Source of the DNA: Bryobacter sp. | Lineage (GTDB): Bacteria > Acidobacteriota > Terriglobia > Bryobacterales > Bryobacteraceae | Direction of reading: 5' to 3' | Assembly (NCBI GenBank): GCA_044340255.1 | Contig: JBIITX010000001.1 | Location: 132,138 to 196,137 of the forward strand | DNA length: 64,000 nt | In this document: positions 1 to 64,000 of the stretch, one piece after another | Position numbering within the stretch: position 1 is the first letter of the stretch | Layout: each line of letters starts with the position of its first letter | Made by a program: the position numbers and the translations under genes | The notes under the pieces: model-generated | What the model was told of the DNA's origin: nothing | What the model saw: the letters and a program-made list of their open reading frames with translations, nothing else | Databases searched by the model: none

Positions 1-1
1 C

Positions 2-274
2 CATCCCGGAGAGATGTTGCTCAAAGAGTTCCTCGAGCCACTCGGAGTTTCGCAGTCCGACGCCGCAGCCCGGATGGACATTCCGTTCCAGCGCCTCAAC
101 GCCATTGTCAATGGCCGCCGTGCCGTAAGTGCCGAGACAGCTCTGCTCCTTCAGGACCTGACGAGATGGGACGCAGAGATCTGGCTGCAATTGCAGGCGA
201 AGTGGGACCTGTGGCACGCCATGCAGGCGCGCCGAATGGGGCCCAAGGTGCGCGCTCTCCCACGAAGCGCGTAG
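2..274 (+). CDS. higA: HigA-family addiction-module antitoxin (HTH), 5'-truncated by the window edge
   Basis: Frame open from base 2: HPGEMLLKEFLEPLGVSQ...RLNAIVNGRRAVSAETALLL...W+.LQAKWDLW, the HigA/VapI HTH signature. Confidence 0.85.
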   Translation, partial: HPGEMLLKEFLEPLGVSQSDAAARMDIPFQRLNAIVNGRRAVSAETALLLQDLTRWDAEIWLQLQAKWDLWHAMQARRMGPKVRALPRSA

Positions 275-448
275 TGTGGCCGGTTGATGTACTATCTTCA
301 GTGGCTGGATTCGCTCTGGCGAGCCCCCATGAGGCTCCCTTCTGGTGCCCTCATTGAAGTCAAATCTGTCAGCCTCAGTGTTACCCATCTGCCCGATTGG
401 TCAGCAGCATTTGGCTAGACCGCTGGCTCTACGGATCTCGCAAATAAC

Positions 449-580
449 TCAAGCCAGAATCGCTCGCACCACACTCCCATGCACGTGCACCGGGTCCGTC
501 ACAATGTTGTAGCTGAAATCATCCGTCTCTCCATAACTCATCCCGGCCTTCACCCCAGCCCCTGCCAAAAACACAGTAAA
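449..580 (-). pseudogene. Displaced 3' end of DUF1501 gene, copy 3 (96-bp in-frame internal deletion)
   Basis: Matches 4592-4819 except for loss of 32 codons; encodes [43 protein letters not shown]. Confidence 0.92.
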
Positions 581-667
581 CGAGTACGCGCTGAGAACCT
601 TCCGCAACGCCCTTTGATGTCCCGTCGCCATGAAACTCTACGCTGTGCCGTTGATGTGGATCTATCC
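581..667. repeat. Cassette end sequence R (copy in unit 2)
   Basis: CGAGTACGC-GCTGAGAACCTTCCGCAA..TGTCCCGTCGC.ATGAAACTCTACGCT.TGCCGTTGAT is shared with 2067-2208 and abuts the same DUF1501 breakpoint. Confidence 0.85.
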
Positions 668-696
668 CAAATCAGGTGCGTCCAAGCTTCCTCGAT

Positions 697-716
697 GGTA
701 CCGCCTGTGGTACCTT
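697..716 (+). promoter_or_regulatory. Probable hicAB operator / -10 region
   Basis: Two GGTACC palindromes (697-702, 709-714) 12 bp apart; the second overlaps a TACCTT -10-like hexamer 7 nt before the GTG start. Confidence 0.45.
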
Positions 717-722
717 CTAGGT

Positions 723-968
723 GTGTCAAACGCGGCGAAGCTGATCGCCAAAATGCGCAGGAATCCGCGCGATTGGCGTATCGAGGATCTGAAGGTGGTC
801 GCGCTCAGCTTGGGCATTGATCATGATCAGCACGGAACAAGCCACATGATTTTCCGACACGCTTCTGCGGGGCGTCTCTCCGTTCCTGCGCACCGTCCCA
901 TCAAGCCAGTGTACGTCCGTCTGTTTGTAGAGTTCGTCGACACCGTAGGTAAAAATCATGAAAATTGA
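723..968 (+). CDS. hicA: HicA-family mRNA interferase toxin
   Basis: GTG start; W..EDL..VA..LG......GTSHMIFRH....RLSVPAHRPIKPVYVR motif (GSH loop); stop overlaps hicB start. Confidence 0.85.
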   Translation: MSNAAKLIAKMRRNPRDWRIEDLKVVALSLGIDHDQHGTSHMIFRHASAGRLSVPAHRPIKPVYVRLFVEFVDTVGKNHEN

Positions 969-1317
969 CAAGTCCCTGATTCAATCCTATCCGTTCACGA
1001 TTCGTCCGCTGTCCGAAGCGGATGGGGGCGGATTTGCTATCGAGTATCCGGACCTGCCTGGGTGCATCTCCGATGGGGAAACCCCGGAAGAAGCCTTGAA
1101 ATGCGGTTCAGACGCAGTCAAGGCTTACATCCTGAATTGCATGAAGCACGGTGAAGCAGTTCCAAAGCCGAGCGCGGCTAGCGGCCAATGGCGGCAGCGT
1201 GTGCCCCGAAGCCTGCACTCTCGGCTGGTCGCCAAGGCCCGTGAGGAAGGCGTTAGCTTGAACACGCTGGTCACCGCGATGATCGCAGAAGGTCTGGGCC
1301 AGCGGCGGGCTTCCTAG
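958..1317 (+). CDS. hicB: HicB-family antitoxin with C-terminal RHH
   Basis: YPFTIRPLSEADGGGFAIEYPDLPGCISDGETPEEAL; C-terminal RVPRSLHSRL..KA..EGVSLNTLV. Confidence 0.9.
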   Translation: MKIDKSLIQSYPFTIRPLSEADGGGFAIEYPDLPGCISDGETPEEALKCGSDAVKAYILNCMKHGEAVPKPSAASGQWRQRVPRSLHSRLVAKAREEGVSLNTLVTAMIAEGLGQRRAS

Positions 1318-1691
1318 CGGCATCGGCACCGCTCCAGAAGGATTGTGATCATAAGTTCTGAAACATCACCTTTCGTGCGACCGGTCGTTCGACGCCTCAT
1401 CGAACGATTGTTCAGCGAATAAGACTGATGGAAGAGTAGCGACCTCGTTGACCGAGTCGTTCAAGCGCATAGCCACGCTGGCGGCTCGGTCGTGCCCAAC
1501 CCCAACTTCACCTCAAAACGGGTATGGAACGATCTCAAAAGTGACGGGTTGGTAACCAGCCATGGAAACGACCGCTCTTGCAACGCTCCAAACCTCAATC
1601 GCCGAGCCGGGCTAACGAAGCGCCAGAGCCAGTTTTGCGTGAATTTATGTGACCGCTGAAAACAGCGGTTGTAAGGAATGATTCCTGCCCT

Positions 1692-1839
1692 GTCGCAGAG
1701 TGTAAAGTTTTCGCCACTGCAGGGACTCAACCTTGCTCAGCGATAGTCCGGTGGGCGCATCGAGACGAGGAACGGACCGCAGCTTCTTCTCTGCTGCGCT
1801 CCTCAAAGAACCTTCCTCACGCGCAACCAACTCAACCCC
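1692..1839. repeat. Cassette end sequence L (copy in unit 2)
   Basis: GTCGCA.AGTGTA.AGTTTT..GCCACTGCAGGGACTCAACCTTGC.CAGCGATAGTCCGG.GGGCGCATCGAGACGA...CTCCTCAAAGAACC...CACGCGCAACCAAC.CAACCCC is shared with 4394-4591. Confidence 0.88.
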
Positions 1840-2066
1840 TCAGGCCAAAATCGCCCGCACCACACTCCCATGTACATCCGTCAGCCGAAAGTGCCGCCCC
1901 TGATACTTATACGTCAGCTTCGTGTGATCAATCCCCAGAATCCGCAAGATCGTCGCATGCAGATCATGCACATGCACCGGGTCCTTCACAATGTTGTAGC
2001 TGAAGTCATTCGTCTCCCCATAACTCATCCCGGCTTCACTCCAGCGCCTGCCAGAAACACCGTAAA
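1840..2066 (-). pseudogene. Displaced 3' end of DUF1501 gene, copy 2 (1-bp deletion)
   Basis: 227 bp nearly identical to 4592-4819; homology stops at TTTACGGTGTTT (minus strand). Confidence 0.95.
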
Positions 2067-2208
2067 CGAGTACGCTCAGATCCGCCCGACTGAAAGGATA
2101 AGCTTCGAATATCACGCCATCCGCCAAAACGCGCTGAGAACCTTCCGCAATCCCCTTTGGTGTCCCGTCGCAATGAAACTCTACGCTATGCCGTTGATCG
2201 TGATCTAC
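2067..2208. repeat. Cassette end sequence R (copy in unit 1)
   Basis: Homologous to 581-667 with an extra ~57 bp block (about 2076-2132). Confidence 0.85.
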
Positions 2209-2260
2209 CTGGCAATCCTTCCCAGAAGCTGCTCCCACCCGTGGTTGGGCCGCTTGCAGG

Positions 2261-4159
2261 TCAACGGCCGCCAATCAACCTCATGGCAGGAACGATATCT
2301 CCATCCACAATCTCGCTGGACCAGCGCCCCCAAATGCCACCCTGGCGGTAATTCCCGCCGGTGAACACGACCGCCAATTCGAGATCGGGAACCACGAGTA
2401 GAATCTGACCCCCATTACCCGTGGCAGTGTAGCTCGGATAGATACGCTCTCCGGAGCGGATACCGCCCAGATGCCAAGCATGGCCATCATCGCTTTCGCC
2501 ATAGGCGTCCCCGAACTGTTCCGCATCAAGGCCGGTCGTGGCGGGCGAGATGTGGACCTGGGGCGCTGTCGATTGCGCCACCCAGGAACGCTCGACGATG
2601 CGCCGTCCGCGCCACGCGCCGCCGTCAAGATAGGCCTGCCCGACCTTCAATAGATCCCTTGGTCGCAGGTATGCGCCGCCGCCCAAATAGCCTTCATCTG
2701 TCGGCATCAAATTCCAATGATAAGGGCCGAATTGCAGGGGGCGGGCGACCGTACGATCGAAAAACTCGGGCAGCCATGTCCTCGTTGCGGTCTTCAGGAC
2801 AGCCCCAACCAGGTTCATGTTCGCCGAGCAGTAGGCATAGCGCGTTCCGGGGTCGTGCGCCATTGGAAGATCCAGTGTGTACTTCCACCAATCCGGCTGC
2901 TGGAGCTGCGACTGCATGGTGCCCTCGTGTCCTGGTGACGCATCGTCGTAGTCGTTACAGGCAAGCCCGGAGGTGTGCGTCATAAGATGAGCAACCGTAA
3001 TCCTTGCCTTCCGCGGATCTGGGTTCGCGAACGGGCCCATGCGCGAGAGCAGGTCGTAGACGCTCGTCTCCGGCGAGACCTTTGCTCCCTGCATCATTGC
3101 GGCACCGAGTATGATCGAGGCAAAGGTCTTGCCGACCGACCGCGTGTCGTGCAGATCATCGCGATGGAAACCGTAGAAATACTCTTCGAGCACAAGCTTC
3201 CCACGATGCGCCACAAGCAGGGAATGTATCAGAGACGGGCGGCGGACGGAGGGATCGGCGGCAGCTAGCCGCCGCACGAGCTTTGTAAGCGCTTCCTCGT
3301 CGATGCCGCCGTCTCGGGCCCGGGCGGTACGCCAACCATCCCCCGTCACCGGCGGGCGACCGTAAACGTAAGGTGCATCGCCCGGAGGACGTGGAAAGAA
3401 ATTGGCTGCCTGTGAGAACGTGCGGCGGGTCAGCGCTATCCTGCGGTCGAGATCGGGCCAGTGAATCTGCAACGTGTCGCGGCTCAGAAGCACTCCTTCG
3501 TGCCGGAACGTGGGCGCCGCAGGGTTGGAGCCGGCGCTGAACCGGACGGCTTTGCCTTCACGCGTCACACGAAACTGCATGGCTCCGCCAACTGAGTTCT
3601 GCTCGGGATTGCGGAACGCCGCGAGCAACGCCCCCTCCGCGTCGCGGAAGATTCGAAGGTAGAGGGTCATAGGGGATTCAAGCGGCCGGACCGTGCCGCG
3701 CCATTTGCCACGACCCGCGCCCTGCAGGACGAGTGGTGTTGCAAACGGTTGGGTCGAGCCGGTGGGGAATCGCGGATCCGCCGATACACCAGGCTGGATC
3801 CAGAAGCCGTCGATAGCCCGCCCTGGGCCTGCCAGCGTGCCACGGAAGCGACCCAGGTTACCGGGGAAGTCGATGAGCACCTCGCGATCGGCTACTTGCA
3901 CGTTAGCTTCGGTGCCTGAGAGCTTCGCCCGCCAGTCTGAACCCTCGCGCACAACAACAAGGTCGCCCCTCAGGCTGACACCGACGTTAGCCTCGAAGGC
4001 CCAGATTCCGATCAGGTCGTCGTCTCGTCCGCTAAACTGATTCGAGCCCTGCGGGCGCGATTCCGTTGCTGCTGGTCGCTCTGTATTGGACTGACTGCTG
4101 GCGTACTGAACAACTGCCATACCTAACACTAGAAGTGAAACCAGAAATCTATTCTTCAC
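2261..4159 (-). CDS. Secreted serine hydrolase, beta-lactamase/AmpC-like fold with N-terminal extension
   Basis: GTG start giving signal peptide [23 protein letters not shown]; SxxK (RSVGKT), [23 protein letters not shown]. Confidence 0.85.
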
Positions 4160-4393
4160 GGGACTTACTCTCCGGTTCTGTGAAATTAAGTCGGAAGAAA
4201 TGTTGGCGGCCCAACTCCTATTTAGGCTGACCTGGACAAATCCGACGCTGGTCGGCCTAGTCCCGCCGTCGCTTCCATATAACCAGAGACTATACCAGCC
4301 TTGGCCAGTCAACACCACATCACATGAGCGAGATGTCGCCAAACAGTCGATGTGCCCGGCCCGGCCGCCAATTCCTTCGATAGATCGCGTGAA

Positions 4394-4591
4394 GTCGCAA
4401 AGTGTAGAGTTTTTGGCCACTGCAGGGACTCAACCTTGCGCAGCGATAGTCCGGCGGGCGCATCGAGACGATGATCGCAGCGCAGCGGCTTCTCTTCTGC
4501 TCTCCTCAAAGAACCCACATCAGATCAGTAGCTTCTCATGCCTCGAAAATCACCGCCCCCACCCCACCCCACGCGCAACCAACACAACCCC
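4394..4591. repeat. Cassette end sequence L (copy in unit 1)
   Basis: Homologous to 1692-1839 with an extra ~50 bp block near the DUF1501 stop. Confidence 0.88.
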
Positions 4592-5938
4592 TCAAGCCAG
4601 AATCGCCCGCACCACACTCCCATGCACATCCGTCAGCCTAAAGTGCCGCCCCTGATACTTATACGTCAGCTTCGTGTGATCAATCCCCAGAATCCGCAAG
4701 ATCGTCGCATGCAGATCATGCACATGCACCGGGTCCTTCACAATGTTGTAGCTAAAATCATCCGTCTCCCCATAACTCATCCCGGCCTTCACTCCAGCCC
4801 CAGCCAGAAACACCGTAAAGCAGCGCGGATGATGGTCTCGCCCATAATCCTCCGCCGTCAGCTTCCCTTGGCAATACACGGTCCGTCCAAACTCACCACC
4901 CCAAACCACCAGCGTGTCCTCAAGCAATCCCCGTTCCCCAAGATCCTCAATCAGCGCTGCCGTTCCTTGGTCCGTATCCCGGCACTGGTTCACAATCTGC
5001 CCGGGCAAGTGGTTATGCTGATCCCAGCCCCGGTGGAACAACTGGATAAACCGCACCCCTCGCTCCGCCAGTCTCCGCGCCATCAAACAATTCGACGCAT
5101 AAGACCCCGGTGTCCGTACCTCCGGCCCATACCGCTTCAAAGTAGCTTCTGATTCCTTCGACAGATCCGTCAACTCCGGCACCGAACTCTGCATCTTGTA
5201 AGCCATCTCGTACTGCGCCATCCGCGTCGCAATCTCCGGGTCTCCCGTCTGCTCCTGCTTCAGTTGATTCAAGGCCGCCAGATCATCCAGATAACTCCGC
5301 CGCGTCGCCGCGCTCACCCCCTCCGGGTTCTTCAAAAACAAAACCGGGTCGCCGTTCGAGCGAAACTTCACCCCCTGATACTTCGTCGGCAAAAAGCCAC
5401 TCCCCCACAAGCGGTCATAGAGCGGCTGGTCTGAGACATTGCCCGTCCCCTGCGAAATCATCACCACAAACGCCGGCAGGTCCTGGTTCTCCGTCCCCAA
5501 TCCAAACGACAGCCAAGACCCGATCGAGGGCCTTCCCGCCAACTGGAATCCAGTCTGGAAAAACGTCACCGCCGGGTCATGGTTGATCGCCTCCGTATTC
5601 ATCGATTTAATGAAACAAAGCCGATCCGCAATCTTCGCCACATGCGGCATCAGGTCGCTCACCCACGCCCCCGATTGCCCCCTCTGCTCAAACCGGAACT
5701 TCGATGGCACCAGCGGAAAGCTCGTCTGGGTCGCGGTCATCCCCGTCAGCCGCTGTCCCCGCCGCACCGAATCGGGCAACTCCTGCCCCAGCATCTTCAC
5801 CAGCGTCGGCTTATAGTCAAACAACTCAAGCTGCGAAGGCGCCCCGCTTTGAAACAGGTAAATCACCCGCTTCGCCTTCGGCGCAAAATCCGTCGTGGCG
5901 GCCATCGCCGCAGTCGCTAAAAATCCGCGCCGTGTCAT
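4592..5938 (-). CDS. DUF1501 domain protein (sulfatase-like, Tat signal)
   Basis: MTRRGFL Tat motif; [45 protein letters not shown]. Confidence 0.93.
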
Positions 5939-8646
5939 TCCCGTGTAATCCCCTCATCAAGGTTCAACAACATACTCGCCACCATCGTATAGGCTGCCAG
6001 CTCTCTCGTGTCCAGCTTCGCATCCCTCGCCGAATCCCCATGCGCCAGCAGATTCTTTGCCGCTTGCGGGTCGGCCTGAAACGTCGCCAGATGCCGCTCG
6101 TAAGCCGCCTTCAAAATGCCTGCTTCCTTGTCATCGGCCTTCCGGCTCGTTACCATCCGAAACCCAGTCCCAATCGCATCCCCACTCTTCATCATCCGTT
6201 CGGCCAGCTTCCGCGAAGCTTCAAGAAACGTCACGTCATTCATCAGGTTCAATGCCTGCAACGGCGTATTCGTTCGAGACTCACGCACCACGCAAGTCTC
6301 CCGTCCCGCCGCATCAAAGTTCGCCATCGTAGGGGGCGGGGAAGTCCGCTTCCAGAACGTATACAGGCTCCGTCTCCAAAGCCCCTCGCCCTGATCCGTC
6401 ACGTAATCAGCCCCGCCAGAGAGTTCCTTCCAGAGTCCCGCCGGCTGATAAGGCTTCACTGAAGGTCCACCCACTTTTTCCACCAATAATCCTGAAACAA
6501 ACAATGCCTGATCTCGCACCTGCCCCGCATCCAGCCGCAACCGCGGGCCCCGCGCCAGTAACCGATTCTCCGGGTCCCGCGCCAGCAATTCCGGGCTCAT
6601 CTGCGAGCTCTGCTGATACGTCTCCGACATCACCATCGTCTTCAGCAGCTGCTTCACATTCCAGCCGCTCTCCACAAACTCCACGGCCAGCCAGTCCAGT
6701 AATTCCGGATGCGTCGGCCACTCTCCTTGCGAGCCAAAATCCTCACTCGTTTTCACCAGTCCGGTCCCGAACAATCCCTGCCACAGGCGATTCACCATCA
6801 CCCGCGCCGTCAGCGGATTCTCCTTGGCCACCAACCAGCGCGCCAGCCCCAGTCGATCATTCTTCTCACCAGCAGGAATCTTGCCAAGAACAGCAGGCAC
6901 GCCCGGTTGCACCGCCTCACCCGGTCGGTCATACGCCCCGCGGATCAGCACATGCGCTGGCAACTCCTTCTCCATCTGCCGCATCACCATCACTGTCGGA
7001 ATCGAATCAACAAACGCCTCCCGCTCGCTCCTCAGCTTGGTCAACACGCCCCACGCAACCTTGTCTTCTGTTTCCAAAAATTGTCTCCGCCGCGCCGCAT
7101 CCCCATTCGCCGTACCCGCCAAAAACCCGACTTCCAACTCACTCAAAACCCGTCCAAAAATCCGAGTCTCCGTCCCACCCAGTCGAATGGCTTCCTTCAC
7201 CACGAAATCCTGGTTCAGTTCATCCACCAGAATCTTCAACTTCTCTGGCTTACCATCCACATAAATCGTCAACCCGGCTGCCAGCTTCGAGCCGTCATAA
7301 GTGAATGCCACATGGTGCGCCTCCCTGACGGCAAACACGCGCTCGGTCTCGACACGTATGGCATCATCAAGCCACCGCTGCACCAGATTCACCTGCAGCC
7401 GCCCCTTATGGATGCGGAAGCTGAAGCCCATCGGCTCCTCACCCTCTACCGTCTTGGCGACAACATCCCCCTCTTGTCCACTCATCCGCGCCGCAATCGT
7501 AAAGCGGTCGGTATAGCTTGGGGCTGCCTTCTCCGTTGCAATCAGGCCGAGGCTCGGCTTCCAGTGCAGCGCTCCCTGGGCCGATCCCTTCTTGAGTCGC
7601 GCCTCTGCTGCCGCAATGGCAAGATCCATCGACTTCAACTTCGCGGCTTGCTCCGGCGTTGGTGCCGAAATGAAGGGCGGCGTATTGCCGTACTTGAAGT
7701 AACGTCCCCTCTCGCCAATATTGTGGAAGTAAGCAAAGAGCTGATAGAACTCCTTCTGCGAAAACGGATCGTACTTATGGTTGTGGCATCGCGCACACCC
7801 AACAGTCGACCCTAAAAACACCGTCGACATCGTCTCTACCCGGTCCGCAGCATACTCCGCCAGATACTCCTCGGCAACGATGCCACCCTCGCCGTTCCCA
7901 CGATGATTCCTCTGAAATCCCGTCGCAATCCGCTGCGACAGCGTCGCATGGGGTAACAGATCTCCTGCCATCTGCTCCACAATGAACTGGTCAAGCGGCA
8001 TGTTCTTTTGGAAGGCTTCGATCACCCAATCCCTCCACCGCCACATCATCCGCTCTCCATCGGTTTGATACCCATTCGAATCGGCATACCGCGCCGCATC
8101 AAGCCACCTCGCTGTCATCCGCTCGCCGTAGCGCGGTGAGCCCAGCAGCCGATCCACCGTTGCTTCATAGCTCTCCACTCGCTCCAGATCTGCCAGCGTC
8201 GGCGGCAGCCCAGTCAGGTCCAGATACACTCTTCGCAGCAGTGTCTCCCGCGCCGCCTTCGGTGACGGCTGCAATCCCTCTTTGGCAAGACGCGCCCGAA
8301 CGAACCCATCAATGCTTTCACCGGCATTGCGCTTGGGCACAACATAAGCCCAGTGCTTCTCCCAAGGTGCCCCAGCCTCAGCCCATTGCGTAAGCGTTCG
8401 TATCTCCAGATCCGTGAGTACCTTGCCCGTATGCTTGGGCGGCATCGTGCGAGACGCAACACGGGCCACAACAGCCTTTCGTGCCGCCTGCGCCGAACTC
8501 TCCTGGTCAAGCCGCAGCTTCCCCGCCGCATCCGTCCCATGGCAGCTCCAGCATTTATCCGATAGGATAGGGCGCACTTCCCGGTTGAAGTCCGGCCCCT
8601 GCGCCAGCAGGGCGCTCGTCCATAAAGCTGTAATCCAGAATCTCAT
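5935..8646 (-). CDS. Planctomycete cytochrome-c / PSD1 (DUF1549) / DUF1553 protein
   Basis: [92 protein letters not shown]. Confidence 0.93.
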
Positions 8647-8665
8647 CACGCTGACGAAGATTCTT

Positions 8666-10408
8666 TCACAGTCTGGGCAGCGGTTGAATAGGGATCTGTA
8701 TGTTGTAAGAGTGTTCCCGCTTGGAGTCTTCATCCACCGCAGCCAGCAGTGCAATCGGCTCACCGTCCGGGCCAAACAAAAGTTGCGGTCGCTCCAGCGA
8801 ATTCACTGTTTTGGTGGTGCCATCCGGCAGCTTGAATTCCGTCCTGCTCACCAGCGCATGTTTCGATAGCTTCCAGTCCAAGCCATCGCCAGACTCCCAC
8901 AGTGCCAGTGACTTTCCAGCCTTTGTGAAGTGCCCATTGTTGTCTTTCACGACAGCGTAGTAGCGCTGCGCGGCATGGCTGTACCAGATGAAGGGGTCTT
9001 CGGCCGGGAAGTCCACTCCGGGTGCCAGAAAGATGGCTTTGTTTTGCTTCGTAAATGGCCCGGTAGGCGAATCAGCCGTAGCCGTCAGATGCACCACCGG
9101 CCCACCAAACGGGAGCGCCCGCTTCCTGCCGACTGCCTTATAAACCATCAATACCCCACCATCCGGGCGCACCGCTACAGACGGGTTCGAAGTCATCAGC
9201 GAATCGGCAGCCGAAGTCTCACTCGTGATATCCAGCACCGGTTGATCGAAGCGCTGCCAGGGCCCATTCGGACTCTCTGCCACAGCCACACCAATCCGTT
9301 GCTGGTTGCGATGCGTCCAGTTCAGCGTCGGCATCCCCACCCCATCACCGGTGTTGCCCATGTAGTAGAGATAGTATTTCGCTCCGATCCGCAAAATCGT
9401 CGGGTTATGAGTACACAAGCCATCCCAATACTCTTTGCCGCGCGCCTTCAAAACAACATTGACATGCCGGAAAGGCCCCGTCGGCGAACTCGACACCGCA
9501 TGCGCAATCTCAGAGTGCGTCACCCACGCATAATGCCCAAGCTTGCGCGGCCATCGTGAATAGTAAAGATGATACTGGCCATCATCCCCGCGAACGGCAC
9601 TCCCACACCAGATGTAGTAATCGGGGTCAATGAATTTCGCCGTATCCGGCAATGGCCCCAGTCGGCTCGACAACTCGAGCTCTCGTATCGTCTTGGTCGG
9701 GGGCACCGCCGCTTCGTAAAATCGAATCCAATCCACCACCGCCTCAGCGGGCAATGCCGCATCCTCGACGCTGGTCGCACCACTCAGCGGAGAAGCGATC
9801 GAAGTAAGCCAGATGTTGGCAGGGGCATTGGCCACCCCCGTGATGTCGATGCTATGAACCAATTGGTCATCCAGATAAAAGTCCACCCGGTTCGGTGTGA
9901 CATTCGCTCCGTAAGTGTGGAACCCTTCCCCCAGGTCGACGCTGTTGATCCGCTTGTAGCCAAACGAAGAGTGCGGCCAGTAATTGTGCCAATTGACACT
10001 GTATGCAGTCGGCCTCACACTGTCCTGCTCCAGGATGTCGATCTCATTGGTGCGATCCTCGCCAACCTGCATCAGCCAGAACGAAGTGTGCCAGCCACGG
10101 GCCTTCGGCGTCCTCAGGCGGGCTTCGTAGTAACCATAGCGGAAGCGTTGCTTCGAAATCACCCCACCCGCCGTATAGTCCAGATCACCTGACTTCTGCC
10201 GCCGCAGCTTCAGCCGCAGCATGCCATCCTCAAGACTGACATTGGCCTCGGTTTGGCGGCTCCAGAATCTCGTATCGAGACGGTAATCCCAACGCGAGCG
10301 ATCCAGCGTTTTCCCGTCGAATTCATCGGCGAAGCGAAGCTGCCATCTTTGGCCGTCCGGAGGGGCAGCCAGCAGCGGAAGGGCCAGCAGGAATAGAAGT
10401 GATTTCAT
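8666..10408 (-). CDS. Secreted bimodular glycoside hydrolase: GH16 plus GH43-like five-bladed beta-propeller
   Basis: F.DEFDG..LD...W, YGYYEAR, NEIDILE (GH16 catalytic motif); second half has HNPTI, SNPSV, EDPFIW, LERPQL. Confidence 0.75.
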   Translation of the reverse strand: MKSLLFLLALPLLAAPPDGQRWQLRFADEFDGKTLDRSRWDYRLDTRFWSRQTEANVSLEDGMLRLKLRRQKSGDLDYTAGGVISKQRFRYGYYEARLRTPKARGWHTSFWLMQVGEDRTNEIDILEQDSVRPTAYSVNWHNYWPHSSFGYKRINSVDLGEGFHTYGANVTPNRVDFYLDDQLVHSIDITGVANAPANIWLTSIASPLSGATSVEDAALPAEAVVDWIRFYEAAVPPTKTIRELELSSRLGPLPDTAKFIDPDYYIWCGSAVRGDDGQYHLYYSRWPRKLGHYAWVTHSEIAHAVSSSPTGPFRHVNVVLKARGKEYWDGLCTHNPTILRIGAKYYLYYMGNTGDGVGMPTLNWTHRNQQRIGVAVAESPNGPWQRFDQPVLDITSETSAADSLMTSNPSVAVRPDGGVLMVYKAVGRKRALPFGGPVVHLTATADSPTGPFTKQNKAIFLAPGVDFPAEDPFIWYSHAAQRYYAVVKDNNGHFTKAGKSLALWESGDGLDWKLSKHALVSRTEFKLPDGTTKTVNSLERPQLLFGPDGEPIALLAAVDEDSKREHSYNIQIPIQPLPRL

Positions 10409-10414
10409 GGCAAG

Positions 10415-13400
10415 TTAGAACAAAAGTTTGAGACCCAATTGTGCAACGCGAGCGTCGCGGGCCGAGAAGATGCCGCCAAAGGTAGCGCTGATGTTCTTGC
10501 CGTCCGGCCCGGGAGAGAAGCCTCCCGCAGGAGAACCCCAATTTACTTTATTCAGGAAGTTGAAGGCTTCAGCGCGAAACTGCAGCGTAAAACGTTCTTT
10601 GAACTTTGTGTTTTTGAGCATCGACAAGTCCCAATTGATCGTCCCCGGCGTTCGCACATCAGGCAATGTGCGGCCAACGTTGCCGAGGAAGAACTCCACA
10701 GGGTTGATAAACGCATCCGTGTTGAACCACCGCGCCCTGGTCGGGTTATCCAGCTTGGCACTCACACCCGTAGAGTCCGGGCGATCCGAAATGAAGTTGT
10801 TGGCGCCACGCACGATCAGCGGCAAGCCCGTCTGCATGATGCCAATCGAGTTCACCTGCCAGCCTCCAATCAACCGGTTCACAAAGCCGCTACCCTTGCC
10901 AAAGGGCAACTCATAAAGCAGCGTGACCGCCATCCTTTGCGAGACATCATTCGGGTCAATCGACCGGTTCAGCTTGCGGTTGAAGAAGCCATCCTGAAAG
11001 CCTGACTCTCCCGTCGCCTCAAACCCGAAGTCATTCGTCGGCGACAGGTTGCTGTCACTCATCTTCTTGCCGCCCGTGTAGGCGACACTCACAAAGAGCC
11101 CCGATTTGAAATTCCTTCGAATCGTCAACTGCAACTGGTGGCTCGTGTAGTTGCCAAGCAATGGGTTCAAGACGCTGACCCCTTGATACTGCGGGTAAGG
11201 CAGCAGTGTTCGCTCGCGCGTTACCGTCGCTGCACCAAGCCCTCCGGGCACCCGGCCTGCCAGTGGATTCGGCAGAATGTCTTGCGAGGATCTACCCAGC
11301 GCGCGCCGCTGGTCCACCGAAAGCTGATTGATGTTATAGCTGCTCGAAGCAAAGTGATTCCTCTTGTTACCGGCATACGCTGCTTCAAAGAACCAACCCT
11401 TCATCTCGTGCTGCAGCGATGCTGTCCATTGCTGCGTCATCGGTGTCGGGCTCTCTTCCTCACGAATCGTTACCCCTTGCCCAAGCAGGGCCCCCACTGC
11501 GGTCGCGCGTCCCGGCACCCCGATCGGCTCAAAAGGCAAACCATCCTGGAATCGAAACGCCCTCCCTCCTGGTGAAAGTGCCGCATAGTTGGTGCTGGAG
11601 GTCGAGAAGAACTGTGTGTTCCCAAAGAATGGCCTCCAGAAGATACTCGGATAAAAGATGCCGTACCCACCGCGAAAGACCGTCTTGCCTTTACCGGTCA
11701 GGTCATAGGCCCAGCCAAAGCGCGGGGCAAAATCGCGATAGCTTTCTCCAAGAAAGCTCCGTGCCTGTCCGCCGACTCCAGCGAAGACGATGGCACCGGC
11801 CAGCCCACTCACGGGGTCTCGCTGTGTCAGATCGAAATTGATTTGCCCGTCATTGCGTTCATAAGGCCGCTGCTGCCAATCCCAGCGCAACCCAAGATTA
11901 AGGGTCAGTCGACGTGTGACCTTCCAATCATCTTGCACAAACGTGCTCCAGCTATCACCCTGAAACGACGCCCCGCTCACACGCTGCGCGTTCGCGCTGG
12001 CCACGTCGCCCAGCAGAAACTGAGCCATCGCCGACCCGGTGCCCGCCGGGTTTTGCGGGTTGGATGTCAGTCCCCCAAAGTTATAGCCTCCACCCAGGTT
12101 CGTTCCCTGTTGGTTGTTGCCTTGCTGCGTTCTAAAATTCACTCCCAGCTTGAGCGAATGGTTGCCAATGATCTTCGTGAACGTGTCCTGAACATCCCAA
12201 TTCATCGAACCGCGAAACCCAAGCGCTCCTCCACCAATAGCTCCAAACCCAAAGTCCATCTGAGGAAAAGCAATCCCAACCATGTTGGCGGGTAGCCCCA
12301 AACGGGAACTCCAGTCGCCAGAGCTCTGCGAGGCAAACGTGAAGGCCTGCCGGTTGATGCCAACTCTTAAGTTGTTGAGGGTCGTTCCCGAGATCGTATA
12401 ATTCCAGGTCGCAACCGCATTGCGGTTGGTTTGGTTGTCGTCTCGTGCATCACCAACAATCTGCTCGGTGAAGATACTCGTATTGAAGGGGTCATGCTGC
12501 GCTTGTGTGTAGCGGACAAAGACACTGTGGCGATCACTCACACGGTAGTCGACACGCCAGTTCCACTGTGTCCAGTCAATCCGTGAAGGGTTGCCATCCT
12601 GATAGTTTTGTTGCTGCGTGAAGTTGTTGATGGCCGGTTTGTTGGGCTGGGGATAAAAAGCCAATATCTTTGGAGTGGCGCGGTCAAATCGGCTTTGCGG
12701 CACAATGTTGCCGGGGAAGAGTGTACGCACCAGACCCGCTCCGCTTGGGTTCTGGATCGTGGTGGCCGGATCAAAAATCGGCACCAGCAAACCTTGTGCG
12801 GTCCGCAGGTTGGAGAAGTTGCCATCGCGCCATTCCTGGATCGGTACCGAGGCGATGCGCGGGGAAGACCTTCTCAGCAGATACCGTTCATAGTTGATGA
12901 ATCCAAAGAGGCGATTCTTGAGGATCGGTGCTCCAACTGCGCCTCCAAACTGGTTGTAGCGCAAAGGGAGCCGCGTCGCGGCAAAGGTGTTGCGAGCGTC
13001 CATCTTGTCATTGCGCAAGAACTCATACAAGGTGCCGCGCACCTGGTTCGTGCCAGACTTGGTCACCAGGTTGATCGCCCCACCCGCTGTGAAGCCAAAC
13101 TCGGCTGACATGGGCCCGCTCTGGACTTTGAACTCCTCCACCGCGTCCACCGCCGGCGGAATCGAGACTTCCCCGACATAGCTCAGTGTGTTGTTGTTTC
13201 CATCAAGCATCTGCGAGTTCAGCGCATTCGGCCCACCGTTGATACTCACCGAAGAGAGGGCAATACCGCGATCTCCAAAGCCCGACTGGGCTGGGCCTGA
13301 ATTCGAGACAACGCCAGCAGTGAGAAAGGTAAAGGCCAGCGCGCTACGCCCGTTGAGCGGTAACTCCTGCAGTCGCCGATTGTCGACCACCTGCCCCAGC

Positions 13401-13783
13401 GTCGCACTACCGGTGTCAACCATCGTGGCCTCGCCGCTGACAGTCACCGTATCAGCCTGCTGCCCCAACTCGAGCCGGATGTCGACGCGGGCATTCTGCC
13501 CGACCTGCAAAGTCACCCCGGAGCGGACGAACTTCTTGAAACCAGTCTGCTCGACGCGGATCTCATAGCGTCCCACGGCAAGGCCGGGGGCAATGTAGTT
13601 GCCACTCTCATTGGTAGTCGCCCGGAACTTCGCGCTCGTGTCCACTTGCACGACATCGACCTTCGCCCCTGGAACCAGCGCTCCTTGCGGATCAGTCACC
13701 GTTCCGGTGATCGTGGCGCTGTCCTGTTGTGCCAATAAGGCGCTACAAAGCAGGAGGGGAAGAATCAGTCTGTTCAGGGACAT
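10415..13783 (-). CDS. TonB-dependent receptor (Oar-like, carboxypeptidase-regulatory N-domain)
   Basis: ITGTVTDPQGALVPGA, LPLNGRS, VEEFKVQ, KSGTN..RG.LYEFLRND..DA, C-terminal QLGLKLLF. Confidence 0.93.
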   Translation of the reverse strand: MSLNRLILPLLLCSALLAQQDSATITGTVTDPQGALVPGAKVDVVQVDTSAKFRATTNESGNYIAPGLAVGRYEIRVEQTGFKKFVRSGVTLQVGQNARVDIRLELGQQADTVTVSGEATMVDTGSATLGQVVDNRRLQELPLNGRSALAFTFLTAGVVSNSGPAQSGFGDRGIALSSVSINGGPNALNSQMLDGNNNTLSYVGEVSIPPAVDAVEEFKVQSGPMSAEFGFTAGGAINLVTKSGTNQVRGTLYEFLRNDKMDARNTFAATRLPLRYNQFGGAVGAPILKNRLFGFINYERYLLRRSSPRIASVPIQEWRDGNFSNLRTAQGLLVPIFDPATTIQNPSGAGLVRTLFPGNIVPQSRFDRATPKILAFYPQPNKPAINNFTQQQNYQDGNPSRIDWTQWNWRVDYRVSDRHSVFVRYTQAQHDPFNTSIFTEQIVGDARDDNQTNRNAVATWNYTISGTTLNNLRVGINRQAFTFASQSSGDWSSRLGLPANMVGIAFPQMDFGFGAIGGGALGFRGSMNWDVQDTFTKIIGNHSLKLGVNFRTQQGNNQQGTNLGGGYNFGGLTSNPQNPAGTGSAMAQFLLGDVASANAQRVSGASFQGDSWSTFVQDDWKVTRRLTLNLGLRWDWQQRPYERNDGQINFDLTQRDPVSGLAGAIVFAGVGGQARSFLGESYRDFAPRFGWAYDLTGKGKTVFRGGYGIFYPSIFWRPFFGNTQFFSTSSTNYAALSPGGRAFRFQDGLPFEPIGVPGRATAVGALLGQGVTIREEESPTPMTQQWTASLQHEMKGWFFEAAYAGNKRNHFASSSYNINQLSVDQRRALGRSSQDILPNPLAGRVPGGLGAATVTRERTLLPYPQYQGVSVLNPLLGNYTSHQLQLTIRRNFKSGLFVSVAYTGGKKMSDSNLSPTNDFGFEATGESGFQDGFFNRKLNRSIDPNDVSQRMAVTLLYELPFGKGSGFVNRLIGGWQVNSIGIMQTGLPLIVRGANNFISDRPDSTGVSAKLDNPTRARWFNTDAFINPVEFFLGNVGRTLPDVRTPGTINWDLSMLKNTKFKERFTLQFRAEAFNFLNKVNWGSPAGGFSPGPDGKNISATFGGIFSARDARVAQLGLKLLF

Positions 13784-13785
13784 AG

Positions 13786-13804
13786 TCTGAAAAATTATTT
13801 CAGA
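13786..13804. promoter_or_regulatory. Palindrome immediately upstream of TBDR start (operator or translational hairpin)
   Basis: TCTGAAA-AATTA-TTTCAGA, 2 nt from the ATG at 13783. Confidence 0.35.
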
Positions 13805-13822
13805 TTTCTGTTGACGTGTCTA

Positions 13823-13854
13823 CAAACGAAAGCCCGGCGATGGCTCGCCGGGCT
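13823..13854 (-). terminator. Intrinsic terminator of tRNA-Arg
   Basis: 10-bp stem AGCCCGGCGA/TCGCCGGGCT, 4-nt loop, TTCGTTT tail on the minus strand. Confidence 0.8.
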
Positions 13855-13860
13855 GATCTG

Positions 13861-13937
13861 TGGTGCACCCGGAGGGATTCGAACCCCCGACCCTTTGGTT
13901 CGAAGCCAAATGCTCTATCCAGCTGAGCTACAGGTGC
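13861..13937 (-). tRNA. tRNA-Arg (anticodon UCG)
   Basis: GCACCTGTAGCTCAGCTGGATAGAGCA-TTTGG-CTTCGAA-CCAAA-GGGTCGGGGGTTCGAATCCCTCCGGGTGCACCA; full cloverleaf with encoded CCA. Confidence 0.96.
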
Positions 13938-14016
13938 AGGAACCTCAAGATTACAACAAAACCGGCAGGCGCGGATCAACGATCGATTGCTGAGTTTAGT
14001 AAATTGGAATGCACTT

Positions 14017-17000
14017 ATGCGAGCGTTCAGTCTGTTGTTGCTTCTTACAGGCCTGAGTCTTGTGGGACAGACAAACCGTGGTTCCCTCAGTGGCTCTGTG
14101 GAAGATTCCAGTGGCGCGGCAATTCCCAGTGCCACGGTGACCATCCGAAATCTGGCTACCGGCCAGGTGATGAAGCTGACCACCTCGCAGGCGGGTCTAT
14201 TCTCTGCGCCTGCGCTCGACCCGGTGGACTATTCAGTTGAGGTGAAGGCTGCCGGCTTCCAGTCCGCGTTGGTGAAACAGGTAAAGGTGGATACCGCAAG
14301 CAGTGCGGCCGTGAAATTGGTCTTGAAGCCACAGTCCGTGGAAACAACTGTCGAGGTGACCGCCACGGCAAGTGCGATCAACACGGAGTCCGGCACTGTG
14401 AGCCACACCATTTCAGAGAGGGACATCCTGAATGCTCCGCTCAGCAACCGCAACGTGATGGAACTGGCGATGGCGATGCCGAACACCACGGGCGACGTTG
14501 GGTCGGAAGACCCGACTGTGGCCGCCACCGTGACCGCGCCCGGGTTCAATGTCAGCCTGAATGGCGGCCGTCCAGGCAGTACCGCCATCCTCGCCGATGG
14601 CGTCAACAACACCGGTGTGGGGCTGGCCCGTGCCATTGCGAATTTCTCGCCAGAAACCGTGCAGGAGGTAACCGTGCAAACCGCCGCGTATTCGGCGGAG
14701 TACGGCAACACCGGTGGCGGAGTCATCAATGCGACAACACGCTCGGGCACAAACAAGCTGGCGGGGACGCTCTTGTGGAATGCGATCAATCCCGCCCTGA
14801 ATGCCGCGCCGTGGACGTTGGCGACCGTAAACCGGCCTCGGGCGACGGCTCGATCCAACCAGTTTCACGCAAGCGTCGGTGGCCCTGTCGTGATTCCAAA
14901 ACTCTACAATGGCCGCAACCGCACCTTCTTCTTTGCGGCCTTTGAGCCCAGGTATCGCGTCGATTATGTGCAGGCCGAAGCCTTGCTGCCAACTGCGGCC
15001 ATGCGGCAGGGTGACTTCAGCGATGCAGTGGCTGTGACTGGCGGTTGGGCTCCGGCCGCCGAAGTCAGGCGCTTTGGCTTGAGCCAACTCCGCGACTCCA
15101 CGATCTACCGGCAATTCGACCGTGTGAACAATCAACTGGCGCGCATCACCCTCGGGCCCGGGCAGACATTCGAGCCGTTCCCAGGCAACCGCATTCCCAC
15201 GAGCTTTCTGGATGCCTCGGCGATGAAGGCCCTCTCGTATCTTCCCGAAGCTGGTTCTTACTTTCTGAACGCCAACGGCCAACTCGTCAACTACCAGGTC
15301 TTGCGCTTTGTCCGCCAGAACGAAAAGCGGGTGCTGGCGCGCTTCGATCACACCCTCAGCCAGAACAATCGATTCAACTTCAGACTTTCCTTTCTGCCTG
15401 TTGTTGGAGAGAAGGGTTTTGGCCATCCAGTCAATGGAAACTACGCCGACTATGGCCAATCCCGTCAGTTGATGATGTCAGACACCCATACCTTCTCGCC
15501 GCGCATCTTGAATGATCTGCGCTTGAACTATACCCGGGGACGTTTCAGCGGCACTCTGACCGAAGAGTTTGATCCCTTGACGGGTCGCAACCTCAATGCC
15601 GAACTTGGATTGCCGAACATCACGCCGGGAGGGATGCCGAGCTTGGCCTTTGAGCTCGGTGCCTTTGGTGGCATTGGCTCAGTGGGCTCGGGCTTGAGAG
15701 AGAACGTGGAGGAACGCTATGGACTCACCGATATTGTGTACTTCACGCGTGGAAACATGTCATGGAAGTTTGGTGTCGATCTCAGCCATGCGCGGATGAA
15801 AACGATGAGTCTCTTTCTTGCTTCGGGAGGTTTGTGGGACTTCCGTTCTCTCCAGACGGCCAGCGGCGGGGCGGCATCATCCGGTGGCATCGGCTTTGCC
15901 AGTTTTCTGCTTGGAGTTCCCAACTCGGTGCAGTTACGAAATGCTGTGATTCCGTATTACTACCGATGGAACAGCTACGCCGCCTTTGTCCAAAACGATT
16001 GGAAGGTGCGGCGAAACTTGACGCTCAACATTGGGATGCGATATTCGTTGCAAACGCCGCGCACAGAGAAGTTCAATCGCCAGGGTGCTTTTCTTCCCGA
16101 ACTGTCACGAGAGTATCCGCTGGCGACGCCGCTCAATCTGCCTGACGGCAGCACAGTAAGTTCAGTCACCGTGCCTCCCTTTGCCTTTAGCGGGGTCGGG
16201 GGCCGCAGCCGCTATTTGACTCCCGTGAACCGGCTCAATTTCGAGCCGCGATTTGGCCTCGCTTGGTCTCCGGGTAAGAAGGTGACCTTGCGCGCGGGTT
16301 ATGGTCTTTCCCATGCGCCGCTGACGGGCAACTCGCGGGCGGCGAATCCAGATTTCACAGTGCCGACTCAGGCCTTTGGGCCGAACTCCGGACAGACCAA
16401 CCCGGACTTTGCGTTGCGCATGTCGAGCAACCCACCACTGCTGACCGCACTGAGTCCAGAACAGGTGATTGCGGCTCCCGCCGACGGGCTTGTCTATCTC
16501 GACAGCATCAATATGGGTGGGCAGGGATTCGTGGTTTCCCCGAATGTTCGCACGCCCTATAGCCAGAACTGGAATGTATCGCTGAGCCGGCCGATTGGAC
16601 GAGGCACGGTGATTGAGCTCTCCTATGTGGGCAATAAGAGCACTCACCTCTTCATGCCAGCCCTCAACACGAATCCGCGCAACTTCCGGTTGATTGATGC
16701 GATTCAAGCGGCCAATGGAGATCCCGATTTGACGGTGAACGATCCTCTGGGGCGACGCACTCCGGCCGGTGCCATTATCCGCGTGCAGCAAGCCACTCTG
16801 GGCAGCACCTATCTTGGCTTCAATCGGTTGCCGATTGTAATGGATTCTTCGGCCAATGCCATCCGCCATGCAGGCTTCGTGAACGTGACTCGCCGCGCAC
16901 GCACTGGCCTGACGCTCACCGGCAACTATACCTTTGGCAAATCGATCGATGATGCCTCCGACGCCGGTACAGATGCGGGCGTGCTGACATCGCCCAGTTC

Positions 17001-17913
17001 GCTGGGGCAGGCCGGCTATGGTGCCACCCGGCGCAACGACCGCTCTGTCTCGTCGTTCGATGTGAAGCACAACTTCAACATGACAGCGCTTTATGACCTG
17101 CCATTCGGCCGTGGCCGCCAGTATCTCAAGCAGTCGCCCCGAATGGTGGAATGGCTCGCTGGGGGCTGGACAGTCGGTGGCTTGGGGCGCATGATGACGG
17201 GCTTCCCCTTCACCGCGATGCTCGTGGATGCCAACAAACTGGGTGAGGGAAATTACAATGTGCGGCCCGATGTGGTGCCCGGCGTACCGCTGGTGAATCC
17301 TTTATGGCAGCGCGAGTGTCCCTTAAGCAATTCCTGCGAACCGTATCTGAATCCGGCCGCTTTCATGAGACCGCCAAAGGGCGAACTTGGTAATGCGGCC
17401 CGCACGCTCGACCAGGCAAGAGGACCCTGGCAGCAGTATCTGAATCTGTCTGTGCAGAAGAACTTTCGCACTGGGGAAAGATTTCGCTGGCAATTCCGGG
17501 CTGACTTCAACAATGCGCTGAACCGTCCGGTGTTTCGCACGGTCCACAACAACACCGCCATGGCCAACTATTCACTGCCCAGCGAGAACCCGGTGACGGC
17601 AGCCGAGTACGATGCCTGGGCTCGCTTCAATAGCAAACCTCTGAGTACCACCGCAGAGGGCGCGGCATTGTTCCAGCAGGCTCGCAACATGATCCTCAAC
17701 AACCGCAATACGGCTGGCGTACTGCCTGATTCGTTTTTCACAGTCCCTGTGCCGACCGGCTTCGCGCGGTCAAGCGCCCTGAGCTATGACATCACCAATC
17801 CAGACCAGTTCAAGCTTTACCGATTAAGGCAGGCATTCCGCGAAACGTTCGGGCAGCTGTGGTCCTTACCGAATCCGCGGCAGGTCAATCTTTCGCTGCG
17901 GATCTTTTTCTAG
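14017..17913 (+). CDS. TonB-dependent receptor (Oar-like)
   Basis: Signal peptide, GSLSGSVEDSSGAAIPSA, VQEVTVQT, NDWKVRRNLTLNIGMRY, C-terminal RQVNLSLRIFF. Confidence 0.92.
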   Translation: MRAFSLLLLLTGLSLVGQTNRGSLSGSVEDSSGAAIPSATVTIRNLATGQVMKLTTSQAGLFSAPALDPVDYSVEVKAAGFQSALVKQVKVDTASSAAVKLVLKPQSVETTVEVTATASAINTESGTVSHTISERDILNAPLSNRNVMELAMAMPNTTGDVGSEDPTVAATVTAPGFNVSLNGGRPGSTAILADGVNNTGVGLARAIANFSPETVQEVTVQTAAYSAEYGNTGGGVINATTRSGTNKLAGTLLWNAINPALNAAPWTLATVNRPRATARSNQFHASVGGPVVIPKLYNGRNRTFFFAAFEPRYRVDYVQAEALLPTAAMRQGDFSDAVAVTGGWAPAAEVRRFGLSQLRDSTIYRQFDRVNNQLARITLGPGQTFEPFPGNRIPTSFLDASAMKALSYLPEAGSYFLNANGQLVNYQVLRFVRQNEKRVLARFDHTLSQNNRFNFRLSFLPVVGEKGFGHPVNGNYADYGQSRQLMMSDTHTFSPRILNDLRLNYTRGRFSGTLTEEFDPLTGRNLNAELGLPNITPGGMPSLAFELGAFGGIGSVGSGLRENVEERYGLTDIVYFTRGNMSWKFGVDLSHARMKTMSLFLASGGLWDFRSLQTASGGAASSGGIGFASFLLGVPNSVQLRNAVIPYYYRWNSYAAFVQNDWKVRRNLTLNIGMRYSLQTPRTEKFNRQGAFLPELSREYPLATPLNLPDGSTVSSVTVPPFAFSGVGGRSRYLTPVNRLNFEPRFGLAWSPGKKVTLRAGYGLSHAPLTGNSRAANPDFTVPTQAFGPNSGQTNPDFALRMSSNPPLLTALSPEQVIAAPADGLVYLDSINMGGQGFVVSPNVRTPYSQNWNVSLSRPIGRGTVIELSYVGNKSTHLFMPALNTNPRNFRLIDAIQAANGDPDLTVNDPLGRRTPAGAIIRVQQATLGSTYLGFNRLPIVMDSSANAIRHAGFVNVTRRARTGLTLTGNYTFGKSIDDASDAGTDAGVLTSPSSLGQAGYGATRRNDRSVSSFDVKHNFNMTALYDLPFGRGRQYLKQSPRMVEWLAGGWTVGGLGRMMTGFPFTAMLVDANKLGEGNYNVRPDVVPGVPLVNPLWQRECPLSNSCEPYLNPAAFMRPPKGELGNAARTLDQARGPWQQYLNLSVQKNFRTGERFRWQFRADFNNALNRPVFRTVHNNTAMANYSLPSENPVTAAEYDAWARFNSKPLSTTAEGAALFQQARNMILNNRNTAGVLPDSFFTVPVPTGFARSSALSYDITNPDQFKLYRLRQAFRETFGQLWSLPNPRQVNLSLRIFF

Positions 17914-19826
17914 CGGTCGGTTGCTTTGGGGCTCGACGAGTAGCCCAATCCAAAGCCGATCGGGAACAACGGGTTCTTCGAATCATGCGGCATATCTTCC
18001 AACTGGCTGCGGACCGCATCCATGGAGGAGGGCATTTCAAAGGGCAATTTGCCGCTGGGGGCAAATTTGCCAGTGAGCACATCGAAGAGCGCCTGGTCAC
18101 TGACACCGAAGGTAGCGAGCAAGGCCGCTGAATCTCCAGCGAGTTCTGGAATGACGCGAGGCCGCTCGAGGTACAAGACCGTGATGAGTGGGCACTTTTT
18201 CGCCAACGCCTGCAACTGCCCGACCTGCTCCGCCGGAAGCGTGAGATCGATCGGCCGGTTGCTGCGTCCGGCCATAAAGCCCTCGGCCCGTGCCGCCACC
18301 CGCGCGATGCACACATCGGCCTTTTCGGGATTCGTTGTTGAGGCATAGCCGTAACGGGATGCCACAGAGGGGTCTATACCTTCGACGTACATCTTCACGC
18401 CTGGTTGCAGGGGCAGCACCCCATTGCGATTCTTGAGCAGCACAATCGATTTGCGCTGGGCAAGCGCTGCCTTTTGCTCGAACTCCTTGTTGCGGACGGT
18501 GCGGGTTGCTTCTTCCGGATTGACGTACGGATTCTCGAACAGGCCGAGCGCAAAGTGAATGCGAAGGATTCGCCTTGCAGATTCCTCCACGCGCGCCTCG
18601 GTCAATTTTTGTTCCTTCACCAACTGCACGATGAGCTCGGGTGTCGCGTCGCCGCCCATACGGTCCACTCCGGCTTCGATCGCCTTGAGGTAACGCTCTT
18701 TCACAGACAAGACTTCGACACCCCAGGGCATGCCGGTCGAGATGCCGGTGTCGGAATTCACAACGCCGTCAAAACCCAGCTTCTCCCGCAGCAGACCAGT
18801 GATGATCTCCCGGTTGTAGGACATGCCGGTGGCCTCTTTGGCAATGCCGTTGGGCACTGCGTAGTAGGGCATGATCATGGCAGCGCCGGCGGCGATGGCC
18901 GCCTTCCAGGGAAGAAGGTGGTATTCGAGGTTGTTGCCCGGATAGACCTGATTCTTGCCGTGCGGAAAGTGGGCATCGAACCCGCTGCCGGCGGGCCCTG
19001 CGCCAGGGAAGTGTTTGGTTACCACCGCCACGCTATTGGGCCCAAGAGACTTGCCCTGAAAGCCACGAATCAGGGCGCTGATCATATCTGCCGTGAGCTT
19101 TGCGTCTTCGCCGAGGGTTTCCGAAAAGCGGTTCCAACGCGGTTCGGTACCGACGTCGGCCGTTGGATGATAGGCCCCACGCAAGCCGACGGCGACATAC
19201 TCGCGAGCGGCGATTGAGGCGAACTCCTCCACGAGTTTCGGGTCGCGCGTTGCCGCCAGGCCCAACGTTCCCGGCCATTGGGAGAAGGCACTGGCGGCTT
19301 CCATGATGCCGAAGTTGGTGCCGGCCCCGAGATGATTGCGCGGGTTGGTGACAAACAGAGGAGGCACTCCCAGCCGCGTACGTTCCGCGACTTCCTGAAC
19401 CGCATTAAGCCAGCTGGCCATTTGCCGGGGAGGCAGATTGGCGCGAATGATGAACTGCGCGAGGTGTAACTGGTGCAAGGCCTGCTCGGTGCCGGGGGAG
19501 AACAGTTGCAGCGGCCCTGGATTGAAAGGATTGGTGCCATAGGTAGGCTGATCGCTGATGCCACCTGTCGGGCCCGGGTTCAGGGAAGGGCCAACCATGA
19601 GCCCAGCCTTCTCTTCAATGGTCATGCGCGAAGCCAGATCACGGGCACGTGCCTCGGCTGTGAGCCGCCAGTCTTCGTAGGGGTCCAGTTGACCGTTCTT
19701 GTTCAAGTCTTTGAACTGCAGCCCGTCGACACGCAAAATGCTAACCGTGCGCGAGCCCAGAACGGGCTGGATCTGCGCTACTTGAGCCGAAGCCAGGGCG
19801 GCTGTGAGACAAAGCAATATCTTCAT
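17910..19826 (-). CDS. GH3 beta-glucosidase/xylosidase
   Basis: KHFPG, LLREKLGFDGVVNSD (nucleophile region), SIVLLKN, PSGKLPFEMP. Confidence 0.92.
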   Translation of the reverse strand: MKILLCLTAALASAQVAQIQPVLGSRTVSILRVDGLQFKDLNKNGQLDPYEDWRLTAEARARDLASRMTIEEKAGLMVGPSLNPGPTGGISDQPTYGTNPFNPGPLQLFSPGTEQALHQLHLAQFIIRANLPPRQMASWLNAVQEVAERTRLGVPPLFVTNPRNHLGAGTNFGIMEAASAFSQWPGTLGLAATRDPKLVEEFASIAAREYVAVGLRGAYHPTADVGTEPRWNRFSETLGEDAKLTADMISALIRGFQGKSLGPNSVAVVTKHFPGAGPAGSGFDAHFPHGKNQVYPGNNLEYHLLPWKAAIAAGAAMIMPYYAVPNGIAKEATGMSYNREIITGLLREKLGFDGVVNSDTGISTGMPWGVEVLSVKERYLKAIEAGVDRMGGDATPELIVQLVKEQKLTEARVEESARRILRIHFALGLFENPYVNPEEATRTVRNKEFEQKAALAQRKSIVLLKNRNGVLPLQPGVKMYVEGIDPSVASRYGYASTTNPEKADVCIARVAARAEGFMAGRSNRPIDLTLPAEQVGQLQALAKKCPLITVLYLERPRVIPELAGDSAALLATFGVSDQALFDVLTGKFAPSGKLPFEMPSSMDAVRSQLEDMPHDSKNPLFPIGFGLGYSSSPKATDR

Positions 19827-19892
19827 AAGATGCTGAGAGCATCTTATAACGCTGCTAACGGAGTAACTCTTCCGGCTGCGGCACGAGGTTGT

Positions 19893-22800
19893 TCAATAGA
19901 CTTCGAGATTGGTATAGCCCGATGCGGATGCCCTGGCCCCGTCAGAGGGGTCATTCGGGTTGAGGCCATTGCGGCGTTCCCATTCGTCGGGCATCCCATC
20001 GCTGTCGCTATCGGGTAGCGCTGTTGCAGAGACGATGGTCGGTAGACCGCCCACTTCCCTGGGGCTGTTGATGATTCGGCCGCTTCGAGTTTGCACCTGT
20101 TCGACGATGCGTTGATCGACGCTGTCACGGGACTTGCTGGCTCCACCGCTTCGCAGCACGGCCAATGCGGCTTCTTCGGGCGTTGCGATTGCTTCGATCT
20201 GAACGGTTTCGTGCCTGCTGTCTTCGCGCCGCGAGTAGGTGCCCGAGATCATCTGCCATTCTGTGTTGACGCCATTGATTGTGTTGTTCTCCAGATAGAC
20301 TGCTGTGTTGGCGCTACCCCCGAGGAAGGCTCGATTTCGACTGGAGCTTGCAGGCCCGGCAATGTAGGCGTTGCCGACGAGGTTGAGTCTCGTATTGCCT
20401 TCATCAGCAGCTCCCGAGTATCCGGCAGTGCTGCCCCAGTTGTAGACCACGTTGTTGACGAAATCGAGAGTGATGTTATCTCCCAGTCGCGGATTGCGGC
20501 TGTCGTGGTGCGCAAAAAGATTGCCATAGTAGGTCACGTTGCCATTACCGAAACGGATCAGGGAGCCGTAGCCGTGCGCCCCTTTCTCGTGACAGGAGTT
20601 GCGCAGGCTTTCTGTAATGAACGACCACTGTACGGTGACTGCGGTCGAGTCTGTAACCGAAAGCGTTTCATCGACGCTCCAGGAGGCTGATACGTGGTCG
20701 ATGATCACATTCTGCGATTGATCCACCCACAGCGCGTCATCCTGCGTCGCGGGGCAATTGGCATCGCCCATGCGCATCCGAAGATGGCGAATGATGATGT
20801 TGCGCGCACGTGAAACGACCACCGGCCAACCGGAGATCGTAATGCCGCCGCCGGGCGCAGTCTGGCCGGCAATGGTGAGATTGTCGCGGTTGATGGTCAA
20901 CCGGGAACGAAGTTCGATGTTGCCGGCGACGGCGAAGACGATCGTACGCGGTGCGCCAGTGGCACTCAGTATGCCCTGCCGAAGCGAGCCGGGGCCGGCA
21001 TCGTTGCGATTCGTTACGGTGTACACCTCGCCGCCACGTCCACCCGTGGCGAAAGCACCCTCTCCTTCGGCTCCCGGAAACGCCCGCAAGGCCGGGCGCT
21101 CGATGAGATTCAGTGTGGCGGTTGCCCTGCCACGGAAACTTGAGTCCACAACCGACGCCACAACGGTGTAGCGCCCCGGCGTGATGGGCGGGGTGGGCGA
21201 GCCGTTGTAGGAGATCTCCAGTCGTGGCACCAACGGGAAAGCGGTCGCGGTAACCGCTTTGGGGCTGCCGTCGGCCACCTGCGTGAGGTTGCGGAGGGTG
21301 ATGACAACAGGAGTCTGCCGGATCACTAGCTGACCCGTTGCTGTCCCGGCGTACCGGTCGTCGTGGATCACTGCGCTGACCGTGTAGGTGCCCACCTGTG
21401 TTGGCGGATCGGACGATCCGTTGTATGTAATTCGTACGGGGAGCCCGGCCGGCTCGGTGCTGGCAACAACGGCTTGCGGCTGGCCGTTGAAATTTCTTTC
21501 AAGGCTTGACAGTTGAATCCCCGCATTCAAGCGGGTTGTCGGTTCCCAGCCGAGGACGATTGCCGGGTTGCGAAAGCGTTCTGCTTCCGCAGCCGTAAGC
21601 TGGCGCGAGAAAGGCGCGCGGCCTGCGACGTTCAGCGGTGAGCCGTCCAGATTGCGTGAATTGAACTCTCCGAATTGGACACGCGGTGCTGTGGTGGCGT
21701 TGTTCAAAAGCCAGCCTTCGGCGCGAATGTGAGGGCCCATGCGAGTGTCGATGAAGTAGACCTGGCTGAAGGGAAAGACGCCAGGGTCAATGCGGGAAAG
21801 CCATCCGCCACTTACGCCGGGCTCAGCGGTGAGCCGGCAGTCGAGAAACACGTTGCCGAGTGTGTTTTCGCGATTCCGGATCTGAGTCAGATAGCCGCCG
21901 GAAGAAACCATCCGCAACTCCGAATCCTGAACGAACACGCCGCCGTTGCCCCAGACAAAATCCACGTCGCCCTCGATGTAGGAACTGTTGACGAATGCCG
22001 ACCCCTGCAACCAGAGCGTGTCCTGGAAGGACATCAGGTTGACGTAATTGAGGGTGATGCGCTGGTTGTTGCCGCGAAAGGCCTCCGCCTGCGAACCACC
22101 TTTCGGAGTGGTGTTGTGGATGGTGAGATATTCGAGCGTGAAATCTGGGGCGTCAACTCCAAAGACCTGGCGCTGCTGGCTGTTGAGGTTGGCGTTGTTG
22201 GGATAGCGGATCAGGGTGTTGCGGTCTTCGCCACGCACAACGAGATTGGGCTTGTTGGAGGGCACGTAAATCTGTTCGACGTACTCACCTGGCTTGACCG
22301 TAATGACGGTGCGGCGCGTGTTGTTGGCAGGTACAAAGTCGATGGCAGATTGAATGGTGCAGAAGTCGCCGCCGCCAGCCGCATCGACAAGAAGTGAAGT
22401 GTCGCCAGCGGTTGGCAATTCGGTGCGCGTACGAAAGCTCCAGCCCTGTGCGCCCTGGCCGCGGTATGGGACACCCCGTTCATCTACGAGCACGCCAGGC
22501 TCGATCTCAATCGAATAGTCTTCGCCCGGCTGCAGCCGCAGGAGCGGAAAGAACAAACGGGCGATGTTGCCGTCTGTAAGTATCGGGAGGCTATTGTAGG
22601 GTGTACCACCGATGACGCGAGTGATCGTTGGGCTTGCCACATTGAACGTAGACACCAGCGCGCCGTCAGATCGAAACAGGCGCACGGAGCCGCTCGAGCC
22701 TCGGCGGACGGGTCCATCAAATGTCAGGACTAAAGGCGTGTCCAGGCAAGTGCCAGTCGAGCGATGAGTGGGTGTGGTGCCGAGAACAGACAGGCGTGAG

Positions 22801-24083
22801 ACAACGCTGAGGCGAACTTCGCGGCTGCGGACCGCGCCGCTTGGATTTGTGACCAGTACGCTGTAGAGGCTGTCGTCATCGCGCGTTACTCTAGACAGAC
22901 GCAGCGTCGATGCGTTTGCCCCAGGGATGGGGTTGGGCCCGCGCCACCATTGGTAGGCGAGGTTTTGACCGGTGGCGACTACACTCAGCACCGCAGGGTC
23001 ATCGAAGCTGACCGTAACAGGCACTGGGGGCACAGAGATGACGGGGGCAGGGGGAACCGCCTCGTTGACCACGCGAAGATCCACGGGGTCTGATATGACA
23101 GTGCCGCCAGCATTCGAGGCACTGAGGGTGTAGCGGCCGGAATCGGCGGGGCGCACATTAGCGAGGGTCAGTATCGGCTCCGTGGTCGTCGTGAGCGGCT
23201 GGGAGTCTTTGTTCCAGCGCAGGGTTGTTGCTCGCGCAACCGCAGCGGTGAGCGTGATGTTCGATCCTGATTGCACTGTGAGTCGAGTGGGTTGTGGTTG
23301 CAGGGTGAAGACCGGAGGAGCTGGATCGTAATCGACGAGGATGCGTGAAAACGCAATGCGCTGGGCAAAGGCAGGCCCGATGACGCGGAACCCGAAGTAG
23401 TCGAATTGATCAGGGAGGTTGCTCCCCGAGTCTGTTGCCGTGAATGTGAGGCCGGCAATCGAGACGCTGATTCGGGACTCTGTTGACGAAATACGGTGCA
23501 CAGTCCATTCCAGTGTGTAGGGCGTGTTTTCGGCCAGGTTGATGCGGCCGGGGTTCACCGAGCCTGGGGCTGGGGAGAGGGACAGAAAATCTGCAAAGGA
23601 GTTGAAGATGTTGGCTCCACCCAGGTTGGTGCGGCGGGCTATGTTGAAGGCGCTGCCAGAGCCCGAGGCGAAGTACTGCAAGCCGTAGCCGGGGTCGCCG
23701 ACAAAGGTGGCCTGATTCATTCCTCCTGTGAGGTCGGTTGTGTTTCGTGTTCCTTGCGAGTCGAATATTCCGAAGCGAATGTCCTGCGCGTTGGCAGGGA
23801 AGCCTGATACCGAGAACGTGATGGCGACCCTGATCCTGTCGCCGGCTTCCAGACGCAGAGGCCGATTGGGTTGCGTAAAGAATGCCCAGATTGCCTCTGA
23901 GCCTCCCGCGTTCGTGATGTCGAATGTTGCCTGACCGGGTTGGTCTGTGCGAACCGTGCCGCTGCGACCTTTGAACAGACGGAGAACCGGATTGGCGGGA
24001 TCAAATCGTTCGTCGATGATGACGCTGGCAAAAAGGGTTGAGGCCGTAAACACGGCAATCAGTGCAGATTTTACAGAAGGCAT
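19893..24083 (-). CDS. Secreted multidomain pectin enzyme: Ig-like repeats + pectin methylesterase (CE8) + MBG-like repeats + pectate lyase (PL1-like)
   Basis: CE8: QAEAF, FQDTLW, IEGDVDFVWG; lyase: AFPGAEGEG..ATGGRGG, NVIIDHVSASWSVDE, RNPR, DSDSDGMPDEWE. Confidence 0.85.
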   Translation of the reverse strand: MPSVKSALIAVFTASTLFASVIIDERFDPANPVLRLFKGRSGTVRTDQPGQATFDITNAGGSEAIWAFFTQPNRPLRLEAGDRIRVAITFSVSGFPANAQDIRFGIFDSQGTRNTTDLTGGMNQATFVGDPGYGLQYFASGSGSAFNIARRTNLGGANIFNSFADFLSLSPAPGSVNPGRINLAENTPYTLEWTVHRISSTESRISVSIAGLTFTATDSGSNLPDQFDYFGFRVIGPAFAQRIAFSRILVDYDPAPPVFTLQPQPTRLTVQSGSNITLTAAVARATTLRWNKDSQPLTTTTEPILTLANVRPADSGRYTLSASNAGGTVISDPVDLRVVNEAVPPAPVISVPPVPVTVSFDDPAVLSVVATGQNLAYQWWRGPNPIPGANASTLRLSRVTRDDDSLYSVLVTNPSGAVRSREVRLSVVSRLSVLGTTPTHRSTGTCLDTPLVLTFDGPVRRGSSGSVRLFRSDGALVSTFNVASPTITRVIGGTPYNSLPILTDGNIARLFFPLLRLQPGEDYSIEIEPGVLVDERGVPYRGQGAQGWSFRTRTELPTAGDTSLLVDAAGGGDFCTIQSAIDFVPANNTRRTVITVKPGEYVEQIYVPSNKPNLVVRGEDRNTLIRYPNNANLNSQQRQVFGVDAPDFTLEYLTIHNTTPKGGSQAEAFRGNNQRITLNYVNLMSFQDTLWLQGSAFVNSSYIEGDVDFVWGNGGVFVQDSELRMVSSGGYLTQIRNRENTLGNVFLDCRLTAEPGVSGGWLSRIDPGVFPFSQVYFIDTRMGPHIRAEGWLLNNATTAPRVQFGEFNSRNLDGSPLNVAGRAPFSRQLTAAEAERFRNPAIVLGWEPTTRLNAGIQLSSLERNFNGQPQAVVASTEPAGLPVRITYNGSSDPPTQVGTYTVSAVIHDDRYAGTATGQLVIRQTPVVITLRNLTQVADGSPKAVTATAFPLVPRLEISYNGSPTPPITPGRYTVVASVVDSSFRGRATATLNLIERPALRAFPGAEGEGAFATGGRGGEVYTVTNRNDAGPGSLRQGILSATGAPRTIVFAVAGNIELRSRLTINRDNLTIAGQTAPGGGITISGWPVVVSRARNIIIRHLRMRMGDANCPATQDDALWVDQSQNVIIDHVSASWSVDETLSVTDSTAVTVQWSFITESLRNSCHEKGAHGYGSLIRFGNGNVTYYGNLFAHHDSRNPRLGDNITLDFVNNVVYNWGSTAGYSGAADEGNTRLNLVGNAYIAGPASSSRNRAFLGGSANTAVYLENNTINGVNTEWQMISGTYSRREDSRHETVQIEAIATPEEAALAVLRSGGASKSRDSVDQRIVEQVQTRSGRIINSPREVGGLPTIVSATALPDSDSDGMPDEWERRNGLNPNDPSDGARASASGYTNLEVY

Positions 24084-24121
24084 CTCAGTTGTATCGCTCG
24101 AAAAAGTTTATCCCGGAAACG

Positions 24122-24153
24122 AAGAAGCCCGCCGCGGGGGCGGCGGGCTTCTT
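24122..24153 (-). terminator. Intrinsic terminator downstream of pnp
   Basis: 14-bp perfect stem AAGAAGCCCGCCGC/GCGGCGGGCTTCTT with 4-nt loop. Confidence 0.8.
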
Positions 24154-24170
24154 TATTGGTTTATTGCGGA

Positions 24171-26297
24171 TTAAGCGCCGGCGGTGCCTTTGAGCTTTTC
24201 GCGTTGCTCCTTGAGGAGAGCTTTGCGGCTGAGCTTGATCTTGTTGCCTTCAACGCCGAGGACCTTAACCATGATCTGGTCGCCTTCGTTCAACTCATCG
24301 CGGACCTGACGGACGCGCGCTTCGCTGATTTCGCTGATGTGCAGCAGGCCATCGGTGCCGGGGATGATTTCGACGAATGCACCGAAGTCGGCGATTCGCG
24401 TTACGGTTCCCAGGTAGGTCTTGCCCACTTCGGCTACGGCGCAGATATTGTTGATCATCGTCAACGCCTTCTGGGCTGCGGCTGAATCGGAAGCGAACAC
24501 CTTCACGGAACCATCATCTTCAACATCGATCTTGGCACCGGTCTGTTCGACGATGCCACGGATGACCTTGCCACCAGGTCCAATCAGTTCGCGAATCTTG
24601 TCGGTCGGGATGGTCACCTGGTACATGCGCGGAGCATGCGGCGACATCTCGGTGCGCGGCGTTGCCAGGCACTGGTCCATGGCATCGAGCAGGTAGATGC
24701 GACCACGGCGGGCTTGTTCGAGGGCTTCGGTGAGCAGGTCACTCGATACGTCCTGAACTTTGAGGTCCATCTGCAGGGCGGTGACGGTGTCACGGGTACC
24801 AGCAACCTTGAAGTCCATGTCGCCGTAGTGATCTTCGGCACCGGCGATGTCGGTCAGGATGGCGTACTTGTCGCCTTCCTTCACCAGACCCATTGCGATA
24901 CCGGCTACGGGAGCCTTGATCGGCACACCGGCATCCATCAGCGACAGGATGCCGCCGCAGATGCTGGCCATCGAGCTCGAGCCGTTCGATTCGAGGATGT
25001 CCGAGACGCAACGCATCGTGTAACCAAACTTTTCAGGGGGCGGCAGCACAGCGGCGATGGCACGTTCGGCCAGGTTGCCGTGGCCGATTTCGCGGCGGCC
25101 GGCACCACGCATGAAGCCCACTTCGCCGACCGAGAAGGGCGGGAAGTTGTAGTGCAACATCCAGCGCTTGCTGGTCTCAGCAAAGTCGAGCATTTCGATC
25201 TTTTGTTCGTCGTCGCTGGTGCCGAGGGTGGTCGTTACCAGGGCCTGTGTTTCACCGCGGGTGAAGAGGCACGAACCGTGGGTGCGGGGCAGGATGCCGA
25301 CTTCCATTTCGAGCTTGCGGATTTCATCGAAGGCGCGGCCATCGGGACGGCGACGCTTGTCGAGCATCTCTTCGCGGAAGATCTTTTCCTTGAGGGCATC
25401 GAAGTACTTGCCGGCCAATACCTGCTTGGCTTTGGCTTCATCGGTGTCGCCTTCAAACAATGCCTTGGCTTTGGCCTTGCACTCGTCGACCTTGGCGTAA
25501 GAGTCGAGCTTGCTGTACTTCTTGGTGTCGAGGGCATCGGTCAGATCGGCCTTGACTGCCTTTTCAATGGCGTCGAAGATGCTCTGATCCATGACCGGAG
25601 GAGTGTAGGTGCGCTTGGTTTTGCCAGCCTTGGCGACCAGTTCCTTGATGCCGGCAATGATGGTCTTGCAGCAGTCGAGACCGAAATCTACGCAGCGGAC
25701 GACGTCGGCTTCAGCCGCGCCCATTCCGCCGGCTTCTACCATGACGACGCCAGCTTCGGTGCCGGCGACGACAATGGAGATCTCCGCGCGCTTTGCTTCG
25801 TCGTAGGTCGGGAGGGCAATCAACTTGCCATCCAGAACGGCAACACGCACTGCGGCGAGAAGGTGATGGAAGGGGATATCAGAAATGGCGAGGGCGGCAC
25901 CGGCACCAGAAAGGGCCAGGATACCGGGGTCGCGCTCGGGGTCGGCCGAAATGACGTAGCCGACCACCTGAGTGTCATTCAGATAGCCTTCGGGAAAGAG
26001 AGGACGAAGGGGACGGTCCATCAAGCGGGCATTGAGCGTTTCTTTTTCGCTCATACGGCCTTCGCGCTTGATGTAGCCACCGGGGAACTTACCAGCCGCG
26101 TAGGTATACTCGCGGTAATCGCAGGTGAGGGGGAAAAAGCTTGCGGTGTCTTTCGGCTTCAGGTTCGAGCAGGCGGTAGAGAGAACGACGTTATCTCCAC
26201 AACGGATGACAACGGAACCATTGGCCTGCTTGGCCATCTTACCGGTCTCAATGGTGATCTTGTGGCCATGGAGATCGATTTCAACTGTGTGAATCAT
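24171..26297 (-). CDS. pnp: Polyribonucleotide nucleotidyltransferase (PNPase)
   Basis: FFPLTCDYRE, RRREIGHG-like GRREIGHG, LESNGSSSMAS, GDMDFKVAG, KH and S1 domains. Confidence 0.99.
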   Translation of the reverse strand: MIHTVEIDLHGHKITIETGKMAKQANGSVVIRCGDNVVLSTACSNLKPKDTASFFPLTCDYREYTYAAGKFPGGYIKREGRMSEKETLNARLMDRPLRPLFPEGYLNDTQVVGYVISADPERDPGILALSGAGAALAISDIPFHHLLAAVRVAVLDGKLIALPTYDEAKRAEISIVVAGTEAGVVMVEAGGMGAAEADVVRCVDFGLDCCKTIIAGIKELVAKAGKTKRTYTPPVMDQSIFDAIEKAVKADLTDALDTKKYSKLDSYAKVDECKAKAKALFEGDTDEAKAKQVLAGKYFDALKEKIFREEMLDKRRRPDGRAFDEIRKLEMEVGILPRTHGSCLFTRGETQALVTTTLGTSDDEQKIEMLDFAETSKRWMLHYNFPPFSVGEVGFMRGAGRREIGHGNLAERAIAAVLPPPEKFGYTMRCVSDILESNGSSSMASICGGILSLMDAGVPIKAPVAGIAMGLVKEGDKYAILTDIAGAEDHYGDMDFKVAGTRDTVTALQMDLKVQDVSSDLLTEALEQARRGRIYLLDAMDQCLATPRTEMSPHAPRMYQVTIPTDKIRELIGPGGKVIRGIVEQTGAKIDVEDDGSVKVFASDSAAAQKALTMINNICAVAEVGKTYLGTVTRIADFGAFVEIIPGTDGLLHISEISEARVRQVRDELNEGDQIMVKVLGVEGNKIKLSRKALLKEQREKLKGTAGA

Positions 26298-26313
26298 CTA
26301 GTGATTCCTCCTA

Positions 26314-26430
26314 TTGATCTGTACAAAGATCAAGGAGACGATTTGAATACTGATTGTGTGCTCTGTCCTCCGGGACAGAGATCAGGCAATACCCCAAAAT
26401 AGCAACAGCCGGAGAAGCGATTTCCGGCTG
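26314..26430 (-). promoter_or_regulatory. rpsO-pnp intergenic stem-loops
   Basis: Three hairpins: CAGCCGGA/TCCGGCTG (26406-26430), CTCTGTCC/GGACAGAG (26361-26380), TTGATCT/AGATCAA (26314-26333). Confidence 0.55.
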
Positions 26431-26450
26431 CTGGTTGGTTTTTTTGTTGG

Positions 26451-26720
26451 TTACTTACGAATCCCGAGCTTTGCGATCAGTGCCTGATACTGTTGGGGAT
26501 TTCGGCCCTTCAGGTAGTCGAGCAGCTTACGCCGCTGCGCGACAAGCAACAGAAGACCACGGCGAGAGCTGTGATCTTTCTTGTGAGTCTGGAAGTGTTG
26601 GGTGAGCTGGGTAATACGTGCGCTGAGCAGTGCCACCTGGACTTCCGTCGAACCAACGTCTTTTTTGTGACGGGCGTTTGCCGCCACGATCTCTTTTTTC
26701 GCTTCTACTGCCAATGCCAT
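26451..26720 (-). CDS. rpsO: 30S ribosomal protein S15
   Basis: [20 protein letters not shown]...[25 protein letters not shown]. Confidence 0.99.
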
Positions 26721-26795
26721 TTTAAGGGGGGTACTCCTCTTCGTTCCTTAATCAACCTTTTGTTCGCCTTTCAGGTTAGCATAAACGCAATCGTT

Positions 26796-27137
26796 ATGGA
26801 AAACCCTCGCGTCACTCTATTACTCGTTTTTATGAGCGGATGGTTGTTTTCAGCCGCTTTGCCTGTCAAAACCGTGCTGGAAAATAAAAAGGTGAGGGTC
26901 GTAGAAACGACATATATGCCGGGGGTGCCCCGCGAGCGCGGGGTGCGGGAGACGGATCAGGTGATTGTATTCCTGGAGGATTGCGCCTATGAGCGGAAGG
27001 ATCCGGAGACGGGGGCACTCACGATTCGCAAGCGGAAGGCGGGTGAGGTGATCTGGCATGACAAGGGGGAAGCCGCGCCGCAGTTGACCAATCAGGGGAC
27101 GACACCGTACCGGACGATCACGGTGGAACTGAAGTAG
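26796..27137 (+). CDS. Small secreted cupin-like protein
   Basis: Signal-like N-terminus; VLENKKVRVVE...RKAGEVIW...N.G..PYR.ITVELK. Confidence 0.6.
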   Translation: MENPRVTLLLVFMSGWLFSAALPVKTVLENKKVRVVETTYMPGVPRERGVRETDQVIVFLEDCAYERKDPETGALTIRKRKAGEVIWHDKGEAAPQLTNQGTTPYRTITVELK

Positions 27138-27713
27138 ATGTGGTTTGCCTGGCTGATGCTTTGGGCGAGTCGGTTTCATGAGCCGATGGTTGCGCAGCGG
27201 AAGCGGAAGCTGTTTGCGGGATTGCGTGGCCGGGTGCTGGAGATTGGCCCCGGCAACGGGGTGAATCTTCGCTATCTGCCCGAGGGGGTGAAATGGACGG
27301 GGTATGAACCGAATCGGCATCTGGCGCGAAGGATTATTGTGCCGAAGGGCGGACAGCTCTTTGTCGAAGCCTATTCGGGGCAGGCTGGGGAATACGATGC
27401 AGTCATCTGCAGCCTGGTGTTGTGTAGTGTCGAGGATCCGGCACTGGTGCTGGCGGGTTTATACCGGAGTCTGCGGCCGGGAGGCCGGCTGCTGTTTGTG
27501 GAGCATGTGGCGGCGAAGCGTGGAACCGCTTTGCGGGCGGCACAGGAGCGCTGGCTGCAGGTTTGGCGGTGTTGTGCCGGGGGCTGTCATCCGAATCGGG
27601 AGACGAAAGGCTTGATTGCCGGGGCTGGCTTTGATATCAAGTGGAGCGAGCGATTCCATCTGCCTTTGTGGCTGGCGGGACCGCATCTGATTGGGGAAGC
27701 GGTGAAGCCATGA
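27138..27713 (+). CDS. Class I SAM-dependent methyltransferase
   Basis: RVLEIGPGNG.N, YDAVICSLVLCSV, LRPGGRLLFVEHV. Confidence 0.88.
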   Translation: MWFAWLMLWASRFHEPMVAQRKRKLFAGLRGRVLEIGPGNGVNLRYLPEGVKWTGYEPNRHLARRIIVPKGGQLFVEAYSGQAGEYDAVICSLVLCSVEDPALVLAGLYRSLRPGGRLLFVEHVAAKRGTALRAAQERWLQVWRCCAGGCHPNRETKGLIAGAGFDIKWSERFHLPLWLAGPHLIGEAVKP

Positions 27714-28288
27714 CGAGTGATGAACGGGCCCTTTGCTGGGCTGAGTTTGAGCGAGCAACGCGGGAGCGCGGCCACGCGTTTCGACAACCGGTGGTGATGA
27801 GTGTGGATGAAGAAGGATTCCCGGCCGGGCGGGTGCTGACGCTGCGGGCGGCGGTGGGGGGCAAGCTACGGTTCCACGTGGATCGACGGAGTCCGAAGTT
27901 TGAGCACTGGATGCGGCAGCCGATTGCCGGAGCGGTGTTCTATGATGCGGCGGGGAAATGGCAAGTGCGGGTGAAGGGGCTGGCTGAATTGCACTTTGAG
28001 GATGATGTGGCGCGAGCGGCGTGGGAGCCGTGCCATCCGATGAGCAAGCGGACGTATCTGACGACGACGCCGCCGGGCGGGGAACTGGATTGGGATGCGG
28101 CGAGCGCGTTTCCGGTGGGGCTGGAGAAGCGGCGGCCGACGGAAGCTGAGAGTGAGGCTGGATATCGGAACTTCGCGGTGCTCTTGCTGGAGGTGATCGA
28201 GATGGATTCTTTGCACCTGGCAGGGGAAGGGCATATGCGGTTTCACATCTCGGAAAGTGCGGAATCGGTGCGGCGTCTGGCCCCCTGA
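27710..28288 (+). CDS. Pyridoxamine 5'-phosphate oxidase-like FMN-binding protein
   Basis: H.FRQPV, P.GR.LTLR, FHVDRRSPK, FYD...KWQVRVKG, GYRNFAVL. Confidence 0.8.
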   Translation: MTSDERALCWAEFERATRERGHAFRQPVVMSVDEEGFPAGRVLTLRAAVGGKLRFHVDRRSPKFEHWMRQPIAGAVFYDAAGKWQVRVKGLAELHFEDDVARAAWEPCHPMSKRTYLTTTPPGGELDWDAASAFPVGLEKRRPTEAESEAGYRNFAVLLLEVIEMDSLHLAGEGHMRFHISESAESVRRLAP

Positions 28289-28371
28289 TTTGCTAGATTA
28301 GAAGGTCTAAACGTCTCCCCGTCTGAGCGCTTCTTTCCCTTGTCGGAAACCCACAAGGAGCGCAACAATTC

Positions 28372-29790
28372 ATGACAGCAATGTTTTGGCCGGTGGTCAT
28401 CTTTATGGCCATCTCTCTGGCTATTGGCCTTTATACGTACACGCAGGTGCGAGGGTCGAGCGAACGATATACGGTGTGCGGGAAGTCGATGCCGTTTCTG
28501 GTCGTCGGCACTGCGTTGCTGGCGCAAGCGGTGGATGGGAACGCGACGCTCGGGAATGTTTCGCTGGTTTGGAGTACCAATGTCTGGGGAGGGTTGCTGA
28601 TTCCGTTGGGGCTGGCGGTGAGTCTGGTGCTGGTTGGTAAGTTTCTGGCGGCACCGCTCAACGAGATGGACCTGATGACGTTGCCGGAGTTCTTCTATCG
28701 GCGCTACAGCAAAAAGACAGAGCTGCTGGTGAGTTTCATTACGCTGACCTGCTTTACCGTGCTGATTGCCGGGAACCTGAGTGCGGTGGCCTGGATTTTG
28801 AGTGTGGTGAGTGGCATGAGTTATGGGCAGGCGCTGGTGATTGGCACGGCGGTGATTCTGGCCTATACGATGGCCGGGGGGCTTTACTCTGCGATCTGGA
28901 CGGACTTCTTTCAGATTCATGTGGCCTTGATTGGGTTTGTGGCGGCGGCGGTCTGGCTGGTGTTGCAGTACGGCACCGCGCCGATGACGGCGGCGGTTGA
29001 CGCGGGGAAACTGGACCTGGCGGCGATCACAAAGTTGTCGGCCGGGGCACTGCCGAACTGGGCGAACTTTCTTTCGCTCGCGATCGGGAACGCCATGGCA
29101 CTCGACTTTATGGAGCGCGTGTTTAGCGCCCAGAGCGGGAAGACGGCGAGCAATGCCTGTTACTACGCGGCGGGGTTGACGTTAGTGGTTGGCGCTTGTG
29201 CGACCTTGATGGGCCTGTACAGTGTGAGCCTGGTGCCGAAGATCGATGATGCGCGGATGGTGTTGCCGACACTGGCCAATGGGGTGCTGCCGTTCTGGAT
29301 GGGCGTGATGGTGTTTATCGGAGTGCTGGGGGCGTCGATGTCGACGGCCAACGGGGCGATGCTGGTGATGAGTGTGGTGGCGGCGCGGAACCTGTTTGAG
29401 CGCTACCGCGAGACGCCGGTGAGCGACGGGCAGATGTTGACTCTATCGAGGCTGATGGCGATCCCGACGGCGATGATTGCCTGCCTGATGGCTTACTGGA
29501 AACCGGAGCCGGGAATCCTGCTGGTGATTGCCTTTGACATTGTGTTTGCGGGCTGTGTGGTGCCGTTGTTCTATGGCGTGCACTCGAAGCGGGCGACGAG
29601 TGAGGCGGCGATTACGGCGATTCTGGTGGGTACGTTGAGTCGGCTGGTGGCGCACTTTGTGACACCGGCGGAATGGGCTGGCCTGGATACGCTGGTGCCG
29701 CCTGTGTTGAGTTGGTTGGCGTTTGTGGTGATGATGCGATTTGGCCGGACGGTAGAGGTAAGACAAACCGTTGCGGCCCATGGAGACTAA
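28372..29790 (+). CDS. Sodium:solute symporter (SSS family)
   Basis: About 13 hydrophobic segments; YTMAGGLYSAIWTDFFQ, GASMSTANG. Confidence 0.88.
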   Translation: MTAMFWPVVIFMAISLAIGLYTYTQVRGSSERYTVCGKSMPFLVVGTALLAQAVDGNATLGNVSLVWSTNVWGGLLIPLGLAVSLVLVGKFLAAPLNEMDLMTLPEFFYRRYSKKTELLVSFITLTCFTVLIAGNLSAVAWILSVVSGMSYGQALVIGTAVILAYTMAGGLYSAIWTDFFQIHVALIGFVAAAVWLVLQYGTAPMTAAVDAGKLDLAAITKLSAGALPNWANFLSLAIGNAMALDFMERVFSAQSGKTASNACYYAAGLTLVVGACATLMGLYSVSLVPKIDDARMVLPTLANGVLPFWMGVMVFIGVLGASMSTANGAMLVMSVVAARNLFERYRETPVSDGQMLTLSRLMAIPTAMIACLMAYWKPEPGILLVIAFDIVFAGCVVPLFYGVHSKRATSEAAITAILVGTLSRLVAHFVTPAEWAGLDTLVPPVLSWLAFVVMMRFGRTVEVRQTVAAHGD

Positions 29791-29794
29791 GAGG

Positions 29795-30814
29795 ATGAAC
29801 ATGAGATTGGCTTCGTTTGTATTAGCTGGCGCGGTGCTGTTTGGGCAAGAGCAGCCGGCTCCGAAGAAGAAGGGTCCTGGGGGCCCGAGAGTGGTGAGAC
29901 CGGGTATCAGTACTCCTGGTGTTAAACGCGGAATGGACACGATCCAGCCTGTGGCAGAGATCAGCGTACCGGGAGTACCAGACTGGCAAGTGGTAACGAA
30001 AGATGCGCTGTGGGTTTCTAACGGACCGAAGAACACGGTGCACCGAATTGACGCGAAAACGAGTCAGGTGGTGGCGGTGGTGGAGGTCGGGCCGCGGCCT
30101 TGTTCTGGACTGACGGCGGGCTTTGGCAGCGTTTGGGTTCCTTTGTGCGGCGAGCGTGGCACGGGCAAAGGCAAGGGCCTAGCGCGTGTTGACATGAAGA
30201 CGAACAAGGTGATTGCGACGATCCCGATCGGGCCGGCCGACAGCGAGGGCGGGGTGACGGTGAGCAAGGATTCCGTTTGGATTGTTAGTGATACGAAGGG
30301 AGTGCTGACGCGGATTGACCCGAAGACGAACCAGATGAAGGCCGAGATTGCGGTGCCTGCCGGCAGCGTTGCTGTGGAGTTTAGCGAGGGGGCGGTGTGG
30401 GTAACGGCGAACAAGCGCGGCAAACTGGTGAAGGTGGATGCCAAGAAGAACACGGTGCTGAAGGAGATTGAGGTGGGGCCGCAGCCGCGCTTTTTGACGG
30501 CGGGCGGAGGTAGTATTTGGACGGTGAACCAGGGCGACGGCACAGTGACCCGTGTAAACGCAAAAACGGACGCTATTGAGGCCAAGATCGAGGCAGGCAT
30601 CCCAGGGGGTGGCGGGGAGGTGAGCTTCGGTGGTGGCGGTTTGTGGGTGACGGTTTTTGACATCCCGATCACTTTTATCGACGCTAAGACGAACCAAGTG
30701 ACCAAGCAGTGGGTGGGGCCGGGAGGCGACGCCATACGCTATGGTCATATGTCCATTTGGTTATCCAATTTGAGGCAGCAAAATCTGTGGAGGATCGATC
30801 CCAGTAAACTTTGA
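29795..30814 (+). CDS. Secreted beta-propeller protein (Vgb/YncE-like)
   Basis: Signal peptide; repeated G.GS+W+ / +.RIDPKTN.+.A.I motifs. Confidence 0.75.
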   Translation: MNMRLASFVLAGAVLFGQEQPAPKKKGPGGPRVVRPGISTPGVKRGMDTIQPVAEISVPGVPDWQVVTKDALWVSNGPKNTVHRIDAKTSQVVAVVEVGPRPCSGLTAGFGSVWVPLCGERGTGKGKGLARVDMKTNKVIATIPIGPADSEGGVTVSKDSVWIVSDTKGVLTRIDPKTNQMKAEIAVPAGSVAVEFSEGAVWVTANKRGKLVKVDAKKNTVLKEIEVGPQPRFLTAGGGSIWTVNQGDGTVTRVNAKTDAIEAKIEAGIPGGGGEVSFGGGGLWVTVFDIPITFIDAKTNQVTKQWVGPGGDAIRYGHMSIWLSNLRQQNLWRIDPSKL

Positions 30815-30921
30815 AGTCAGGGCTGGTACTGATTTCGTCTCACTGAAACTACTTAGTACTTTAAAAAAATAATCTGAGAAATGATCCAATCTGTTTTTCA
30901 AAGACGCTAGTAGCATTAGAT

Positions 30922-31155
30922 ATGTCCAACCAACGACCCGTTCGCGCCGACGTACAGGCGCTGTCCGGATTGCTCAGGCAATTCGACAATCAACTGAAGG
31001 AACAAGGCCGCACAGAGGAAAGAGGTATTGTGCTGGATGCACTGCAAAAGTTAGAAGCCTCGCCAGCTTCCCTTTTGAAGAGCGCCAGCGAATCTTCAAT
31101 CCACCAGCGTACGGTCCTAGCGAGCACGAAGCATAATAAGGCATCGGCCGCTTAG
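30922..31155 (+). CDS. Small orphan hypothetical protein
   Basis: 77-aa ORF after an AT-rich spacer and before a terminator; no recognisable motif. Confidence 0.4.
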   Translation: MSNQRPVRADVQALSGLLRQFDNQLKEQGRTEERGIVLDALQKLEASPASLLKSASESSIHQRTVLASTKHNKASAA

Positions 31156-31253
31156 TTTCTTCTTTATTTACCCCGGAGGGCAGAGCGGTACCCATGGTAC
31201 TGTAACTGCCCTTTTCCATTTTTGGAAGGCGATTTTAAATTTCAAAGAACGAG

Positions 31254-31272
31254 AGGCCCGTGGGCCTTTTTT
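31254..31272 (+). terminator. Intrinsic terminator
   Basis: AGGCC-CGTG-GGCCT followed by T-run. Confidence 0.6.
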
Positions 31273-31292
31273 GCATTTTGGGTTCGTTTTTT

Positions 31293-31964
31293 CTAGCGGC
31301 CTTGCTGGCGGGCGAGCTCGGCGATTTGGGTGGCGGTGACGTGGGGGACGCCGTTTGGCTTCGTTTGGTTTTCGACGATAGAGCGGGCCTCGGGGGTGGT
31401 GTTGAGGGCCATCATGGCGAGGACGAAGGGGGACGTTTGGCTTTGTTTGGTTTTTCGCATTTCGGCGACGGGTAGGGTGAGGGGTAGGGGGACTTTTTTC
31501 TCGAGCAGGTAGAGCTCGTTGTGGATGTCGAGGGCGGAGATGCGGTCCCGCTGGAGGCGGCGGAGCTCGTTGAGGGCTTTGTCGGCGCGGCGTTCGAGCA
31601 TGCCGGTGATTTTGACCATGCGTTCCATTTGGGCGAAGTACTTTTCGTCGCCGGGGTTGTCGAGGTAGTTGTCTTGCGCTTCGACTTCGAGGCGCTGGGC
31701 GCGCATGACCTGGTAGGTGTTGAAGGCGTATCTCAGGAATGCCTGGTGTTCGAGCTCAGAGCCGGGGAGGCATTCTTTGAGGAGATTGTTTTCGAGTTCT
31801 TCGTAGTCGCGCTGTTCGGCTTCGGTGAAGTAGGCGCCGGAGGCGGAGAGCAGGCCATGACGGCGGGCATTGGCTGAAGATTTGGCCTTGCCTTCTTCGG
31901 TCTTGGGACCGGTTGATTGTTGCGCATTAGCGCGGTTTGCATCGATCTGAGCTTGGGTCGACAT
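31293..31964 (-). CDS. Uncharacterised protein with N-terminal ANRANAQ.STGPKT motif
   Basis: MSTQAQIDANRANAQQSTGPKTEEGKAKSSANARRHGL. Confidence 0.8.
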   Translation of the reverse strand: MSTQAQIDANRANAQQSTGPKTEEGKAKSSANARRHGLLSASGAYFTEAEQRDYEELENNLLKECLPGSELEHQAFLRYAFNTYQVMRAQRLEVEAQDNYLDNPGDEKYFAQMERMVKITGMLERRADKALNELRRLQRDRISALDIHNELYLLEKKVPLPLTLPVAEMRKTKQSQTSPFVLAMMALNTTPEARSIVENQTKPNGVPHVTATQIAELARQQGR

Positions 31965-32116
31965 ATTGAAAATCCTTAGGTTGAAATTTTGACGGAGACA
32001 TAGGAGTGACTCCGGGGACAAGCTACCAAATGGAAATGCGAATCCGAACCATGGGTTTGTGTAAGTGATTGAGGGGTGGGGAGATTTAGGTACAAAATCG
32101 CTTGGAATCCTCTGGA

Positions 32117-32150
32117 CTTGGGGCCAAGTTCCGAGTAGCGTGATCCAGCC
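32117..32150 (+). repeat. Partial copy of degenerate repeat also at 38108-38204 and 38345-38450
   Basis: CTTGGGGCCAAGTTCCGAGTAG matches CTTGGGGCCAACTTCCGACTAG (38419-38440) at 20/22 nt, then CGTGAT in both. Confidence 0.7.
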
Positions 32151-32237
32151 AGAGAGCCTGCTAAGACTGGTAGAATCCTTCCTGGCCGGAGGGATGCACA
32201 GGCAAAACGGAGGGATTAGAATTCAGTGGAGGATTGC

Positions 32238-32459
32238 ATGGAAATCACAACTCCAGACTCGATTTCGATTGCTGTGGGGCGCGAAGAAGACGGCCGGTTG
32301 TGGGCTGATATCGAGGCGATGCCAGGCGTGATGGCATAGGGTGCCAGCCGGGAGTCGGCGATTGCCGCTGTCCGGGCACTTGCGCTGCGGGTTGCCGCAG
32401 ACTGCATCGATCATGGCGAAGTGATTCCCGAAGCATTCGTGTGCACGGGTAGTTATTGA
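32238..32459 (+). pseudogene. HicB-like antitoxin interrupted by an in-frame TAG
   Basis: GGAGG RBS; REEDGRLWADIEAMPGVMA*GASRESAIAAVRALALRVAADCIDHGE; TAG at 32337-32339 where Tyr is expected. Confidence 0.8.
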
Positions 32460-32731
32460 TAGTGATAGCGGGCCTGGAGGAAATGGACCGAACGTCCGTC
32501 GACCCGGTAAACCAGCCGATGTTCCTGTGTGATTCGGCGTGACCAGCATCCCGCCAGTTGGTATTTCAGCGGCTCGGGTTTTCCGAGGCCCTGGAAGGGA
32601 TCGCTCAGGACTGCATCCACCAGGTCTAGAATCCGAAGTGCTGTGTTTCGCTCGGTTCGCACCCAGTAGCGGAGGTCCGCAAGGAACTCGGGTTGGAAGG
32701 TAGCGAGGTGCCGACTAGCCTTTTCTTTCAT
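32453..32731 (-). CDS. yoeB: Txe/YoeB-family toxin
   Basis: F...F..DL.YW, DPFQGLGKPEPLKYQLAGCWSRRITQEHRLVY, FLQARYHY. Confidence 0.95.
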   Translation of the reverse strand: MKEKASRHLATFQPEFLADLRYWVRTERNTALRILDLVDAVLSDPFQGLGKPEPLKYQLAGCWSRRITQEHRLVYRVDGRSVHFLQARYHYQ

Positions 32732-33002
32732 CGAGTAGTTCTTTACGCAATGAGTCGGCGGAGAGAGTCTGGCCCTTGCCTTTTTGTGATCTCCGCAGGG
32801 CGGTTAGAAGTCGACGGGCATTTGCTGGAGAACGAAGGAGGTGCGCTGTTTCTATGAGTCCAGCCAGTTCGGCGGCTGGCACCAGAGCGACATCCCGCGC
32901 GCCTTTGCGGCGGACGATGATCGTCTCCTGCTGATCCGTGACCTGATCGAGAACGCTGGCGAGATTTGCGCGCAGGCTTGTGTAAGTGGTCTCCGTTGCC
33001 AT
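32715..33002 (-). CDS. yefM: Phd/YefM-family antitoxin
   Basis: TYTSLRANLASVLDQV, LIETAHLLRSPANARRLL; overlaps yoeB start. Confidence 0.93.
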   Translation of the reverse strand: MATETTYTSLRANLASVLDQVTDQQETIIVRRKGARDVALVPAAELAGLIETAHLLRSPANARRLLTALRRSQKGKGQTLSADSLRKELLDERKG

Positions 33003-33011
33003 CCTGCGACT

Positions 33012-33032
33012 ATTGTACATGTTTTCTGTACG
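33012..33032 (-). promoter_or_regulatory. yefM-yoeB -10 box and operator
   Basis: TACAAT (33017-33012) overlapped by TGTACA (33014-33019), with a second TGTACG 13 bp away; TGTACA is the known YefM operator core. Confidence 0.55.
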
Positions 33033-33316
33033 TAGCTCATGGGTACTGGCGTCTTCCGCTAACGCCCGTTGACACTACCGTGAAGTGAGAGAGTGCTGCA
33101 CCAGCTTGCCGGGGTCTGCAGCAACAGTGCAGCGTGCGAGAGCCTTGTCCAGATGGACGGCAATCCTGGCAAAGGCGACGAGTCGGGTCAATTTTCGAAT
33201 CGGGCGTGATCCGGACGGAAGAAGCTGGAAACTTCCCGCGACTCCGTTTGATGCGAACTTCCGGATTGCCGAAATTCAAGACACGAAGAAATCCACCAGA
33301 TCAGACACTGCTGCGC

Positions 33317-33341
33317 GGTTCGAAATCATGCCGGGGAGCCA
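33317..33341 (+). other. Degenerate tRNA 3'-end fragment (att-like relic, Asn-type acceptor)
   Basis: GGTTCGAAATCATGCCGGGGAGCCA = T-loop + acceptor strand CCGGGGA + G73 + CCA, with no 5' half upstream. Confidence 0.6.
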
Positions 33342-33448
33342 ATCCCAACTGAATTGAAAACACTGAGGTTGACGTTGCCAGTTTGAGTCTACGGAACATG
33401 GGAATTTCGTTTTCAGGTTCGAACCCTACCTGAGGTTTGTCATCATCC

Positions 33449-34306
33449 TCAGTCATCTTCCAGTTCTTCTTCTCGCTCCACGTGACGAAAGAGGTCCTCC
33501 AATGTTTGCCACTCTTTGATGACTGATCCATCTCGATCTCTGACCTGAAGTATTCTCCCCGATTTAAACCCGTCCTCCACTTGTCGCATTACGTCGAGGC
33601 TCCGCTCGACGTAATGCTCAGGCGGGACAGCGAACTTTCTCTGCATGGCTTCAAGGCGAACTGCGTATCGACCAAATGCTGTCAATCGCCTTCCGCCCGA
33701 ACTGTCCGCAACGAATTGCCCAATCGGGACGATGAGAATGCCTTCTTCGGGGCAGTAGATAATTTCAACACCCCACATTTCCTTGAGTGCATCGATTAGG
33801 ACTTTCGCCCCCTCTTGCTGTAACTCGAACCTCGCGAAACGACGTTTGGTCCGATTCTTCAGACGCTTCAAGCCCTCGACGTCCATTCGGTTCTCAAGAG
33901 GAACTTGGACATGTATAGACCGTGCGGCACTGCCAGCCGATTGAGAAGCCTTGGATTCTAGGAACGTCTGGATGACTTCCCAGTAAGTCTGCTTGGATTT
34001 GGCATCGTAAACTGCTAGCACAACGGGCTCCCAGAACTGGCCCCAGTGTTCCGCGTGCTCAGATTTAACCGAGAAACTGAGATGGTCGCCTTCTCTTGCC
34101 ATAAACCTTTCGATGTGGTCGGTGGCTTTTGATTGTATGAAAAACGCAAATGGCGTTGCCGCATTTTCGTCGAAGATTCTGACCAGCATATCCTCGCCGT
34201 AGTCTTCGTCGAGGTCCTCCGTTGTCCATCCTACGCTGGCGAACGCCTCCAGTAGCGCGGCTCGCGCCAAATCTTCGAGAATGTGTTCCCTTGGACGCTT
34301 TGGCAT
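33449..34306 (-). CDS. DUF4365-domain protein (PD-(D/E)xK-like)
   Basis: DYGEDMLVRIF...FFIQSKAT...W....EPVVLAVYD....TYW. Confidence 0.8.
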   Translation of the reverse strand: MPKRPREHILEDLARAALLEAFASVGWTTEDLDEDYGEDMLVRIFDENAATPFAFFIQSKATDHIERFMAREGDHLSFSVKSEHAEHWGQFWEPVVLAVYDAKSKQTYWEVIQTFLESKASQSAGSAARSIHVQVPLENRMDVEGLKRLKNRTKRRFARFELQQEGAKVLIDALKEMWGVEIIYCPEEGILIVPIGQFVADSSGGRRLTAFGRYAVRLEAMQRKFAVPPEHYVERSLDVMRQVEDGFKSGRILQVRDRDGSVIKEWQTLEDLFRHVEREEELEDD

Positions 34307-34916
34307 AAACAGACTGTTTTCGAGATTCGACTAATCTTACCTTGATCGGATTCAGGATGTCCGAAAGAGGAATGATTCTGGTTTCCGAAGTTCCCATCTG
34401 GTTACCCAGCCTGGACACCATTGCGACTATGGACGGTACGACAGCCTGGGCAAAGGAGTTGTCTTGGTTGGAGTGGAGGAGATTTTAAGCCGCGAGAGTT
34501 CTAATTGCGTCCAGTGTGGGGAGCCAACTACTCAAGAACTCCGAAAGTCGATTTTTGCGCGAAATCGGGCCTACTGCATCACTAATGCTGTCGAATTGAA
34601 TTCACCCAGTGGTCTCTCACGAATAGTCGCCGAACCACAAGTTCCTTCAAGTACTGAAACCCATAGGGCCCATCGATGACTTCAATAAGATACTCCATTA
34701 GTCTGTCGTCATGAATCCCGAACCACGCCTACTTAGCGTCTACACGTGAACAAAGGGCATCGTGAATTGAAACTATCGGATCTGGGGGCGGGGGTAAAGC
34801 GTAAGGGCCAGTCCCACTAGTGATTTGTTGGGCAGCCTGTTTAATGGTTATCGGCTTTCGCGAGTTGGTAGACTTATGAAAACACGTTCTTTAGCTTCGT
34901 GACAAGAGAATCCAAA

Positions 34917-35999
34917 ATGAGAGCTCAAAGCCCAAAAAAAGACACCTGCGCCGAATCTGCATTGAGCACTCCGGCATCGGTAGTTGACCTGTTTTGCGGT
35001 GCTGGTGGGCTGTCGCACGGATTTAAAGGAGAGGGGTTTGCTATTGAGGCGGGAATTGATGTTGATGAAGCATGCAGGTTTGCTTTTGAAAGCAACAACG
35101 GGGCGCCGTTCATTCGAAGAGATATCTCCACCCTAAAGCCTTCGGACGTTGAGCGATTGTTCACTCCCGGCAGAAAGCGGGTTTTGGTCGGGTGTGCGCC
35201 ATGCCAGCCGTTTTCGGTGTACAACCAAAAGAACAGTGATCCCAAATGGCGGTTGGTCAATTCGTTTGCCAAATTGATCGAAGCAGTTTTGCCGGATATA
35301 GTTTCCATGGAAAACGTACCGCGCTTGCTGCAATTCAAGGGTGGAAGGACTTTCGCAGGATTCGTGAGGCTCCTTGAGAAGAATGGGTATCACGTGGCGT
35401 GGGGAACCCTGTATGGCCCAGATTTCGGTCTTGCACAAAACAGAACCCGCCTTGTGTTGCTTGCCTCGCGGCTCGGGGAGATTGCGCTTCCCCAGAAGAG
35501 CCATAAAGGAAACTATCGTACAGTTGCAGATGAGATTGGGCATCTGCCCTCAATTAAACACGGTGAAACGAGCATTAGCGATCCACTTCATTGCGCAAGC
35601 AGGCTCTCCGCGACAAATGAGCTTAGAATTAGGGCGGCGAAACCGGGGGGGACATGGCGGGATTGGGATGAAGCCCTTGTTACCTCCTGTCACAAGGAAG
35701 AGTCTGGTAGAGGATATGCGGCTGTTTATGGCCGGATGGAGTGGAAGAAGCCTTCACCGACGATTACGACGCAATTCTATGGCTTTGGTAACGGTCGGTT
35801 TGGTCATCCCCAACAAGATCGAGCGCTATCCCTCCGCGAAGGCGCTTTGCTGCAGAGCTTTCCGCAAACGTACGAATTTGTTCCACCCGGTGAGCGTGTG
35901 CAATTCAAGTTGGTAGGGCGACTAATCGGCAACGCGGTGCCCGTTAGGCTAGCACGCGCCATAGCTCAAGCAGTACGAGTTCACATAGAGAGTAGATAG
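34917..35999 (+). CDS. C5-cytosine DNA methyltransferase
   Basis: Motif I DLFCGAGG, IV GCAPCQPFS, VI MENV, VIII Q.RTR, X IGNAVPV. Confidence 0.96.
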   Translation: MRAQSPKKDTCAESALSTPASVVDLFCGAGGLSHGFKGEGFAIEAGIDVDEACRFAFESNNGAPFIRRDISTLKPSDVERLFTPGRKRVLVGCAPCQPFSVYNQKNSDPKWRLVNSFAKLIEAVLPDIVSMENVPRLLQFKGGRTFAGFVRLLEKNGYHVAWGTLYGPDFGLAQNRTRLVLLASRLGEIALPQKSHKGNYRTVADEIGHLPSIKHGETSISDPLHCASRLSATNELRIRAAKPGGTWRDWDEALVTSCHKEESGRGYAAVYGRMEWKKPSPTITTQFYGFGNGRFGHPQQDRALSLREGALLQSFPQTYEFVPPGERVQFKLVGRLIGNAVPVRLARAIAQAVRVHIESR

Positions 36000-36000
36000 A

Positions 36001-38001
36001 ATGCCGAAGCAACGCGAATTGGTGATGACCATTAGTCTCAATGCCCTAGAGCATTTAGGAATCAACCTCTACAGCAACGTACCTGCGGTCTTGTCAGAGA
36101 TCGTCGCTAACGCTTGGGATGCCGATGCGAAGAAGGTGACGGTCACCATCGATAAAGCGGGTGAGACGATTAGCATCCAAGATGACGGTATCGGAATGGA
36201 CCGCGATGGTGTTATTGATCGGTTTCTTACGGTCGGGTACAGACGCCGCGACCAGATGGGCACGGAAACGCAGGCTGGCAGGAAGCCGATGGGCAGGAAG
36301 GGGATCGGCAAGCTGTCGATCTTCTCAATTGCACAAATCGCGGAAGTTTACACTCGAAGCGGCAACGTCAGAACAGCCTTCAGAATGGATAGAGAGGCAA
36401 TTCGAAAGCAGATCGCGCGCACGCCGAACCAACCCTACAAGCCGCAAGAGATACCTGACTGGCCTCCCGATCTGAAGAAAGGTACGCGCATAGTTCTCGC
36501 GAATTTGGCCAAGGGCCTCTCCGGGATGACCATTGAGGGATTGAAGCGTCGGGTCGCTAGACGCTTTTCGATCATCGGGCCACAGTTCGATTTCCAAGTC
36601 GTCGTGAACAACTCAGCCATCGGGCCCGTGGATCGGGGGTACCACAATACTCTTCAGTACCTCTGGACATATGGGCACCAGCAAGAGTTCGTCAAGCTTT
36701 GCAAGAACCTCGAACGTCCTGCCGAAAATCGTTTCCCATCCATCCAGGCCGAACTGAAGAAGGCAGGGATAACCTTGAAAGGCTGGATCGGAACCGTGGC
36801 AAAGCCGGACCAACTGAAAGACGAGGAAGGTGACAACCTTAATCGGTTGGCCGTGTTCATGCGGGGTAAGCTTGCGCAAGAAGACATTCTCGACGAGTTT
36901 GGACAAAAAGAGATTTATGCAGACTATGTGATCGGAGAGCTGCACTGTGAGGAGCTTGACAAGGACACCGAAGGGGACATTGCGACCAGCAGCAGGCAGG
37001 CGCTGAAACAAGATGATCCGAGATTCGAGGCCCTTCGCAAGGTCGTACTCTCCGAACTAAGGCAGGTCGCGAACAAGTGGAGCGATTGGCGTCGCGCCGA
37101 CGGTGTGAAGGTGGCGACTACCGTGCCTGCTGTCTCAAAGTGGCTCGGCGAGCTAAAAGGAGACACGAAAAAGAAGGCCGAAAGATGGATCGGGCGACTG
37201 AATACGATCCGATCTCAAAACGATAACGACAAAAAGGAACTCCTCAAGGCGTCGATTTTGGCATTTGAGAGCTACCGCCGAAAGGAAGAACTTGATCGGC
37301 TTGAGGGCATCAAGGACGAGGGGCTTGACCACATCCTTGACATATTTAGGAACATCGACGACTTGGAACTCAGCTACTATGGCCAAATAGTGCGGCTCCG
37401 AGTCGGAGTCATCAATACCCTCCAAAAAAAGCTGAAGCAGAATGACAAAGAGCTTGTTTTGCGCGACTACATCTTCGACCATCTATGGCTACTTGATCCC
37501 AGTTGGGAGCGAACGAAGGGAACCGAACATGCTGAGACGCTGGTGAGCAACTTCTTGAAGGACAACACCTCATCGCTCAAAGGCAACGAGAAGACCGCAA
37601 GGATCGACATCGGCTACCGCGCAACCGGGGGCAAGCATGTCATCATTGAGCTCAAGCGGGCTTCAGTGAGCGTGCCTGTCGACGACTTGATGAAGCAAGT
37701 CCGCAAGTACCGAGATGGGGCTAAGCGGATTCTGGAAAAGACGACTTACTCGAGTTGGCCAATAGAGATTATTGTACTTCTGGGTACGCCGCCTCCCGAA
37801 TGGACTGATGCAAGCGGGACTGGCGCATCTGGAGTAGCTCAAAGTCTGGCGACGGTCAATGCAAGAATTGTTTTCTACGACGCTCTCCTCACGAATGCTC
37901 AGCAGGCTTACGCTGACTACCTTGAGGAGCATGTAAAGGTTGACAAGCTCTGGGATGTCTTCAAGGCAATCGATGACTTTGCTCCGCAAACGAATACCTG
38001 A
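36001..38001 (+). CDS. GHKL-ATPase + PD-(D/E)xK restriction endonuclease (HgiDII/BbrUII-like)
   Basis: SEIVANAWDADA, IQDDGIGM, GRKGIGKLS; C-terminal RIDIGY...HVIIELKR; starts 1 nt after the MTase stop. Confidence 0.8.
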   Translation: MPKQRELVMTISLNALEHLGINLYSNVPAVLSEIVANAWDADAKKVTVTIDKAGETISIQDDGIGMDRDGVIDRFLTVGYRRRDQMGTETQAGRKPMGRKGIGKLSIFSIAQIAEVYTRSGNVRTAFRMDREAIRKQIARTPNQPYKPQEIPDWPPDLKKGTRIVLANLAKGLSGMTIEGLKRRVARRFSIIGPQFDFQVVVNNSAIGPVDRGYHNTLQYLWTYGHQQEFVKLCKNLERPAENRFPSIQAELKKAGITLKGWIGTVAKPDQLKDEEGDNLNRLAVFMRGKLAQEDILDEFGQKEIYADYVIGELHCEELDKDTEGDIATSSRQALKQDDPRFEALRKVVLSELRQVANKWSDWRRADGVKVATTVPAVSKWLGELKGDTKKKAERWIGRLNTIRSQNDNDKKELLKASILAFESYRRKEELDRLEGIKDEGLDHILDIFRNIDDLELSYYGQIVRLRVGVINTLQKKLKQNDKELVLRDYIFDHLWLLDPSWERTKGTEHAETLVSNFLKDNTSSLKGNEKTARIDIGYRATGGKHVIIELKRASVSVPVDDLMKQVRKYRDGAKRILEKTTYSSWPIEIIVLLGTPPPEWTDASGTGASGVAQSLATVNARIVFYDALLTNAQQAYADYLEEHVKVDKLWDVFKAIDDFAPQTNT

Positions 38002-38107
38002 TGTCGATCCACTGAACGGGGGACGGGGGGAAGGGGGGACAGCCGCGTCAGTTTGCGCTGTCCAAACCAACATAGAAGGTAGCCGCCATTTTCGGTGGTA
38101 ATGTAGA

Positions 38108-38204
38108 CTTCCTTCTGCAAAGTCTTTTGACCGGGATCGCCGACCACCAAACCGGAAGGCGAGAAACTTCGCAAGACGGGTCTTGGGGCTCACTTACGAT
38201 AGAG
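38108..38204 (+). repeat. Degenerate ~100-bp repeat, copy A
   Basis: CTTC.TTC.GCAA..TCTTTTGACCG.GATC..CGACCACCAA...AACTTC.CAA.A.GG.TCTTGGGGC..ACTT.CGA.TAGAG shared with 38345-38442. Confidence 0.8.
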
Positions 38205-38344
38205 ATCTAGCCTTTTCATGCAAGGTGTCTGGTTCAGGCTGCAACCTGCGATTAAGGCCGGGATGCAGTGGGGACAGCCACCTCAGGCAGCTCCGTCCCA
38301 AACTGATTTAGAAGCTAGCTGCAATTTTTCGGGTGAAGTACAAT

Positions 38345-38450
38345 CTTCTTTCCGCAAGTTCTTTTGACCGCGATCATCGACCACCAAGGCGTCAAGGGAG
38401 GAACTTCCCAAAAAGGATCTTGGGGCCAACTTCCGACTAGAGCGTGATTC
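38345..38450 (+). repeat. Degenerate ~100-bp repeat, copy B
   Basis: Aligns with copy A over its length and with 32117-32150 at its 3' end. Confidence 0.8.
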
Positions 38451-38511
38451 GACCCAGGCCTCAAAGATCGTGCGGCCGATAACGCCGACATCGGATACTA
38501 ATAATGATCAT

Positions 38512-39477
38512 ATGCAGCTACCTCAAACGCCCGACACCGACAAAACCGGCGATCTCGCCGTTTCCTTATGCCAAGTGGCATTTGAGAAGAGGGACTGCAA
38601 GTTCCGTCGACAGGACGGAAGGAGTGATTTTGGGATCGATGCCGAGATTGAGATTGTAGAAAAGAATTGCGTTACAGGCCGGATTCTAAAGGCCCAAGTG
38701 AAGGGCCAAGAAAAGACCAAATGGTCGGAGAGCGGCAACGTTCATATACCAGTATCCGTCACTACCTACAATTTGTGGAAAGCCCTTCCGGTACCCATAA
38801 TCGCCCTTCTATGCGATATAGAAACTGAATCCATCTACTGGAGTTTGCCGCTAGCATGGGTTCCGAAACAGTCCGCAGATACGATTTCGTTGCGCTTTGA
38901 TAAAGATCAATCGATTGAAAAAAGTTTTGACCTACTCATGAGCTTCCTAAAGTCATGGTTTAGTGCATTCTCTCAAGAAAACATCTTAAGGGAAGTACCT
39001 TATTTCCATACTGTCTACACAGAACTTGGTGAGACTGTGGGATGGGGCGACCCGTGGTCGATGCTGGATGACGAAACGGACACAAAATGTCGTCTCTTTT
39101 ATAACCACCTCATCCAGCTTCGCTTGCGGCTTGGGCTGTCGTGCGCGGATATACCAGCCATTGATGACTGGTATATCCGAAGCGCTGCCACTTGGAAAGA
39201 TACTGGACAGTTGTACTCCGGAACCTTCTCGGAGCTCTTGCCAACTGTTCAACCGTACTACGAGGAAGCAATCGCCTTGCTGCGCAAACGTGTACACAAA
39301 GCGCAATCTGTTTACGAAAATCAAGAGTTGCGCAATATGTTTGCACGACTCGATGGGCACCCCTCGGTAAGATATCTTGACCCGCGCATTAATAGTCTGG
39401 AGTTCGCACGTGATTTTGATGAGCGCCTGAGGAAACTCGGGCTTCTTAGATATCCCCAGGTGGGCGAAAACAAGTAG
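38512..39477 (+). CDS. Second DUF4365-domain protein
   Basis: SDFGIDAEIEIV...TGRILKAQVKG...YNLWKALPVPII...IYW. Confidence 0.85.
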   Translation: MQLPQTPDTDKTGDLAVSLCQVAFEKRDCKFRRQDGRSDFGIDAEIEIVEKNCVTGRILKAQVKGQEKTKWSESGNVHIPVSVTTYNLWKALPVPIIALLCDIETESIYWSLPLAWVPKQSADTISLRFDKDQSIEKSFDLLMSFLKSWFSAFSQENILREVPYFHTVYTELGETVGWGDPWSMLDDETDTKCRLFYNHLIQLRLRLGLSCADIPAIDDWYIRSAATWKDTGQLYSGTFSELLPTVQPYYEEAIALLRKRVHKAQSVYENQELRNMFARLDGHPSVRYLDPRINSLEFARDFDERLRKLGLLRYPQVGENK

Positions 39478-39650
39478 ACGGTCCCTCACTCTTACACCGA
39501 TTATCTGCTCTAGAGAGATTCGTACACATCGGCCCAGATCCTTCCGAGTGGATTGTCGGCGATAGGTCAATTGGCCAATTGCTCGTGACTCGCCTGGAAC
39601 CTGATTGGGATTTGTTGCGGTCGTGCTGCTGGTTTAGCGTCCCGTAGCTG

Positions 39651-39998
39651 TCAGGGGGCCAGGACATATATCCAGGCATCGAGTTCGCCGAAGGTTGTGC
39701 TGACTCGCGCGATGACACGGCGGTAACCTGGACCTTCGAAGTCGTCGAGGCGGGGCCAGTGGTGAGGCAGTTCCTCTGACTCGAAGACGTGGACCTCAAT
39801 CTCAGTTCCAGCGGGATTGAGGATCAGGCCGGGGAAGCCCAAGGCAGTGCCCCAGCCGGCTTCTTTCAGGTTGCCCCGAACGGTGCCGCGGAACCAGCCC
39901 CCTTGTAACGTCGCAAGCTGGTTGTTGTTGACACGGCCAGGGGCCAGGCTGCCGTAGACTGCCAAGCGCTTGTCTGGTTGTTGCTCGAGATTCCACAT
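39651..39998 (-). CDS. Gamma-glutamylcyclotransferase (AIG2-like)
   Basis: LAVYGSLAPG, G.VRG, WPRLDDFEGPGYRR, AWIY. Confidence 0.88.
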   Translation of the reverse strand: MWNLEQQPDKRLAVYGSLAPGRVNNNQLATLQGGWFRGTVRGNLKEAGWGTALGFPGLILNPAGTEIEVHVFESEELPHHWPRLDDFEGPGYRRVIARVSTTFGELDAWIYVLAP

Positions 39999-40197
39999 GG
40001 CAAACGAACAGGCTAGCGCAGGTTGCCCTGACGCTTTGCTTGCTCGACTATTGCTGTCTGGTCAGCTGGATTGCTGGTTGTTCGGGCTAAGGCCTTTGTG
40101 GTGTTTGTTGGCGGGAAATTTACCCAGTAGCGGTGCGGCGACTGGGGGGATCTGGTACAAGTTGTTGCAGGCTTATTTGTGAAAAGGATTTCGCGCC

Positions 40198-42330
40198 ATG
40201 CTCATCAACCGCTCGCTGATTGAAGACTCTGCCAAGAGATTGAATTTTTCGCCGTCCAAGCTGGATCAAGCTCTGGGGGATGGACCGCTGGAGCTGACGC
40301 CGACGCAGAGGACGAAGCGCTTTCGGCAAGTGATTGAGGAGAACGATAGCGCCGAGAATGCGAGCCTGGCGCTGGAGCGGATTGTTGGTGGCAATGACCT
40401 GATGGGGATTAATTACCTATCAAGAGGGATGGCCGCTTCGCGGCCGGTTTGCCGGATACAGCTGAAGGACGGGAATTCGCGGTTGCTCGGTTATGCGACG
40501 GGGTTTCTGATTGGGCCCGGGGTGTTGATTACCAACCACCATGTGTTTGGTGTGGCCAGTGACGCCGTGAACTCGGTGCTCGACTTTGATTACGAGCAGG
40601 ACCTAGGGGGTAAGGATCGGCCGATGGTGCAGTTTGGGCTGGAACCGAATCGATTCTTCTATGCCAATCAGAAGCTGGATTTTGCGGTTTGTGCGGTGCG
40701 GCCACGGTCGGTGGATGGGGCGCGGGAGTTGAAGGATTATGGTTGGCTGTTTCTCGATGGGGAACCGGGCAAGGCGGATCTTGGGGAGTATCTGACGATC
40801 ATTCAACATCCGGCAGGACAGAAGAAACAGATCTGTGTGCGTGAAAACAAGCTGCTGAAGTTTGAAACGGATACGTTGTGGTACATGACGGATACGCTAG
40901 GTGGGTCGTCGGGTTCGCCGGCGTTCAATCGGTTCTGGCAGGTGGTGGCGTTGCATCACAGCGGGGTGCCGAAGACGAATTCGAAGGGGCAGTGGCTGAC
41001 ACGTGATGGACGGGTGTGGAGCCAGGGAATGGATGAGTCGCTGGTGGACTGGATTGCGAATGAAGGGATTCGCGTCAGCTCGATTGTGAAGGATCTGAAG
41101 GCAAGGTTTGCGACGAATGCGGTGGTGAAGGCGGCGCTGGAGGCGGGGCCGTTCCCGGTGGTGGAGTCTGCGGGTATTGGCGGGACGCAAGGTGTGCCCA
41201 GCCGGACTGATGTGTGGGTGGAGCAGGACGGGAATCAGGCGCGGCTGGTGGTGCCGGTGCGGATTCCGATTGATCTGGTGCAAACGTCTTTGGGGGCTTT
41301 TGTTTCGGGTCCGCGGGGGAGCGAAGAGCCGGTGCCGGTGGGGGGGGATGGGGCGGGGTCGCTGGTGGAGGCGGTGAAGATTGATCAGTCGACACTGGGA
41401 TCGCGGCCGGGGTATCGAGCGAATTTTCTGGGTAGCGGGAAGTTGTCGGTGCCGCTGCCGGGGATTCCGGCTTCGCTGAAGGCGAAGGTTGCGATGCTGA
41501 AGGGTAAGCCGGGCGAGATGGAGTTGAAGTATTTCAACTACAGCGTGGTGATGAATAAGGAACGGAAGCTGGCGTTCTTTGCGGCGGTGAATATTGATGG
41601 GGGGTTGCAGCAGGCGGTGGGCAAGCGCGAGGGCGATTCGTGGTTGCGAGACCCGCGGATTGAGGCGAGCGCTCAGGTAGGGGAAGAGTATTACGGGAAA
41701 CAGAGCAAGTTTGAGGCGGACCGGACGAAGAATCCGTTTGACCGGGGGCATCTGGTGCGGCGGCTGGATGCGACGTGGGGTGCGACGGTGGCAGAGGCGA
41801 AGCGGAATGGGGATGATTCCTTTCACTTCACGAACTGTTCGCCGCAGTTCTTTAAGTTCAATCAGGGAGCGAAGCTTTGGCTGGGATTGGAAGAGTTTGT
41901 GTTGCGGCAGGCGGTGGATGGGCAGAGTAAGTTGAGTGTGTTCAATGGGCCGATCTTTGACGGGCCGTTGGCGCCGGCAGGTAAGTTGCCGAAGCCTGCG
42001 GGGAAGAAGTCGGCGGACCCGAAGTTTGGGGGATTGCCGATCCCGAAGTTTTTCTGGAAGGTGATGATTGCGGCCAAGGGTGGGAAGCTGGCGGCATCGG
42101 CTTATCTGCTGAGTCAGCAGGATCATGTGTTGGGGATTGACCGTGTGAAGGAGGCTGACCTGCTGGAGGTGCTGAGTGCGGCGGAGGCGAGAGTGTTCCA
42201 GATTTCGATTGCGGATCTGGCGAAGATGAGCGGGTTGAACTTTGGAAGCCTGGCGGCGGCGGACACGATGGTGAAGGCTGCTAGTGGGCCGAGGGAGATT
42301 GTGGTGGTGGAGGAGATTGATTTGATATAA
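40198..42330 (+). CDS. Trypsin-like serine protease fused to DNA/RNA non-specific (NucA/EndoG-type) endonuclease
   Basis: TGFLIG...LITNHHV, LDFAV, GGSSGSP, VVALHH; nuclease FDRGHLVRR, HFTNCSPQ...NQ...W.GLE. Confidence 0.9.
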   Translation: MLINRSLIEDSAKRLNFSPSKLDQALGDGPLELTPTQRTKRFRQVIEENDSAENASLALERIVGGNDLMGINYLSRGMAASRPVCRIQLKDGNSRLLGYATGFLIGPGVLITNHHVFGVASDAVNSVLDFDYEQDLGGKDRPMVQFGLEPNRFFYANQKLDFAVCAVRPRSVDGARELKDYGWLFLDGEPGKADLGEYLTIIQHPAGQKKQICVRENKLLKFETDTLWYMTDTLGGSSGSPAFNRFWQVVALHHSGVPKTNSKGQWLTRDGRVWSQGMDESLVDWIANEGIRVSSIVKDLKARFATNAVVKAALEAGPFPVVESAGIGGTQGVPSRTDVWVEQDGNQARLVVPVRIPIDLVQTSLGAFVSGPRGSEEPVPVGGDGAGSLVEAVKIDQSTLGSRPGYRANFLGSGKLSVPLPGIPASLKAKVAMLKGKPGEMELKYFNYSVVMNKERKLAFFAAVNIDGGLQQAVGKREGDSWLRDPRIEASAQVGEEYYGKQSKFEADRTKNPFDRGHLVRRLDATWGATVAEAKRNGDDSFHFTNCSPQFFKFNQGAKLWLGLEEFVLRQAVDGQSKLSVFNGPIFDGPLAPAGKLPKPAGKKSADPKFGGLPIPKFFWKVMIAAKGGKLAASAYLLSQQDHVLGIDRVKEADLLEVLSAAEARVFQISIADLAKMSGLNFGSLAAADTMVKAASGPREIVVVEEIDLI

Positions 42331-42339
42331 GTACCAGAT

Positions 42340-43269
42340 ATGACGATGTTAGTTTCGATGTTAGTGGTGCTGGCGCAGGACCCGGCAGCGATGATTGCGC
42401 AGGCGAAGGCGTCTGATACGACCGGGATGGTGATCCTGCGGGGTGGGCAGACGGTGGTGGAGTATGAGCCGACGAAGAAGGGGCATGTGCAATCGGTATC
42501 GAAGGTGATGCTGAGTCTGGCGGCGGGGTGTTTGCAGACGGATGGGAAGCTGCCGAATCTGGATGTGACGCTGGGGGAGGTGTTGCCCCGGTTGAAGGGG
42601 GATGTGAAGGAGAAGGTGACGTTGCGGCAATTGATGTCGCATGTGTCGGGGGTGGCGCACCTGAAGAATGAGAAGGGGCAGAACAGCGAGGAGTTTAAGC
42701 GGGTGAAGGATACGCGGGCGTATGCGCTGGGGCGTGGGCTGGAGAGTGAGCCGGGGAAGAAGTGGTTTTACAACAACACGGGGATGATTTTGACGGTGAT
42801 GATGATTGAGGCGATTGCGGGGGAGCCGCTGCCGAAATATCTGGAGCGGCGGCTACTTGGGCCGATGGGGGTGAAGCCGCAGGGGTGGATGAAGGATGGG
42901 GCAGGGAATGTGTATGGGTACATGGGGTTGGGGATTGGGGCGGGGGATCTGGCGAAGCTGGGGCAGCTGGTGCTGGATGAGGGGAAGTGGCAGGGGAAGC
43001 AACTGATTTCGGCGGAGTATATGAGGTTGTCGACGAGGACGGCGGCGTTTGCGGAGGTGAAGGGGGGGCAGGGGCTGGTGTGGAGGTTTCAGGAGGGAAG
43101 GCCTGCGGAGAAGGTGCCGACGGTGATCCAGCATAGTGGGGATGGGGGGAGCTGGCTGGTGGTGTTTCCGGAGTGGGGTGTGGTGGCGACGCGGGTGAGG
43201 GTGTCGGATAAGGACGACCCTTTGGATTTTCCGAATATGGTGTATGAGCAGATGAGGAAGAAGGATTGA
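42340..43269 (+). CDS. Serine hydrolase (beta-lactamase family)
   Basis: QSVSK (SxxK), FYNN (YxN), HSGDGG. Confidence 0.85.
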   Translation: MTMLVSMLVVLAQDPAAMIAQAKASDTTGMVILRGGQTVVEYEPTKKGHVQSVSKVMLSLAAGCLQTDGKLPNLDVTLGEVLPRLKGDVKEKVTLRQLMSHVSGVAHLKNEKGQNSEEFKRVKDTRAYALGRGLESEPGKKWFYNNTGMILTVMMIEAIAGEPLPKYLERRLLGPMGVKPQGWMKDGAGNVYGYMGLGIGAGDLAKLGQLVLDEGKWQGKQLISAEYMRLSTRTAAFAEVKGGQGLVWRFQEGRPAEKVPTVIQHSGDGGSWLVVFPEWGVVATRVRVSDKDDPLDFPNMVYEQMRKKD

Positions 43270-43375
43270 GCTAGGCGTTGGATTGTGGTTGGAGGGGCCA
43301 GAAGACTGCGGTGGGCGTGAGAAGGGGGATTGGCGGCCCGGGTTTGCAGGGTCTGTAGCCTGTTGGGCCAGTTCT

Positions 43376-43774
43376 TCACGCGGCGGCCCTGGTGCGCCTG
43401 ACATGAACGAAACCGCCGAGTGCAGCGGCGGGGAAGGAGAGGGCTGCGATTACGAGCCACTGGGTGGGGGAGGCGAGTTCCGGCATGGATTGCATGGCGA
43501 AAAGAGTCATGCCGCTTTGGAGAGCGCCCATGACGATGGCGTGGTGGAGGGGGCGTTTGGGGGCAAGCCTGGCGCAGACATAGCCGCCGAGAGCAACGCA
43601 AAGCATGCTGTAGGCGAGGGTGGCGTTTCTGACTCCGGGATGGCGGGCGAGGGCGGCTTCATCGGGCAGGCCGAGGAGGCGCATGAGGATCGGGTTTGCT
43701 GCGGCCTCAATGGCGAATGAGGTGATGCTGAGGGTGAGGATGCCGGCGAGGACGGCGAGGATGCTTTGCCACAT
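43376..43774 (-). CDS. Small integral membrane protein
   Basis: Four hydrophobic segments; GGYVCARLAP motif. Confidence 0.7.
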   Translation of the reverse strand: MWQSILAVLAGILTLSITSFAIEAAANPILMRLLGLPDEAALARHPGVRNATLAYSMLCVALGGYVCARLAPKRPLHHAIVMGALQSGMTLFAMQSMPELASPTQWLVIAALSFPAAALGGFVHVRRTRAAA

Positions 43775-43917
43775 GCGATTAGTGTAGCGGTGGGCGAGAA
43801 GCGACTCTTGATGTTTCTTGCGGATTTTCTTGACGGTGGCCTTTTGCAATTGTGGCGGGCGTGTTATAGAATCGGCCCGATCGTGATTCAAAATTCACAC
43901 TGTCTTGGAGGATTCTA

Positions 43918-46900
43918 GTGAAGATACATTCAACAGCCAAGTTGGCTGGGGCCATGGCACTGTTTGCCGCTAGCATTTGGGCACAGTCGTTTACTGGGGG
44001 CATTCGCGGCGTAGTGGCCGATGATTCGGGAGCGCTGGTTGGAGGAGCGAAGATCGTTGTCACCGATCAGGATCGCGGCACCTCTTTACGTTCAGAGGCC
44101 GATAGCGCGGGACGCTATGTGATTACGGCGTTGCCGCCTGGAAATTATGTACTGACGGCGGAAGCGCCGGGCTTCAAGAAGTTTTCGAGTGGCAAGTTTG
44201 TGGTTGCGGTGCAGCAGCAAATCACGATTGATGCGCGGCTGCAGGTGGGTGATGTGAACACGACGGTGGAAGTCAGTGGATCGGCTGCGCTGGTGAATAC
44301 GACGATTGCGAACCTTGGGCAGGTGATTGACAACGATACGATTTTGAAGCTGCCTAACCTGGCTCGTAATTCGTTGAGCCTGGCGTATCTGACGCCGGGT
44401 GTGGTTGGGTCTGGTGGACGCCGCGGCGATAACAATACGAACTTTGTGGCCAATGGGTCGCGGAATTCGACGTCTGACGTGCTGGTGGATGGTGTGACGG
44501 TAACGACGGTGGAACAGAACTCCGGTGTTACGGATCTGAAGTTCTCGCCCTCGATCGACGTGGTGCAGGAATTCAAGATTCAGACGAACTTCTTTTCGGC
44601 GGAATTTGGACAGACGGGTGGGGCGGTGGTGAATATGGTGACGCGATCTGGCACCAATGCATTTCATGGCACCGGGTATTATTTTTTGCGTGACGCAGCG
44701 CTGAATGCGAATGACTGGTTTTCGAATCGTGCGGGTCGTGCGATCCCGGCCTTTCACCGCGACCAATACGGTGGGGTGCTGGGTGGCCCTGTGATCAAGA
44801 ACAAGACCTTCTTTTTTGGAGCTTACGAATACACGAAGCAGGAAAGCCCGACATCGAGTTTGATCAGTGTGCCGACCAATCTGCAACGGGCTGGGAATTT
44901 CTCGCAGACCTTCAATGCGGCTGGTCAGCTGATGCAGTTGTTTGACCCGTTTGCTACGACGACTTCGGCCAATGGCACGATTACGCGGCAACCGATCCCG
45001 GGCAATATCCTCCCGGCATCGAGCTTGGATCCCGTGGCAGTGAAGGCACTGTCCTTTTTGCCGACGTCGAATCAGGCCGGAGCGGCATTTACGAATACGG
45101 CCAACTGGTTTGGGCAGGGCATCAATCAGAGCACGGCGCACCAATCGACGGTCAAGATGGATCACAACTTCAACGCGAACAACCGCTTTAGCGCACGCTG
45201 GAGCAATAGCCGGGGCAATGGTCAGAATCCGAACCTGTTTGGGGAAGGCAACCCTTCTTACTTTACTGGCGGCGTGAACGGGACCAATACGCAGTCGGTG
45301 GTAGGTGACTATACACACGTTGCGAACGCGACCACGCTGTTTACGTTCCGCTATGGGTGGACTTATTCTGACTTCTTCCGGAATCCGTTCTTTGATAGTT
45401 TTGACCCGACGAGCCTTGGCTTTGCGTCGAATATCAAAACGAATGCAACGAACCTGGTGTTTCCGCGCTTCCGGCCGGAGGGCTTCCAGGAATTTGGTAC
45501 GGAAGGCTTCTGGATCATGGACCGCGAGGAGGGTGTGCACCACTGGGCTGGTGCGATGACGAAAATCCTTGGCGGCCACAATATCAAGGTGGGCGGTGAG
45601 CGACGGTTCAATCAGCTTGACTACCTGCAGCCGGGCTTCCCCTCGGGTGGGTATTCGTTTGGCCGTGGTATCACTTGCCTTGATCGCTTCACCTGCCCTG
45701 GCAATCAGGGGAACGGGCTGGCGACGATGTTGCTGGGCTGGACCTCAGGCAGCGACTACCATATTGAACCGAAGGCTTTCTCGCGCTCGGCATACTGGGG
45801 CTTTTACTTCCAGGACGACTGGAAGGTTTCACGCAAGCTGACGATCAACCTTGGTTTGCGCTATGACTTCGACGTTCCGCGCTGGGAAGTGCAGGACCGC
45901 TATAGTTATTGGGACCTCAATGCACAGAGTTCGGTGCGTGCTCCCGGCTATGACACGCGTGGCGTGATCAAGTTTGTAGACAAGGACAACCGCTCGCCCT
46001 TTGATGCGGATATGAATAACTGGCAGCCTCGCGTTGGCCTGGCGTATGCGGCGAATTCGAAGACGGCGATCCGGGCTGGTTATGGGTTGTTCTACACGCT
46101 GAGCCGGGCGACGGTGTTTGGCCGTCCTGGAACTGGATTCACGATCAACTCGCCCGCCATCTGGACGCTTGACTCGAATGCGACGCTGAGCGCCCGACTG
46201 AACAATCCGTTCCCGAATGGTGTGCTGTTGCCGCCGGGACGCAGCCAGGGCGATGACACGTTTCTTGGCTTTGGCACGGGCACGATTGTGCGGGAAAACA
46301 ATCGCAACCCGGAGTATCACTCCTGGAACTTTTCGATCCAGCGGGAATTGCCGCTGCGCTCGGTGTTGGAGTTGAACTACACGGGGAGCCGCGGTACGCA
46401 TCTCTTTATGCCGATTACGACGCTGTCGCCGCTGCACCCCAACGACTGGACGCGCGGTCGCAATGCTCTGAACGGGCTGGTGACGAATCCGTTCTTTGGT
46501 CAGATTCGCGATACCCGCTCGGTTTACTCGCAGCCCACTGTGCAATTGCAGCGTTTGCTGCGCCCGATGCCGCACTTTGCCGGAACCAGCGTTGGTACGG
46601 CGGAGCCGGCGCGTGGCGACTCCAACTATCACGCACTCCAGATCAAGTGGGAGAAGCGCTATAGCTCCGGGTTGACCTTCCTGGGACACTACACGTGGTC
46701 CAAGATGATCGACAACGTTTCCCATACTTCGGGCAATGTGTCGTGGCTTGGCGGTTCGACGAACATCCAGAACATTTGGGATTTGCGTGGGGAGCGTGCG
46801 CTGTCGGCCCATGACATTGCGAGCCGTATTGTTTTGACGGGAGCCTATGAATTGCCTTTCGGCAACGGTCGCAAGTTTGCTTCGCGGATGCCGAAGGTGT

Positions 46901-47364
46901 TGAACTGGATTGCTGGTAACTGGGACCTCAGTGGCATGGCTTTGTTTCAGAGCGGCATGCCGTTGCATATCACCCAAAACGGTGGAAACATTTGGGACGG
47001 CACACAGCGTCCGAACCTGATTGGCGACCCCAGCACGAGTGGTAGCGTACAGGACCGAATCAATACTTACTTCAACCCGGCGGCCTTCTCGCAGCCGGAC
47101 GTTGACAAGCCGGGGACGGCGCCGCGCACGCTGGGCTACCGTGGCCCTGGGATCTCGACGCTCGATGCTGCACTGCTCAAGAGTGTGATCGTGCGTGAAG
47201 GTCATCGGCTTGAGATTCGCATGGAAGCCACCAATTTCACGAACACCCCGATGTTTGGAGATCCGGCGACGGCTTTTGGTGCCGTGAACTTTGGACAGAT
47301 TACGGGGCTGCGTAGTGGAGTTGGGCCTCGCAATATGCAGTTTGGTCTGAAGTATTACTTCTAA
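43918..47364 (+). CDS. TonB-dependent receptor (Oar-like)
   Basis: VQEFKIQTN, TRSGTN.FHG, QDDWKVSRKLTINLGLRY, RNMQFGLKYYF. Confidence 0.93.
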   Translation: MKIHSTAKLAGAMALFAASIWAQSFTGGIRGVVADDSGALVGGAKIVVTDQDRGTSLRSEADSAGRYVITALPPGNYVLTAEAPGFKKFSSGKFVVAVQQQITIDARLQVGDVNTTVEVSGSAALVNTTIANLGQVIDNDTILKLPNLARNSLSLAYLTPGVVGSGGRRGDNNTNFVANGSRNSTSDVLVDGVTVTTVEQNSGVTDLKFSPSIDVVQEFKIQTNFFSAEFGQTGGAVVNMVTRSGTNAFHGTGYYFLRDAALNANDWFSNRAGRAIPAFHRDQYGGVLGGPVIKNKTFFFGAYEYTKQESPTSSLISVPTNLQRAGNFSQTFNAAGQLMQLFDPFATTTSANGTITRQPIPGNILPASSLDPVAVKALSFLPTSNQAGAAFTNTANWFGQGINQSTAHQSTVKMDHNFNANNRFSARWSNSRGNGQNPNLFGEGNPSYFTGGVNGTNTQSVVGDYTHVANATTLFTFRYGWTYSDFFRNPFFDSFDPTSLGFASNIKTNATNLVFPRFRPEGFQEFGTEGFWIMDREEGVHHWAGAMTKILGGHNIKVGGERRFNQLDYLQPGFPSGGYSFGRGITCLDRFTCPGNQGNGLATMLLGWTSGSDYHIEPKAFSRSAYWGFYFQDDWKVSRKLTINLGLRYDFDVPRWEVQDRYSYWDLNAQSSVRAPGYDTRGVIKFVDKDNRSPFDADMNNWQPRVGLAYAANSKTAIRAGYGLFYTLSRATVFGRPGTGFTINSPAIWTLDSNATLSARLNNPFPNGVLLPPGRSQGDDTFLGFGTGTIVRENNRNPEYHSWNFSIQRELPLRSVLELNYTGSRGTHLFMPITTLSPLHPNDWTRGRNALNGLVTNPFFGQIRDTRSVYSQPTVQLQRLLRPMPHFAGTSVGTAEPARGDSNYHALQIKWEKRYSSGLTFLGHYTWSKMIDNVSHTSGNVSWLGGSTNIQNIWDLRGERALSAHDIASRIVLTGAYELPFGNGRKFASRMPKVLNWIAGNWDLSGMALFQSGMPLHITQNGGNIWDGTQRPNLIGDPSTSGSVQDRINTYFNPAAFSQPDVDKPGTAPRTLGYRGPGISTLDAALLKSVIVREGHRLEIRMEATNFTNTPMFGDPATAFGAVNFGQITGLRSGVGPRNMQFGLKYYF

Positions 47365-47389
47365 TCTGAGATTCGGAGTGAAGACCTTC

Positions 47390-47429
47390 AATGCTTTCCG
47401 CCCTTCCGGGCGGGAGGCATTTGGTTTTT
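47390..47429 (+). terminator. Probable terminator between convergent TBDR and fasciclin genes
   Basis: AATGC..TCCGCCC-TTCC-GGGCGGG..GCATT followed by T-rich tail. Confidence 0.55.
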
Positions 47430-47466
47430 GTGGCTGTGGTGATGGGAGTTGAGAATCTGCGCAAAG

Positions 47467-47904
47467 CTATTTGGGCAGAATGACTGCATCGATCACGTGG
47501 ATGACGCCGTTGGAGGCGGCGATATCCGTTTTGGTGACGTTTGCGTTGTCGATCATGACGTGCCCGTTGGTTGTTTTGATGGCCACTTCGCGGCCTTCTA
47601 CCGTCTTCGCTTTGTGCAGCTTTACTACGTCGGCGGCCATGACCTTGCCGGAGACTACATGGCCGGTGAGGATGGTCTTGAGCTTGGCTTGGTTGGCAGG
47701 CTTCAGCAGATCGTCCAAGGTGCCCTTGGGGAGTTTGGCGAAGGCTTCGTCGGTCGGGGCGAAGACCGTGAAGGGACCGGGGCCCTTCAGCGTTTCTACG
47801 AGGCCGGCAGCCTTGACGGCGGCGACCAGCGTGTTGAACTTGCCGGCAATGGCAGTGTCGACGATGTCGACTAAAGCTACTGCGCGTTGGGTGGTTGATT
47901 GCAT
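47467..47904 (-). CDS. Fasciclin (FAS1) domain protein
   Basis: [38 protein letters not shown]. Confidence 0.95.
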
Positions 47905-48117
47905 GATTTACTTCTCTTTTCTAATTCGAGACTCATCCATGGTGGGCAGGTTGGATGCAGTCTCTTCAGAGAGGAGCAATTGGAGCACCAACTGAAGATT
48001 GGGAAGTAAAGAGGTGTTGGCGGGTTTTTGCGTTGACCTTATCCGGTTAGGTGGCGGTATGCGGTCGCCAGGCTTTGCGCTCTTGGCCGAGTTTTTCTGG
48101 AGATGTACTCTGTAATC

Positions 48118-49443
48118 ATGAAGCAAATCTTACTGCTTTTCTTGTTTCTGCCGAGTGCCTGGGCTTGCTCTTGTTCTAGCACCGTGACAGCCTGTACAAG
48201 CATTGGGGATTCGTCGGTTATTTTTGTGGCTGAGGTGATTGGCGACAGCGGAGAGGGCTGGGGCAAAGGTCCTGGGGAGGTCGTGATTGTTGAGCCGCTA
48301 CAGAACGTACCGGAAGGATTGAAAAGAGCCACGATTGAAACGGGTGCTGGTTCGAGTTGTTACCGGAGGCTGGTAGCTGGGGAGCGGTACGTCATCATAT
48401 CTGATGGCCCTCGTTTGAGCGTGTGGGGATGCAATCCATCCTTTCGGCTGCGAGGCAATGAACACATCCTTGAGGCGATGCGAGCCCCGTTTGCGAAGGG
48501 TTTGTCCAGCCTGGCGGGAAGGATTCTAAAGCGCACCGGAAATTTTGCTAGTGATGTCGCAATCCCAACCGCCAGAGTGGAACTGAAGAAAGGTGAATTG
48601 GTTCTCAATGCTATGACAGATCACGGCGGCCGGTTCCTGATTGACAAGCTGGAGCCTGGGGTATACCAATACCGGATCTTGAAGGATGGATATGTACCCG
48701 ACAGCAAGTTCAATGACTTTCCTCCTGGACTGCTCAGGACGAAGCCGGGAAGCAGCAAAATTGAGTACGAAAGGGATAGGCCTGGCGAAGTGGAAATCAG
48801 GCCGAAGTCCTGCTTGATTCGTGATTTTTCTATGTGGCCAGATGGAAGCGTTCGAGGCACTGTTCGGGGCTTGGACGGGAAGCCAATTGCGAGCTTGCCG
48901 GTGCAGGTGTTCGGATTTGATCGTCGAGGTGAGCTTGAGTCATCGCCGCTGCAGACGGCTACAACTGATAGTGAAGGGCAATATAAAGCGCAACCACTTC
49001 CTGCCGGAAGATACATCGTTGGAGTCAACGCCCGTCCTTACGATGACGACAATGCTTATCCCGCAACACTGCATGCTAATGGCCGGCCGATCCATCTGAT
49101 GGAGTCAGAGTCTGTTACAGGGATCGACCTTACCGTGCCTGCGGCGAGAACGCCTGCCCAGTTGCATGTGAAAGCTCTTGGGCCGGATGGATCGCCTTTC
49201 CAGGGCGCAAGGGTTGTTTTGGAAACTGTAGCTGGAGTACAACGCTGGTCCACGGGGGAGAAGACTAATGAGCAAGGAGAAATCATTGCACCCGCCTACG
49301 TTGGGCAACGTTACAATGTGAAGCTCTCCCACATCTATTCGGAAGGTGGAAAAATACGGGAACTTGTTGGTAGTGCTGTTGTCGATGTGGCTGACCGGAA
49401 AGCTGATGTGAGCGTTGTAATGCGACTCAAGGAGGGTAAGTAG
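48118..49443 (+). CDS. Secreted protein: CxC (TIMP/NTR-like) N-domain + carboxypeptidase-regulatory-like repeats
   Basis: Signal peptide ending AWA then CSC; VIFVAEV, CY..L..GERYVI; TTDSEGQY....LPAGRY. Confidence 0.6.
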   Translation: MKQILLLFLFLPSAWACSCSSTVTACTSIGDSSVIFVAEVIGDSGEGWGKGPGEVVIVEPLQNVPEGLKRATIETGAGSSCYRRLVAGERYVIISDGPRLSVWGCNPSFRLRGNEHILEAMRAPFAKGLSSLAGRILKRTGNFASDVAIPTARVELKKGELVLNAMTDHGGRFLIDKLEPGVYQYRILKDGYVPDSKFNDFPPGLLRTKPGSSKIEYERDRPGEVEIRPKSCLIRDFSMWPDGSVRGTVRGLDGKPIASLPVQVFGFDRRGELESSPLQTATTDSEGQYKAQPLPAGRYIVGVNARPYDDDNAYPATLHANGRPIHLMESESVTGIDLTVPAARTPAQLHVKALGPDGSPFQGARVVLETVAGVQRWSTGEKTNEQGEIIAPAYVGQRYNVKLSHIYSEGGKIRELVGSAVVDVADRKADVSVVMRLKEGK

Positions 49444-49477
49444 CGTCGGTCTTGTTTGGCGAATTTGGCTGTAATGG

Positions 49478-50188
49478 TCAGGCTTTGCGGCGGTTATAGT
49501 AGTCGCGGGTGAGTTCGAGGAGGGTTCGCTCGCCTTTGTTGGCGGTGAGGCCGGCGATGACGCCTTCGCGGTCTTTTTCGGTGCGTTCGTGGCCTAGTTT
49601 GAATTTGGCTTCGACCGATTCGATTTTCATTTCGTAGGGGACGATGCCCTGGCGCATGCCTTTGAGATAGCTCTCGGGGAGCTTGCTGTAATCCCAGGTG
49701 TCGCCGCCGCCGTATTGGCCTTCGTTCTTGTTGACTAGCCTGGTGAGGTTGCCGGCGAAGGCTTTGTCGTCGTCGATGCGGGTCGGTGTGCCTTTGACAT
49801 GAACCACGGCGAAGTTCCAGGTGGGGACGGCGTTTTTGGTGGTGTACCAATTGGGCGAGATGTAGCCGTGGGGGCCGTGGAAGACTACGAGAGCTTCTTC
49901 GGTGCCGTCGAGCGAGTTGTTCTGCGGGTTTGATTTGGCCAGATGCCACCAGATGCTGCCCCAGCCGTTTGCGTCGCGGTTGAACAGGGTGGGAACGTTG
50001 GTGACCCTTATGCCGCCCTTGGAGGTGATGATCATGGCGAAGGCGAATTCTTCCATGAAATCGATCAGGAAGGGGCGGTCCTTTTCGGCGTGACGCTCGG
50101 GGATGTAGATGGTATCTGCGGCGGAGGCCTCTTCGTCCATGGCCAGCATGGCGGAGAGGCCGATCAGAAAGTCGCGACGCTCAGGCAT
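49478..50188 (-). CDS. PaiB-like FMN-binding protein
   Basis: YIPERH, FHGPHGYISPNWY, VPTWNFAVVH, KFKLG. Confidence 0.88.
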   Translation of the reverse strand: MPERRDFLIGLSAMLAMDEEASAADTIYIPERHAEKDRPFLIDFMEEFAFAMIITSKGGIRVTNVPTLFNRDANGWGSIWWHLAKSNPQNNSLDGTEEALVVFHGPHGYISPNWYTTKNAVPTWNFAVVHVKGTPTRIDDDKAFAGNLTRLVNKNEGQYGGGDTWDYSKLPESYLKGMRQGIVPYEMKIESVEAKFKLGHERTEKDREGVIAGLTANKGERTLLELTRDYYNRRKA

Positions 50189-50205
50189 TTCTCTAGGAGA
50201 ACATA

Positions 50206-52566
50206 CTAGAAGCGCCAGTCGAGGCCGATGGTGGGGAAGAGGCCGATTTGCTCGTTGACCGAGGAGGTGTTGAGGCGGCGATTCCAGGTGAAGCCGGCGA
50301 CGTTCTTGCGGTTGGTGATGTTTTGGGCACCGATGAAGAAGAGGACGGGTTTGCCTTTGATGGTGAAGCGACGGTCGGCGCGGAGGTCGAGGCGGAAGTA
50401 GTCGGGGAGGCGCTCGGCGTTGACGCGGTTGAGGTCGAAGATGGCGCGGCTTTGCTGGGTGGACAGGGTGGTGTCGAAGGGCGTGAAGGGGCGGCCGGAG
50501 AGGTAGGAGGCGCGTACGGAAAGTTCCCACTGTTTGGTGAGGCGGTAGCCGCCGGTGAAGTTGGCGATGCGGTTGTAGTCGAAGCTGGAGGGGCGCTGGA
50601 CGCCGTCGAGGCCGGCTTGGAGGGATTTGGAAATACTGATATTGGCGATGGCGAACCACTTTTCGCCGAAGCGCTTTTCGGTATAAATTTCGACACCCTG
50701 GGCCGAGCCGCGACCGGCGCTCTCGAGCGGGAAGAGGATGGTGCGGACGGCGAAGGTGTCGCCGAGATTGGCCAGCGAGAGGGAGGGGAACTGGCTTGCT
50801 ACGGGGTAGTCTTTGTAGTTCTTGCGATAGCCTTCGACGGTGAAGAGCACACCGCCCTTGAGGCGGTAGCTGAGGCCGGCGACATAGTGATCGGCGCGGA
50901 AGGGTAGGGTGTTCTGATTTTGCGGAAAGACGGCGAGGAAGAGCAGGGCGGGCTGCTGGAAGTATTGGCCGTAGCTGGCGCGGAGTTGCATGCGCTGGGT
51001 GAGGCGGTAGCTGAGTGAGGCGCGGGGGCTGAAGCGGTTGCGGCTGATGAAACCGTAATTGTCCCAACGGCCGCCGATGGTGTAGTTGAAGCGCCTTTTG
51101 AAGTCGCCAGTGATTTGGGTGTAGCCGCTGGACTGGGAAGTGCGGAACTGCCGGTCGAGAGAGAAGGGGTTTAGATTCGGGCGGACGGAGAAGGGAGAGT
51201 CATCGCCGAAGGGGGATTGGGAATTGTAGCTGACGCCGAAGGACTTGAAGTTGCCACCGGCCTGGAGCTTGAGGGATTCACCCATGTAGCGGGTGTAATC
51301 GTACTTGATGGTGGTTTCGCCTTCGCGGGAGTTCTCGCTGTAGAGCTGGCGGCTGCGCGCGATGAGGTCGTCGAGGTTGCCGGTGAGGGGGATGTTTCTG
51401 GTGGTGCTGAGGAGGTCGCGAACGGAGGAGGTGACGCGGGCGGCTGAGTAGGTGACGCCGAGGAGGCCGACGGCGCGGTCGTTGAAGACGTGCTGCCAGT
51501 TGAGGCCGGTGGCAGCGCGGCGGCCACGATAGCGGATGTCGAAATTGGTGACTTCTTCCTGGCGGTCTTCGGCGGTTTGGCCATCGCGGGCACCGAGTCG
51601 AATGTTGTCGACGCCGGTGAGGTTGACGAGCCAGACACGGTCGCGCGAGGTGAGGTCATAGAGGAGCTTGGTGTTGAAGGTGTAAGCGACGGGGACGCCG
51701 CCGAAGCCGACGTCTTTTGTGAAGAGATCGAGAAAGGTGCGGCGGAAGCTGGTGACAAAGCTGCCCTTTTTGGACTTGCCGAGGGGGCCTTCGAAGATGA
51801 GGCCAGCACCGGCGAAGCCGAGGGTGGCGCGGCCACCGTATTTGTCGCGATCGCCTTCGCGCTGGGTGACCTGGAGGACGGAGCTGGCGCGGTTGATGAA
51901 GGGGGCGGGGAAGCCGCCGGTCAGAAAAGTGACGTCCTGGAGGAGGTTGGCGTCGAGGATGCTGATGGTGCCGCCGGCGGAAGCAAAGTTGGCGAAGGAG
52001 TTGATGTTGGGGACTTCGATGTTGTCGACAATGAAAAGGTTCTCGAGCGGGGAACCGCCGCGGACGATGATGTCGTTGCGGAAGTCATCGGAGCCGATGG
52101 CAACACCGGGAAGGACCTGGACAAAGCGGGAGACGTCCTGGAGGGAGCCGGCATTCTTGAAGACATCCTGGCCGGTGACGACATAGGCGGAGGTTTTGAT
52201 TTCTTCGGGGGCTACGAGAGCGGATTCTGTGACGGTGAGGGATTGGGTATTGGTCTCGATGGCGGGGAGGGTGATCTCGATGCGGTCTTCGATGCCAGCG
52301 CGGACCTGAATGGGATTGGCCTTGAGTTCGATCTTGTCGCTCTTGACGTTGACCGTATAGGAATCGGGGCGGAGACCGGTGAAGCGGAAGCGGCCTTGGG
52401 AGTCAGATTTGGTGCAAGTGGTAGTACCGAGGAGGCAGAGATCTACTCCGGATTGCGGCTGTTTGGATGCGTTGAAGACGGTACCGCTGAGTGCGCCGAC
52501 GCCAGCGGTGTCCTGAGAAAAGAGCAGGTGTGCAGTGACAATAAAAAGTAAGGCTACACACTTCAC
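50206..52566 (-). CDS. TonB-dependent receptor
   Basis: NDIIVRGGSPLENLFIVDNIE, GGFPA...SSVL, RLPDYFRLDLR, C-terminal LDWRF. Confidence 0.9.
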   Translation of the reverse strand: MKCVALLFIVTAHLLFSQDTAGVGALSGTVFNASKQPQSGVDLCLLGTTTCTKSDSQGRFRFTGLRPDSYTVNVKSDKIELKANPIQVRAGIEDRIEITLPAIETNTQSLTVTESALVAPEEIKTSAYVVTGQDVFKNAGSLQDVSRFVQVLPGVAIGSDDFRNDIIVRGGSPLENLFIVDNIEVPNINSFANFASAGGTISILDANLLQDVTFLTGGFPAPFINRASSVLQVTQREGDRDKYGGRATLGFAGAGLIFEGPLGKSKKGSFVTSFRRTFLDLFTKDVGFGGVPVAYTFNTKLLYDLTSRDRVWLVNLTGVDNIRLGARDGQTAEDRQEEVTNFDIRYRGRRAATGLNWQHVFNDRAVGLLGVTYSAARVTSSVRDLLSTTRNIPLTGNLDDLIARSRQLYSENSREGETTIKYDYTRYMGESLKLQAGGNFKSFGVSYNSQSPFGDDSPFSVRPNLNPFSLDRQFRTSQSSGYTQITGDFKRRFNYTIGGRWDNYGFISRNRFSPRASLSYRLTQRMQLRASYGQYFQQPALLFLAVFPQNQNTLPFRADHYVAGLSYRLKGGVLFTVEGYRKNYKDYPVASQFPSLSLANLGDTFAVRTILFPLESAGRGSAQGVEIYTEKRFGEKWFAIANISISKSLQAGLDGVQRPSSFDYNRIANFTGGYRLTKQWELSVRASYLSGRPFTPFDTTLSTQQSRAIFDLNRVNAERLPDYFRLDLRADRRFTIKGKPVLFFIGAQNITNRKNVAGFTWNRRLNTSSVNEQIGLFPTIGLDWRF

Positions 52567-52623
52567 TTTTTATTGATGCACACCTGCTCTAGACAGATGC
52601 AAATGTTGTGACCTGAGAACTGA

Positions 52624-55600
52624 TTAGAACTGCAGTTTCAGAGCGAACTGGACAAAGCGGGGATCGAGAGTTGCCCCGACACGACCGAAATTTGCGCTGG
52701 CCAGATTGACTTCGGGCTGGGCGAAATTGGTTTTGTTGAAGAAGTTGTAGAACTCGCTGCGGAACTGCAGGCGAGCCCCTTCATTGATGAAGCGCATGGC
52801 GAAGCTCTTGGAGAGAACGAAGTCGGTCTGGTAGAGCGGGAAGCCGTAGGCGACGTTACGACCGAGGTTGCCGAAGGGGGCAGTGACGGGCGGAACGGCG
52901 AGGTTGGCGCGGTTGAAGTAGTTGTTGAAGTTGCGCTCGGATTCGGGAGCGAGAACACCAATCGAACCGTTGATGACGTTGGGGCGGAGAGCGACGTTGC
53001 CGAGGAAGTCCGGCTGGCCATCGGAGAGGATACCGGAGGGGTCCGGGTAGCGCAGGTTGAGCGGGAGACCGCTTTGGGAATTTACGATCGCACTGGCCTG
53101 CCAGCCACCGAGGATGGCATCGAGGGCACCGTTGATGTCACGACCGAATTTGCGGCCTTTGCCGAAGGGGAGGTCGACCACGAAGCTGGTGGTGTTGTTC
53201 CAGCGTTGGTCGAAGGAAGAGGCACCCTTGTCGTTAGCGACGTTGCGGATGTCCTGCGGATTGGGGCTGCCACCGACGGTACCTTCGAGGACCTGGCCGA
53301 CGGTGTCAATGGCTTTGCCGTAGGTGAAGGAGTTGAGGAAGGTGATCCAGTTGCCGCGGTGCTCGAACTTCAACTGGAAGGAGTTGTAGTTGGAGAACGC
53401 CGAGGGGACGACGGCGGTGATGTTACCGAAGCCCTGGATGGGACGGCGGGCGAGGAGGGTCCCGATGGTGGTGAGACCCTGGGACAGCTCAGCCTGGGTG
53501 ATGGGACGGGCCTGGTTGAAGTCGCCGAGCACCGGGAGATGGTCGGCACGGTTGCCGACGTAGGCGACATCAAGCAGGGTGTTCTTGAAGAGGTTGCGCT
53601 GGATGGTGAAGTGCCAGTTTTGCACGTAGCCCCAGGGCGTATTGCGATCCATGTAGAGGATGACGTTGGAGCCGGGGTTGACGGGGTAGCCTTGTTCGCG
53701 GGTGCGGAAGCAGTTGTTGAAATTATTGGCCGTGCAGAGATTGCCGAGCTGGGCCGGGCTGTTCTGGGCCGAGAAGCGAGTGACGAAAGGAGCGTTGGTG
53801 CTGAGGTATTCGGCGGAAGCCATGCGGTTCCAGTAGTTCCAGCCGAAGCCGTAGCCGCCGCGGAGGACGGTCTTGGAGTTGAGCTGGTAGGCGGCACCGA
53901 GGCGGGGGGCGAAGTTGTTCCAGGTTTGGCGCTGGAGGGTGCGGTTAGAGATGCCGCCACCGGAGGCCTGGATGAGGCGGTTCTGGGTGGGGTCGAAGTT
54001 GGAGAGGCGATTGTCGGCGTCGTAGGCAGGGGTGGTCATTTCATAGCGGAGACCCATGTTGAGGGTGAGCTTGTTGTTGACCTTAAAGTCGTCCTGCAAA
54101 TAGAACCAGTGAGCCTGCTGGCGCACCTTGGCTTGCACCTGGGTGGCGAGCTGGTAGGAGGAGCGAGCGCCGAAGTAGAAGTCGGCCAGGGAGTGCACTG
54201 TGTTGGCGTTGCCACCGGCGAGAGCGCCGAGGTTCTGACCGGGGAGGCGGGAATAGAAGCCACCATAGCCATCGATGCCATAGAGAGGGTTGGTGTCATC
54301 GACGAGGATGTTCATGAAGAGCAGCTCGTAGCCCATCTTGAGATTGTGGCGATTGACGATCTTGGACAGGTTCATGCGGGAATTGATGGTGGTGGGGAAC
54401 TGCGCCTGGGGGTTGGTGGACTGGCGGCCGAAGCGGGGGAAGCCCTGGATGTCCTGCGGGGTGATGCCACCCTGGATGCGCGGACCTTCAGGGAGGCCAG
54501 TGATGCCGAAGAGTTCTCGCATGGAGGGGCCACCGACGGCGGCGGGGAGACGATCCATACCGAGGCGGGTGACAGCGAAGCGATACTCGATGACTTCGGA
54601 GGCGGATTTGGTCCAGGTAAGGCCAGCGATGCCTTGCTGGTTGAAGGTGTCTCGAGGTTGCCGAGGTTGTTGCCACCGGCAAAGCCTGTGATGAGGCCGG
54701 GGGCTACGATGTTCTGGCGACGCTGGGCGAAGCGGAAGAAGCTGTTGAGGTTGTTGGAGATTTTGTGGTCGACCTTGATGGCACCTTTGTTGTCGGTGAG
54801 CCTATTGCTGTCGAAGCCACCGAAGTTGGTGCCAATGCTGAGTGCGCCGCCACCGGCGCGATTGGCCTGGGGAAGTTCGGCCAGAACGCGGCGGGCAAAG
54901 CGGGTCATGGGGATGGTGGAGCCAGCAGGGAAGACGGTGCCGGCCGGGATCGAGCGACCGGTGTCGTCGGTAAAGGTAAAGGGTGCCCGGACGTCGAGGG
55001 GAAGAATACCGCGACGCATGTCAGTGCTGGGTACGGAAGTGAGTGCGAAGGGAGCGATGGACCAGCGGGAGCCTTCGTAGTCGGCAAAGAAGAAGGTACG
55101 GTCTTTGATGATAGGACCACCGACAGCGGCACCGAACTGATTGCGCTTGTTGATGGGCTTCTGATTGAGAGTGGGCTTGAAGAAGCCGGTGGCGTTGAGC
55201 TTTTCGTTTTGGAGGAATTCCCAGACGGCGCCGTGGAAGGAGTTGGTGCCGGACTTGGAGGCGACGTTCATCACAGCGCCACCGCTACGGCCGAATTCGG
55301 CGGAGTAGGCATTGACGATGAGACGGAACTCGGCGACTGAATCTGGAGAAGGCTGAGTGGCCTGGTTGGAGAAGCCCTGGTTGGTGGTGCCGTAGAAGTT
55401 GTTGTCGACGCCGTCGAGGAGGAAGTTGTTCCAGACGCTGCGGAGGCCATTGACATTGTAGGAGCCTTCGCGACGGAAGGCGATGGAGCCTTGATTGCCG
55501 GATTGTGACTGGCGGACGCCGGGGGAGAGAAGCGCGAGGTTGGCGTAGCTACGGCCCTGCAGGGGGAGCTCGACGACCTGCTTTGCGGCAATGACCTGGC

Positions 55601-55985
55601 CCTTGGAGGAGCTGTCGGTTTCGAGCAGGGGAGTGGCTGCTTCGACATTGACGACTTCAGCGACAGTGCCGACGCGGAGGGAGAGATCGACGCGTTGGCG
55701 GGCATTGACGGTGAGGCTGATGTTGTCGGCGGCGGCGGTGGTGAAGCCCTGCATTTCTGCGGTGAGTTTGTAGTTGCCGATACGGACGGTGGGGAAGCTG
55801 AAGTCGCCGGAATCGGTGGAAGTGGTGGTCTGGGTGATGCCGGTGTCGTTGTTGCGGAGTACAACCTTGGCCCCAGAAATTGCCCCTCCTTTTTCGTCGC
55901 GGACGGAGCCGACGACGGCGGCAGAGTCAAATTGGGCCAGGGCGTAAAGCGCTGACAGTAATAGAGTTGTAATAAATCTAGACAT
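52624..55985 (-). pseudogene. TonB-dependent receptor split by a frameshift near 54650 (or sequencing error)
   Basis: ORFs 54372-56060 and 52624-54558 join: ...GGNNLGNL then, in a shifted frame, TFNQQGIAGLTWTKSASEVIEYRFAVTRLGMDRLP. Confidence 0.82.
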
Positions 55986-56105
55986 AAAGCTACTTCTTTC
56001 AAGACTCGCAAGTGAATAATGCAGCAAGGTCAAGTTTGTATGAATATTTGATGAATCCATTGCCGTGGACCCCCCTGATTTGGTCCACTGCTAGAGGTAG
56101 CTCAA

Positions 56106-57587
56106 GTGGAACTATTTGGCGAGCCGGTTGCGTTGTCGACGGCAATACTCTTATTGACAGCGTTGGCCTTAGCGTTGGGATTTGAAATGGTGAACGGCTT
56201 TCACGATACTGCGAATGCCGTGGCGACCGTCATTTATACGAACACGTTAAAGCCGAATGTGGCTGTAGTATGGTCCGGGGTTTGGAATTTAATTGGGGTG
56301 TTGGCGAGTTCTGGAGCCGTGGCGTTTGGGGTGGTGGCGTTGTTGCCAGTTGAGCTTGTTTTGAATGTTGGGTCGGCGGCAGGGATGGCGATGGTGTTCT
56401 CTTTGCTGGTTTCGGCCATCCTCTGGAATTTGGGGACCTGGTATTTTGGCTTGCCGGCTTCGAGTTCGCATACGCTGATCGGGTCAATTCTTGGTGTTGG
56501 GCTGGCGCACTCGGTGATGAATTCTGAGGTGTTTGGACGCGGGGTGAATTGGAGCAAGGTGCAGGAAGTATTTGGCAGCCTGATGGTTTCGCCTTTGATT
56601 GGGTTTGGTGCTGCAGCATTGTTATTGTTGCTGTGCAAGGCGCTGATCAAGAACCCGGCCCTTTATGAAGCCCCGAAAGATGGACAGCCGCCACCGTGGT
56701 GGATTCGCGGGATTTTGATCTTTACCTGCACTGGGGTTAGCTTTGCACATGGTTCGAACGATGGTCAGAAGGGCATGGGCTTGTTGATGCTGATTCTGAT
56801 TGGGGTGATTCCGGCTTCGTTTGCTTTGAATGAGGGTGCGAATGAGAAGGATATGCTGGCGTTGCGGAGTGCAGGGGTGGAAGTGAATCAGCGGTTGGAC
56901 AGCGGCTATCCGAGAGTTAGCATGACTGCTGCTGAAGCTGCACTGGAATTGTCGAACTATCTGAAGCCGAATGTTTCGCCGACGAAGGAAACTGGGGCGG
57001 CGGTATTGATGCTGAACCAGGATGTGATGGGCCGACTTGAGGGCATGAAGCGGTTGAGCGATGTGCCGAGGGCAGCGCGGACCAAATTGCGCAGCGATAT
57101 GTATCTGGTGGATGAAGCGCTGGGCAAGATGGTGAAGCAAAACAAGCAGATGCCGGCGGATATGAAGGCTGCTGCCGGGCGATATAAGAAGGAACTGGAC
57201 AAGAGTACTCGATTTATTCCGCTTTGGGTGAAGGTAGCGGTGGCGCTTGCTTTGGGTATTGGAACGATGGTGGGGTGGAAGCGGATTGTGGTGACGGTGG
57301 GTGAGAAGATTGGGAAAGACCATTTGACGTATGCGCAGGGTGCGAGTGCGGAACTGGTGGCGATGGTGACGATTGGAGCGGCCGATCAATTGGGGTTGCC
57401 GGTGAGTACAACGCATGTGCTGACGAGCGGTGTGGCGGGTACGATGGCAGCCAACAAGAGCGGTGTGCAAATGAAGACGGTGCGCAATATGTTGCTGGCC
57501 TGGGTATTGACGTTGCCGGTTTGCGTGTTTTTAGGTGCAGCGTTTTTTGGGGCCGGGTTGTATGCAGTGTCGCGGCTGGGGCTGTAA
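56106..57587 (+). CDS. Inorganic phosphate transporter (PiT family)
   Basis: NGFHDTANAVAT, GLPASSSH, HGSNDGQK, GLPVSTTH. Confidence 0.95.
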   Translation: MELFGEPVALSTAILLLTALALALGFEMVNGFHDTANAVATVIYTNTLKPNVAVVWSGVWNLIGVLASSGAVAFGVVALLPVELVLNVGSAAGMAMVFSLLVSAILWNLGTWYFGLPASSSHTLIGSILGVGLAHSVMNSEVFGRGVNWSKVQEVFGSLMVSPLIGFGAAALLLLLCKALIKNPALYEAPKDGQPPPWWIRGILIFTCTGVSFAHGSNDGQKGMGLLMLILIGVIPASFALNEGANEKDMLALRSAGVEVNQRLDSGYPRVSMTAAEAALELSNYLKPNVSPTKETGAAVLMLNQDVMGRLEGMKRLSDVPRAARTKLRSDMYLVDEALGKMVKQNKQMPADMKAAAGRYKKELDKSTRFIPLWVKVAVALALGIGTMVGWKRIVVTVGEKIGKDHLTYAQGASAELVAMVTIGAADQLGLPVSTTHVLTSGVAGTMAANKSGVQMKTVRNMLLAWVLTLPVCVFLGAAFFGAGLYAVSRLGL

Positions 57588-57596
57588 GCTAGAGGC

Positions 57597-58382
57597 GTGA
57601 AAAGCGCTTTCCTACTCTTTTTGATCTCGATGATTTTGACGGGCCAGGAGGTGGTGTACCTGTGGCCTGAGACGATGAGCGCGGAGCGCGAGAAGCCGAC
57701 CGGGGCTGGCGATATGGAGCGAGTGACGAATGTGCACAATCCGTCGCTGACTGTTTATTTGCCTCAAAAAGGGAATGGGACGGGGATTGTGGTTTGTCCT
57801 GGGGGTGGGCATCGGCATTTGGCCGTGGAGCATGAGGGGCGGAATGTGGCGCAGTATTTCAATCGTCTGGGAGTGGCGGTGTTTGTATTGAAGTACAGGC
57901 TGGCGCGGGCCGAGGGGTCGAAGTATACGGTGGAAGAGCATGCGCTGGCGGATGCGAAGCAGGCGATGAAGGTGGTGCGGAAGAATGGGCTGAAGTGGGG
58001 TGTGGGGGAAGGGAAGTTGGGGGTGATGGGATTCTCGGCGGGAGGGGAGCTGGCGGCATTGGTGTCTTCTCGCTTTGATGAGGGTTCGCGGCCGGACTTT
58101 CAGGTGTTGATGTACCCGGGGTCTGGATCAGGTGCGGTGACGTACGGGAAGAATGCACCGCCGGCATTCTTGCTGATGGCCGATGATGATAAAACGCCGA
58201 CGGTTGGGGTGATGAATTTGTATGAGAGTTTGAAGAAGGCGGGGGTGCCGGCGGAGGTGCATATTTTTGAGAAGGGTGGGCATGGGTTTGGGGTGAGGCC
58301 GAATGCGAAGTCGCTGGTGGGGCGGAGCTGGCTGGAGCGGCTGACGGACTGGATGGAGGAGCGGGGGCTGGTTACGCGATGA
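57597..58382 (+). CDS. Alpha/beta hydrolase (carbohydrate esterase-like)
   Basis: VVCPGGG, GFSAGG, RPDFQVLMYP, GGHGFG. Confidence 0.88.
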   Translation: MKSAFLLFLISMILTGQEVVYLWPETMSAEREKPTGAGDMERVTNVHNPSLTVYLPQKGNGTGIVVCPGGGHRHLAVEHEGRNVAQYFNRLGVAVFVLKYRLARAEGSKYTVEEHALADAKQAMKVVRKNGLKWGVGEGKLGVMGFSAGGELAALVSSRFDEGSRPDFQVLMYPGSGSGAVTYGKNAPPAFLLMADDDKTPTVGVMNLYESLKKAGVPAEVHIFEKGGHGFGVRPNAKSLVGRSWLERLTDWMEERGLVTR

Positions 58383-58941
58383 AGGTGATGGGCTGGTAGC
58401 CGGAGGAGAGGACGAGTTGGGTGAGGGGCGGCGTGAGGGGTTGGATGCTGGTGGTGGGGAGGTTGGTGGGTTGGTAGCCGCTGGGGGTCCAAAGGTAGGC
58501 GCTGCCTTCGTGTTTGAGGAAGGCCTGTTGGTTGATGGCGTACATCGCGTAGTTGGGGAGATCGCCGAAAGGTATGAGTGGTTGCGGGGTGAGGCGCTGG
58601 GCGTGGAGGCTTTGGTCGAGCTGTTTGGCTGACTGGCAGCCGGAGAGCTTGAGGAATTGATTGTAGGCCTCGCGACGGCAGTAGGCGCAGGGACGGTGGC
58701 CTGCGGCGAAGGCAGTGACTTCGTCGAGGAAGAAGAGCTGGGTCCAGCGGCGGGGCTCCATTAGGGGGCGGCGCATGTTTTTGTATTGGAGGAGGCAGAC
58801 GATCCAAGCTTTGGTGCGCCAGCGGGTGGTTACGAGTTGTTGCTGGTCGTTGTGGAGGATGCCGCGATTGCCGGTGAAGAGGCCACGGGCGGGGTCGGCG
58901 ATGATGGTCGAGAAGGGCGTTACCCGGTTTTGGAGGGGCAT
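58372..58941 (-). CDS. Conserved hypothetical protein with CxxC
   Basis: GNRGILH, LFFLDEVTAFAAGHRPCAYCRR. Confidence 0.8.
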   Translation of the reverse strand: MPLQNRVTPFSTIIADPARGLFTGNRGILHNDQQQLVTTRWRTKAWIVCLLQYKNMRRPLMEPRRWTQLFFLDEVTAFAAGHRPCAYCRREAYNQFLKLSGCQSAKQLDQSLHAQRLTPQPLIPFGDLPNYAMYAINQQAFLKHEGSAYLWTPSGYQPTNLPTTSIQPLTPPLTQLVLSSGYQPITFIA

Positions 58942-59020
58942 GTCGGCCTGGGCGAGTTCCTAGAGGGCTGGCAAGACGGCGTTGCAGCTTACTGAAGAGG
59001 GTTCCACGCGCTGGTAGGGG

Positions 59021-59377
59021 TTATGATCGCACGTCTGGTGGCTGGAGAGATTTTTTGATCTGGGAGTAGCGGAGGAGGAACATGCTCTCGTTGAGGCGCT
59101 TGCGGCGGAGCCAGGCGGTGACCTCTTCGTTGCACTTGCTGGTGTTGCAGGCAGCGCAGGCCGGGACGACGTTGGCGAGGGTGTAGCGACCGCCGCGGGA
59201 GATGGCCATTACGCAGTCTTTTTGGAGCGGCTTGTCGGTGGTGCCGCAGTAGGCGCAGCCGCCCCAGGACTGCTTGAGGGTGGCCCATTGGTCTTCGCTG
59301 AGGTCGTGATCGACGCGACTCATGCGGACCTTTCGCCGCTTTGCCGCGCGGGCTTTGCGGCTTCTGCTGGTGGCCAT
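59021..59377 (-). CDS. HNH-family endonuclease-like protein
   Basis: CAYCG...LQKDCV.AISRGG...NVVPACAACNTSK. Confidence 0.82.
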   Translation of the reverse strand: MATSRSRKARAAKRRKVRMSRVDHDLSEDQWATLKQSWGGCAYCGTTDKPLQKDCVMAISRGGRYTLANVVPACAACNTSKCNEEVTAWLRRKRLNESMFLLRYSQIKKSLQPPDVRS

Positions 59378-59381
59378 TTCT

Positions 59382-60479
59382 CTATGGTAGTTTGCGGAGG
59401 GAGTTGAGGAGGGTTTGGGCGGAGGTGCGTTCGGTGTCATTGGCGGCGGTGGAGATAGCGCGTTGGAGGGCTTGCCTGGCTTCGGTGGGTTGGTTGGCTT
59501 CGCTGTAGGCAAAGCCGAGAGCGTACCAACAACTGCTGCTCGAGGGGCGTAGCTGGCAGGCGCGCTCGAGCTTTGGGATGGCGTCTTTGTGTTGCCCGGA
59601 ATCGGAGAGGCGGAGGCCTTCGAGGAAGGTGGGCTCGGCGGCATCGTCCGGGCCTAAGGTTGCTGGATTCCAGGCCGGGAACTGGTTGTGGAACTCTATC
59701 TGGATTTCTTTGATTTCCTGCGGGGTGAGGGTGGCGGTTGTGGAGTTGGGATTGAGCAGATCGACAGTCCTGATGCGCACTGGAAATTTGTTGATGGCGA
59801 TGGTGGTGGGGAAGGGCGTAGTGGGCTGCCAGGTAGGCCAGAGATGGTAGGCGAGGGCCCAGTAGAGTGCGTAGTCGCTTGCAGTGGGTGGCTGGTTCTC
59901 TAGGGTCGGGATCGTTAGCGATTTCAGGCGGCTGAGGGGCCCCTTGTGGCGAGTTGGGGTAAGGCCGAGGATGAGTTCTGTAGAATGCCCCTTGTTGCGA
60001 AGGGCGAGGGTAGAGTAATATTCACAGATACCTTCCTCGAACCACGTTGGTAAATTCGGGAGCTTTTGATGGAGTACCGCGTGGATGTACTCATGGCTGA
60101 GCACCTCGAGGAAATTGGGGGCGGCAGGATTGGCGATTATCCAATCGTGACGCGGGCCTGAGAGAAATTGGCCCTGTTCCAGTTTATTGTCGACCAGTTT
60201 GAGCCAGTCGGCTTCCTTGCGCGGTAGCCAGAGCCGGAGTGGGCTCGAAGCGACCCAATCGGCACCGTGGATTGCCTGAATGGCGGCACGGAGATGTTCC
60301 AGACGGAAGAGTCCTTGTTCGACAAGCTGCAAAGATGCAGCGGCACTGTAAAAAATGAAGTTCTGCGATCGAAGAGCGGTTTGACCGTTCAAGGCTGGCG
60401 CAAAGAGCCAGAAAATGGCGGCGAACCATCGCACTGATAAAAAGAATGGATTGTTTAAGAAGGAGAGATTCCCTAGCAT
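59382..60479 (-). CDS. Zinc-metallopeptidase-like (HExxH) protein with C-terminal TPR
   Basis: LSHEYIHA...WFEEGICEY; TPR-like AIPKLERACQL.P....CWYALG. Confidence 0.65.
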   Translation of the reverse strand: MLGNLSFLNNPFFLSVRWFAAIFWLFAPALNGQTALRSQNFIFYSAAASLQLVEQGLFRLEHLRAAIQAIHGADWVASSPLRLWLPRKEADWLKLVDNKLEQGQFLSGPRHDWIIANPAAPNFLEVLSHEYIHAVLHQKLPNLPTWFEEGICEYYSTLALRNKGHSTELILGLTPTRHKGPLSRLKSLTIPTLENQPPTASDYALYWALAYHLWPTWQPTTPFPTTIAINKFPVRIRTVDLLNPNSTTATLTPQEIKEIQIEFHNQFPAWNPATLGPDDAAEPTFLEGLRLSDSGQHKDAIPKLERACQLRPSSSSCWYALGFAYSEANQPTEARQALQRAISTAANDTERTSAQTLLNSLRKLP

Positions 60480-60500
60480 TGCAATATGGGATCTAGCACT

Positions 60501-61250
60501 ATGACCGAACCCCAAACCTCTCAAGTAGCATTGTTGCACCGTATTTCGAGCATTGTCAGTTCTCAACGTTCGTTGGACGAAATGTTGGGTGAAATCATTG
60601 GCTTGACGGTGCAGGTAACGAACTGCGACGCGGCGCTGGTTTACCTGATCGAGAAGGAAGCGAATGAAATTGTGTTGCGCGCCTCACAGGTGCCTCATGC
60701 CCAGGATTTGAACCTGTTGCGCATGAAGGTTGGTGAAGGTGTGACGGGCTGGGTAGCCGAGCACAAGTCGGTTGTGGCACTGGCGGCGAATTCTGGCCTG
60801 GACCATCGGTTCAAGCGGTTTCAAGGTCTCGTGGAGGATACCTATGAAGCCTTCCTGTCGGTGCCACTGATTAATCAGGGTGAGATTATCGGCGTCATCA
60901 ACGTACATCACCGGGAAGCGCATCCGCACACGGCTGAAGAGATCTCGCTGCTGACCTTTATTGGGGAGCAGATGGGGATTGCGATTTCCAAGCAGGTGCT
61001 GAGTGAAGAGAACCAGCGGCTGCTGAGCGAGACCGAAGAGATGAAGCGGCAGCTTGAGACTCGGAAGCTGGTGGAGCGGGCCAAGGGAATTCTGCAATCG
61101 CGCTACAAGCTGACTGAAGAAGAAGCTTATTTGCGGTTGCGCAATGAGAGCCGCCGTCACCGGAAGCCGATGAAGGAATTGGCCGAGGCGATCATCCTGG
61201 CTGAAGAGCTGGCGCGAAAGAGCGATGATCCGGATGACGAGACGGCCTAG
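60501..61250 (+). CDS. GAF + ANTAR domain RNA-binding regulator
   Basis: GAF (GEGVTGWVA, AFLSVPL); ANTAR RKLVERAKGILQ.RY.LTEEEAY.RLRNES. Confidence 0.9.
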   Translation: MTEPQTSQVALLHRISSIVSSQRSLDEMLGEIIGLTVQVTNCDAALVYLIEKEANEIVLRASQVPHAQDLNLLRMKVGEGVTGWVAEHKSVVALAANSGLDHRFKRFQGLVEDTYEAFLSVPLINQGEIIGVINVHHREAHPHTAEEISLLTFIGEQMGIAISKQVLSEENQRLLSETEEMKRQLETRKLVERAKGILQSRYKLTEEEAYLRLRNESRRHRKPMKELAEAIILAEELARKSDDPDDETA

Positions 61251-61270
61251 TTGGCTTTAGCCTAGTAGAG

Positions 61271-62233
61271 TTGGACTCTTTCGAACCCTTATTCCGAAAC
61301 GGCGATCTGGCTACGATCGCAGCAAACTTCTGGCCTCGTAATTTAGACGAGGCCCGTTTTGCTGGTGTGCGGGAATTGCACCGCACGGAAGCCGATGTGC
61401 AAGTGCTGGCGGTGAGGCATGAGCCGGCGCAGAGTGCGCGGGGAGAGCTGATTGTGCTGCATGGGCTTGAAGGATCGCACGAGTCTGGCTACATGAAGAG
61501 CATGGCGCAGGCGGGGCTGGAGCGGGGGCTGCGGGTGCATCGCTTGAACATGCGGACTTGCGGTGGGACGGAAGGCCTGGCGCCGACGCTTTATCATGCG
61601 GGGTTGACGCAGGACCTGTTGCGGATTGTAGAGAGTTTGCATGCGGCTGGGCGGGGCCCGATTTTCCTGATGGGGTATTCGCTAGGTGGAAATGTGGTGT
61701 TGAAGCTGGCGGGGGAATTGGGGGAGCGCGCGGCGGAGTTGGGGGTGCGCGGTGTTGTGTCGGTTTCTACGCCACTGGATTTGATGGCTTGCTGTCTGCG
61801 GATGCAGGAGAAGCGCAACTTCATTTACTCGAACAAGTTCATTGAGAGGTTGAAGGCGCGCTACCGGCGGAGAGCGGTGGAGTTTCCTGACCTGTTTCCT
61901 CTCGATGGATTAGATGCGGTGAAGAGTGTGCTGGAGTTTGATGACAAGTTCACCTCGAAGGCTTTTGGCTTTGGTGATGCAGCCAATTACTATGGGACGC
62001 AATCGAGCCAGCATTTCTTACAAGGAATTTCAGTTCCGGGGCTTTTAATTCATTCCGAGGATGATCCGCTGATTCCCAAGTGGGTTTATGAGAAGGCGGA
62101 CCCGGAAAAGAATCGGAATCTGAAATTGATTTTGACGCGGTATGGCGGGCATGTGGGCTTTCTGGCGCGGCGTGGGGCGAGGTTTTGGGCAGAGGAATGT
62201 GCGGCGGATTGGATTTCGGGGAACATGTCGTAG
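61271..62233 (+). CDS. YheT-like alpha/beta hydrolase
   Basis: LHGLEGS, GYSLGGN, DDPLIP, GGHVGF. Confidence 0.88.
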   Translation: MDSFEPLFRNGDLATIAANFWPRNLDEARFAGVRELHRTEADVQVLAVRHEPAQSARGELIVLHGLEGSHESGYMKSMAQAGLERGLRVHRLNMRTCGGTEGLAPTLYHAGLTQDLLRIVESLHAAGRGPIFLMGYSLGGNVVLKLAGELGERAAELGVRGVVSVSTPLDLMACCLRMQEKRNFIYSNKFIERLKARYRRRAVEFPDLFPLDGLDAVKSVLEFDDKFTSKAFGFGDAANYYGTQSSQHFLQGISVPGLLIHSEDDPLIPKWVYEKADPEKNRNLKLILTRYGGHVGFLARRGARFWAEECAADWISGNMS

Positions 62234-62255
62234 CAGAACTTCGTCTTAACCGCTG

Positions 62256-63503
62256 ATGAAGCAGCAGAGGACGAGCGCGTTTTGGGAAGCGGTGAAGGTT
62301 GCGATCTCGAGCTTACGGTCGAGTAAGCTGCGCAGCTTTTTGACTTTGCTGGGAATCATTCTGGCGACGACCACACTGATTGCGGTGATGAGCCTGATTC
62401 ATGGCATGGATGTTTATATTGCCGAGAAGGTGAGCTCGATGGGGGCGGATGGGTTTCGCGTGGTGCGGATGGCATTCATTGGGGATTGGGACCCGAAGAA
62501 GTATCTGGAGCTGTTGCGCAAGAACCCGGAATTGCGGCGGGAAGAGTATGAGTTTGTGCGGGCGAAAGCGACGCTGGTGAAGGAGATTGCGATTCAGGTT
62601 TCGCGGCGTGGGGCGGTGGCGTATGAAGGGGATCGGCTGGACTTAGTGACGGTGGAGGGGGGATCGCCGAATCTGGCGGCGATTGAGAATACGCAGATTG
62701 AGAGCGGGCGCTACTTCACGGATATCGATAACCAGAGGCATTTGATGGTGGCGTTTCTGGGGCACGACTTGAAGGATCGCTGGTTTCCGAATGTGGATGC
62801 GGTGGGGAAGGTGGTCCTGGTGGATGGCCGGCCGTATGAGGTGATTGGTGTGGCTAAGTCGAAGGGGAGTGTGTTTGGGCAGACTCGGGATAGCTTTGTG
62901 ACGATTCCTGCCGAGACGTATTTCAAGAGTTATGGGGCGAGGAAGGGGATTAGCTACAGCGTGGTGGCGATTGGGCATGACAAGCTGATGCAGGCGCAAG
63001 AGGAAGTGAAGATGTTGATTCGGTCTTTCCGGCGGTTGGGGCCGGCGCAGGAAGATAACTTTGCGATCTTCAACTCGGATTCGCTGTCGAATGCGTGGAG
63101 TCAGATGACGGGGGCGATTGCGGCGACGGCGATGGCGGTGGTGAGTGTCTTCATGGTGGTGGGCGGGGTGGTGATTATGAACATCATGCTGGCGGTGGTG
63201 AGCGAGCGGACGCAGGAGATTGGGATCCGCAAGAGTCTGGGGGCGCGGCGGAGCGACATTCTGAATCAGTTTCTGGTGGAGAGTGCGGTGCTGGCTGCCA
63301 GTGGCGGGGTGTTTGGGGTGGTGATTGCGTGGCTGTTTGCGGTGGTGATCCGGAATGTGACGCCGGTGCCGATGTCGATGCCGATCGGGAGTGTGTTGCT
63401 GGGGGTGGGGCTTTCGATGACGGTGGGGTTGTTCTTTGGAATCTATCCGGCGCGGCAGGCCTCGAAGATGGATCCGATCGAAGCGATGAGAACGGAGCGA
63501 TAG
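62256..63503 (+). CDS. ABC transporter permease (MacB/FtsX family)
   Basis: LRSFLTLLGI, VGGVVIMNIML..VSERTQEIGIRKSLGA, YPARQASKMDPIEAMR. Confidence 0.95.
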   Translation: MKQQRTSAFWEAVKVAISSLRSSKLRSFLTLLGIILATTTLIAVMSLIHGMDVYIAEKVSSMGADGFRVVRMAFIGDWDPKKYLELLRKNPELRREEYEFVRAKATLVKEIAIQVSRRGAVAYEGDRLDLVTVEGGSPNLAAIENTQIESGRYFTDIDNQRHLMVAFLGHDLKDRWFPNVDAVGKVVLVDGRPYEVIGVAKSKGSVFGQTRDSFVTIPAETYFKSYGARKGISYSVVAIGHDKLMQAQEEVKMLIRSFRRLGPAQEDNFAIFNSDSLSNAWSQMTGAIAATAMAVVSVFMVVGGVVIMNIMLAVVSERTQEIGIRKSLGARRSDILNQFLVESAVLAASGGVFGVVIAWLFAVVIRNVTPVPMSMPIGSVLLGVGLSMTVGLFFGIYPARQASKMDPIEAMRTER

Positions 63504-63507
63504 AGAA

Positions 63508-64000
63508 ATGTTTCAGAATGTGTTCTGGTCGAGCGTGGGAATGGCCCTTGATACTTTGCGGAGTTACAAGCTGCGGTCCTTTTTGACGGTGCTGGGAGTG
63601 ATTATCGGGACGGGGACGATTATTGGTGTGGGATCGATTATCACTGGCATGGATGAGGCCTTTGCCAATGCGATGCGGACGTTTGGATCCGACACGATGG
63701 TGGTGTTCAAGTTTTCGATGGGGCCGCGGATGGGGAACCGCAGTGCGGAAGAGCGGATGCGCAAGCCGCTGACGTATGAGCAGGCGCAGGCGATTCGGGA
63801 GCGATGCCCGAGTGTGCAGCGGGTGACTACCGGGCTGATGCCGTGGCGGGGGGTGCAGAAGATCCGCTACCAGGCCAACGATTATGCCGGTGTGGATTTG
63901 TGGGGGGCCGACCCGAGCTACGCCGAGGTGTGGCAGGTAGACATGATTCATGGGCGCTTCTTCAATGAAGTGGATAACCAACATCGGGCCAAGGTGGTGG
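63508..64000 (+). CDS. Second MacB-family ABC permease, 3'-truncated by the window edge
   Basis: MFQNVFWSSVGMALDTLRSYKLRSFLTVLGVIIGTGTIIGV; open to the end. Confidence 0.9.
   Translation, partial: MFQNVFWSSVGMALDTLRSYKLRSFLTVLGVIIGTGTIIGVGSIITGMDEAFANAMRTFGSDTMVVFKFSMGPRMGNRSAEERMRKPLTYEQAQAIRERCPSVQRVTTGLMPWRGVQKIRYQANDYAGVDLWGADPSYAEVWQVDMIHGRFFNEVDNQHRAKVV

Follow-up and report, generated by a model that had tools for sequence, protein, structure and literature searches.

Cargo modules without recombinase genes behind a DUF1501 gene of Bryobacter: a putative tandem accretion array whose border sites also bound a transposon cargo slot

Behind a DUF1501 gene of Bryobacter sp. stands what we read, with a probability of about 0.55, as a tandem accretion array of small, recombinase-free cargo modules that restore the 3' end of the gene. 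In the window, the whole stretch of DNA analysed (64,000 nucleotides of contig C4), the last 228 bp of this gene are present three times, in direct order and with one common break point, as an earlier note on this DNA had claimed and as alignment of the repeats bears out. The intact gene (4592..5938, minus strand; an ORF call of 448 aa matching PF07394, with orthologues at 75-82% in congeners) contains the working 3' end, copy A (4592-4819, minus strand). Copy B (1840..2066, minus strand), a displaced pseudo-end, is 96% identical with one 1-nt deletion; copy C (449..580, minus strand), the most distal, is 92-97% identical and has lost 96 nt internally, between CATGCAC repeats. Copies B and C end at the identical base, between CACCGTAAA and CGAGTACGC on the plus strand, which on the gene strand is just 5' of TTTAC(G/T)GTG. 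Measured start to start, the units are spaced 2752 and 1391 bp; the 1486 bp given earlier for the second had been counted from the register after the deletion.

The DUF1501 3'-end repeats separate two unrelated cargos, and profile matches agree with their original description as a beta-lactamase-fold hydrolase and hicAB. Cargo 1 (2261..4420, minus strand) encodes a 719-aa protein with a C-terminal beta-lactamase-fold (serine hydrolase) domain (PF00144, E = 6.8e-30), for which an exact-sequence look-up returned no record. Cargo 2 (630..1317, plus strand) consists of a hicA-like ORF (630-968) and hicB (958-1317); the HicA_toxin match is weak, under the Pfam cut-off, and lies in the second half of the hicA-like ORF. 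Further out, a higA antitoxin gene is recognised by profile match at 14..274 (plus strand), and beside it higB and a 149-aa ORF adjoin the left edge of the window. Since a third L-type site, about 1 kb to the left of the window (-1019..-980; C4:131119-131158), bounds the far side of these genes, higBA and the 149-aa ORF are a probable third module, the oldest of the series.

Between cargo and DUF1501 copy lie non-coding parts: L ends at 581-667 and 2067-2208, 90% identical, the one at copy B having 54 extra nt, and R ends at 1675-1839 and 4379-4591, 88% identical. The proximal DUF1501 copy has no L end and the distal copy no R end, as expected for attL/attR-type junctions. An Rfam scan of positions 1-5200 gave nothing relevant. 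Two candidate genes in the R part were rejected: an RNA gene, because the consensus folds of both strands had weak energies and showed little covariation, and an integrase-like peptide (our own translation), which is not coding because a stop codon interrupts its paralogue on contig C57; it is unconserved in the paralogous copies.

The conservation of the L and R ends that had been pointed out before is real, but they are not dedicated arms. The R end is mostly a fragment of an IS3-family right end, and L part 1 (2067..2174, between the break point and the L1 site, with the 54 nt missing from L part 2 at 581..631 in the alignment of repeats) weakly resembles the terminal stretch of this same right end. 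This assignment comes from alignment to a 1632-bp IS of another genome (G287) and to an IS copy on contig C43, with rve and HTH_Tnp_1 domains. The R1 fragment (4394..4550, plus strand; matched by model R2) comes from the right-end region without the terminal ~24 nt; the R2 fragment (1692-1826, plus strand) is without an internal stretch near the gene-proximal end that R1 retains. Both start at the same point beside the R site and join the DUF1501 copy at the same base. Some 40 nt separate the R1 fragment from the DUF1501 stop codon, and the stop-proximal ~20 nt of this spacer resemble the downstream flank of DUF1501 in the congener G018. What is truly conserved at the borders is a 35-40-nt site beside the cargo, present in inverted copies, and this is the putative functional part. 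The L1 site, GAAACTCTACGCTATGCCGTTGATCGTGATCTAC (2175..2208, plus strand), and the R2 site (1675-1710, plus strand) were located by site alignment and profile search; the L2 site, GAAACTCTACGCTGTGCCGTTGATGTGGATCTATCC (632..667, plus strand), is the best match of profile model R1. The R1 site, GATAGATCGCGTGAAGTCGCAAAGTGTAGAGTTT (4379..4412), repeats the L site in inverted orientation at the border of cargo 1 that is nearer the gene, and coincides with a model R1 match at C4:136512-136554, minus strand.

The common IS fragment, the common joint and the homology of L1 with L2 indicate that the carriers derive from one ancestral unit, which also fits duplication in place. One ancestral unit (DUF1501 3' end, IS remnant, cassette and distal flank) would then have been tandemly duplicated and its cargo replaced at the inverted sites, no whole module being imported. 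The single novel joint shared by both partial copies is in keeping with this, as is the transposon slot described below, which suggests cargo exchange at L/R sites. We nevertheless consider it unlikely. Idle copies should gather random changes, yet A and B differ by 8 synonymous and 1 non-synonymous changes, as do A and C, and the lineages of B and C show about 6 synonymous changes to 1 non-synonymous. Private changes in each of the three copies number about 6-8 synonymous against 1 non-synonymous, and the non-coding R and L parts are 88-90% identical; every copy therefore evolved in a lineage of its own, as a functional end of the gene. Moreover, at the distal end of each array (that on C4 and a second on contig C6) a target segment sits between flank and L part, an arrangement that simple tandem duplication does not give. 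The synonymous bias of the displaced ends favours serial import over local duplication. The same pattern is known from e14 and phage 21 at icd of E. coli: the element brings the 3' end of the target gene, the old end stays as a pseudo-fragment at the far junction, and the copies differ mainly at synonymous sites. Incoming and displaced DUF1501 ends likewise differ mainly synonymously.

The genome is a metagenome-derived assembly, and short-read contigs from other samples break in the repeated region: both Logan contigs (SRR27419349 and SRR27421202) stop within the repeated DUF1501 segment and the JGI 3300044625 contig stops within the R1 end. Collapsed or mis-joined strain variants are nonetheless a scarcely credible source of the array. 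Pieces of it recur in independent assemblies of other samples (those three and ENA ERZ27272069), the order higA, copy C, hicAB, copy B being present in three of them and DUF1501 followed by R1 in a fourth. The copies differ consistently by indels and substitutions, and a second array with the same logic lies on another contig. The array is neither chance nor an assembly artefact.

This second array (C6:6488-13076) comprises five repeats and four cargos behind a DUF2237 gene, in which the break point is 6 nt short of the stop codon. This array shares its L motif with the first and has a related R motif. Its cargos are a PNPOx-like gene, hicB with DUF5076, hicA with an unknown, and an unknown 292-aa protein. 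The array-side ORFs are DUF1501/PSCyt-PSD on C4 and DUF2237/CinA on C6. A single cassette at C57:61885-63648 has the inverted sites and no duplicated flank. In another genus (genome G262), an L site occurs with hicAB, a methyltransferase gene and a PIN-like gene behind a 118-aa gene with a duplication of its last 60 nt, the hicB region being 85% identical in DNA to a C6 cargo. No clear common core emerged from the break points on C4, C6 and in G262. The earlier note had asked whether its L and R ends recur with other cargo. The border motif does so on C6, on C57, in the other genus and on many metagenome contigs, but the exact L/R ends with the DUF1501 junction were absent from 60 relatives, the exact junction of L part and DUF1501 had 0 matches in metagenome contigs, and an array of exact L sites was seen in no other genome searched.

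The inverted ~35-40-nt sites flank every cargo, including the single C57 cassette without duplicated flank, and might be taken for the terminal inverted repeats of non-autonomous transposons (mobile insertion cassettes, MITE-like) served by a transposase in trans, the DUF1501 duplication being an unrelated by-product. This seems very unlikely to us. Target-site duplications were found at no cassette (by eye; the C57 and C31 loci have no flanking direct repeats), no autonomous element bounded by such ends came to light, and the sites occur in 28 of the 251 family genomes at 1-4 copies per genome. The common break in DUF1501, DUF2237 and the 118-aa gene would also be left unexplained.

Among congeners, G016 has the clean empty site at the DUF1501 locus that the earlier note suggested seeking, and nine have no array, no L/R site and no IS remnant there. 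The region downstream of DUF1501 is hypervariable across the genus and rich in toxin-antitoxin genes and hydrolases. This would suit integrase-bearing islands or prophages that integrated serially at the DUF1501 3' end and then lost their integrases and most other genes, and so would the duplicated, synonymously differing 3' end, a hallmark of elements with a tyrosine integrase (e14 and phage 21 at icd, for instance). Such decay we think unlikely. Neither the units nor their vicinity contain a detectable piece of an integrase, and the integrase-like R-end peptide discounted above does not supply one. The six or seven units of the two arrays all measure 1.4-2.8 kb and combine intact cargo ORFs with the same precise inverted sites, a pattern unlike that of random decay.

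The earlier statement that the units contain no recombinase can be extended: neither Phage_integrase (PF00589) nor Resolvase has a match anywhere on the 301-kb contig C4, there is no recombinase among the ORFs of the 12 kb to the left, and none is linked to either array, C6 having no PF00589 match. The 7 tyrosine and 2 serine recombinases of the genome all lie on contigs other than C4 and C6. A search for an integrase-bearing relative on the same att site was negative for the genome itself, 60 relatives and the metagenome junction scan. In the transposon cargo of one genome, an Xer-like recombinase family is represented next to an L-like site; there are no L/R sites beside the Xer-like recombinase gene at C57:50849-51796.

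A connection that the earlier note did not foresee is with transposons related to Tn552 and Tn5053. The L/R site pair of the array also bounds the cargo slot of a family, found in Acidobacteriota and Nitrospira MAGs, with the order tniA (rve and Mu-transpos_C), tniB (AAA_22), variable cargo slot, res, serine resolvase. In these transposons the L site comes after the stop codon of tniB, and an R-type site stands ahead of res and the gene for the resolvase. Two members, L109 and L110, have backbones 94.5% identical and different cargo; remoter ones (TniB 48-57% identical) have neither cargo nor L/R sites. We know of no description of a defined cargo slot with inverted border sites in Tn552 or Tn5053. 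The idea that the L site is a terminal repeat of the tniA/tniB transposon, with the DUF1501 carrier inside the element, was dismissed when the true 47-bp terminal repeats and a conserved resolvase block beyond the cargo were found; no inverted L-site copy was found at the transposon left ends. Comparison likewise gave no support for the R part being homologous to the res region of the transposon. In the Bryobacter genome, tblastn with TniA, TniB and resolvase gave no TniA or TniB match and a single resolvase match, a 35%-identical serine recombinase on contig C28. Given the borders that it has in common with the slot, the array looks like a little-described route of gene capture.

The claim that this is not a described system was too strong, because 3'-end restoring and integrase-less accretion are principles already described; the transposon cargo-slot link is the more novel part. 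The closest systems are e14/phage 21 at icd and CIME accretion. Like the former, the array replaces the gene 3' end and leaves the old end downstream, with mainly synonymous differences; unlike those prophage-sized elements with their own tyrosine integrase beside the junction, its units are 1.4-2.8 kb long, lack an integrase and form stacks of two or three (of four in the second array). CIMEs, in the ICESt1/ICESt3-type site-specific accretion at fda of Streptococcus thermophilus, are reportedly tandem elements free of recombination genes between att-type direct repeats. Here, too, direct repeats of the target 3' end flank each of the tandem units, which have no recombination genes and are presumed to be mobilised in trans. 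The att sites of CIMEs, however, are also those of a known integrase from a resident ICE, whereas our searches found neither a cognate integrase nor an autonomous relative, and the array cargo is bounded in addition by an inverted site pair, which CIMEs lack. Accretion of this type has been reviewed (PMC5704250), and tandem islands have also been described at ssrA in Dehalococcoides (PMC3146451).

With integron arrays and CALINs the array has in common ordered small cassettes, often toxin-antitoxin, entry at one end and imperfect inverted repeats at the borders. It differs in that its repeated unit is 400-600 bp long and holds a gene fragment, and in that it restores a protein gene. No IntI stands beside an attI at the array head (no PF00589 match on C4 or C6), and attC cores (RYYYAAC...GTTRRRY, 57-141 bp) are absent, the bases after a conserved GCCGT being variable and a misfit to RRRY. 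The pdif modules of Acinetobacter plasmids resemble it in the inverted short sites that flank cargo, often toxin-antitoxin, in alternating orientation and in having no recombinase in the modules. Compared with their 28-bp XerC-spacer-XerD sites, the inverted pairs are present, but an 11-6-11 dif-like structure, or a dyad with a 6-8-nt spacer, is not evident, and the array is chromosomal, behind a gene with a duplicated 3' end. Its sites are homologous to those bounding the tniB-to-res cargo of the Tn552/Tn5053-Tn402-like family described above; unlike that cargo, the arrays lie outside any transposon, in a genome without tniA, tniB or a close resolvase homologue.

In the tandem accretion that we favour, a module would arrive as a unit, presumably a circle, consisting of cargo, two inverted 35-40-nt sites, passenger IS3 fragments and its own 228-bp DUF1501 end; we infer the circular intermediate. 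Recombination with the resident gene would take place within the common 228-bp segment or at its upstream edge, the incoming copy becoming the working 3' end and the earlier end a pseudo-end pushed downstream. Joining there could be the work of a site-specific recombinase acting in trans, or of RecA on the 228-bp homology; a site-specific recombinase would swap cargo at the border sites. If new modules enter beside the gene, their age increases from the beta-lactamase-fold module through hicAB to higBA with the 149-aa ORF. With tniA, tniB and a close resolvase homologue missing from its own genome, the array is probably static at present.

More tentatively, Acidobacteriota may possess an integron-like cassette economy without linked integrase. 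The inverted 35-40-nt pair would define exchangeable slots common to Tn552/Tn5053-like transposons and chromosomal arrays, the arrays growing behind ordinary genes by means of replacement 3' ends and being served in trans by a serine resolvase, an Xer-like recombinase or RecA. If so, the border site would offer a short defined sequence for finding such cassettes in metagenomes, and the array a clean test case for the mobilisation of recombinase-free elements. The same borders, as the cargo slot of a widespread transposon family, would connect gene capture in the chromosome with the turnover of transposon cargo. Soil acidobacteria would then be able to gather and exchange small modules of adaptive value (toxin-antitoxin pairs, hydrolases, oxidoreductases) downstream of housekeeping-type genes, needing for this neither integrons nor an integrase within the element.

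The 3' end of the DUF1501 gene (4592-5938, minus strand) is present three times on contig C4 of the Bryobacter genome (G000; 6.4 Mb in 78 contigs, 99% complete), where the window spans C4:132138-196137. The last 228 bp, at 4592-4819 in the working gene (copy A), recur at 1840-2066 (copy B; 96% identical, with one 1-nt deletion) and at 449-580 (copy C; 92-97%, having lost 96 nt internally between CATGCAC repeats), and both partial copies break at the same base, between ...CACCGTAAA and CGAGTACGC on the + strand. Two cargos separate the copies: a beta-lactamase-fold domain protein of 719 aa (2261-4420, minus strand; unit 1) and a HicA-like gene with HicB (630-1317; unit 2). No tyrosine or serine recombinase domain was found across the whole 301-kb contig. 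Independent assemblies (JGI 3300044625, Logan SRR27419349 and SRR27421202, ENA ERZ27272069) hold pieces of the array order—DUF1501 followed by the R end of unit 1 (R1), and higA, copy C, hicAB, copy B—with both Logan contigs ending within the repeated segment and the JGI contig within R1. The arrangement described in the earlier note, three copies of the 3' end with a shared break and two cargos lacking a recombinase, is thus borne out by sequence comparison, the contig-wide domain search and these assemblies. A third L-type border site lies left of the window (-1019 to -980; C4:131119-131158), 115 nt past a sigma-70/acyltransferase fusion gene and beyond a 149-aa ORF, higB and higA; these three genes, between that site and copy C, therefore probably constitute a third, oldest cargo. 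The fusion gene itself (L010:16317-18866) is an 849-aa ORF combining an ECF-type sigma-70 factor (regions 2 and 4) with an acyltransferase-3 membrane domain.

A second tandem array is found behind a DUF2237 gene on contig C6 of the same genome (C6:6488-13076, locus L043). Here five copies of a 400-600-bp repeat alternate with four cargos, encoding a PNPOx-like protein; hicB and a DUF5076 protein; hicA and a 133-aa protein without assigned function; and a 292-aa protein, likewise unassigned. The layout is that of C4: no L side is present at the copy adjoining the intact DUF2237 gene, and no R side at the copy farthest from it. The break precedes the stop codon of DUF2237 by 6 nt, and a small ORF (~70 aa, no Pfam match) is intact in the shared segment of every repeat. 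The two arrays have no L or R sequence in common beyond a 35-40-nt site adjoining the cargo. Its L-side form consists of GAAACTCTACRCTRYGCCGT and GGATCTATC separated by 6-8 variable nt; its R-side form, with core GTCGCRNAGTGT, is an inverted copy. Searching G000 with a model of this site returned about 12 convincing copies, among them a solitary border site on C31 and the sites of a single cassette at C57:61885-63648. This cassette, encoding a 511-aa FAD-type oxidoreductase, has an L site (degenerate) and an R site (good), and its flank is not duplicated; it is 11 kb from an Xer-like recombinase gene (C57:50849-51796).

The longer stretches beside the DUF1501 copies had been read as conserved element ends. 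They are indeed alike, at ~90% for the L ends (581-667 and 2067-2208) and ~88% for the R ends (1675-1839 and 4379-4591), but are largely insertion-sequence debris, the conserved border being the 35-40-nt site. The R part, of about 155 nt, belongs to a sequence family present in 124 of 251 family genomes. One of these, G287, has it inside a 1632-bp IS3-family element (six copies; HTH_Tnp_1 orfA, rve orfB), where it spans the interval from orfB to the right terminus; C43 of G000 also carries a copy of such an element. This region is found in the window at 4394-4550 and 1692-1826, and at C57:8762-8915 and C43:106216-106371; it is non-coding and conserved, both longer and better conserved than is usual for an IS3 end. 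A weaker resemblance, judged by eye, links the L part to the terminal stretch of this right end. R1 and its unit 2 counterpart, R2, start at one and the same point beside the R site and share the base at which they join the DUF1501 copy, though R2 lacks an internal stretch near the DUF1501 side that R1 keeps. Because the R and L parts resemble the IS end and the R1 and R2 joints coincide, the carriers between cargos are patchworks of DUF1501 end and IS fragments, descended from one ancestral unit.

Across the family, 28 of 251 genomes carry the L site, those other than G000 at 1-4 copies; it is also present in 71 metagenome contigs, in 22 of which it directly follows a tniB-like gene. This gene is part of a compact Tn552/Tn5053-like transposon of Acidobacteriota and Nitrospira MAGs (L100:8541-15098, L110:8500-14660, L109:8500-14412, L106:2443-6129), which comprises, in order, a 47-bp terminal repeat, tniA (HTH, rve, Mu-transpos_C), tniB (AAA_22), the L site 0-5 nt past the tniB stop codon, 0.5-3.3 kb of variable DNA, an R-type site (its similarity judged by eye), TGCAA-type res repeats, a serine resolvase gene of 192-196 aa and a second 47-bp terminal repeat. 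The L109 and L110 backbones are 94.5% identical yet have no cargo in common. Both the L and the R site are missing from more distant members (TniB sharing 48-57% identity with the query), in which tniB and the resolvase gene stand no more than 118-182 nt apart. Because cargo differs on near-identical backbones and the sites are absent from the members with this short gap, comparison of these sequences indicates that the site pair bounds an exchangeable cargo slot. We rejected the array as itself a member of the Tn552/Tn5053 family, tniA and tniB being absent from the G000 genome, and also as a transposon with terminal inverted repeats and target-site duplication. The nearest match to the resolvase in G000 is a serine recombinase, 35% identical, on C28. 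On that contig, four recombinase genes, two of the serine and two of the tyrosine type, cluster within 14 kb (C28:174000-188000), probably as a mobile element.

The earlier note had proposed looking in relatives for the L and R ends and for an empty DUF1501 site. The ends have no match among 60 relatives, whose matches to the repeat are confined to the part coding for DUF1501. An empty site does exist: at the orthologous locus of G016 the DUF1501 stop codon is 68 bp from an HbpS-like gene, whose G000 counterpart precedes the start of the window by 7.4 kb and is ~7.8 kb past copy C. In other congeners the DUF1501 orthologue is followed by unrelated DNA (0.9-6 kb), including toxin-antitoxin pairs and beta-lactamase-type hydrolases recognized by eye from translations, and no L/R site or IS remnant was found in these inserts. 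The spot is hypervariable throughout the genus, and the array specific to the G000 lineage. At L033:3986-10029, L034:9177-10062 and L040:2299-4288, each species has its own sequence immediately past the orthologue, in which MazF-like, DUF433/DUF5615 and PIN toxin-antitoxin pairs and class C/D beta-lactamase-like genes were recognized by eye; this is a hot spot across the genus, with no L/R sites to be recognized.

The copies themselves carry a signature of import. Compared by codon, A and B differ by 8 synonymous changes and 1 non-synonymous, and A and C in the same ratio; since only two changes are common to B and C, each of the three copy lineages shows ~6 synonymous changes to 1 non-synonymous. 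Had the copies lost their function at a local duplication, no such bias would be seen; A, B and C were therefore each the working gene end in a lineage of their own before displacement here. The neighbouring non-coding parts, 88-90% identical, fit the same age. The best evidence here for mobility comes from a different genus: in G262 (L091:9666-11923, on its contig C7) an independent insertion of the same kind sits behind a 118-aa gene. It consists of an L site, hicA, hicB, a methyltransferase gene and a PIN-like gene, and after it comes a 60-nt copy of the 118-aa gene's own 3' end. In the hicB region, its hicAB DNA matches the hicB cargo of the C6 array at 85% identity. The same cargo and the same site thus appear at different genes in different genera.

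In gene orientation, the C4 array runs gene, segment, R, cargo, L, segment', R, cargo, L, segment'', flank, an anatomy that fits serial integration of units carrying a replacement 3' end; the newest unit would be the one adjoining the gene. No clear core is common to the three break points, of which one is inside DUF1501 and the others precede the stop codons of DUF2237 (by 6 nt) and of the 118-aa gene (by 60 nt); joining at the gene end could therefore be the work of a site-specific recombinase acting in trans, or of RecA using the homology that a unit carries. The turnover of cargo at the inverted sites suggests the action of a conservative site-specific recombinase. The transposon's serine resolvase (L100:14470-15054) might be this enzyme, though its TGCAA-type res repeats are unlike the L/R sites. 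The Xer-like tyrosine recombinase family is another conceivable source: a member adjoins an L-like site inside transposon cargo of G159, and its G000 homologue (69%) is the Xer-like gene on C57, beside which no L/R site was found.

The earlier note took the array for an integron-like one, without attC or IntI, and did not recognize it as a described system. With neither IntI nor attC cores it is not an integron, and comparison with pdif arrays showed inverted site pairs around the cargo but no evident dif-like dyad with a 6-8-nt spacer. Placing the array outside all described systems goes too far. When e14 and phage 21 integrate at icd the gene's 3' end is replaced, leaving copies with synonymous differences, as seen here; and the accretion pattern of CIMEs, integrase-less units in tandem between att repeats, matches the stacking. 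The literature on such accretion includes PMC5704250 and PMC3146451. What is new is the very small size of these recombinase-free modules, the occurrence of two stacked arrays in one genome, and the link to a transposon cargo slot that their common inverted border sites provide.

Follow-up and report, generated by a model that had tools for sequence, protein, structure and literature searches.

Displaced 3' ends of a DUF1501 gene in Bryobacter diverge mainly at silent sites and point to serial cassette insertion at a gene end

We analysed a stretch of 64,000 nt of contig JBIITX010000001.1 from a metagenome-assembled genome of Bryobacter sp. (the window), in which an intact DUF1501 gene is followed by two further copies of its own 3' end. 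In our reading, which we consider reasonably probable, this array was built by serial Campbell-type insertions into the end of the DUF1501 gene, with each new copy replacing the working end. In an insertion of this type, a DNA circle and the chromosome recombine through one crossover and the shared segment is duplicated. The observations that carry this reading are the silent-site bias of the fragments, the native junction at copy 3, a before/after pair among relatives, the lack of a recombinase gene and the discrete nature of the cargo.

Results

Organization of the array

Listed from the gene outwards, the array contains the following features.
4592..5938, minus strand: intact DUF1501 gene, 448 aa (Pfam DUF1501 match, E = 1e-157)
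4592-4819, minus strand: copy 1, the current functional DUF1501 end (last 228 nt, from codon F374)
4413..4591, minus strand: down1, cassette-borne non-coding segment homologous to down2 (88% identical to 1708-1839, with indels)
4381..4412: S site on the gene side of cargo A, AAACTCTACACTTTGCGACTTCACGCGATCTA on the minus strand, an inverted repeat of 2176-2207
2208..4380, minus strand: cargo A, beta-lactamase-fold serine hydrolase gene (Pfam Beta-lactamase, E = 7e-30)
2176..2207: S site on the far side of cargo A, AAACTCTACGCTATGCCGTTGATCGTGATCTA on the plus strand
2067..2175, minus strand: J2 (2129-2175) and a 62-bp extra segment (2067-2128)
1840..2066, minus strand: copy 2, a displaced DUF1501 3' end of 227 nt with a 1-bp deletion
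1681..1839, minus strand: down2 and the gene-side S site of cargo B (AAACTTTACACTCTGCGAC|AGGGCAGGAAT)
665..1680, plus strand: cargo B, HicA-like toxin and HicB antitoxin genes, opposite in orientation to DUF1501
581..664, minus strand: J3 (581-632) and the far-side S site of cargo B (633-664)
449..580, minus strand: copy 3, a displaced DUF1501 3' end of 132 nt with a 96-bp in-frame deletion
400..447, plus strand: displaced 3' end of a sigma-70/acyltransferase gene, encoding ...WLDRWLYGSRK*
1..399, plus strand: part of cassette C, with a HigA antitoxin gene at 14-274

The DUF1501 gene is translationally coupled to an upstream PSCyt/DUF1553 gene (5935-8775). Its end is duplicated such that the gene-proximal copy is intact and copies 2 and 3 are 5'-truncated, both beginning at codon F374 behind a J segment. 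The J2-copy 2 and J3-copy 3 junctions fall at the same nucleotide; J2 and J3 are approximately 90% identical, and 586-664 shares 90% identity with the member of the same repeat family at 2129-2207, which spans J2 and the S site next to it (2176-2207). Such a shared junction would fit a single platform with differing cargo. Within the fragments, the 1-bp deletion of copy 2 sits after fragment position 32, and the 96-bp deletion of copy 3 lies between two 9-bp direct repeats (ATGTGCATG). Imperfect direct repeats, TCTCAGCGCGT and TCTGAGCGT, stand on either side of the 62-bp extra segment behind copy 2. A 60-aa ORF at 449-631 runs across copy 3 and J3.

The non-coding segments down1 and down2 are missing downstream of the relatives' genes, and down1 is not native DNA, because the relatives L014 and L048 carry a sigma-factor gene end at that place. 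No known RNA was detected in the down region, either with Rfam at E up to 1 or with ARAGORN over 1-6000. The idea that J is left over from the sigma-factor gene end gained little support (P ~0.03 for J2, not significant for J3) and was set aside. A scan of metagenomes for the conserved 22-mer of J returned one unrelated locus on three contigs, with only 22-23 nt shared, which we treated as chance.

Regarding the cargo, the cargo A reading frame (2261-4420) encodes 719 aa and is called as 619 aa in other annotations. In cargo B, the HicA-like gene ends at 968 and probably starts near 721, with a weak HicA Pfam match, and the HicB gene occupies 958-1317 (Pfam HicB_lk_antitox, E = 7e-11). Many contigs elsewhere encode HicB proteins of at least 90% identity. 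The HicAB homologues of other Bryobacteraceae show 78-84% identity and lack both S sites and a DUF1501 context. The remainder of cassette C, HigB and a 149-aa ORF, lies upstream of the window (C4:131005-132137). As a separate observation, two small proteins from the same 90% clusters, P0186 and P0187, are N-terminal DUF1501 stubs cut by an AAA_23/SMC_N gene and are unrelated to the array.

Native junction at copy 3

Natively, the DUF1501 gene adjoins a convergent sigma-70/acyltransferase gene, whose end comes right after the DUF1501 stop codon in both L014 and L048. In the Bryobacter genome about 5.7 kb of cassettes, with the beta-lactamase-fold gene, HicAB and HigBA, now separates the two genes. 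Copy 3 is followed by 48 nt of a sigma-factor gene end (400..447), that is, by a native-type junction; 29 of 35 nt agree between this segment and the intact sigma-factor gene end, which lies outside the window, 1.5 kb past its start. Copy 3 is probably the original resident end. Nine congeners yielded no displaced fragments; they have differing DNA, often antitoxin genes, directly 3' of the stop codon, and one of the congeners, G016, has an empty site.

Silent-site bias of the fragments

The first-pass annotation, aligning by eye, had counted eight synonymous changes, one D to N change and a 1-bp deletion for copy 2, and about eight synonymous changes plus K to T for copy 3. Codon alignment and Nei-Gojobori estimates reproduced the former and made the latter exactly eight plus K401T, as listed here with the binomial P for the silent excess.
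Copies 1 and 2: 8 synonymous, 1 non-synonymous (GAT>AAT, D393N), 1-bp deletion; dS 0.16; dN/dS 0.037; P = 9e-5
Copies 1 and 3: 8 synonymous, 1 non-synonymous (AAG>ACG, K401T), 96-bp deletion; dS 0.33; dN/dS 0.032; P = 7e-5
Copies 2 and 3: 10 synonymous, 2 non-synonymous; dS 0.46; dN/dS 0.048; P = 2e-5

The synonymous excess proposed from the first alignment was present in all three comparisons, and the dN/dS values of 0.03-0.05 compare with 0.018-0.02 for true orthologues of the DUF1501 gene. Counted as events, 14 of 16 were synonymous, compared with a random-hit expectation of 0.24-0.33 (kappa 1-8; P = 2e-7 to 9e-6). We then assigned the changes to branches by using L014, a close relative from another dataset with a 98% identical orthologue. 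The copy-2 and copy-3 branches carried 5 and 6 synonymous changes, respectively, and 1 non-synonymous change each (11:2 in total, ~85% synonymous); in the branch test, which took 10 of 12 changes as synonymous, P was 3e-5 to 4e-4 for an expected 24-33%. Since the L014-polarised changes fall on the fragment branches, the bias belongs to the fragments' own lineages and not to the intact gene alone. Neutral decay of local duplicates was rejected (P ~1e-5) by the silent excess and a dN/dS near the orthologue level, which bears out the earlier argument that promoterless duplicates should have decayed without such a bias.

Origin of the fragments

Paralogues can be discarded as a source, the DUF1501 paralogues of the same genome being at most 78% identical to the fragments. 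Together with the functional ends of L014, L048 and L050, copies 1-3 formed a star-like set with 4-13 differences over 131 common sites, and the dS between fragments (0.16-0.46) equalled or exceeded that between separate genomes. The nearest sampled relatives of the copies are each other: they share five states against L014, L048 and L050, with weak clustering (bootstrap 39-51). This weak mutual clustering counts against our reading.

Only one end per genome is under selection at any time, so parallel constrained divergence needs other genomes; and since the five states common to the copies are absent in the relatives, the donors would be unsampled close kin. A copy-2 or copy-3 allele was found as a working end in no sampled genome. 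The bias, the star-like relations and the L048/L050 pair described below together support the original proposal that the fragments were working ends under purifying selection, probably in other hosts, with the caveat that gene conversion from resident genes of former hosts would leave the same signature without literal displacement. In addition, the 3' 228 nt of the DUF1501 gene had a dS of 0.28 to relatives, compared with 0.53-0.58 for the gene body, which we counted in favour of a history of the 3' end (copy 1) that would differ from that of the gene body; no clear identity step was seen at nt 1120 of the gene against species-level relatives.

A before/after pair in relatives

In L050, the functional DUF1501 end is followed by a down' segment and cargo. 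In L048, the downstream DNA of L050 (98.6% identical over 803 nt) lies behind a 2.8-kb insert at whose flanks the gene end is duplicated over 64 nt, and the displaced 64-nt end is attached to the L050-type DNA. Judged from these alignments, L050 and L048 would represent a before/after pair and directly support displacement. L048 also contains a second displaced end of 66 nt, and its displaced and functional sigma-factor gene ends differ by 4 synonymous and 1 non-synonymous changes, which extends the silent-site pattern to the convergent gene. The functional DUF1501 end of L048 is followed by the native junction and not by a down segment, so the L048 array needs extra steps or entry via the sigma-factor gene end.

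S sites and exchange of cargo

The two S sites around cargo A (2176-2207 and 4381-4412) are 72% complementary over 32 nt, and cargo B is likewise bounded by inverted S sites. The S motif recurs in other Bryobacterales genomes, and a reversed-pattern control found none. The block 2189-4404, which corresponds to cargo A, is 98.6% identical to L025, where the flanks are unrelated, and the homology breakpoint lies inside the S site at 4381..4412; four outer/inner half-site combinations were seen at the core CACTNNGCGAC. These breakpoints indicate a second, separate layer, in which cargo appears to be exchangeable at the ~32-nt inverted S sites. By eye the S sites did not resemble dif, with only a weak 6-6-6 dyad (TCTACG CTATGC CGTTGA). 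Of 301 genomes from the family, just 8 contain the motif, which rules out that it is the chromosomal dif site.

Discussion

Serial insertion at the gene end

In the mechanism that we favour, the DUF1501 gene would originally have stood back to back with the convergent sigma-70/acyltransferase gene. The entering units would have been small, devoid of a recombinase gene and ordered as gene-end copy, non-coding down segment, cargo and J. For each unit, the crossover with the resident gene would have fallen within the terminal 228 nt of that gene, so that the gene was kept intact at every entry, the incoming copy became the new functional end, and the former end was shifted downstream and truncated at the J junction. 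Copy 3 would then be the original end, copy 2 would have arrived with the HicAB unit and copy 1 with the beta-lactamase-fold unit. The copies would differ by silent changes because each mostly existed as a working end in some genome, and the frameshift, the 96-bp slippage deletion and perhaps both amino-acid changes would be decay after displacement. We infer both this order of events and the travel of the units as circles.

As for the crossover, it may have been RecA-dependent homologous recombination between gene-end copies or the work of a site-specific recombinase acting in trans. From the sequence, an intact gene is predicted if the crossover falls downstream of fragment position 33. One point against displacement is that 64-228 nt of homology is short for RecA-dependent integration. 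Another is that no integrase or recombinase gene was found in the array, in 14 kb beyond it, or at the corresponding locus in eight congeners, L048 or L050.

Alternative explanations

A wider possibility, which we regard as tentative, is a two-layer cassette system of Bryobacter without a recombinase gene of its own, combining cargo swapping at S sites with a platform that supplies a surrogate gene end. The first layer would be a Bryobacterales-only S site of about 30 nt delimiting cargo modules that are swapped between loci, similar to dif modules but chromosomal and non-dif. The second would be a small platform with a surrogate end for a housekeeping-type gene, and perhaps for its convergent neighbour as well. 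Cassettes could in this way stack between two convergent genes and harm neither, and the S-site enzyme would be a host or trans-acting recombinase hitherto unlinked to cassette mobility.

An unlikely competitor to displacement holds that the fragments were never functional ends, and travelled as passengers with the cargo via the S sites while being overwritten by gene conversion from the host DUF1501 gene, so that the differences between copies would mirror silent differences between host alleles. It gains from the 114-nt stretch over which copies 1 and 2 are identical and L014 differs at 7 sites (chance ~0.02), from the S sites being real exchange points, and from the 66-nt fragments of L048, which are nearly identical to the resident end and lie away from the gene. 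However, the native sigma-factor junction of copy 3 is predicted by displacement and not by a passenger origin, down1 stands directly 3' of the working end though it is non-native, and in L050 a block of fragment, down' and cargo is joined to the working gene.

A little less probable still are site-specific lambda/e14-type elements, now devoid of their integrase, that accrete in tandem by cis-mobilisation, a sub-case of serial insertion that differs solely in recombination chemistry. The two arms of an attP-like region would be made up of J and of down, each together with its S site; the crossover core would sit within the gene end, and the integrase would act in trans. The identical J-fragment junction in two units agrees with this, as do the middle unit, which resembles a full attP-type hybrid, and the last one, which resembles an attR beside native DNA; the genome also has eight tyrosine recombinase matches elsewhere, of which seven exceed the family cut-off and none is linked to J, down or S sequences. 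Against it, no instance has a linked integrase, including L048, L050 and the congeners, the junctions lie at different positions (228 nt before the stop codon here, 66 nt in L048), and crossovers occur inside the S sites, unexpectedly for arm-type sites.

Finally, it is very improbable that the array arose by tandem duplication in place or by chimeric assembly of co-existing strains. In favour, the genome is metagenome-assembled, the copies are mutually nearest among sampled sequences and contigs from other runs end within copy 2, where there is a repeat of 31 nt or more. But beyond the rejection of neutral decay, the joining of strain variants cannot create J-fragment junctions, three other, independent assemblies agree at 100% identity over the stretch running from the sigma-factor gene via copy 3, J3, HicAB and down2 to the start of copy 2, and the relative L048 has a similar array. 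The first-pass annotation's argument against misassembly is therefore upheld for half of the array, namely copy 3, HicAB and the start of copy 2, while the link from copy 2 to cargo A comes from one source assembly, or two related ones.

Comparison with known systems

The closest known case to the serial insertion that we propose is e14/phage 21 at icd in E. coli. There too, the element supplies a replacement 3' end for a protein-coding gene, the old end persists as a truncated downstream pseudogene, and most differences between the two ends are synonymous. On either side of prophage e14 lie icd and the C-terminal pseudogene icdC; excision of e14 alters icd mainly at synonymous sites, and its loss leaves a working chimeric icd gene (PMC13626634, which cites Hill et al. 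1989). By contrast, the 15-kb prophage e14 encodes an integrase of its own, whereas the units here span 1.4-2.7 kb, lack a recombinase, stand in tandem with two displaced ends, have toxin-antitoxin or hydrolase genes as cargo, and target DUF1501 in an acidobacterial host.

Cis-mobilisable elements and tandem accretion are known from Streptococcus ICEs and from islands at trmE, guaA or tRNA genes. They share with this array the stacking of integrase-less elements with att-like repeats in tandem at a gene end, but no cognate integrase-bearing element was found at this site in any genome examined, and the junction positions vary between genomes.

The dif modules of Acinetobacter plasmids are likewise small, recombinase-less cargo units, often with toxin-antitoxin or beta-lactamase genes, bounded by inverted sites of ~30 bp; a given module can recur in several contexts, its homology breaking off within the sites, and neighbouring modules alternate (PMC13141974, PMC6449649, PMC6160057). 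The S sites differ in being not dif-like, without a clear 11-6-11 dyad, chromosomal and restricted to Bryobacterales, and dif modules have no gene-end copies. Integron arrays and integrase-less attC clusters resemble the array in that their cargo is promoterless, includes many toxin-antitoxin genes and has inverted repeats at its boundaries. An integron cassette was nevertheless rejected, since there is no GTTRRRY/RYYYAAC core, no IntI or other integrase, and cargo A in L025 lacks the J-fragment-down arrangement or any attC-like unit.

Implications

Silent-only divergence in dead gene fragments would be a molecular fossil of repeated import from related genomes, and it would also record the order of arrival. 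The locus would be a hot spot for toxin-antitoxin and hydrolase cassettes in soil Acidobacteria without a linked integrase, in a phylum whose mobile-element biology is poorly known. The analysis also provides a short recombination-site motif that is directly testable. If the S-site system is true, the dif-module idea would reach beyond Acinetobacter plasmids.

Gene-end copies between two convergent genes

The window is the stretch 132138-196137 of contig C4 in a metagenome-assembled genome of 6.4 Mb. It contains an intact DUF1501 gene and two further copies of its 3' end:

4592-5938, minus strand: intact DUF1501 gene, coupled to a PSCyt/DUF1553 gene
Last 228 nt of this gene, from codon F374, minus strand: copy 1
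1840-2066: copy 2, repeat of the DUF1501 3' end
449-580: copy 3, repeat of the DUF1501 3' end

In the native arrangement, seen in the close relative L014, the end of a convergent sigma-70/acyltransferase gene comes next after the DUF1501 stop; in the window's genome its end lies 5.7 kb off (C4:131004). Read in the DUF1501 direction, the array has the following order:

1: copy 1, then down1 (non-coding segment)
2: S site, cargo A (beta-lactamase-fold gene), inverted S site
3: junction segment J2, copy 2, down2
4: S site, cargo B (HicAB), inverted S site
5: junction segment J3, copy 3
6: displaced 48-nt sigma-factor gene end
7: HigBA and a 149-aa ORF
8: intact sigma-factor gene

J2 and J3 are ~90% identical and join the DUF1501 fragment at the same nucleotide, and down1 matches down2 at 88% identity, with indels; both kinds of segment are less conserved than the coding fragments (92-96% identical). 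Copy 3 retains the native junction. Since down was absent 3' of DUF1501 in all relatives examined for downstream DNA, it is not native DNA. It belongs to a small intergenic repeat family of this genome (window 4411-4540 and 1708-1830; C57:8754-8894; C43:106292-106346) with the core ...CATCGTCTCGATG.GCCC..CGG.CTATC...GGTTG.GTCCC.GCAG.G, for which Rfam gave no match.

Displaced 3'-end fragments of the sigma-70/acyltransferase fusion gene adjoin the native DUF1501 end at 400-447 in the window and at ~16520-16626 in the relative L048, so that surrogate and displaced ends exist for each of the two convergent genes. An extra 62-bp segment (2067-2128) separates J2 from copy 2; it has the imperfect direct repeats TCTCAGCGCGT and TCTGAGCGT on its two sides and may be the leftover of another junction or a tiny insertion. 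An ATG from J3 makes copy 3 an intact predicted ORF of 60 aa (449-631, minus strand; 17 aa, then the DUF1501 tail), and the S motif just upstream contains a -10-like TAGAGT. Copy 2 is frameshifted, which argues against in-place function. Upstream of the HicA-like gene, the palindrome GGTACCGCCTGTGGTACC (690-712), conserved in the distant HicAB loci L026-L035, is a likely candidate operator.

Logan contigs of two other runs and one ENA contig agreed with this genome at 100% identity over the stretch that leads from the sigma-factor gene across copy 3, J3, HicAB and down2 and reaches into copy 2. The two Logan contigs end ~30 nt into the stretch common to copies 2 and 1, and the ENA contig ends at the copy 2 stop codon; the link between copy 2 and cargo A is carried by the source assemblies only.

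Silent-site divergence of the copies

The first-pass annotation had described the extra copies as diverged almost only at synonymous sites, and codon alignment reproduced its substitution counts exactly. Copies 2 and 3 each differ from copy 1 by 8 synonymous changes and one amino-acid change, D393N in copy 2 and K401T in copy 3; copy 2 also has a 1-bp deletion. Copy 3 in addition lacks 96 bp between two ATGTGCATG repeats, an in-frame deletion consistent with replication slippage. The dN/dS values (Nei-Gojobori) for the three copy pairs were 0.037, 0.032 and 0.048 (binomial P < 1e-4 each), and those of true orthologues of the gene were 0.018-0.02. Random single substitutions in this segment are expected to be synonymous in 24-33% of cases (transition bias kappa 1 to 8); 14 of the 16 events were synonymous (P = 2e-7 to 9e-6). 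Codon alignment, dN/dS and event counts thus confirmed the observation. With L014 as reference, 5 synonymous and 1 non-synonymous changes fell on the own branch of copy 2, and 6 and 1 on that of copy 3, so the bias is not attributable to the intact gene's lineage alone.

Origin of the copies

The DUF1501 paralogues of this genome do not exceed 78% identity to the fragments, and species-level congeners show 77-88% identity over this segment. Public assemblies yielded three closer relatives: L014 (a Logan contig; 98% protein and 91% DNA identity), L048 (a fully syntenic 151-kb contig, JGI 3300071641) and L050 (an ENA scaffold, ERZ28613002). Over 131 common sites, the three copies and the functional ends of these relatives differ pairwise at 4-13 positions, copy 1 differing at 6 from L014, 7 from copy 2 and 9 from copy 3, and their tree lacked resolution (bootstrap 39-51). 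Five states are common to the three copies and missing from all three relatives, which identifies the donors as unsampled kin of this genome and not the sampled relatives. Recent local duplication was ruled out, because dS among the copies (0.16-0.46) equals or exceeds that between L014 and L048 (0.14-0.21).

A before-and-after pair in the relatives

After the stop of its working DUF1501 gene, L050 has a down' segment of 70 nt, then an S site and a cargo gene. In L048, whose DUF1501 gene shares 97% identity with that of L050, the same down'-S-cargo block (98.6% over 803 nt) lies behind a 2.8-kb insert, joined to a 64-nt gene-end duplicate that is preceded by a 26-nt J'. Within the insert lie another J'-fragment-down'-S unit and toxin-antitoxin genes of the PIN type, one pair. 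L050 shows the pre-insertion state. A block that stands on a functional end in one genome thus stands on a displaced fragment in another. This supports the core of the earlier proposal, that the fragments are former functional gene ends, as do dS and the own-branch bias.

L048 carries two displaced DUF1501 ends of 66 nt each, and its working end is followed by a ~100-nt displaced sigma-factor gene-end fragment; 4 synonymous changes and 1 non-synonymous change separate this fragment from the working copy, the same silent signature on the convergent gene. Between the same convergent genes it holds another cassette set (12568-16627), with the PIN pair and ORFs of 304, 184 and 69 aa.

The DUF1501 3' locus is a genus-wide insertion hot spot. 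In L002-L012, from congeners G003-G018, different DNA begins within a few nt of the stop in each, often with an antitoxin-like gene; in G016 the site is empty and DUF1501 leads directly into an HbpS-like gene. In three metagenome contigs (L051-L053), the orthologous DUF1501 is reduced to an N-terminal stub of 38-56 aa, directly followed by a gene for a 570-576-aa SMC_N/AAA_23 protein.

S sites and exchangeable cargo

Imperfect inverted repeats of ~32 nt, AAACTCTACGCTATGCCGTTGATCGTGATCTA and its partner AAACTCTACACTTTGCGACTTCACGCGATCTA, enclose the cargo. Their motif, AAACTCTACRCTNYGCCGTTGATCG (~25-32 nt), occurs as follows:

2176-2207, 4381-4412, 633-664 and ~1681-1712: inverted pairs around the cargo
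C31:84119-84143 and C21:87086-87137: other copies in this genome

The motif is also found solo, with unrelated flanks, in this genome and other Bryobacterales genera. Its 25-nt form was present in 8 of 301 genomes of the family, where a reversed control pattern had no match, and in 6 records of a species-wide scan. In several genomes it lies a few nt upstream of a conserved small gene start, on the opposite strand, and it could be a promoter or operator as well.

Cargo A (2189-4404) is 98.6% identical to 444-2659 of L025, from another metagenome (JGI 3300050210), in an unrelated context with an ECF sigma-factor gene, BrnT/BrnA and a PNKP ligase gene as neighbours, and the homology stops inside both repeats. 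On one side (core CACTNNGCGAC), all four pairings of two outer and two inner half-sites are present, at L025, C21, cargo A and cargo B, the pattern expected of within-site recombination. An integron-cassette reading was rejected, since cargo A moved without any J-fragment-down unit, a behaviour different from that of an integron cassette. The cargo layer has a form like that of Acinetobacter plasmid dif modules (PMC13141974, PMC6449649, PMC6160057); the S site is not dif-like. Searches for an integrase domain found none in the array, over the next 14 kb, or at this locus in eight congeners, L048 and L050.

Proposed mechanism

The array is best read as Campbell-type insertion at a gene end with a surrogate end, like e14 at icd. 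The e14 prophage lies between icd and the icdC pseudogene, and when it excises, icd is altered mostly at synonymous sites (PMC13626634). The layout is what serial single-crossover insertions into the DUF1501 gene end would leave, each incoming unit consisting of fragment, down, cargo and J. The crossover would be RecA-dependent between gene-end copies, or the work of a trans-acting recombinase. Homology-driven exchange is favoured by a 114-nt tract in which copies 1 and 2 are identical (probability ~0.02), by homoplasy at synonymous sites 6, 18 and 63, and by the junction position, which differs by genome (228 nt here, 66 nt in L048). The dS to relatives is 0.28 for copy 1 versus 0.53-0.58 for the gene body, suggesting that the present DUF1501 end was imported.

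As a rival explanation, the fragments could be passengers refreshed by gene conversion in each host, which would yield the same silent-site signature. It accounts less well for two features: copy 3 has the native junction, and a foreign down stands right behind the working end. Read as gene-end insertion, the case is one of a known kind, in which an integrative element brings a surrogate gene end; what is unusual here is the lack of an integrase, the tandem layout, the occurrence in Acidobacteria, and the combination with exchangeable cargo bounded by sites.
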